Shown piece by piece: positions 1-26,276 of a stretch of DNA of 26,276 nucleotides. The DNA comes from a virus (taxonomy: Duplodnaviria; Caudoviricetes), in the IMG/VR virus record IMGVR_UViG_3300046779_000442, positions 1-26,276 of that record; one strand, 5' to 3'. Below the pieces are notes generated by a model, which did not search any database, was not told where the DNA came from, and saw only the letters and a list, made by a program, of their open reading frames with translations. The position numbers and the translations under genes were made by a program. Position 1 is the stretch's first letter. Each line of letters opens with the position of its first letter.

Positions 1-581
1 GTTTTGAGGAAACGACCGCCCCATAGGGATTTTTGAACCTGTTCTGGTTCGTTTTCCTGTACGATCTCGCCTAGATCGCCAGACTTGCGGAAAGCGGTGT
101 CTGCCTCAACAGCGTCTACCCTCTTTCCAAACTCGTTAAACTCACTCTTAGCACTTGCGACTTCGCTCTTTACTGCTGCGATTTCGCTATTGGCTGTGTC
201 AAGAGATTTGCTTAGCGCAGAAACCTGCTCGTTTAGAGACTTAATGGTTACTGCTAGATCGCTAAAGGCTGATGTTAGAGAGTTCTTGATATCTGCCACT
301 GCGCTAACAATAGCTTCATCTGACTTAGATACCTCTTCAGCAACAGCTTCCGACTTTGTCATTTCTTCCTCGTCGTCTTCGGTGCCAGACATATCGTCCG
401 ACTCCTCTGGGACTGTGGTTCCAGGAACATCATCTTCGTCTGCGTCTGCTGACTTTTCTACATCTGCAGCCACTGCCTCTTCAGCTACTGCTTCTGCTGT
501 GGCATCTGCCTCTGGAGCGACCTGTGTTTCTTCAACTGCAGCAGTCTCTTCAACTGCTACTTCGTTTGTTGTTTCATCCAT
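1..581 (-). CDS. Probable nested in-frame scaffolding protein (internal start MDETTNEVAVEE...), partial
   Basis: AAGGAGGT (589-596, minus) lies 7 nt before ATG 581, which is in frame with ATG 1331 (750 nt apart) and at the start of the acidic low-complexity region. Confidence 0.65.
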   Translation of the reverse strand, partial: MDETTNEVAVEETAAVEETQVAPEADATAEAVAEEAVAADVEKSADADEDDVPGTTVPEESDDMSGTEDDEEEMTKSEAVAEEVSKSDEAIVSAVADIKNSLTSAFSDLAVTIKSLNEQVSALSKSLDTANSEIAAVKSEVASAKSEFNEFGKRVDAVEADTAFRKSGDLGEIVQENEPEQVQKSLWGGRFLK

Positions 582-1331
582 AGGACTTACCTCCTTTGTC
601 ATCTTAGAAGTATTAATGCCTTTAGCACTATCAACTAAGAACTTTATCATTTCTGTTTTCTCGTTGTCATTCTTTTCAACGAAACCTATGTTTTCCATTT
701 GGGCACCAGTAGTTGGGCTAACCTCTGAATCATTCTGAGAAAGCAGAACGAGTCCAGATGTAGAATCCCAGAAAACATTTTCTAGTACTGTGTCAGACTT
801 CTCAATGTCAGCAGCATCCATCTTTTCAATTGATACAAAGTTGGCTAGCTGGTTTGCAGGAGAGTCTACAAGCGAAAGTTCAAACAGGTCGTATTCTTTG
901 ATGATACGAACAGTCTTGTCAAGCTCTGCATTGTAAGCATTGTCGAACTTGTTCATCTTACCACCAATAGAGAATCCTGAAAGGGTTCCGTCAAGTACCT
1001 TCTCCCAGGTATCCTGAGCACCCTTTGAAACATATGCAGAAACATAAATACCTGAATAGAACTTCTTTGTATCTGGATCAAAGTACTTGTCTTCTTTAAA
1101 GTTTACCATCTTACCTACAGAAATAGGCTGGTGCATTTCACGAATGTTACCACGGAATTTTTGGAAAGCCTTTAGAGAGGCTTCTGGTAGAACAATGTCA
1201 TTCTGACGATCTAGGTTGTCGAGTGTAGCAAAGCCAGAAACGATTCTGCGCTCTTTGTCTACCTTACTAAACGGCATCGAAAGACGTAGGTCTTCTCCGT
1301 TAGTGTCGAAATGTGCCTTTGATATAGTCAT
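1..1331 (-). CDS. Prohead (capsid maturation) serine protease, HK97/XkdF-like, fused to an acidic/coiled-coil scaffold region; 3' end lies outside the window
   Basis: Absent from the ORF track because it has no stop in the window. Translated by hand from ATG 1331: MTISKAHFDTNGEDLRLSMPFSKVDKERRIVSGFATLDNLDRQNDIV...IREMHQP...WEKVLDGTLSGFSIGG...ELSLVDSPANQLA..., with the His, GFSIGG Ser and ELSLVDxPAN motifs of phage prohead proteases. An E/A/D-rich segment and a heptad-like segment follow. Lies directly downstream of the portal. Confidence 0.9.
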   Translation of the reverse strand, partial: MTISKAHFDTNGEDLRLSMPFSKVDKERRIVSGFATLDNLDRQNDIVLPEASLKAFQKFRGNIREMHQPISVGKMVNFKEDKYFDPDTKKFYSGIYVSAYVSKGAQDTWEKVLDGTLSGFSIGGKMNKFDNAYNAELDKTVRIIKEYDLFELSLVDSPANQLANFVSIEKMDAADIEKSDTVLENVFWDSTSGLVLLSQNDSEVSPTTGAQMENIGFVEKNDNEKTEMIKFLVDSAKGINTSKMTKEVSPMDETTNEVAVEETAAVEETQVAPEADATAEAVAEEAVAADVEKSADADEDDVPGTTVPEESDDMSGTEDDEEEMTKSEAVAEEVSKSDEAIVSAVADIKNSLTSAFSDLAVTIKSLNEQVSALSKSLDTANSEIAAVKSEVASAKSEFNEFGKRVDAVEADTAFRKSGDLGEIVQENEPEQVQKSLWGGRFLK

Positions 1332-1340
1332 ACTACCTTA

Positions 1341-1380
1341 ATTATATACCCTTTTTATAGATTCGTTATATATTATATCA
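1341..1380 (-). promoter_or_regulatory. Two -10 boxes upstream of the protease gene
   Basis: TGATATAAT at 1380-1372 and TATAAT at 1346-1341 (9 nt before ATG 1331) in an AT-rich spacer. Confidence 0.6.
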
Positions 1381-1381
1381 C

Positions 1382-2983
1382 TTATTGTGAACTTCTGCCT
1401 TCACCTTGAGGGTTTCTACCAGAAATTGTTGCAGAATTATCTGAAGAATTATTAGTTCTCTCGACATCTCTCTGTCTATTTCCTGTTAGATCTGCTCTTG
1501 CGTCTGCAGATTGTCTTGAAGACATCTCAAATGGTGAGTCTCCGTCTGGTCTGTGAGGAAGACCCAACTTTTCTCTTGCTTCATTTGGAACCATAATCTG
1601 AGTCTTTACGTAACGCTCAAGGATTTGAGACTGTACGTTTTCATCTGTTAGAGTTAGTTCATTGAACTTAAGCTCCATAATGTCTGTCTTTTCACGAATA
1701 ATCTTATTGAGAATCTTCTCAAGATACTTCTGTGCTGGTCTTGCTACCTGCTCCTTGAATGTGCGGTCTTGAGCAATAGCTGCTGCAATTGCTGCTGAAT
1801 CACCACCACCAATCTTAGAAAGAGGAACTTGGTGAGCTACAAGGATGTCATCACGATTACGTAGTCTATACTCGTTAAACGATGCCTCTTGGATACCGTT
1901 TTCGATAGGCTTCATATCAAACTCAACCTTGTTATTGTCTGAGTCGCCAGGCAATGGAACATAAAGAGTTCTGTGGTTCTGCCCCTTTAGACCAGTTTGC
2001 AAGAACGCAAACAGCTTGTCTTCAGCGTCTGGAGACAGCTTGGCACCCTTAAGGGTTACAATGTATCGTGGAGTAGCCTTATTTGCAAAGTAGTCGATAT
2101 TGTACTGTGATGCTAGCTGGTCTCCGTGAAGAGCACCAACAGCAGACATAATGTCTGGAATACCGTAATAAGTGTTTAGTGGAGAGTATTCTGTAAAGTG
2201 AATAATCTCATTTGGACGAGGATCGCTGGTAATTGGATTTGGGTTCTTTGCACCAAAGTTGCGGAAGTAAACAACCTTTTGACCAATGATCTGAACATAG
2301 CCATCACGCAATCTACGCACACGCATAGTTGTGGATGGGATGTGACCTACATATCCAATGTCGCCATTGACGGTTCTACCAATTTCAAGGTATCCGTTTC
2401 CTGTTGCTTCCCAGTCTGTGCAGACCTTCATCATTGTAGTTGTAAAAGAATCATCATCGTTTAGGTTTTCTAGCCACTCACGTAGCTCCATCTTGATTCG
2501 TTCAATTCTCTTTCTAGCCTTTTCACGAGCAGATTCATTTTCGTTAGACTCGATCATCATCTGAGCACGGCTAGTAATGTGGAAGTCATATCCTAGACCA
2601 ACAATGTTCTGAACCTTAGCATCAATAGCTGCGTGGTTAGCAAAAGATGTGTCATAGAAGTTAGCCAACTCATATAGGTTCCATGGTGGAGTGATAACGT
2701 CAAACATGCTGTATCCATTGCTGTATACAGTTCCTGGGTTAATTTCCTTTGACTTTGCTCCATCAATACCCGATCTGACAGCAAGGGCACTGTCTTGATA
2801 TGCAGGTGCAGAAGTGTCTGCGACAGCCTTTGAAATTCTGTCTGACCTACGTCTAAAGTTTTTGTCTAGACCGTTCAACCCCTTAAGATTATCCCAAGAC
2901 TTAATAAATGGGTCCTGGTTCTTAAACTGATTTACTTCTGTCTGCGATTCATCGATCGAGGCATTGATATAAAATTCTTGCAT
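1382..2983 (-). CDS. Phage portal protein (PBSX/HK97-like family)
   Basis: 533 aa with portal motifs DWEATGNGYLEI, NEIIHF...YYGIPDI, YFANKATP and RDDILVAHQVP...KIG, plus PNEAREKLGL; adjacent to the prohead protease. Confidence 0.92.
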   Translation of the reverse strand: MQEFYINASIDESQTEVNQFKNQDPFIKSWDNLKGLNGLDKNFRRRSDRISKAVADTSAPAYQDSALAVRSGIDGAKSKEINPGTVYSNGYSMFDVITPPWNLYELANFYDTSFANHAAIDAKVQNIVGLGYDFHITSRAQMMIESNENESAREKARKRIERIKMELREWLENLNDDDSFTTTMMKVCTDWEATGNGYLEIGRTVNGDIGYVGHIPSTTMRVRRLRDGYVQIIGQKVVYFRNFGAKNPNPITSDPRPNEIIHFTEYSPLNTYYGIPDIMSAVGALHGDQLASQYNIDYFANKATPRYIVTLKGAKLSPDAEDKLFAFLQTGLKGQNHRTLYVPLPGDSDNNKVEFDMKPIENGIQEASFNEYRLRNRDDILVAHQVPLSKIGGGDSAAIAAAIAQDRTFKEQVARPAQKYLEKILNKIIREKTDIMELKFNELTLTDENVQSQILERYVKTQIMVPNEAREKLGLPHRPDGDSPFEMSSRQSADARADLTGNRQRDVERTNNSSDNSATISGRNPQGEGRSSQ

Positions 2984-3351
2984 TATCCTTCATCTCCGTA
3001 CAGTTCTAGAGTTTTCTTTGCATCCATGACTGCACCAAGGTCATTGAGGTTTGGGATAAGCCCCTGTTGCATTCTTTCTACTTGTTCGCTGTATTCTTCG
3101 TCAGAGATTCTTGCCATGCCAGGGAAAAACTCTGCATGTCCGTCACCCTGCCCAAGATATTCAGCTTCTCTTTTCAGCTTGGCGAGCTGTAGACCATCAC
3201 CCCTATGAGACGGTATGTTCAAAACTCCACCCTGTCCATCGGTGAATGGCTTGCCGTTTGCCTTGATCCAAACATAGATACCCCAATCGTAGTGTTTATC
3301 GATTACAGTTAGTTTGGATTCACCAATTTGACCAGGAAATTTTTCATTCAT
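2983..3351 (-). CDS. Hypothetical phage protein (~122 aa)
   Basis: The ORF track starts at 3357. ATG 3351 is preferred because it lies 7 nt after TGGTATACT (3367-3359). The stop overlaps the portal start (TAATG at 2983). Confidence 0.75.
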   Translation of the reverse strand: MNEKFPGQIGESKLTVIDKHYDWGIYVWIKANGKPFTDGQGGVLNIPSHRGDGLQLAKLKREAEYLGQGDGHAEFFPGMARISDEEYSEQVERMQQGLIPNLNDLGAVMDAKKTLELYGDEG

Positions 3352-3369
3352 AACCATAAGTATACCATA

Positions 3370-6300
3370 TTATGCAGGTTTTATCTGTTGCGACTGCCAT
3401 GATACTGCATCATATGATCGGTACTTGTAGTTTTTAAGCCTAAAGGTTACATTATCTCCAGAAATAAACTTGTTAGTTCCAGTAAATGCCTTGAATAGAT
3501 CTTGTGGGTCAACACCGTAGTATGTTATATCAGATAGCACTAGGACTCTGTTCCAATTGTATGTTGGAACATTCCAGAAGAACCAATCAAGAGCTACGAT
3601 TCCAGACTGCTTAACCTTAAGCCATGGTCTCTTGGCAACGCTAGAAACTTCCTGTAGGTTTGTAGACTGGTAGAATGAAAGATTGTTGAATAGCAATGGA
3701 CCTACTAGCCTAATACCGCCAACATAGTTCGAAAACTCTAGTGTATTACCAAAGCTAATTCCTAGCATCATCCACTCTTTAACTGTGATGATTGGATCTT
3801 TAACTATCTTTCCATTGACGTAGAATCCAATACCGTTTTCAAAACTTCCAGTCTTAGAATTGATTGCGTAAATCTTTGCCCTCTGACCATTCTTATCTAT
3901 TGGAGTAAGATAGAACCTAATGTTGTTACTTTCCTTGTCCTGTATTTCAAAGATTTGTGTATCTCCATAGGCAAAAAAGTCTTGGTCATACCTCATTGCC
4001 ACCTGCATAGCAATTACCTTGTAATTGTTTGACTTAAATTCATTAATTGGAACATAGAGTCCACGAAGATCTTTTTGAGAAATCTCTCCCCTGACCTCTA
4101 CTCCAGAATATCTATTAAGGTATAGATATGGAGTTGAGCCTTTGTATATGCTGTATGGGTTACTGTTTTTGTAATCATAATATACCCCAGACTTTTTGAA
4201 TGGGTACATTGGAGTTCCAAACCTAGAACCAACTTTTGCAGGGCTTGTCTGACTCATGGCTTGTGCTGCATACTCAAGCTTTTTAATCACAACTGGGCTT
4301 GTGATTATTCCATCTATGTCTACTTCGATATGAGTAACTATTGCAATATCAGCAACGTTAACATTTTTAGGCAGATAGACAATTGCATTATTTACGATCT
4401 CGTACTTCGTTGTCATCCAGTCAGAGCCTGGGAAGATAACGTTTGTTTTTGGTGCTAGCTCTGTATTTGTAAAGAAAGAGAGTGGCTGTGAGACTCCAGC
4501 ATCTAGATACTGGAATGTAATGAATGTCCTTACATAAGATGTTGATGTGTCATAGTTGTAAGTCTTTACAGACTTTTGCATAAGATCTGTGTAGTCGTCA
4601 TAGCCTGTGTATAGATGATTTGAGAGTAGGTCGTAGCTCTTTCCATCGTAGGCTGACTGCAGCTCAGCATATGTCCAAGAGGATGTCGTCTCTTGCTCCA
4701 CAAACTTTGATGGTGCAGGGTAATCTATGTTAACCTGAACAAAGTCTACGTCATAGTATGGCTTGCCCTTGTCGTCATTTACATACTTGGCAAAATATCT
4801 CATTGGGATGTAGTCTTCCCAATAACCATCTACAGCAATATCTAGATATGTAGACTCAAGGTAGTCTTTAAGAATTAGTCCATAACTTGGCGTGTGATCT
4901 ATTGTGTAAGATGTAATAAAGTCATTTGGAGACCCACCGTCTAGCACATAATCCCATAGAGCCGTATTGTAAAGACCTGCATCAATAAATCCTGCTGAAG
5001 AGTACAGGTCAAAAACATTCTCGTAGTCTAGTGGAAAGCCTCTTTCGCCAAACAAAGACTCTATCTTCTTGAAGTTTCTTTGATTGCAAAAACCTATTGT
5101 ATAAATATTTCCAGCAAATGTTTTTCCAAAAGTCTTATCTCCACCAACATATAGAGAAATTTGAGACTTGTTTCCAAAGAATGATAGCAAGTTGCCACCA
5201 TAGTACTCTGTCATTTTTGCTATGTTAAAACCAACTGTAAACTGATCTCCAACAATAGTTCCATCTGAGCTATCAGTACCCCAGGCTTCATAGACCACTG
5301 TTTCTGTTGCTCCGTACTTTAGCTTATACTCAATGTTGTTGCTATTTATAGATATTGTAAAAGTATTTAGCGTTACCTGGTCTTCAAACAGCATTAGAAC
5401 TTGTTCTGAGGTTGGCAAAGCATTCTTTGTTTTAAAGATTCCATACACTGCAGTTGTGTCGTCAGTGAGCAAATTAATGTTATTGAATAGCAAGTACCCT
5501 GGCTGTATGGTGTTGCCAGGTTTAAAGGTTATAAACGAATCATCTTCATTTTGTGCCTGCTTGAGTTCTGAATACCACTCTTTATCAGTCTTATTACCTT
5601 GGAAGATAATTTCTGGAAGAGAGTACTCTGGAGCTGAAATTGCACGATTATTTGTTGACAGGTTGCTAACAATCGCATCGCTAAAGCTTGACATAGATGG
5701 GTAGTTTTGGTTTTTTGAGTATTGAGAGAATCCATAGTCAACAACAACCGATGTTCCAGCATATGCCTTTTCGATGTTTTCTGGATACTTTACTCCCTGA
5801 CCATATACCCATCGTCTTTTTGCAACAACAGATGGCACTTCATATGAATAAATTGCAACTGAGTCTATTTCAATTGGAGTGACATCATCATATGCGTAAA
5901 ATCCTAACCACTCCTGATCTTTACCAGCAACAACAGGGTCTGGGAAGCTTATGTTATCTTCTAGAGTTAGAGCAATGACCTGTTCTCCATTTATAAGAAG
6001 GCTGGCTGCAGATGAAGAATATCTTATATCAATCAGCATTGGTCTGCCCCATTCTCCGACATAGTGGCTGCCAACCTGGGTTCCAATAGATAGCTTCAAG
6101 AATGGACCATCTACATACAATCCGTCAGTTGAAGTTACTGGACCAAATATTCTTTTTGGAACTACCGCATCTGAGATTACTCTTAGCCAAAACTCTGCAG
6201 TAAACTGTTTGTATTTTCCAGAATTATTTAGGAACCCCAGGCTTGGGACAATCAGTGATGGATTGTCGTTATTAGGATAAATAATTGTTACGCTAGATGC

Positions 6301-7059
6301 ACCATATGCCATTGGAATGCCAGAGTTTTTAGCCATTAACGTATTTGTTCCAGACAGGTAATATCCATCTTTATCTTGCTCTCCATAAGCAGCAGCAAGT
6401 ACGCCATAGTTGTATGGACTGCTAATCGGAATAGTTTCTGGTAGAAGTTCTGGGGACTGCCCTAAAGATGTTGCGTTAAACTCTTCAGATCTTTGTCCAA
6501 AGGTTATTCCGTTAACCATAAACTCATTTGCAGAGTCTCCTCCAGAATATGAAAACTCTAGCAAAAGATTAAAGTCTACATCTTCATCTGGTATTTTAAA
6601 TGTTTCAGATAGCAAAGCCCATTTGTTTGCTTCTGGGATATCAAAAAATTCTTTTACTTCTATAACCTGATCAGACGTTGGGTCAACGTATGTGTATCCC
6701 AAATAAAAGCCCAGGGCATACTCTGTCTTTGATTGCACATATGAGCTGATAGAGAATGTGCCAATTTCTGAATTTAGCGATTGCTTTGATATAGCTGGTC
6801 CAACCATCTTGGTCAAGCCAGTTTGACCCTGTGGGATAACATCTGAGCTTACAAGATTTACTATTGATGGAAGTGGCTTCTTAGATGGGGTTACTTCAGT
6901 TGCTGTACCGTCAGTTATTTCCCAGATATTAGAGTCAGATAGGTCTCTGTCATTTTCTGATATTAGAGAAATGTAGTCTGCTGATTCATCGAGCGACCAC
7001 ATTGCGATGGGGTGCTCTGCAAATATTTTTTCTGCATAGAGGTTGGAAGGACTAGACAT
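3370..7059 (-). CDS. Large virion structural protein (1229 aa; beta-rich, possible LamG/concanavalin-like modules; baseplate/minor-tail type)
   Basis: Long uninterrupted ORF. The N-terminus (YAEKIFAEHPIAMWSLDE) and the segment FTAEFWLR...LLINGEQV...IDSVAIY resemble LamG-like folds. Structural-gene context; function is inferred. Confidence 0.6.
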   Translation of the reverse strand: MSSPSNLYAEKIFAEHPIAMWSLDESADYISLISENDRDLSDSNIWEITDGTATEVTPSKKPLPSIVNLVSSDVIPQGQTGLTKMVGPAISKQSLNSEIGTFSISSYVQSKTEYALGFYLGYTYVDPTSDQVIEVKEFFDIPEANKWALLSETFKIPDEDVDFNLLLEFSYSGGDSANEFMVNGITFGQRSEEFNATSLGQSPELLPETIPISSPYNYGVLAAAYGEQDKDGYYLSGTNTLMAKNSGIPMAYGASSVTIIYPNNDNPSLIVPSLGFLNNSGKYKQFTAEFWLRVISDAVVPKRIFGPVTSTDGLYVDGPFLKLSIGTQVGSHYVGEWGRPMLIDIRYSSSAASLLINGEQVIALTLEDNISFPDPVVAGKDQEWLGFYAYDDVTPIEIDSVAIYSYEVPSVVAKRRWVYGQGVKYPENIEKAYAGTSVVVDYGFSQYSKNQNYPSMSSFSDAIVSNLSTNNRAISAPEYSLPEIIFQGNKTDKEWYSELKQAQNEDDSFITFKPGNTIQPGYLLFNNINLLTDDTTAVYGIFKTKNALPTSEQVLMLFEDQVTLNTFTISINSNNIEYKLKYGATETVVYEAWGTDSSDGTIVGDQFTVGFNIAKMTEYYGGNLLSFFGNKSQISLYVGGDKTFGKTFAGNIYTIGFCNQRNFKKIESLFGERGFPLDYENVFDLYSSAGFIDAGLYNTALWDYVLDGGSPNDFITSYTIDHTPSYGLILKDYLESTYLDIAVDGYWEDYIPMRYFAKYVNDDKGKPYYDVDFVQVNIDYPAPSKFVEQETTSSWTYAELQSAYDGKSYDLLSNHLYTGYDDYTDLMQKSVKTYNYDTSTSYVRTFITFQYLDAGVSQPLSFFTNTELAPKTNVIFPGSDWMTTKYEIVNNAIVYLPKNVNVADIAIVTHIEVDIDGIITSPVVIKKLEYAAQAMSQTSPAKVGSRFGTPMYPFKKSGVYYDYKNSNPYSIYKGSTPYLYLNRYSGVEVRGEISQKDLRGLYVPINEFKSNNYKVIAMQVAMRYDQDFFAYGDTQIFEIQDKESNNIRFYLTPIDKNGQRAKIYAINSKTGSFENGIGFYVNGKIVKDPIITVKEWMMLGISFGNTLEFSNYVGGIRLVGPLLFNNLSFYQSTNLQEVSSVAKRPWLKVKQSGIVALDWFFWNVPTYNWNRVLVLSDITYYGVDPQDLFKAFTGTNKFISGDNVTFRLKNYKYRSYDAVSWQSQQIKPA

Positions 7060-7098
7060 ATTTCACCATGTATAGTTTACCATATATAGCTAAATTAT

Positions 7099-7689
7099 TT
7101 AGTCAATGAGGAACCAGAATCCTGGGGACATATACTTTGTACCACTAATAATTTTAGTAGACTCGTGGACAAATGGCGGTACTGATGGAAATATGACTAT
7201 GCTTCCTGCTTTTGGCTTAATCCTAATACCCTGGTTTGGAAAGTTAAGCTCTCCGCCCTCATAACTATCGTTTAAATATAGTACAGAAGATATGTGCTCT
7301 GTGGTTGGCTCTGGTGGAGAATCTGTATGCGGTCCCATAAAAGCATCTACAAAATACTTGCTAATGCTTATTGGTGCTTGCCTTCCCATCTCAATTCCCA
7401 GTTTTGCGCAGTAGTCTTTTGCCGTCAGGTCTAGTGCATCTTTTAAAAGATTGTATACGGTTCTAGTGATACTATCAGACTGGTCATAGCTTTCTTGGTT
7501 TGTCATTTTCCTTGCTCCAAACAGAAACTCAGAATTATCGCTTGCATACCATGGGTGCCAAGATGATATCAAAGAGCTACCTGAAAGCTTGTGATCCATT
7601 TCTTCTATAGCCTGTACGACACTCTCTGGGCTATATAAAATATTCTCATAGTAGAAGATTTTGTCTGCAAAAACTTTAGGCTCTAGCAT
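7099..7689 (-). CDS. 2OG-Fe(II) oxygenase, prolyl-4-hydroxylase-like (Lys type)
   Basis: HTD...VLYLNDSYEGGELNF...KPKAGSIVIFPS...VH...SGTKY. Confidence 0.9.
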   Translation of the reverse strand: MLEPKVFADKIFYYENILYSPESVVQAIEEMDHKLSGSSLISSWHPWYASDNSEFLFGARKMTNQESYDQSDSITRTVYNLLKDALDLTAKDYCAKLGIEMGRQAPISISKYFVDAFMGPHTDSPPEPTTEHISSVLYLNDSYEGGELNFPNQGIRIKPKAGSIVIFPSVPPFVHESTKIISGTKYMSPGFWFLID

Positions 7690-8344
7690 CTGATTCTAGG
7701 TTCCACTGTTCTTTTTGAGCATCTTGCTTTGGCTGCTCTGCCATCTTAAGTCTTGCTAACTCTTCCAGGAAACCTTCTGGATACTCAATGTCAGCGTAGT
7801 CCCATGACAATAGCATTGTGTAACGCTCTCCAGATGTTACTTCTGTAACAGCATGAACGTTATCAATTCCAACGTCAAAAACAATAACGGTTCCAGCCTT
7901 TGGTGCAATAGAGATTCCGTGATCTCTAAAGGTTAGGTTTCCACCCTCATAATTATCATTTAAATAGATAATAGTGACTAGCTTGTTGTCCTGCCACGCA
8001 TTTGGTGTTCCATCTAGCTCAGCATTGTCTGCGTGATCTCCTGCGTAAGCACCTGGAAGCCACTTGTGTGCACTAACTGTAAGATTACGAACAGGTCTTC
8101 CCATTACCTCAGATGCTAAATTGCCTAGTGATTCTCGAAGCTTGTGGAAAAAGTGTGGGTCAAATAGCTCTACATTTAGTTGGTTCTTTGGTCCGAATGG
8201 ATCCATTACCCTGGCATTATAAAAACATGTTTGCTGCCACAGCGAGTCTCCAGCATCGTAATATGCTACTAGCTTCTGGCATTCTTCTTCAGAAAGATAG
8301 CCTGAAAACTCTACAATATCGTGTTTGTGAATAATCTTTTCCAT
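7676..8344 (-). CDS. 2OG-Fe(II) oxygenase, prolyl-4-hydroxylase-like (Arg type)
   Basis: HAD...IIYLNDNYEGGNLTF...PKAGTVIVF...VHAVTEVTSGERY. Confidence 0.9.
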   Translation of the reverse strand: MEKIIHKHDIVEFSGYLSEEECQKLVAYYDAGDSLWQQTCFYNARVMDPFGPKNQLNVELFDPHFFHKLRESLGNLASEVMGRPVRNLTVSAHKWLPGAYAGDHADNAELDGTPNAWQDNKLVTIIYLNDNYEGGNLTFRDHGISIAPKAGTVIVFDVGIDNVHAVTEVTSGERYTMLLSWDYADIEYPEGFLEELARLKMAEQPKQDAQKEQWNLESDARA

Positions 8345-8349
8345 AATAA

Positions 8350-9078
8350 TCAGGCAAACTTGTTGCCCTTAGCCCACTCCTCTTTTTGTCTAGCTTGTTC
8401 TTCTCTAACCTTGCGAGTTTCCTCTTCCCACCAAGTCTTCTTTTCATCAGAGTATTCTGCATCAGCGAAGTCCCAGAATGATACCATGGTATATCTAGTT
8501 CCAGAAGTTATTTCTTTAACTCCATGAATATTCTCTACACCACCTGGGAAAACATAATAAGAATAAGCATTTGGCTTAAACTCAATGTCGTGATCTGGGA
8601 AGTATAGCTGACCACCATCATAGTCTTCGTTCAAGTATAAAATACCTACATACTTGTTAATTTCGAAGGCATTTGGCTCTCCATGGTTATCTGAATTATC
8701 TGAGTGCGGATTTGCAAAGCCACCTACATTCCACTTTTGAGCATGTGAAGTATTAGGCTTGACTGGTCTATCAAAAATTTCACCTACGTGTTCTTGAAAA
8801 GACTTCTTTAGTTCTTCAAAAAATAGACCTGGCAATCCGTAATCAGCTAGCAGCGGATCGTTTGGCAATAGTCCCATTCCTTCTGAGCCATAAAACGCAA
8901 TGTCTCCCCAGTTAGCTGCCTTAGCCTCAAAGTAGTTGATCATGTTTTTGGCTGCTTCTGGATCAATGAAGTTTGGAACCTCTACAATACGATTGTCTTT
9001 AATTCCAAGAACACTATTTTCAATTGGAGTGTCTTTGTAGTAAATAAATGATGACTTGTCTACAGTCTTAGTAAACAT
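8350..9078 (-). CDS. 2OG-Fe(II) oxygenase, prolyl-4-hydroxylase-like (Arg type)
   Basis: HSD...ILYLNEDYDGGQLYF...IHGVKEITSGTRY. Confidence 0.9.
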   Translation of the reverse strand: MFTKTVDKSSFIYYKDTPIENSVLGIKDNRIVEVPNFIDPEAAKNMINYFEAKAANWGDIAFYGSEGMGLLPNDPLLADYGLPGLFFEELKKSFQEHVGEIFDRPVKPNTSHAQKWNVGGFANPHSDNSDNHGEPNAFEINKYVGILYLNEDYDGGQLYFPDHDIEFKPNAYSYYVFPGGVENIHGVKEITSGTRYTMVSFWDFADAEYSDEKKTWWEEETRKVREEQARQKEEWAKGNKFA

Positions 9079-9082
9079 GAGC

Positions 9083-9736
9083 TTAACCTACCTTATTGTG
9101 TTTAGTGATTGTCCAGAAGAATGGACAGGTGTATCTAATTCCAGAGTCTAGTACTGTTACACCATGAACGTAATTCATGTCCCCTGGAAAAAAGTACACA
9201 GCACCCTTCTTTGGCTTAAATTGTATTCCTTGATTTGGAAAGTATAGTTCGCCACCTTCGTAATCATCGTTCAAGTAAATAATTGTTGCTAGGTCGTACC
9301 ACGGAAAACTATTTGGTTTTCCTGCATCGTCACCCAAGTGCAACTCTTTATCAGCATGTGGCATCTGCAATTGACCTGGAAGCCATCTTACAAGTGCTGG
9401 GGAGGTTGGGTCAGCCTCTACATTAAAGAATGTTTCAATTTCTGGCTTTAGTCGAATAACAATCTTTTGTATTAGCTCTACGATTGATGGATCGGCTTTT
9501 AGTAGTGTTGGCGTGGTAGCCACTCTGTCTTTCCAGTATGTTGACTCATAAATTATGGTACCTTCGTCATTATACTGGGTTTCAGTAAAGTCCCACTGAT
9601 CATTACTTCTAATAAACTGGCTTAGAGTTTCTACCTCTTCATCAGTTAAAAAAGGCTCAATGCCACCTATCATCTCTGGTCCTTTACCAAAGAATCCTGA
9701 TGGCGTAATTGAGACTGGGTGTCTGTGTTCTATCAT
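9083..9736 (-). CDS. 2OG-Fe(II) oxygenase, prolyl-4-hydroxylase-like (Arg type)
   Basis: HAD...IIYLNDDYEGGELYF...KPKKGAVYFFPG...VHGVTVLDSGIRY. Confidence 0.9.
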   Translation of the reverse strand: MIEHRHPVSITPSGFFGKGPEMIGGIEPFLTDEEVETLSQFIRSNDQWDFTETQYNDEGTIIYESTYWKDRVATTPTLLKADPSIVELIQKIVIRLKPEIETFFNVEADPTSPALVRWLPGQLQMPHADKELHLGDDAGKPNSFPWYDLATIIYLNDDYEGGELYFPNQGIQFKPKKGAVYFFPGDMNYVHGVTVLDSGIRYTCPFFWTITKHNKVG

Positions 9737-9742
9737 GTATTA

Positions 9743-9751
9743 ATTATACAC
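9743..9751 (-). promoter_or_regulatory. -10 box, leaderless-type start for the four-oxygenase unit 9736-7099
   Basis: GTGTATAAT-taatac-ATG (6-nt spacer). Confidence 0.7.
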
Positions 9752-10479
9752 TATTCATACTTGCGACGCTCCCACACGTCTTTCTGATATACCCCACCAT
9801 TTGGTACACGGTATTTCTCAGAATTTTCCATATTCTTTTTACGAAGAGTTTCCTGATCTGTGACTAGCTCTACTTCTGAGGTCCAGCTCTCTCTTTTAAA
9901 TGGGATTATTTGTGCATATGGAGTTCCTGCTGGAAGAATGCCAGTCCATCCTGATGCCACAAAGAATGGCATTGTTCCTGGCAAGTTTACCTTATCGTTA
10001 TCAATAATTCCTGCTGTAGTTAAGAACGGAAGCTCAAACCTATTCAGTGGCTGAGTATAGATAGCACTGTACCCTTCTGGCAACTCTACTGCCCAATCTG
10101 ACCACCAGGCAAAGTGTACTTCTTCATAGCCATGTGGAACTGGAAATTGTGGCATAGGGGATCTTGGCTGGACAAAATGAACATACTTAGGATCATCAAC
10201 CTTTACCGAAAGAACACCAGAATCAGAGATGTAGAACTCAATATCGCATGGTGTCTTGTAGACATATCCGCTGCCCATAATATCATAGATTGCTGGGCAG
10301 GCTTTCCAAGTAGGAACTTTGCCACCATCTGGACCAATCCAATGTTCTCCGTCTGGTCTTTGTGCAAACCTGTCTGCATTTCTATACCAGTCTGGAATAG
10401 TCTTTAAAATTGGTGTTGGTCTGGATACGCTATCTTCTGTTAGCCAGGATCTGTTTGAAACAAACTTTATAGACTGCAT
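9751..10479 (-). CDS. DUF6065-like protein (dUTPase-like beta fold suspected)
   Basis: TWKACPAIYD...GYVYKTPCDIEF...PEGYSAIYTQPLNR...GIIDND...LPAGTPYAQIIPFKR; the AGTPxAxIIP motif is shared with the neighbouring gene. Family recognised from memory. Confidence 0.6.
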   Translation of the reverse strand: MQSIKFVSNRSWLTEDSVSRPTPILKTIPDWYRNADRFAQRPDGEHWIGPDGGKVPTWKACPAIYDIMGSGYVYKTPCDIEFYISDSGVLSVKVDDPKYVHFVQPRSPMPQFPVPHGYEEVHFAWWSDWAVELPEGYSAIYTQPLNRFELPFLTTAGIIDNDKVNLPGTMPFFVASGWTGILPAGTPYAQIIPFKRESWTSEVELVTDQETLRKKNMENSEKYRVPNGGVYQKDVWERRKYE

Positions 10480-11186
10480 TACTGCTCCTTAGTAGTTTTT
10501 AAAATAATTTTCTTTGCTTCGTGCTTACCAACAGTAGCACCAAGATGATCTTTTGCGTCTCTATAGAAGTGTGTCCACTCACCACGAGAATTCATTTCTT
10601 GTGCAGCATCTCCACGTGCAGACATATACCTGTTATAGCTTTCATTATAAATTTCTGATGATGGTCTGATTACCATCTCAAAAGACTGAATGTCGATTAG
10701 CGATATTGGTATAATTGCAGCAATTGGTGTTCCTGCAGGAATAACAATTTCTTCATTAGCCTTTGTTACCATCCATGCTACTGGAAGCTCTCCTGGCAAA
10801 ACAGATGTGCTTGTTAGAGTTGTCATACACTGAGCACCGTCAATAAACTGATTTGGAACAGGCATTGTCAACAACGTTACGTTTTCATCTGACTTAAATG
10901 TTAGCCCAGTACTAAAGCTAACTGTTCTGTTACCACGATATGTATGCACATAACTGTTTCCAGAAAGTACCTTTATGTGGTCAGCAGTTGAATCATTAAC
11001 GCCATCCCAAATAAATCTAATATCTTCATTAAATGAGATTCCCCAGCCAAGTCGATTTGCTAAAGAAATAGGAAAGCAATGATACGCATGTCTATCAAAG
11101 GTTATGTCCATCCAGTCACGCTTCATTCCAATTTGATCTAGAACTGCTGCGTTACCGTTGTTTTGGTATACGTTAATGATTGACAT
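10479..11186 (-). CDS. DUF6065-like protein
   Basis: RDWMD...HAYHCFPISLANRLGWGI...PVPNQFIDG...IPAGTPIAAIIPI; TAATG stop/start overlaps at both ends. Confidence 0.7.
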   Translation of the reverse strand: MSIINVYQNNGNAAVLDQIGMKRDWMDITFDRHAYHCFPISLANRLGWGISFNEDIRFIWDGVNDSTADHIKVLSGNSYVHTYRGNRTVSFSTGLTFKSDENVTLLTMPVPNQFIDGAQCMTTLTSTSVLPGELPVAWMVTKANEEIVIPAGTPIAAIIPISLIDIQSFEMVIRPSSEIYNESYNRYMSARGDAAQEMNSRGEWTHFYRDAKDHLGATVGKHEAKKIILKTTKEQ

Positions 11187-11881
11187 TAGTCACCAGTTTC
11201 TTGGTAGAAGCCTTCTCTGTGGTACTTTGCTGAGTAATCAAGCATAGTAACAATGGAGTATTTGGTTCCTGAGTGTACTGGCATTGCTCTGTGAGGATAC
11301 ATAAAGTTAGAAGGGAAAAGATACAGGTCTCCTGCCTTTGGCTTAATGTTTAGATTCTGCAATCTAAAGAAAAGCTCTCCACCCTCATAATCGTCGTTTG
11401 GATATGATACTGCTGATAGGATACAGTTGTATGAGTAGCCATTGTCGTGGTGCTCCTGGAAGTGCTGACCTGGACCGTACTTAATAAAGTTCATGGCTTC
11501 CCAATAACGAAGCTCTCCGATGTTGTATGTCTTGCAGTAGTGCCTAACAGCTTGAAGTTGTCTAAAGTATACCTCGTCCCAAAGTTTCTGCAACTTAAGT
11601 GATGCCTCTGACTGGTCTTCAGCAATATCTGTCTTTTTAAACTTAAAGTCTTGGCAGTCACGGTACTCTGGCATCCTCATGCCGTACCCTACCTTTGCTT
11701 CACTATAGGTATACCCATTAGTTGGATCGTTTAGAACACCCTCTAGTCTTGAGATAATCTCCATATTTTTTGGAAGAACGTCACGGTATACAAGAATACC
11801 GTTTCCAAAATCTTCTACAGAAGACCATGTTTGCTCTTCAATTTCGTAATACTTTTGAATTCGTTCGTGAATGTTTTCCAT
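11186..11881 (-). CDS. 2OG-Fe(II) oxygenase, prolyl-4-hydroxylase-like (Lys type)
   Basis: KYGPGQHFQEHHD...YPNDDYEGGELFF...KPKAGDLYLFPSNFMYPHRAMPVHSGTKY. Confidence 0.9.
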   Translation of the reverse strand: MENIHERIQKYYEIEEQTWSSVEDFGNGILVYRDVLPKNMEIISRLEGVLNDPTNGYTYSEAKVGYGMRMPEYRDCQDFKFKKTDIAEDQSEASLKLQKLWDEVYFRQLQAVRHYCKTYNIGELRYWEAMNFIKYGPGQHFQEHHDNGYSYNCILSAVSYPNDDYEGGELFFRLQNLNIKPKAGDLYLFPSNFMYPHRAMPVHSGTKYSIVTMLDYSAKYHREGFYQETGD

Positions 11882-11890
11882 TGCTATTCC

Positions 11891-12622
11891 TTAATATGAT
11901 AGTTCGTTGTCTGATTCTCGGTAATTGTAGTTTCTCAAGTTACCTCTTGAGTTATAGTCTGTCATTACTACAATGGCATACTTTGTGCCAGAGATCATGT
12001 CTTGTGATGCATGTTCGTACACGTATGTTGATGGGAACACGATAACGTCACCAGCCTGTGGCTTGATAGTTAGATCGAATCTTGGGAAATAGATTTCTCC
12101 ACCCTCATAGTCATCATTAATATATGCTACTACAGATACCGTGGTAACATAAGCTGGACCATGGTCTGCATGAATCTTAAAGTGCGTTCCTGGTCCATCA
12201 TACTTGACAAAGTTAAATGCCTCAAAGTACTGGATACCAACGCCCCAAGATGTTGAGTAATGGTTTGTACAGTTTTTAATCTTCTGAAAAGCGTTTTCAT
12301 GCATTTCATACAGTGCAGAATTCTGCTCATTAACTGGTCCCAGAGATCCTCTACGAATCTTAAAGTCTAGACAGTTTCTAGCCGAAGATACGACTTCGTC
12401 AGATTCTGTAACCATAGCACCAGCCCAGCTATACTGAGTTTGACCATTTAGGGTATTCTCTAGAACAGAAATATAGTTTTCGCCATCGCTCTTTGGTATA
12501 GCGTTGCGGTAGATATTGATACCAAGTGCAGGATTGATAACAGTAATACCGTTGCCAATCTCTTGATCTGGCTTCCTATTCTTGTCTGTTTCGCTTCTAT
12601 CTAATTCAAACCAATTTGTCAT
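11891..12622 (-). CDS. 2OG-Fe(II) oxygenase, prolyl-4-hydroxylase-like (Lys type)
   Basis: KYDGPGTHFKIHAD...YINDDYEGGEIYF...KPQAGDVIVFPSTYVYEH...SGTKY. Confidence 0.9.
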   Translation of the reverse strand: MTNWFELDRSETDKNRKPDQEIGNGITVINPALGINIYRNAIPKSDGENYISVLENTLNGQTQYSWAGAMVTESDEVVSSARNCLDFKIRRGSLGPVNEQNSALYEMHENAFQKIKNCTNHYSTSWGVGIQYFEAFNFVKYDGPGTHFKIHADHGPAYVTTVSVVAYINDDYEGGEIYFPRFDLTIKPQAGDVIVFPSTYVYEHASQDMISGTKYAIVVMTDYNSRGNLRNYNYRESDNELSY

Positions 12623-12628
12623 GCATCA

Positions 12629-12637
12629 ATTATAACA
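12629..12637 (-). promoter_or_regulatory. Extended -10 box, leaderless-type start for unit 12622-9751
   Basis: TGTTATAAT-tgatgc-ATG. The 13-mer TTATGTTATAATT is repeated exactly at 15270-15258. Confidence 0.7.
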
Positions 12638-12644
12638 TAACCAA

Positions 12645-13412
12645 TTAGCATGGGCAACCCTTGGTGCATTCTGGGCAGAATGATGGACCAAAGCTTGGGA
12701 AGAATGGTGGGAAGTAAGGTGGGAAGTATGGGAAAAACGGTGGGAAGTATGGAAAAAACGGTGGGAAGTAAGGTCCAAAGCTTGGGAAGAATGGGAAGAA
12801 CGGTGGGAAAAATGGAGCCTGTGTTGTAACGCTATTGGAATTTGCAGAATAGACACCATTACCGTTAGCATTTTCAGCACGGACCTGATATGTTTGAGCA
12901 GTATTAGCCTCTTGAGTAACAACAACTGAAGTGGATGTTGTTGTTCCAGTCTTACCGTCAGAGGATGTCCATCGGTACTGGCTAATAGCCTTTCCACCAT
13001 TGCTAGGAATGTTCCACGATACAGTATCCTGGTTTACTCCTGCTGTAGCGGTTGGGGCAGAAATGGTTGCTGGTACTGTTGTGGCAGTTACAGACGCTGA
13101 AGCTGTTGAAGCTGCTGAGGTACCAAATGCGTTTGTAGCAGTAACAGTAAAAGTATAAGAGGTGTTGCTAGACAATCCACCTACAACAATTGGAGATGAT
13201 GATCCAGTTGCTGTGTGGTTTCCAGAAGATGTTACAGTAAAGGATGTTGCAGCACCAGAGCCTGCTGGCAGAGAAAATGCTACAGAAACAGCACCATCAT
13301 TAAAGGCACGGTTAGTTCCAACATCAGTTCCAACAACGTTAATTGGTGCTAGTGGTGGAATAAAGTCATTCTGTGCTAGTGACTTTCTACCTGCTCTTTT
13401 ATTCTGTGCCAT
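12645..13412 (-). CDS. Two-FN3-domain virion protein with a C-terminal Pro/Phe/Tyr repeat tail and a terminal CxxCxxxCxC
   Basis: FN3 signatures VGGLSSNTSYTFTVTATNAFGTS and VSWNIPSNGGKAISQY...YQVRAENANGNG; tail PFFPPFFPFFPSFGPYFPP...CPECTKGCPC; AGGAAGG upstream of the ATG. Confidence 0.85.
   Translation of the reverse strand: MAQNKRAGRKSLAQNDFIPPLAPINVVGTDVGTNRAFNDGAVSVAFSLPAGSGAATSFTVTSSGNHTATGSSSPIVVGGLSSNTSYTFTVTATNAFGTSAASTASASVTATTVPATISAPTATAGVNQDTVSWNIPSNGGKAISQYRWTSSDGKTGTTTSTSVVVTQEANTAQTYQVRAENANGNGVYSANSNSVTTQAPFFPPFFPFFPSFGPYFPPFFPYFPPFFPYFPPYFPPFFPSFGPSFCPECTKGCPC
12678..12815 (-). repeat. Coding tandem repeat for a 46-aa tract (18 Pro, 19 Phe, 4 Tyr, 3 Ser, 2 Gly)
   Basis: 21-nt period GGTGGGAAGTATGG(G/A)AAAAAC at 12718 and 12739, partial at 12760; CCAAAGCTTGGGAAGAATGG at 12688 and 12775 (plus-strand reading). 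Confidence 0.95.
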
Positions 13413-13425
13413 TTTTCATACCTTC

Positions 13426-15216
13426 CTATGCGGTCAAGTCTCCGTAAACAACCCAAGTGTTTGCAGCCCTCTTAAATAGGGTAGCTGAAGACCACTGAGT
13501 ACGCAGCTTAAGACCTGGAGTAGCGTTTACCGTAACTCCACCTGCTCCTGCAATTGTAACTTGACCAGATCCTGTCTGTAGGATATCTAGAGATGTTCCA
13601 ACTGGGAAATTAAGTGTTCCATCAGCTGGGATTGTTACTGTTGTTGCAGAGCTAGAGCTAACTTCAATTAGAGAGTCTCTCTCAGTCAATGCACCAAGAG
13701 TATAAGATGCTGTCTTTGCAATAATTGGTGTTAGAGATGGTACACCCTGCTTAGTTTGAGATCCATCAGAGAACACAACACCAGAAACCTCAACATTGTT
13801 AACTGCGATATCGTCAAGTGATCCTTGACCAAAGTTAACCGTAGTAGTTGGCTCGTCTGTCACACCCTTGAAAAGCTTCCACTTTCCAGCAGAAGCATCA
13901 CGGACGATGCCTGAGTGTTGATATGTACCGTCATTAAAGTTTCCAACAATACCGATGTCAACTAGGTTTCCAGTGTTTCCCTCACCAATATAAATTAGAG
14001 GGTCTGAAACTACCAGATCCTGTGCAGATACTGTGGTAGTTGTTCCTGTTACAGTTAGGTTACCATCTACAATTAGGTCTGTTTCTACAGTTACATCTCC
14101 AGTAAAGGTTGCACCAGAAAGGCTTGCTTTTGCATCTAGTGCAGTTTGCGTAGCTGAAGAGATTGGCTTATCAGCGTCAGATGTATTATCTACGTTGCCA
14201 AGACCTACGTGTGTCTTAGTTACACCAGACACAGTTCCTGTAAATGTTGGATTAGCTATTGGTGCCTTAGCATCTAGCTGGGTCTGAACAGCTGATGTAA
14301 CCCCATCGAGGTAGGCTATCTCAGTTGCAGACACATTGCCGATGGTTGTTGTAGATGGCAAAGACACGTTTCCAGTAAGGCTTGCGTTATTAATAGGGGC
14401 ATATGTTGTTGCTGCTGTTGCGGATGCAAGCTTTGCGTCTAGCTGAGTCTGGATGCTTCCAGTAACACCATTTAGGGCTAGAATTTCAGCAGCTGAGACA
14501 TCTCCAATATTTGTAGTTGTTGGTAGAACTACGTTACCAGAGAATGTTGGGCTAGCCACATCTGCCTTAGATGTTTCGTGGGTAGTTACTGTGTTGTATG
14601 CATATGTAGCGTCTGACTCAATGTCATTAAGCTGAGTTTGGATTGCTGAAGTTACGCCATCCAGGTATGAAATCTCAGTTCCAGTTACGCTTCCGATACT
14701 AGTTGTTGATGGCAAAACGATATTACCAGTAAATTCACTATCTGCCAAGATACCTGTAGATACATCAGATATAGCAATTGACAATGCTTCTGATGTAATC
14801 AGGTGTGACAACTCTGACCAGTTCTTGTCACCCATACCGATCTTTATCTGATCGTTGGTTGAGTTATATGCAACAGTTCCCACTGGAATGTCTGTAGTAT
14901 ATGCAGTCCACTCTGAATCTGTCTTTGACAGCAAACCAGCTTTTGCAGCTAGAGAGTTTGTTACAGTTGTTGCAAAGTTTTCGTTGTCCCCCAGAGCAGC
15001 AGCAAGTTCATTTAGGGTATCTAGTGCTCCTGGAGCACCTGCGACAATGGCATCTAGGTTGGTGAAGTATGGCAAAGCAGTCCAAGCACTTGAGCCATCA
15101 CCAATCTTAAACTTGCTGGTGTCTGTCTCAAATCCAATTTCTCCAGCTGCAAGCACTGGGTTAGCAGTAGTCCACTGGGAGGCTGTTCCTCTTCGTTGCT
15201 GCATTCTTGTTGCCAT
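13426..15216 (-). CDS. Tail-fibre-like protein with an Mtd/hyaluronidase-type N-terminal domain, internal repeats and a C-terminal 'GDLxA' domain
   Basis: N-terminus QQRRGTASQWTTANPVLAAGEIGFETDTSKFKIGDG; fibre motifs APGALDTLNELAAAL and VGLGNVDNTSDADKP; three repeats of (F/L)(T/S)GNxxLPxTTxIGxVxxxEIxxLxGVTxxxQTQL; AGGAG RBS. Confidence 0.85.
   Translation of the reverse strand: MATRMQQRRGTASQWTTANPVLAAGEIGFETDTSKFKIGDGSSAWTALPYFTNLDAIVAGAPGALDTLNELAAALGDNENFATTVTNSLAAKAGLLSKTDSEWTAYTTDIPVGTVAYNSTNDQIKIGMGDKNWSELSHLITSEALSIAISDVSTGILADSEFTGNIVLPSTTSIGSVTGTEISYLDGVTSAIQTQLNDIESDATYAYNTVTTHETSKADVASPTFSGNVVLPTTTNIGDVSAAEILALNGVTGSIQTQLDAKLASATAATTYAPINNASLTGNVSLPSTTTIGNVSATEIAYLDGVTSAVQTQLDAKAPIANPTFTGTVSGVTKTHVGLGNVDNTSDADKPISSATQTALDAKASLSGATFTGDVTVETDLIVDGNLTVTGTTTTVSAQDLVVSDPLIYIGEGNTGNLVDIGIVGNFNDGTYQHSGIVRDASAGKWKLFKGVTDEPTTTVNFGQGSLDDIAVNNVEVSGVVFSDGSQTKQGVPSLTPIIAKTASYTLGALTERDSLIEVSSSSATTVTIPADGTLNFPVGTSLDILQTGSGQVTIAGAGGVTVNATPGLKLRTQWSSATLFKRAANTWVVYGDLTA
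14266..14739 (-). repeat. Three diverged ~40-aa coding repeats in the fibre shaft
   Basis: FTGNIVLPSTTSIGSVTGTEISYLDGVTSAIQTQL / FSGNVVLPTTTNIGDVSAAEILALNGVTGSIQTQL / LTGNVSLPSTTTIGNVSATEIAYLDGVTSAVQTQL. Confidence 0.9.
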
Positions 15217-15267
15217 AGTTAAATTCTCCTAATGGGGTTTACCCACACTTCTATACTAATTATAACA
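15217..15267 (-). promoter_or_regulatory. Extended -10 promoter with a short leader, small hairpin and RBS for the fibre gene
   Basis: TGTTATAAT (15267-15259), then TGGG-TAAAC-CCCA, then AGGAG and ATG 15216. Confidence 0.65.
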
Positions 15268-15273
15268 TAATTA

Positions 15274-15654
15274 TTAAACTGAGCCTGCATCAAGCGAGTA
15301 CTCAAACTCTTCGTTATATGGTCCTCCACCGTCAACAGTGCTTTCAAATACAGACTGTGCTGGAATGCCTCCGTCTGGATATGAGGTTATTTGTCCAACA
15401 ACAAACCAGACACCACCATAATAAATTTTTAGCTGTTCGCTATCCATGTCAAGCCATACCGCTCCTTGGGGTGGAGAGCTTGGCGGTATGTAATCTGCAA
15501 AGGTTTCTCTACCTGCTAGAGCATCGACATAGCCTTTAGTTGTTGCATGTTCTGAAGAGGTAGGAGTGCCAACAACGACTGGTCCACCAAATGAACCACC
15601 ATCTGCGACCTGGATTCCATTTTTTACTTTGAAATCTTTGCTTGCTGTTGACAC
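15274..15654 (-). CDS. Small virion/fibre-associated protein (GTG start)
   Basis: KDFKVKNGIQV N-terminus resembles that of the upstream gene (KDFRIKAGLVV); fibre motif HATTKGYVD; segment PPQGAVWLDMDSEQLKIYYGGVW; acidic DGG repeats at the C-terminus. Confidence 0.7.
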   Translation of the reverse strand: MSTASKDFKVKNGIQVADGGSFGGPVVVGTPTSSEHATTKGYVDALAGRETFADYIPPSSPPQGAVWLDMDSEQLKIYYGGVWFVVGQITSYPDGGIPAQSVFESTVDGGGPYNEEFEYSLDAGSV

Positions 15655-15677
15655 TTCCTACCTTCTTACTTTATCTA

Positions 15678-17096
15678 CTATACCAGAAGTGTTCCCACTA
15701 CAGATACGTTAGTTGATGGAAACAGTGTTGTGACTCTAACACGAACATCTGATCCAGATACATCAGCAGATACGACTGCCAGCTCACTATCTGTGTAGAC
15801 AATTCCGAACTCAGTAATTGCTACATTGTCTGCTGAGTCTAGGCTTATCAAAACTTCAGACACCTGAGAGTGTGAAGCGGTGTTTGCCTTTACCAGTAGC
15901 TTTGCTGACTTGTATTCCGACTTTAGCCAAGTAATTGCATTTACAGTAGATATCATTGATACAGATGATGTTGCCACTACCTGCTTGGCAATTGAATTAA
16001 GGTCGACTGTTGTAAAGGTTGGTGCTGTGTTCTGAAGTGCGTCGATCGCTCTCTGCTCTGTAAAATACAGGTTGCTACCTTCTGTAATGTCATCTGTGTC
16101 TAGAGCAGCAATTGCACTTGCAGTAGTTCCTGCTGGCTCGTAGTTAGATGCAAGACCATCTGCATAGTCTTCTGCTGCAGCTTGTGCTGATGCTGCTGCA
16201 CCTGCTACATCGTATGCAGAAGCGGTAGCCGATAGTGCTGCTGTACTAAAGTCAGAAATGTCTGTTGACGCTAGACCAGTAACAGAAATTGTGTCGCTAA
16301 CAATGCTGATGTTTGCTCCAGCAGTAAGCTCATTCTGCTTACCTGCAAGAGCAGTAGTCATTGTAGTTGCATAGTTTGCGTCATCGTTAATTGCTGCTGC
16401 AATCTCGTTAAGGGTATCTAGAAGACCTGGAGCACCGTCAACGAGGTTGTCAACTGCAGTGTTTACATAGGACTCCGTTGCATATCCAGAAAGGTCTGCT
16501 GACTTCAAATAGCCATAGCCATCAATTGTTTCATCGAGGTCTATTGTCTTTGTGTAGTCGCCAAGCTTTGTATCTGTGTAAGCATTTGCATCGCTTTCTG
16601 CCAAACCAATCTCAGTGCTTGTCTTGTATGCTGACCAAACCTCTGTAGAAGAGTTTGAGGCATCGTTGATAAGTCCATCTGCATAGTCTTCTGCTGCTGC
16701 TTGAGCTGCTGCTGCGGATCCTGCTGGGTCATAATTTACAGCAAGACCATCTGCATAATCTTCTGCTGCTGCTTGCGCTGTTGCAGCAGATCCTGCTGGG
16801 TCATATGCTGAAGCGGTAGCGTCAAGTGCTCTCTGGTTTGTAAAGTACTTATTAGTAGCACCTTCTTCGATGTCGTCTGTATCTAGCGCATCGATTGCTG
16901 TCGAAACTGCAGTGTTAATGTCTCCACCAACTGCGTCGATTGCTCTTTGGTTGGTAAAGTACAGATTTGTACTACCTTCTTGTAGGTCGTCTGTGCTACT
17001 ACCAGTTGTGATGATGTCTTCACCATTAACAGTAGCGTTAGCACCTTCAACTACAAGACCTGCTTTAATTCTAAAGTCTTTGTTTACTGTTGCCAT
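15678..17096 (-). CDS. Fibre-like structural protein with Ala-rich repeats
   Basis: Three TDD(L/I)xEGxx(x)xYFTxQRA repeats, three YDxAGxAAxAQAAAEDYADGL repeats and the motif APGLLDTLNEIAAAI; AAGGAG RBS. Confidence 0.8.
   Translation of the reverse strand: MATVNKDFRIKAGLVVEGANATVNGEDIITTGSSTDDLQEGSTNLYFTNQRAIDAVGGDINTAVSTAIDALDTDDIEEGATNKYFTNQRALDATASAYDPAGSAATAQAAAEDYADGLAVNYDPAGSAAAAQAAAEDYADGLINDASNSSTEVWSAYKTSTEIGLAESDANAYTDTKLGDYTKTIDLDETIDGYGYLKSADLSGYATESYVNTAVDNLVDGAPGLLDTLNEIAAAINDDANYATTMTTALAGKQNELTAGANISIVSDTISVTGLASTDISDFSTAALSATASAYDVAGAAASAQAAAEDYADGLASNYEPAGTTASAIAALDTDDITEGSNLYFTEQRAIDALQNTAPTFTTVDLNSIAKQVVATSSVSMISTVNAITWLKSEYKSAKLLVKANTASHSQVSEVLISLDSADNVAITEFGIVYTDSELAVVSADVSGSDVRVRVTTLFPSTNVSVVGTLLV
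16675..16806 (-). repeat. 72-nt-period coding direct repeat (third diverged copy near 16156)
   Basis: CCATCTGCATA(G/A)TCTTCTGCTGCTGCTTG...GATCCTGCTGGGTCATA at 16675 and 16747. Confidence 0.9.
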
Positions 17097-17110
17097 TTTA
17101 TTCTCCTTAG

Positions 17111-17548
17111 TTATGCCTTAAGTCCCATACGAGCAAATCGTACGGTGACTGGCTTAATTTGACCAGGTGTTACAATTAGTGAAACTGTATTTCCTGATCG
17201 AGAGACGCTAATGGTGCCCATATTCCCATCGTTGTCCATTGTGCCATACTCTGTAACGTTTATGTCTGTTCCGTCAAAAAGTATGGAAATCTCTGTGGCG
17301 TAGAACTGATTTGTTGATGTTTTGGAAATTGTAACCATATACTTTACAAATCTCCAAACTGTGCAGTCATAAGAATCTACAGTTGTTTGATTCTCAATAC
17401 CGCTTACCGAACTCTCGTTATTTCCAGAAGTACCAAGATCTGTTGCTTGCTGAACAAGTGTGTCAATTAGGTCAATATAGTCTGCCTGAGATGGTCTATC
17501 TCCAGATTCAAACTTAGATTTTACTTGAGCAAGGGTTGTTCGTGCCAT
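17111..17548 (-). CDS. Virion structural protein (~145 aa) sharing a C-terminal beta domain with 15678-17096
   Basis: Start reassigned to ATG 17548, 7 nt after TGATATAAT. Contains KSKFESGDRPSQADYIDLIDT; the segment WRFVKYMVTI...TEISI...VTEYG parallels YKSAKLLVKA...SEVLI...ITEFG in the next gene. Confidence 0.75.
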   Translation of the reverse strand: MARTTLAQVKSKFESGDRPSQADYIDLIDTLVQQATDLGTSGNNESSVSGIENQTTVDSYDCTVWRFVKYMVTISKTSTNQFYATEISILFDGTDINVTEYGTMDNDGNMGTISVSRSGNTVSLIVTPGQIKPVTVRFARMGLKA

Positions 17549-17570
17549 AATAACTATTATATCAGTTATC

Positions 17571-17798
17571 TTAAAGAATATAGTTATTAATACCAATGAC
17601 AGCTATGCCGATTGGTGCTGGATTGTTTTCGCTAAACGAAGAAAATCTTCCTTGAAAAAACTTTACCCTAAATGGCAGGTTTTCTTCAATCTTTGCTTTT
17701 GGTAGCTGTTGGGAAATCTTTACAGTTTTTGGATATGCTACCTGAGACACCCTTTTTGTTATTGGGTAGTTGACTGCTTTCATAGTAGCCTTTGCCAC
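17571..17798 (-). CDS. Small basic hypothetical protein (75 aa)
   Basis: GTG start overlaps the upstream TAG, with GAGG upstream; C-terminus PAPIGIAVIGINNYIL. Confidence 0.7.
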   Translation of the reverse strand: MAKATMKAVNYPITKRVSQVAYPKTVKISQQLPKAKIEENLPFRVKFFQGRFSSFSENNPAPIGIAVIGINNYIL

Positions 17799-18154
17799 TA
17801 GTCAGTCACGTCCTCTATGATAGTCATCTTGCCTTGAGCAACTGTCCACACATAGTCTGGATTAGATAGCTGAATATCAAAAAGATCATCTGTTTCTAGT
17901 TGCTCCGACTCTTCTGCCGTTAGAGATACTGTGAACTCTCCGTTTCCATCTGATCCCAACTGCTCTGGGGAAAGGGATACGATAAGTGTGTTGTTGCGCT
18001 TGATGTCTGCCTTGATGGTCCAGTCTCCAACTATAATTGGCTGCTTGTTGTCATCTGTGACAAGTACTCTAAAAGATGCTGTGTCTCCACGAACAACGGT
18101 CCATACTAGCTGTGGTGGAATACTTCCAATTGATTGAGGTTTAAGTCTTGCCAT
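17798..18154 (-). CDS. Small beta-sandwich adaptor protein (BppU-N-like), paralog 1
   Basis: VVRGDTASFRV...FDIQLS...VWTVAQGKMTIIEDVT; TGATATAAT 6 nt before the ATG. Confidence 0.65.
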   Translation of the reverse strand: MARLKPQSIGSIPPQLVWTVVRGDTASFRVLVTDDNKQPIIVGDWTIKADIKRNNTLIVSLSPEQLGSDGNGEFTVSLTAEESEQLETDDLFDIQLSNPDYVWTVAQGKMTIIEDVTD

Positions 18155-18172
18155 AAGTATATTATATCACTA

Positions 18173-18682
18173 TTAAGCTAATCCAGCTTTTAGTGCCCCC
18201 CACGTTCCATTACCCTTGGCATCAATGATTATTGATCCATGCTCGGCTGCGTGAGCTACAACCCCAACTGCAGCTCCTGACGCTGGCTGGGTAGTTGTAA
18301 GACCTCCAGAGGAGCCAACAAAAAGAATATCTCCAGCGGTAAAACTAGACGTATTAATATCTTCGACTACACCAGAAACGACTACAACCCCAGTAGCATT
18401 GTTGGCAATTTCCTGCTTGGCTAGACCAAGAATTGGATTGGTTGTAGAAGATGTAGCCTTGGCAACTGTTGTATTATTTGACTGATATCCAGTTATGTAA
18501 ACTGGGTCACCTGCTGATATTGCAGTTCCACTAACGTTTCTAGCCACAATTTGTGAATAAGATGCAGCTGGCAAAACTGCCTCTAGCCTGTCAACCAGCT
18601 GCTTGATGTCTGTATGTACTCTTACCTGGTCACTTGCTAGTGGGAAGGGTAGGTCATATGATGTGGATTCTCCTGTTGCCAT
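18173..18682 (-). CDS. Virion structural protein (capsid-cement/DUF2190-like beta fold suspected)
   Basis: N-terminus YDLPFPLASDQVRVHTDIKQLVDRLE; segment AISAGDPVYI...ILGLA...GVVVVSG...FTAGDILFVG...GGLTTTQP; TGGTATAAT 7 nt before the ATG. Confidence 0.6.
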   Translation of the reverse strand: MATGESTSYDLPFPLASDQVRVHTDIKQLVDRLEAVLPAASYSQIVARNVSGTAISAGDPVYITGYQSNNTTVAKATSSTTNPILGLAKQEIANNATGVVVVSGVVEDINTSSFTAGDILFVGSSGGLTTTQPASGAAVGVVAHAAEHGSIIIDAKGNGTWGALKAGLA

Positions 18683-18697
18683 ACCTAAAATTATACC

Positions 18698-18726
18698 ATG
18701 ACAATTAGGTCAAACGATGCTATAAT
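18698..18726 (+). promoter_or_regulatory. Sigma70/SigA-type promoter for the NlpC/P60 unit, back to back with the minus-strand -10 box at 18690-18698
   Basis: ATGACA (18698-18703), 17-nt spacer, TATAAT (18721-18726), with the extended TG at 18718-18719. Confidence 0.8.
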
Positions 18727-18771
18727 TGATAGAACACTCTCTCAAGGAGTGTTTTTCCGTTAAGGAGGAAT

Positions 18772-18843
18772 ATGATGAAACAGAGTAACAACAAAGTGAC
18801 AATCGTGACAATCCAAGACAGTTTATTTTTGCTATCGCTGTAA
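18772..18843 (+). CDS. Candidate 23-aa leader peptide MMKQSNNKVTIVTIQDSLFLLSL
   Basis: AAGGAGG (18762-18768) precedes ATGATG; TAA at 18841-18843. Below the ORF-track size cutoff. Confidence 0.5.
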   Translation: MMKQSNNKVTIVTIQDSLFLLSL

Positions 18844-18905
18844 AAATAATGTCGCCAGAAGCCTGTGACAGAGGCTAGTAACTACATGAAAAATAAGGAG
18901 GTAGC

Positions 18906-19475
18906 ATGTTTAAAAAATTTGCTGCAATCGGTCTTTCGACCATTTTTATTACTGGCTGTGTTTCGCCAGCTGAGTCTGAGACTCTGAAAGTAAGCACTGC
19001 AAGTGTCCTAAAGTCTGAAAAGGCTACCCCACTGCTAGTTCACATTGCTCAAACTCAAGAAATATCAATGCACAGCATTAAGATTAATGCAAACAAAGAC
19101 AGGGTAAGTTCTGCAATTGATTCCCTTGAGAAACACGTTGGTAGGACGTGGTATGTATTTTCTGGATCTACCCCATCTGGATGGGACTGCTCTGGTTTAA
19201 CTATGTGGTTCTATGCTCAACTTGGTTTTAATTTGGAGCATAGGGCATCCAAGCAAGAAAGTGCTGGAACACGTGTACTAGATGCAATGCCTGGTGACTT
19301 GGTAGTCTTTAAGTATAAAGGATACAAGTCTGCATACCATGTTGGAATTTACATTGGAAATGGAAAAATGATTCATGCTCCAAGAAGTGGTGAAGTAACC
19401 AGGGTAGAAAGCGTAAAGCAATTTGCTGGAGACTATTCAAACATTTTTTACTTTAGAATGCTTGAGCTGTCTTAA
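18906..19475 (+). CDS. NlpC/P60 (C40) peptidoglycan endopeptidase with a signal peptide and possible lipobox
   Basis: GWDCSGL catalytic Cys, PGDLVVF and YHVGIYIGNGKMIHA; N-terminus MFKKFAAIGLSTIFITGC; AAGGAGGT RBS. Confidence 0.93.
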   Translation: MFKKFAAIGLSTIFITGCVSPAESETLKVSTASVLKSEKATPLLVHIAQTQEISMHSIKINANKDRVSSAIDSLEKHVGRTWYVFSGSTPSGWDCSGLTMWFYAQLGFNLEHRASKQESAGTRVLDAMPGDLVVFKYKGYKSAYHVGIYIGNGKMIHAPRSGEVTRVESVKQFAGDYSNIFYFRMLELS

Positions 19476-20057
19476 TTACTTTATCCATCCAACTATTGCA
19501 TATCTAGTACCAGACCTAACTGGTATAACTGAGTGATTATACGTATAGGCTGAAGGAAACACCAAAAGGTCGTTAGCCTTTGGCTTATACGTTATATCAA
19601 ATCTAGAAAAGTTAATTTCCCCACCATGATAATCATCATTCATGTAATACACAAAAGAAATTCTTCTAGGATAGTTTGGATGATCGTCTATATGGTTAAT
19701 AAACTTTTGACCTTCCCCATACTTCAAAATATTAAATGGCTCGAAGTCTGAATAGAATATGCTGTAATTAGCCATGTAATCCTCTATGGAGGGTTTTACG
19801 ATGGTGTTGATGATATTTATCATGTTTTGATAGAAAACGTCTCTAGGGGTCTCTGAGAGCACGTCTGGGAGCTTTGATGGTATCACTATCGTGTCAGTAT
19901 CTCTGGCTGACTTATTTGTACCGCCAGACACTGATGCCTCAGACCAGGAAATTGCTTCGTATTCAACTGCCTCTTCGATCATTGATGGAAGATTCTTGTA
20001 ATCGCCATAAACTTGAGAATAGACTACAATGCCTGGCGCAATCTCGTTACCTATCAC
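19476..20057 (-). CDS. 2OG-Fe(II) oxygenase, prolyl-4-hydroxylase-like (Arg type)
   Basis: KYGEGQKFINHID...YYMNDDYHGGEINF...KPKANDLLVFPSAYTYNHSVIPVRSGTRY. GTG 20057, just after the upstream stop, is preferred over the track start at 20093. Confidence 0.9.
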   Translation of the reverse strand: MIGNEIAPGIVVYSQVYGDYKNLPSMIEEAVEYEAISWSEASVSGGTNKSARDTDTIVIPSKLPDVLSETPRDVFYQNMINIINTIVKPSIEDYMANYSIFYSDFEPFNILKYGEGQKFINHIDDHPNYPRRISFVYYMNDDYHGGEINFSRFDITYKPKANDLLVFPSAYTYNHSVIPVRSGTRYAIVGWIK

Positions 20058-20058
20058 G

Positions 20059-20301
20059 CTACCACTTTCCGAGTGGGCATTCTGCCTTTTCAAGTTGTGT
20101 CTTTAAAGCCATAAAGCATCCACACTTTTTACACTGATGCGTAAGCTTTACTAGCTCTGGGCACGACTTGCAAATATCCATTCGTTTTGTGGATATTTCT
20201 AATGACACTTTCTTTTCTGCTGGGTTGATCATATCCCATGGTCTAGTGTCGCCAAGGTTTTTTTTCCACTCTTGCCAAGGGTTGAGCTTTTCTTCAGACA
20301 T
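20059..20301 (-). CDS. Small Cys-rich protein (DUF6171-like)
   Basis: RMDICKSCPEL...QCKKCGCFMALKT...ECPLGKW (6 Cys). Confidence 0.75.
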   Translation of the reverse strand: MSEEKLNPWQEWKKNLGDTRPWDMINPAEKKVSLEISTKRMDICKSCPELVKLTHQCKKCGCFMALKTQLEKAECPLGKW

Positions 20302-20304
20302 CCA

Positions 20305-20511
20305 TTACTCCGATGGTGCTATAAACTCAGTGCCATCAAAAGTCCATCCGAACTTGACACCATCAGTATCGCTTGCATCGACAACTGTTGCACCTGACGA
20401 AAATCCTGCAACTAGTCTTTCATAGTTTGGCGCACTGCTTGGAATATAGAGTGTCCCAAAAACATCTCCGTCTACAACGAATGCATAAGTTTTATCTAAA
20501 TTTTCTGACAT
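20305..20511 (-). CDS. Small fibre-associated hypothetical protein (68 aa)
   Basis: YAFVVDGDV...VKFGWTFDGTEFIAP resembles small genes that follow phage fibre genes; TGGTATAAT 6 nt before the ATG. Confidence 0.7.
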   Translation of the reverse strand: MSENLDKTYAFVVDGDVFGTLYIPSSAPNYERLVAGFSSGATVVDASDTDGVKFGWTFDGTEFIAPSE

Positions 20512-20531
20512 GAGTTAATTATACCACATGA

Positions 20532-21269
20532 CTAACATACCCAACCAGATCCAGTACAGAAGCACTCTCCTGGATATGGCTCAGGCTGACCCAAGCAAGT
20601 ATTTACTGGAGTAAACGTAGGTGGAGTAAATGTAGGTGGAGTAAATGTAGGTGGCACAGGCGTGAATGACGGTGGTGCTGGAGGACATGTGTAAATTCCA
20701 CTTGATGGTGCTGGGTATCCAGTTGTAGAACACGCAACACCAGCAATGCCATTAGTGCAATACGACTCATTAGATGTTGCTGGGTAGATAAAGGTGTCTC
20801 CAGTATTTTCTAGGTACCTGCAGTACCAGGTTGTTGCACATGCTGGTGGAATAGATGGATTTGGAACCCCAGGAGTGGTTTGACAAACAGTTCTATAGTC
20901 GTCACAAACTACTCCACTAACATCTGTTGAGCTAGTAAATTCTGATGAAACAACGCCATTTTCATCGGTTGTCTTACAGTAGTAAGTCGTTGGGAAATTA
21001 GGTGGAAAGTTTGGCGGTGTTGGAACCCAGTAATATACAGTAATATCTACTGTTGTACCTGGATCAACTACGGTACCTGCTGCAATGCTTTGTGTTGCAA
21101 CAGTGTTATTGTTTTCAACAGTTGCTCCAGAAGTTGTTGTGTTTACAGACCCTACCGTGAGTCCTGCTGCTGTAATTGCTGATTGTGCCTGTGAGCTGCC
21201 AAGACCAGTAAGCAGTGGAACTACTGCACTACCCCTTGTCGCTGCGTAAAACCCAAGTACACCCAGCAT
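20532..21269 (-). CDS. PASTA-domain protein with two Cys-rich repeats, Pro-rich repeats and a Cys-rich C-terminus
   Basis: VVPLLTGLGSSQAQSAITAAGLTVG...TVATQSIAAGTVVDPGTTVDITVY fits the PASTA pattern; PPNFPPNFP; TTYYC.../TTWYC... repeats; PPTFT x3; C-terminus GECFCTGSGWVC. Confidence 0.8.
   Translation of the reverse strand: MLGVLGFYAATRGSAVVPLLTGLGSSQAQSAITAAGLTVGSVNTTTSGATVENNNTVATQSIAAGTVVDPGTTVDITVYYWVPTPPNFPPNFPTTYYCKTTDENGVVSSEFTSSTDVSGVVCDDYRTVCQTTPGVPNPSIPPACATTWYCRYLENTGDTFIYPATSNESYCTNGIAGVACSTTGYPAPSSGIYTCPPAPPSFTPVPPTFTPPTFTPPTFTPVNTCLGQPEPYPGECFCTGSGWVC
20608..20652 (-). repeat. 3 x 15-nt coding tandem repeat (PPTFT)
   Basis: GGAGTAAA(C/T)GTAGGT at 20608, 20623 and 20638 (plus-strand reading). 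Confidence 0.95.
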
Positions 21270-21272
21270 CGC

Positions 21273-21923
21273 TTATGCCTTTAGGTCACCTATGAGAAGC
21301 CACTCGTTGTTTGCAATCTTTGTCAGCATAACACCGCTGTAAGTTGCTCCAATTTTAAGCTGATTGTTTTTTGAACGAATTGTGACGTTTGTTCCTGCAA
21401 CAAAAGTGACATCACCAGTGTTTGCTCTCACAATTTCAATTCTGGCTCCGATTGGAAGCTCGTTAGCATCATTTGAGTCTTGAACAACCGTAATAGAAAT
21501 ATTTGATACAGTGTTCACCACTACAAGCTTATCAATGTCAGCCTTTGAGAGTGTAAAGCTTGATGTTGATGCCGAAATTGTTGGGGTGTTGATACTCTTC
21601 CATCCACCAGCAACATATGCCTGAAGCTGGTTTAGTGGTTCGTTAAGAGATGTTTGTCTAACAAAGCAAACAGTTCCCTCAGCTGGTGATGGGATTGCTG
21701 CGTCTCTGTCTGTAGTAGTCTGAAAATTGTTAAATCCATCTTGAAAGACTACAGTGTTTTCAAATGTTGCTGCTGTTACAAACTTTGTGCCAGCTGTTCC
21801 ACGGAACTCGTGATCTCCAGTCCAGTTGTAATCTGCATCTGTACTTGCAATACCAGCAATTGGGTGCCAGGTACCGCCATTGTAAATATAGCCAACCTTG
21901 CTTGTATTAGAAATTGTTGCCAT
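21273..21923 (-). CDS. Short fibre/adaptor protein with a C-terminal 'GDLxA' domain
   Basis: FQTTTDRDAAIPSPAEGTVCFV; C-terminus TLSKADIDKLVVV...LPIGARIEI...GDVTFVAG...LTKIANNEWLLIGDLKA is paralogous to the end of 13426-15216. Confidence 0.8.
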   Translation of the reverse strand: MATISNTSKVGYIYNGGTWHPIAGIASTDADYNWTGDHEFRGTAGTKFVTAATFENTVVFQDGFNNFQTTTDRDAAIPSPAEGTVCFVRQTSLNEPLNQLQAYVAGGWKSINTPTISASTSSFTLSKADIDKLVVVNTVSNISITVVQDSNDANELPIGARIEIVRANTGDVTFVAGTNVTIRSKNNQLKIGATYSGVMLTKIANNEWLLIGDLKA

Positions 21924-22369
21924 TATGCGCCAATCTCCTTCCAGGTAGAAGATGTTCCATCATATACGTACATCTTTAGCGGAGAAGAATCTTTGTCTAC
22001 CCACAAAAGTCCGTTAACCAAACCAGTTGTTGGTGCAGAGTTTTGATATGCTGCTACTGTACCAGTAATTGGAGCTAGTGTTGCATTTTCGTCAACCCAG
22101 ATAAGACCATTTACTGGATTTTGCGGTTCTGTATCATCGAAAACTGATCCGATTCCTGCTGCCTCAACGGCATCAATTCTTACATCTAGTGCCTTAATGT
22201 GACCTGCAACAGAGTTTGCAAGAATTTTCCCACCGCTAGTACCAATTTCATCTACTGTTGGTACAGTTGTGCTTCCATAGTGATATAGCTTTAGGGCAGC
22301 CTGAATGTCAGCTGCTTCCGTATAATCAGGAATCTGAGTTGAGTAGATGTTTCCAATAGAACTAGACAA
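21923..22369 (-). CDS. Minor tail/fibre-associated protein (TTG start)
   Basis: TQIPDYTEAADIQAAL; two (P/L)VNGL(I/L)WVD repeats; MYVYDGTSSTWKEI; GGTGA RBS-like motif and TGGTATAAT upstream. Confidence 0.7.
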   Translation of the reverse strand: MSSSIGNIYSTQIPDYTEAADIQAALKLYHYGSTTVPTVDEIGTSGGKILANSVAGHIKALDVRIDAVEAAGIGSVFDDTEPQNPVNGLIWVDENATLAPITGTVAAYQNSAPTTGLVNGLLWVDKDSSPLKMYVYDGTSSTWKEIGA

Positions 22370-22387
22370 TTAATATCACCAATGAAA

Positions 22388-22969
22388 TTATACCACAGTA
22401 ATAGAAAGATGACAGATAGTTTCTCCAGTCATTGAAGACCAGGTAGATCCTGACAAAGATGATGCATAAATTGTTAGCGGTAGGGAGAGAACGTTATTTG
22501 ATTTTGAAACAGTTCCTATTGACACAGAGGCAGCTACAGGCTTTCCAACATTTACAAGCTCGATCTGAATATTAAAGTCTGCCGAAGTTGGTGTGGTTGG
22601 AAGTCCTGGCAAATATACGCTTGCATCTGCAACTGAAATTGTTGTAGTTGCTACCCCATTAGTAAAAGTAATCGCTTTGTTTTGAGCAAACATATTTGGG
22701 ATTAGCTTTAGGATTGGCTCCCAAGTATTTGATGTTGGTCCTGCAACAAACTGATACATGTAAAGATATTCTGAGTCTGATGCGTTGGCGTTGATAAACA
22801 TGTCACCAATTAATGGCTCTGTCAAAAATTCGTAGTCATTTGGATTTTGATCTCCCACTACAAATGTACTACCCCTATTGCCTTGAGGACCAAAGTCAAC
22901 AGCCAAATCAATTTTTGCTGGACCACCAATAACTGTTAGGTCATCATTGGATAGGATAACTTCTGTCAT
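22388..22969 (-). CDS. Virion structural protein (193 aa)
   Basis: VDFGPQGNRGS (short Gly-X-Y stretch) and PLIGDMFIN; TAATG coupling to the upstream gene. Confidence 0.7.
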   Translation of the reverse strand: MTEVILSNDDLTVIGGPAKIDLAVDFGPQGNRGSTFVVGDQNPNDYEFLTEPLIGDMFINANASDSEYLYMYQFVAGPTSNTWEPILKLIPNMFAQNKAITFTNGVATTTISVADASVYLPGLPTTPTSADFNIQIELVNVGKPVAASVSIGTVSKSNNVLSLPLTIYASSLSGSTWSSMTGETICHLSITVV

Positions 22970-23313
22970 TATACCGCTCCGACAACGTCTGCAGTTACTT
23001 CAATGTTTCCAGTAAGCAAAGTATAAACTGTGCCATCGCTAGCTCTTGTTACCTGAACGTCATAGACGTAGGTTGTGCCTGCTGATAGCTGTCTACCCAC
23101 AGCAGCAGGGATTTTGCAAAGAACTGCACCGTTTGAAATAGAAGCAGTGCACTCATATTGTGTGGCACCAGAACCTCTGGCGGTAGCAATCTTAAAAGCT
23201 ACAGCAAATCCTGTTAGGGAAAAGGCAGAGCCGTCTGAATTTTTAGGGTAGATATTAAACTCATAGGTATCACCCTCGTAGTAGCTGATATTGTAAGTTG
23301 CTGGAAATGCCAT
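22969..23313 (-). CDS. Small beta-sandwich adaptor protein (BppU-N-like), paralog 2
   Basis: Start reassigned to ATG 23313, 6 nt after GTGTATAAT; YYEGDTYEFNI...YVYDVQV...VYTLLTGNIEVTADV. Confidence 0.7.
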   Translation of the reverse strand: MAFPATYNISYYEGDTYEFNIYPKNSDGSAFSLTGFAVAFKIATARGSGATQYECTASISNGAVLCKIPAAVGRQLSAGTTYVYDVQVTRASDGTVYTLLTGNIEVTADVVGAV

Positions 23314-23351
23314 AAGATTATTATACACTAATAAACTAAGATATATTTGCT

Positions 23352-25667
23352 TTATTCAGCGGTAATGTACGTACCATTGATGTAAATCTTGCTATCAGTT
23401 GTTAGCGTTGCTGGAGTGCCCTGCTTAAACATTGCTTCCATGAGTGCAGAGTTTGCACCACCAGCTTGCTTCAAATAATGCAAGTCAAGTGCTGTGGTGT
23501 TGGCTAGATGATCTGCCTGCAATACAACATGCCCACCAAGATCTGGGTTTACTGCTGGGTCTACGTTTACCCATGCCTGGAAGTGATTCATTGCTCCAGG
23601 AAGTGGTTCAAAAGGTAGTGCCGTAATGTACTGACCAGTACCGAAGTTTGTCACGGTTGACAAGTCAATCTCAATCCAGAAACTTGCCATACGACCATTC
23701 TTAACATAGTAAGAGTTAAATGTAGGGTATGTGGCACCTGATCCAGTAAACACTAGTCCAGTTGCTTGAAAGTTTGGAGAGAATCTTACTGCCTGTCCGT
23801 TAGCACCTGCACCAAGATCTCCAATAGTAGCAATCTGGTTGTTTGGGTCGTTTGGACTGTTTAGGTATTCGCCAGAAGTGCCATCAAGAACAATTCTTCC
23901 GCCTTCTGAAGCGGTAACAAAAAGGTCTCCACCATCGTTTCTTTCGATGTCGTATACAAGTATTCCACCTTCATTTGGTCCACTTATATATCCGCCTTCA
24001 TCAAATCTCCAAGACCACTCTCCCATGTCTCTCTTAAATGTGTAGTATTCATTGTAATTAAACGTAAAGCTTGGAGTGGTTTCGTAGGAGGTAAGCCCGA
24101 ACTCTTCATTTCTGACTACGCTGCTAATAACATATTTAGCACCGTCAACAACCATGAAATCGCCAAGGTCTGGTTCAGCCAACTCGGTGTCTACTACAAA
24201 GACAACTCCGCCAGCAGGGTCAATGTTTTGATATGTCCAGCTGAGGTCTTCTTTCTTTGCTTGAATTTCTACGTTACCGCTTGAATCAGCAACCTTTACA
24301 TGTACCCTTTCACCACCAAGAATAAGTTCTGCATTAGAGTAATCCTGAGCACCACCAGCACGAATATGAATGTGGTTTGGCTGAGTAGGATCTACAATTA
24401 TGTATTGGTCTTGATCATAGCGACCAAAGTCTGGAATGATGTGGAAGGTATCGTATCCGTTACCATCTCCAGAAGAGTTAGCAGGATTTCTGAGTCTTCC
24501 ACGAGCAGGGAACTCAAGTGTACCGTTTGACTCCATTCTCCACTCATAGTCATTGCTGTTTGCTGACGCTACAAAGTTAATGTATCCTGCTGATCGGATA
24601 GAGGTATCGTCTCCAGACTCAAGAGTAAGGTCGTCACTAGAAGAAATCCTAATATCCCTATTTCCAGTTGTGCTTATGTTTATGTCTAGACCTCTACCGA
24701 CAATATTTATCTCATTTTCATCATTGTCGATTTCAATCTTAGATTCAAAGGCATAGTTAAAGCCAAACTCGGTAACATTAGCATTTTCAATATTTTCTGC
24801 ATTTGGTCCACCAACGTAGATTGTAATGTTGTTACCGTTAGTAGAGGCACCGTTCCATGCTCCAATAGTTGCACCATTAACAAAGATACCGACATTTGAT
24901 GCGTTGGTGAGGGTATTGTTAACAAGATCTACAATGTTTGGAGCATTTGTAAATGAAACTTCGGCATAGCCTTCTCCAAGTGTTGTCCAGGTAGCTGAAT
25001 CCCACTCACCTTCAGCATAGTACCTTGGTGTTGACTGACCCCCAGTTGCTGATAGCTTTGCAATACCGTCGTATGGGTTCATAATAAGCTGAACGGAGTC
25101 GTCTCCAGCATCAGTAGCTTTAAAATATACTGTTTCGTTATCAACGCTCAGGGTATTGTTATCAAACACAAAGTTGCCGTGTGCGTCTGCCCCTCCTGTA
25201 TACGCAGTTGTCTGAGTTGTTCCATCTGGAAATGTAAGACCACCGTCTTCCTGGAACTCCCAAGTCTCACCAGCTTCCCCCCTATAGCCACCTGCAGTGA
25301 TGTAAACAGAAGCATCTAAAGCAGTTATGTCAATGTTGTCATTTTCTGCTGTTAGCTCAATCTGGTCATATGCGTTAATCCAAATATCGTCTGCTGAGTT
25401 AAGCTCAATGTCTGCATCCTGACCATCATCACGAGTAGTGCGAATAAGCATGTCGTGGTTAGATACTGTCATTCGACTTTCAGTGTTGTCGTCACTTACA
25501 GTGTCAAACACAAAGTCGGCAATATCAGCATTACTTCCGAGTGAGTCTAGCCACTCTTGTTCGGTACCCTCAAATCCATTTTCTACTGCAATATCGTAGG
25601 CAGATGCGCCTTGAGCACCATTTGGTCCTGGTACACCTGGAAACGGTACAATCTTAATAACTGACAT
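23352..25667 (-). CDS. Large acidic tail-fibre/spike-like protein (771 aa)
   Basis: N-terminus GVPGPNGAQGASAYDIAVENGFEGTEQEWLDSL is a common phage fibre motif; recurrent W-x-(F/M)-x-x-x-G-x-(L/I) units; GGAGG RBS. Confidence 0.75.
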   Translation of the reverse strand: MSVIKIVPFPGVPGPNGAQGASAYDIAVENGFEGTEQEWLDSLGSNADIADFVFDTVSDDNTESRMTVSNHDMLIRTTRDDGQDADIELNSADDIWINAYDQIELTAENDNIDITALDASVYITAGGYRGEAGETWEFQEDGGLTFPDGTTQTTAYTGGADAHGNFVFDNNTLSVDNETVYFKATDAGDDSVQLIMNPYDGIAKLSATGGQSTPRYYAEGEWDSATWTTLGEGYAEVSFTNAPNIVDLVNNTLTNASNVGIFVNGATIGAWNGASTNGNNITIYVGGPNAENIENANVTEFGFNYAFESKIEIDNDENEINIVGRGLDINISTTGNRDIRISSSDDLTLESGDDTSIRSAGYINFVASANSNDYEWRMESNGTLEFPARGRLRNPANSSGDGNGYDTFHIIPDFGRYDQDQYIIVDPTQPNHIHIRAGGAQDYSNAELILGGERVHVKVADSSGNVEIQAKKEDLSWTYQNIDPAGGVVFVVDTELAEPDLGDFMVVDGAKYVISSVVRNEEFGLTSYETTPSFTFNYNEYYTFKRDMGEWSWRFDEGGYISGPNEGGILVYDIERNDGGDLFVTASEGGRIVLDGTSGEYLNSPNDPNNQIATIGDLGAGANGQAVRFSPNFQATGLVFTGSGATYPTFNSYYVKNGRMASFWIEIDLSTVTNFGTGQYITALPFEPLPGAMNHFQAWVNVDPAVNPDLGGHVVLQADHLANTTALDLHYLKQAGGANSALMEAMFKQGTPATLTTDSKIYINGTYITAE

Positions 25668-26054
25668 TTATAAACTTCCTCCTGTGACATCTCCAAGTAC
25701 AGAAATAGTTCCTAGGAGGGGTGTCCAGACTTTTTCACCATTAATAGTTACTTCAAGATCAAAGACTAGCTCTGCTACGATAGAAGAACTTCCTTCTCCC
25801 CAATTTCTTGTTACATCAGATGATGCAATAATATCTACATACCCATCAGAAACAACTACCTCTAAGTCATCTAGAATCTCTCCTCTAGAATCATAGGCAG
25901 ACGAAGAAAACTCCCAATCAGAGATATCTATAAAGGTTACTTCATCGTTTTCTAAAAATTCAACACGAAGCTCAGCAGTATCTCCTCTAACAACATTCCA
26001 TTTGATTGTTGCAGGTTTACTACCTAGTTCTTGTATAGAATTGCATTGAGTCAT
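25668..26054 (-). CDS. Small beta-sandwich adaptor protein (BppU-N-like), paralog 3
   Basis: WNVVRGDTAELRV...LVFDLEV...VWTPLLGTISVLGDVT; TGATATAAT 9 nt before the ATG. Confidence 0.7.
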   Translation of the reverse strand: MTQCNSIQELGSKPATIKWNVVRGDTAELRVEFLENDEVTFIDISDWEFSSSAYDSRGEILDDLEVVVSDGYVDIIASSDVTRNWGEGSSSIVAELVFDLEVTINGEKVWTPLLGTISVLGDVTGGSL

Positions 26055-26074
26055 AGTACTTAAATTATATCATC

Positions 26075-26132
26075 AAAAATAAAAAACTAGTGCTCAGGGC
26101 GGTGGGTATGAGAGACAACCCTGAACACTAGT
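26075..26132 (-). ncRNA. Candidate ~58-nt hairpin small RNA (alternatively an intrinsic terminator)
   Basis: Inverted repeat 26086-26099/26119-26132; its one mismatch is a G-U pair only on the minus strand. Followed by TTTTTTATTTTT; TGATATACT ends 6 nt before the first stem base. Confidence 0.55.
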
Positions 26133-26234
26133 AACATAAGTATATCATAAATAACAAAACGATAACTTCGTTGATTTTAAAGGGGTTGCTAAATTGTTAT
26201 AAAAATCGTTATAAAACTTTTATCAAAAAATGAC

Positions 26235-26265
26235 TTGACAAGAACGATTTGTGTGTTAGCATAAT
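26235..26265 (+). promoter_or_regulatory. Possible sigma70-type promoter pointing out of the window
   Basis: TTGACA at 26235-26240, then TGT-TAGCAT (16-nt spacer) or CATAAT (19-nt spacer). Confidence 0.5.
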
Positions 26266-26276
26266 ATATATTAATT

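Follow-up and report, generated by a model that had tools for sequence, protein, structure and literature searches.

A candidate protein-hydroxylation cassette behind a Pro/Phe/Tyr-repeat protein of an uncultured lake phage

Described hydroxylation systems and the lake phage locus

Oxygenase arrays are common in aquatic phages, where they are usually classed as auxiliary metabolic or DNA-repair functions with no substrate attached (excerpts of PMC9146016 and PMC2938197). In the tandem gp41–gp54 array of Synechococcus phage Syn9, ten dioxygenases accompany a gene of the dUTPase fold whose Cys is conserved (excerpt of PMC2938197), and a role in secondary-metabolite synthesis was proposed for the array (Iyer et al., 2010; excerpt of PMC2938197). 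Chlorovirus PBCV-1 encodes a viral 2OG-Fe(II) prolyl 4-hydroxylase (P4H), vCPH (PDB 5c5t), that acts on Pro-Ala-Pro-Lys repeats (excerpt of PMC3634087). Furthermore, predicted bacterial operons combine a beta-hydroxylase and a sulfotransferase with collagen-like or tail-collar proteins (excerpt of PMC2938197), the logic, as proposed for the locus described here, being that a co-encoded low-complexity protein would be the substrate.

Our source is an uncultured lake phage, and the window analysed is its entire 26,276-base record, with every gene on the minus strand. A carrier protein ending in a Pro/Phe/Tyr repeat is followed by eight genes in the order proposed by a first-pass annotation of the same DNA: the oxygenases Ox1 and Ox2, then D1 and D2, then Ox3, Ox4, Ox5 and Ox6. 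Sequence comparisons suggest that this is likely a phage protein-hydroxylation system, with Ox1 and Ox2 as the best-supported candidate enzymes. The modelled Ox2 resembles vCPH (Z 16.0, rmsd 2.5, 159 aligned). However, vCPH is a single algal-virus enzyme, whereas the phage has an enzyme battery, one carrier, an aromatic repeat and paralogues that track sub-motifs. Like the cassette, the Syn9 array lies directly behind fibre genes, and its gp43 weakly matches the D2 profile (38 bits); the proteins ahead of it are, however, Gly-rich rather than Pro/Phe-rich, and Syn9 also has halogenases. The bacterial operons differ in their enzyme families and Gly-rich substrates, and their functions are likewise predictions (excerpt of PMC2938197).

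The enzymes of collagen and extensin hydroxylation (C-P4H, P3H1 and Chlamydomonas P4H) share the HxD…H triad with the phage proteins, the Lys at +10 with Ox1 and Ox2, and, in P3H1, a best profile match for Ox3 and Ox4 over ~70 residues. They differ in that the phage has no Gly-X-Y or Ser-Pro repeat, its enzymes are at most ~20% identical and have Phe for Tyr, and the setting is a bacterial cytoplasm. RiPP clusters pair a short, repetitive core with a set of tailoring enzymes, and a core-like repeat is also found here next to several tailoring-type enzymes. However, the carrier is a folded FN3 protein rather than a leader, tract length is variable and no protease or transporter was found. In the form proposed by the first-pass annotation, the "RiPP-like" layout lacks support: the locus shows no sign of a leader, a protease or peptide release. 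A literature search, mostly outside subscription journals, returned no paper on the carrier, on DUF6065 (the family of D1) or, among the papers listed, on a Pro-Pro-Phe-Phe phage repeat.

Carrier protein and fibre region

The candidate substrate is an FN3-type carrier protein of 255 amino acids (12645..13412, minus strand). The first-pass annotation read it as FN3-FN3; the first domain passes the Pfam fn3 cut-off (residues 39–104, 32.8 bits), but the second gave only sub-threshold PKD-like matches. As that annotation also stated, the protein ends in a 46-amino acid tract (residues 200–245; 12678..12815, minus strand) capped by CPECTKGCPC (12648..12677, minus strand). The tract has 19 Phe, 18 Pro, 4 Tyr, 3 Ser and 2 Gly (41/46 Pro, Phe or Tyr), with five Pro-Pro dyads, three [FY]P[FY] sites and five aromatic-Pro-nonPro sites; the runner-up 46-residue windows among the other proteins scored 22 (in a PASTA protein) and then 16. 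Both Pro (CCA13/CCG3/CCT2) and Phe (TTC13/TTT6) are encoded by a mix of synonymous codons, so the tract is no plain microsatellite at the DNA level. This variation, together with recurrence in many contigs, ruled out an artefact or a microsatellite. The locus region is also present in contigs of public sequencing runs, for which presence alone was scored.

The carrier has 1511 relatives at E<=0.001; a search of 50,697 annotated phage records gave no match. Across closed cassettes the tract ranges from 26 to 197 amino acids, and in relatives the Cys cap gives way to a different Cys-rich terminus, a short terminus or a Hint-like domain. Among closed carriers, 27/111 have a long C-terminal extension and were assigned to the Hint class on the basis of length, and the two that were tested gave weak Pfam Hint matches (2/2). 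Such extensions are consistent with a tail that serves as substrate for another chemistry or product, either Phe/Tyr hydroxylation or excision of the repeat as a RiPP-like peptide, a reading to which we assign little probability. As regards a released peptide, no protease or leader was present among the scanned representatives of the cassette-gene clusters, several of which have no family, and the range of tract lengths is unlike a defined core peptide.

Ahead of the carrier is a fibre protein (Mtd_N; 13426..15216, minus strand), a candidate docking partner of the carrier; its last 104 amino acids resemble the end of gene 21273-21923. From its gene position, there is a good chance that the carrier is located in the virion; the receptor-binding tip proposed in the first-pass annotation is likewise read from gene position and lacks support in that form. 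A second, parallel module is centered on the PASTA protein (20532..21269, minus strand), a second candidate substrate, which contains PPNF/PPTFT repeats and is Cys-rich at its end. Behind it (19476..20511, minus strand) are a 68-amino acid gene with its own TG-TATAAT, an 80-amino acid DUF6171-like gene and a seventh oxygenase, Ox7 (19476-20093), which the first-pass annotation overlooked.

Predicted folds of the cassette enzymes

The gap between the carrier gene and the start of Ox1 (12622) is 22 nt. All six oxygenases match PF13640 above the Pfam cut-off and have an intact HxD…H triad with Lys or Arg at +10, as in Ox1 (OxA; 11891..12622; H151-D153-H204, K214) and Ox2 (OxB, the core oxygenase; 11186..11881; H144-D146-H197, K207), both on the minus strand. 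The Lys ten residues past the last His is invariant in Ox1 (27/27) and Ox2 (49/49), where it corresponds to Lys511 of C-P4H (PMC9676403), and is also present in Ox6 (7099..7689, minus strand), an accessory oxygenase. Ox3 (OxC; 9083..9736; R201), Ox4 (OxD; 8350..9078; R195) and Ox5 (7676..8344; a paralogue of Ox4, 38% identical), also on the minus strand, have Arg instead. Furthermore, at the position of the Pro-contacting Tyr, −3 from the first His, Ox1 and Ox2 have the conservative replacement Phe, and Ox3 to Ox6 have Gln, Ala, Ala and Met.

The modelled Ox2 (pLDDT 90) has, by VIA and Foldseek comparison, a peptide prolyl 4-hydroxylase-like fold: the six highest-ranking VIA hits are all prolyl hydroxylases (Z 15.3–18.4), with AlkB and TET types at Z 13.3 or less. 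Among the annotated phage records, Ox2 matches are distant (at most 37% identical) and in other contexts. The best solved-structure match of the Ox3 profile (a weak one) and of the Ox4 profile is prolyl 3-hydroxylase 1, P3H1 (E 3.5e-7 and 7.8e-12, respectively), with only ~70 C-terminal residues aligned. Of the six P4H-like oxygenases proposed in the first-pass annotation, all six thus match PF13640 with an intact triad, but "P4H-like" suits Ox1 and Ox2 more than Ox3–Ox5, whose sequences look more P3H-like. The stricter label of collagen-type P4H for all six was rejected on comparison of these residues. This replacement throughout Ox1–Ox6 would also be compatible with Phe/Tyr hydroxylation, against which stands the proximity of the Ox2 fold to prolyl hydroxylases.

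Between Ox2 and Ox3 lie two genes described earlier as DUF6065-like. The description holds for D1 (10479..11186, minus strand; invariant Cys37), which exceeds the cut-off for DUF6065 (PF19541, 100.6 bits). By contrast, D2 (9751..10479, minus strand; invariant Cys61) matches phrog_7084, has no Pfam match (dUTPase included) and is tied to D1 only by hhalign (87.8%, E 3.3e-6). The D2 model has a dUTPase-like fold, its top 11 VIA matches being dUTPases (Z 7.8–9.5, 7–18% identity; best match Z 9.5, rmsd 3.2, 126 aligned). By eye, D2 and not D1 keeps G-I-I-D-x-D and a Gln, which we take to be motifs of trimeric dUTPases. Stand-alone D2 homologues, 57–68% identical, occur on gammaproteobacterial contigs with unconserved neighbours, so dedication of D2 to the tail is unsupported.

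The D2 fold raises the possibility that dUTPase-fold proteins and oxygenases together supply the phage genome with a modified base. Ox3 and Ox5 have weak sub-threshold Pfam matches to Tet_JBP, ribonucleotide reductase (RNR) often trails the cassette, D2 relatives lie beside nucleotide genes (thymidylate synthase or RNR) in haloviruses and S-RIM4, and a DNA-repair role has been proposed for cyanophage oxygenases (PMC9146016). We nevertheless regard nucleotide or DNA modification as highly improbable, since TET and AlkB folds score well below prolyl hydroxylases for Ox2, RNR occurs with both tail types, and a pathway acting on DNA would not change along with the tail of a fibre protein, as the cassette does in relatives.

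Tail type, oxygenase family and the lone-proline motif in relatives

We compared tail types at 109 distinct loci (8/117 were dropped as too short and 10 tails were typed by eye). Ox2 lay within 8 genes of 87/90 Pro-Pro tails versus 0/19 other tails: tail type co-occurs with oxygenase family. Ox2-anchored searches found an upstream Pro/aromatic tract in 68/80 and 63/80 loci, the rest (12 and 17) being too short; controls gave 0/47 on the opposite strand and 0/62 downstream. An array in relatives lacking any Pro-rich tail had been named as evidence against the tail as substrate; wherever an Ox2-anchored locus had 2.5 kb or more of sequence upstream, a Pro/aromatic tract was present, and the substrate reading survived. 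In the reverse, tract-anchored search, Ox1 or Ox2 was within 6 kb in 58/65 informative loci; of the remaining 7, four had Ox2 elsewhere on the contig and three were 8–26% fragments.

Relatives with Gly/Ser single-Pro tails have another oxygenase family, OxT (PF13759-like). OxT-anchored searches found Ox1 or Ox2 in 0/79 FN3-bearing loci, and OxT was in 0/5 Pro-Pro records. The single-Pro-tail records (8/8, 7 of them at least 90% complete) had no orthologues of Ox2, Ox3, Ox4 or D2 genome-wide, with Ox2 scores of at most 116 bits versus at least 405. This use of another family by proline-poor tails also argues against Phe/Tyr chemistry, although the feature shared by every tail type is aromatic richness rather than proline, and an oxygenase also follows a proline-free Tyr/Asn tail (L187) and tails with almost no proline (L438). 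Neither OxT nor the C-terminal domain of the fibre protein has a solved relative by sequence, and an NCBIfam search gave only sub-threshold matches.

The cassette also trails Pro/aromatic tracts on another carrier protein (L105, L124, L128, L133, L136, L145) and is found beside two different portal/capsid modules. Because tail and cassette are adjacent, block recombination could move them together. The coarse contrast yielded 2–3 supported independent pairs (p 0.25–1) and was not significant on the FN3, g161 and 1229-aa-protein trees (quick tree). A rival reading is a hitch-hiking island, whose oxygenases would target host proteins or metabolites (for example EF-Tu-like targets, oxygen or iron stress) and travel with the tail gene only because both occupy one recombining slot. 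The slot also houses RNR, SDR, glutathione peroxidase and methyltransferase-like genes, these genomes have up to 15 oxygenase matches each (single-Pro-tail genomes included), D2 stands alone in bacteria, and the EF-Tu hydroxylase complex 4iw3 is among the top fold matches of Ox2.

Promoter-like sites of their own before Ox1 and Ox3 would also suit such an island. The first-pass annotation described two units, each with its own -10 box, and a TG-extended TATAAT does lie 6 nt before the Ox1 ATG (12629..12657, minus strand), promoter-like and presumably of the leaderless type, and the Ox3 ATG has a TATAAT at the same distance (9737..9752, minus strand; a motif outside the list of the two-hexamer scan). 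The TG-extended motif recurs in relatives before Ox1 (47/99) and Ox3 (52/104) versus D1 (1/104) and D2 (3/112). However, such motifs are also found ahead of the cement, 68-aa, 124-aa and 1229-aa genes, and the scan as a whole gave promoter-like sites at chance level (25 found versus 20.3±4.2 expected).

A finer match concerns Ox1. In the discovery set, [FY]P[FY] was present in 76/78 tails with Ox1 and 0/9 without it; in the hold-out set, which was deliberately enriched for Pro-Pro-only tails and had two loci rescored to Ox1-positive after inspection of start calls, the counts were 94/96 and 0/26. The rule was framed post hoc, and four tails have Ox1 without the motif. Records with motif-free tails had no Ox1 anywhere (14/14, 4 of them complete), and the single apparent exception, Ox1 with a motif-free tail, is cut by the contig end and retains two FPY sites. 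Near-identical sisters are split by motif and Ox1 together (L003, L005 and L673 without; L151 and L356 with). On the FN3 tree, 8/8 independent pairs agreed with the match (p=0.008); the Ox2 tree was concordant but not significant (2 supported pairs, 6 changes), as was an IQ-TREE run on an 80-row subsample (5 pairs, none opposite, p=0.06). As Ox1 is almost confined to tails with a lone Pro between aromatics, the repeat is likely the enzyme target. A hitch-hiking island predicts neither the tracking of a three-residue motif among near-identical sisters nor the retention of Ox2 at another site of the contig when the tract is displaced, and we deem it improbable for the cassette as a whole. It may nonetheless apply to Ox3–Ox6 and D1/D2. 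The earlier proposal of different enzymes for different positions fits the Ox1 match. For Ox3 and Ox4, 240 family-by-motif tests on 60 loci gave no clean motif.

A working model and its implications

The reading that we favor as probable is that the Pro/Phe/Tyr repeat is hydroxylated in the infected cell by the co-encoded iron/2-oxoglutarate enzymes and then probably becomes fibre-tip-bound. The fibre-region protein would be made with its repeat and then modified inside the cell. Ox2, which is in every counted cassette by definition, may 4-hydroxylate a proline of Pro-Pro dyads, and its paralogue Ox1 the lone prolines flanked by aromatics; that these two modify the tail is quite probable. Collagen carries 3-Hyp beside 4-Hyp, and the Arg-type, P3H-like Ox3–Ox5 could, more tentatively, add a second hydroxyl of this kind or act on aromatic residues. 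D1 and D2, with their invariant Cys and dUTPase fold, are candidate helpers or decorating enzymes. The outcome would be a stiff aromatic rod, polar in part, whose presented end (Cys knob or Hint domain) can be exchanged.

It is doubtful that all six oxygenases modify the tail. Dedication of all eight genes, as first proposed, is unsupported, given closed cassettes with 1 to 8 oxygenases, a nearest relative without Ox5 and Ox6, and the stand-alone D2 of bacteria; some close relatives can do without Ox3–Ox6. Some relatives also have sulfotransferase-, methyltransferase- or Asp/Asn-hydroxylase-like genes. A bolder and rather unlikely extension is that freshwater actinophage fibre tips are a chemically programmed aromatic-proline polymer with one hydroxylase per proline context (Pro-Pro, Ox2; lone Pro, Ox1; second hydroxyl, Ox3–Ox5), to which dUTPase-fold proteins, sulfotransferases and methyltransferases add groups, with repeat and enzymes co-evolving as a host-binding code and cyanophage arrays working alike.

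The locus offers a named candidate substrate and an enzyme-by-enzyme prediction. If the model is correct, phages of abundant lake bacteria would modify their own structural proteins by collagen-like hydroxylation, many oxygenases now labelled "auxiliary metabolic" would serve to tailor virions, and prolyl hydroxylases that are small, single-domain and new in their sequence preferences would become available.

Proline-aromatic tail and neighboring oxygenases

The FN3-type carrier protein (gene 12645–13412, minus strand) ends in 46 residues, 41 of which are Pro, Phe or Tyr, followed by a CPECTKGCPC cap. Our recount reproduced the tail and cap reported in the first-pass annotation and found no comparable tract in other window proteins, which have at most 22 Pro/Phe/Tyr in any such 46-residue window. 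Codons are not uniform along the tract. The carrier had 1511 relatives at E ≤ 0.001, none of them among annotated phage records, and we found no published description of it in the literature searched. The Pro-Pro-Phe-Phe motif of the tract (12678–12815) also occurs in antamanide and cyclolinopeptide A, both cyclic peptides, which is probably a coincidence.

The six oxygenase (Ox) and two DUF6065-like (D) genes behind the carrier are present in the order originally claimed (Ox1, Ox2, D1, D2, Ox3–Ox6). All six 2OG-Fe(II) oxygenases exceed the PF13640 threshold and retain an intact HxD…H. D1 is a DUF6065 protein, as proposed; D2 lacks a Pfam match and is related to D1, and its model adopts a dUTPase fold. 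The Ox2 model (pLDDT 90) best matches PHD and the prolyl 4-hydroxylases (P4H) of P. putida, algae and the virus PBCV-1 (vCPH) (Z 16.0–18.4), with AlkB/TET enzymes scoring lower (at most 13.3). In the residue numbering of C-P4H (PMC9676403), the lysine position is Lys in Ox1, Ox2 and Ox6 and Arg in Ox3–Ox5, and the proline-contacting Tyr is replaced by Phe in Ox1/Ox2 and by non-aromatic residues in Ox3–Ox6. For both Ox3 and Ox4, the best profile match is prolyl 3-hydroxylase 1 (P3H1), with an alignment of only about 70 residues. Because of these differences, the first gene unit appears P4H-like and the second more P3H-like, a lead rather than an assignment.

Correspondence between tail type and oxygenase content

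Three scans for carrier tails yielded 167 ORFs with 117 distinct tails, which we classed (ten by eye) as Pro-Pro (PPFF, PPYF, FFAPP), Gly/Ser single-Pro (FSPFG) or, in one case, proline-free Tyr/Asn. Eight loci had insufficient downstream DNA and were left out; among the rest, Ox2 followed 87 of 90 Pro-Pro tails and 0/19 others, consistent with the anticipated co-occurrence of such tails with the oxygenase array. A different oxygenase family, OxT, followed 18 of the 19 non-Pro-Pro tails and resembles PF13759 in language-model features. OxT follows the proline-free Tyr/Asn/Phe tail (L187:10001 onward) and a nearly proline-free one (L438); its substrate may be aromatic or Asn residues.

Reciprocal searches started from Ox2, from the tract and from OxT. 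A tract lay upstream of Ox2 in 68/80 viral and 63/80 metagenome loci, two sets that are not independent because they overlap and consist of nearest relatives. Each remaining locus had <2.5 kb upstream, so every Ox2 locus with at least 2.5 kb upstream had a tract. Tracts were absent in opposite-strand (0/47) and downstream (0/62) controls. Anchoring on the tract gave 121 loci, or 65 informative ones once 17 duplicates and 39 that were too short were removed; Ox1/Ox2 lay within 6 kb in 58. Of the other seven, three were small fragments and four carried Ox2 farther away on the same contig. Anchoring on OxT found Ox1 or Ox2 at 0/79 carrier-bearing loci. In the eight single-Pro records, of which seven are at least 90% complete and two appear to be near-copies, no orthologue of Ox2, Ox3, Ox4 or D2 was present anywhere; each record did have 3–8 further oxygenase matches along with two distantly related D2-family genes. 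OxT was absent from the five Pro-Pro records examined.

The presence of Ox1 tracked a finer feature of the tail, a lone proline between aromatic residues ([FY]P[FY]). Among 87 Pro-Pro discovery loci with Ox2, the motif occurred in 76 of 78 tails with Ox1 and in none of the nine without. This rule was framed post hoc and then tried on other loci, deliberately enriched for Pro-Pro-only tails. Of 283 Ox2 loci, 161 were left out: no tract was visible at 61, 41 belonged to the discovery set, 25 were cut, 20 were duplicates and 14 were too short. In the 122 kept, the motif was found in 94/96 tails with Ox1 and 0/26 without, after two Ox1 scores were corrected on inspection. The looser [FY]P[^P] gave 96/96 and 5/26. 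When shuffled, Ox1-less tracts were motif-free in only 13% of cases. Ox1 was absent anywhere in 14/14 records with motif-free tails (4 complete); one further record with Ox1 and an apparently motif-free tail has two FPY sites in the tail remainder at the opposite contig end. Across 240 family-by-motif tests in 60 loci, the Ox1-[FY]P[FY] pair ranked first (53/0/0/7), with nothing comparable for Ox3/Ox4.

Linked tail and cassette genes can be co-transferred through adjacency alone. On trees, the coarse tail-type contrast had only 2–3 supported independent pairs and was not significant. For the Ox1-motif match, a FastTree phylogeny of 175 carrier heads gave 8/8 supported independent pairs concordant (p=0.008), an 80-row subsample analysed with IQ-TREE gave five pairs with none opposite (p=0.06), and the Ox2 tree gave only two supported pairs.

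The repeat tail and its oxygenases form a real feature. Our analysis makes it fairly probable that the system works like collagen/extensin hydroxylation, here acting on a fibre-region protein of the phage, and Ox1 and Ox2 are predicted to split the prolines by context. P4H family membership and RiPP or adhesin identity are candidate labels for the feature only.

Cassette composition and genome setting

The proposed dedication of all eight genes to the tail was not supported. Where a backbone gene closed the cassette (38 cases), Ox1 was present in 33, D1, D2 and Ox3 in 35 each and Ox4 in 32; the number of oxygenases ranged from 1 to 8. Ox5 and Ox6 are both missing from the nearest relative. Homologues of D2 (57–68% identical) occur among unconserved neighbors on gammaproteobacterial contigs that carry neither oxygenase arrays nor tracts. 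These contigs (L201–L237) include Pseudohongiellaceae, and the homologues are sometimes in tandem and often near DUF6152 genes. More distant homologues lie near nucleotide genes in haloviruses and S-RIM4.

Several relatives carry additional elements at the tail. In about a quarter of closed carriers (27/111, classed by length), the repeat is followed by a long Hint-like domain (e.g., L014:6101-7480 and L016:10001-11209); Pfam Hint matches were weak, in both long-ended carriers tested. Small WxxDG-type and DUF6171-like genes directly follow the carrier (e.g., L008, L022 and L051) after 23/27 Cys-capped tails versus 1/82 others, by an approximate cap class that missed the window's own short cap. 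Sulfotransferase-, Asp/Asn beta-hydroxylase- and methyltransferase-like genes inserted beside some tails (L003:5504-6217; L046:8853-10777; L425:6747-7959) hint at further tail decoration.

The first-pass inventory was right about the six oxygenases behind the carrier and missed a seventh (Ox7) in a parallel module (19476–21923). The protein encoded at 21273–21923 and the fibre upstream of the carrier have a common C-terminal domain (32% over 105 aa, E 9e-12). Downstream are a PASTA protein that carries PPNF/PPTFT repeats and is Cys-rich at its end, a 68-aa gene with its own TG-TATAAT, a DUF6171-like gene and Ox7. Both modules therefore run from a fibre-end domain to a repeat protein, a promoter-like site and helpers or an oxygenase.

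The window spans an entire virus record of 26 kb. Its portal, cement, fibre and baseplate-like genes are also on the minus strand, and this gene order would place the carrier in the virion. A conserved 1229-aa protein adjoining the portal (3370–7059) had no Pfam, PHROG or NCBIfam match. TATAAT lies 6 nt upstream of Ox1 and Ox3 and also precedes several other window genes. TG-extended -10 boxes a few bases 5' of the ATG at several gene starts (e.g., 18682, 20511 and 3357) suggest leaderless transcripts. Public runs with at least half of the window's words were freshwater metagenomes (3/24 among the runs listed). All five large related records carry whiB, described as a marker of actinobacterial hosts (PMC6802176), which points to an actinobacterial host.

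Relation to known oxygenase systems

The P4H of PBCV-1 is described as hydroxylating Pro-Ala-Pro-Lys repeats (PMC3634087), and Iyer et al. predicted that co-encoded collagen-like proteins are hydroxylated in bacteria (PMC2938197). The same authors described an oxygenase array with a dUTPase-fold Cys protein in Syn9 (PMC2938197). In our scan, that array is positioned behind fibre genes and Gly-rich proteins. In this cultured cyanophage, the fibre genes are separated from a halogenase/D2-like/oxygenase array by small Gly-rich proteins (gp36–gp54, L200:8856-23145), making Syn9 a tractable test system. Phage oxygenases are otherwise tied to DNA repair or without assigned role in the account of PMC9146016; with the locus described here, what such oxygenase arrays do in phages can be put to a direct test.
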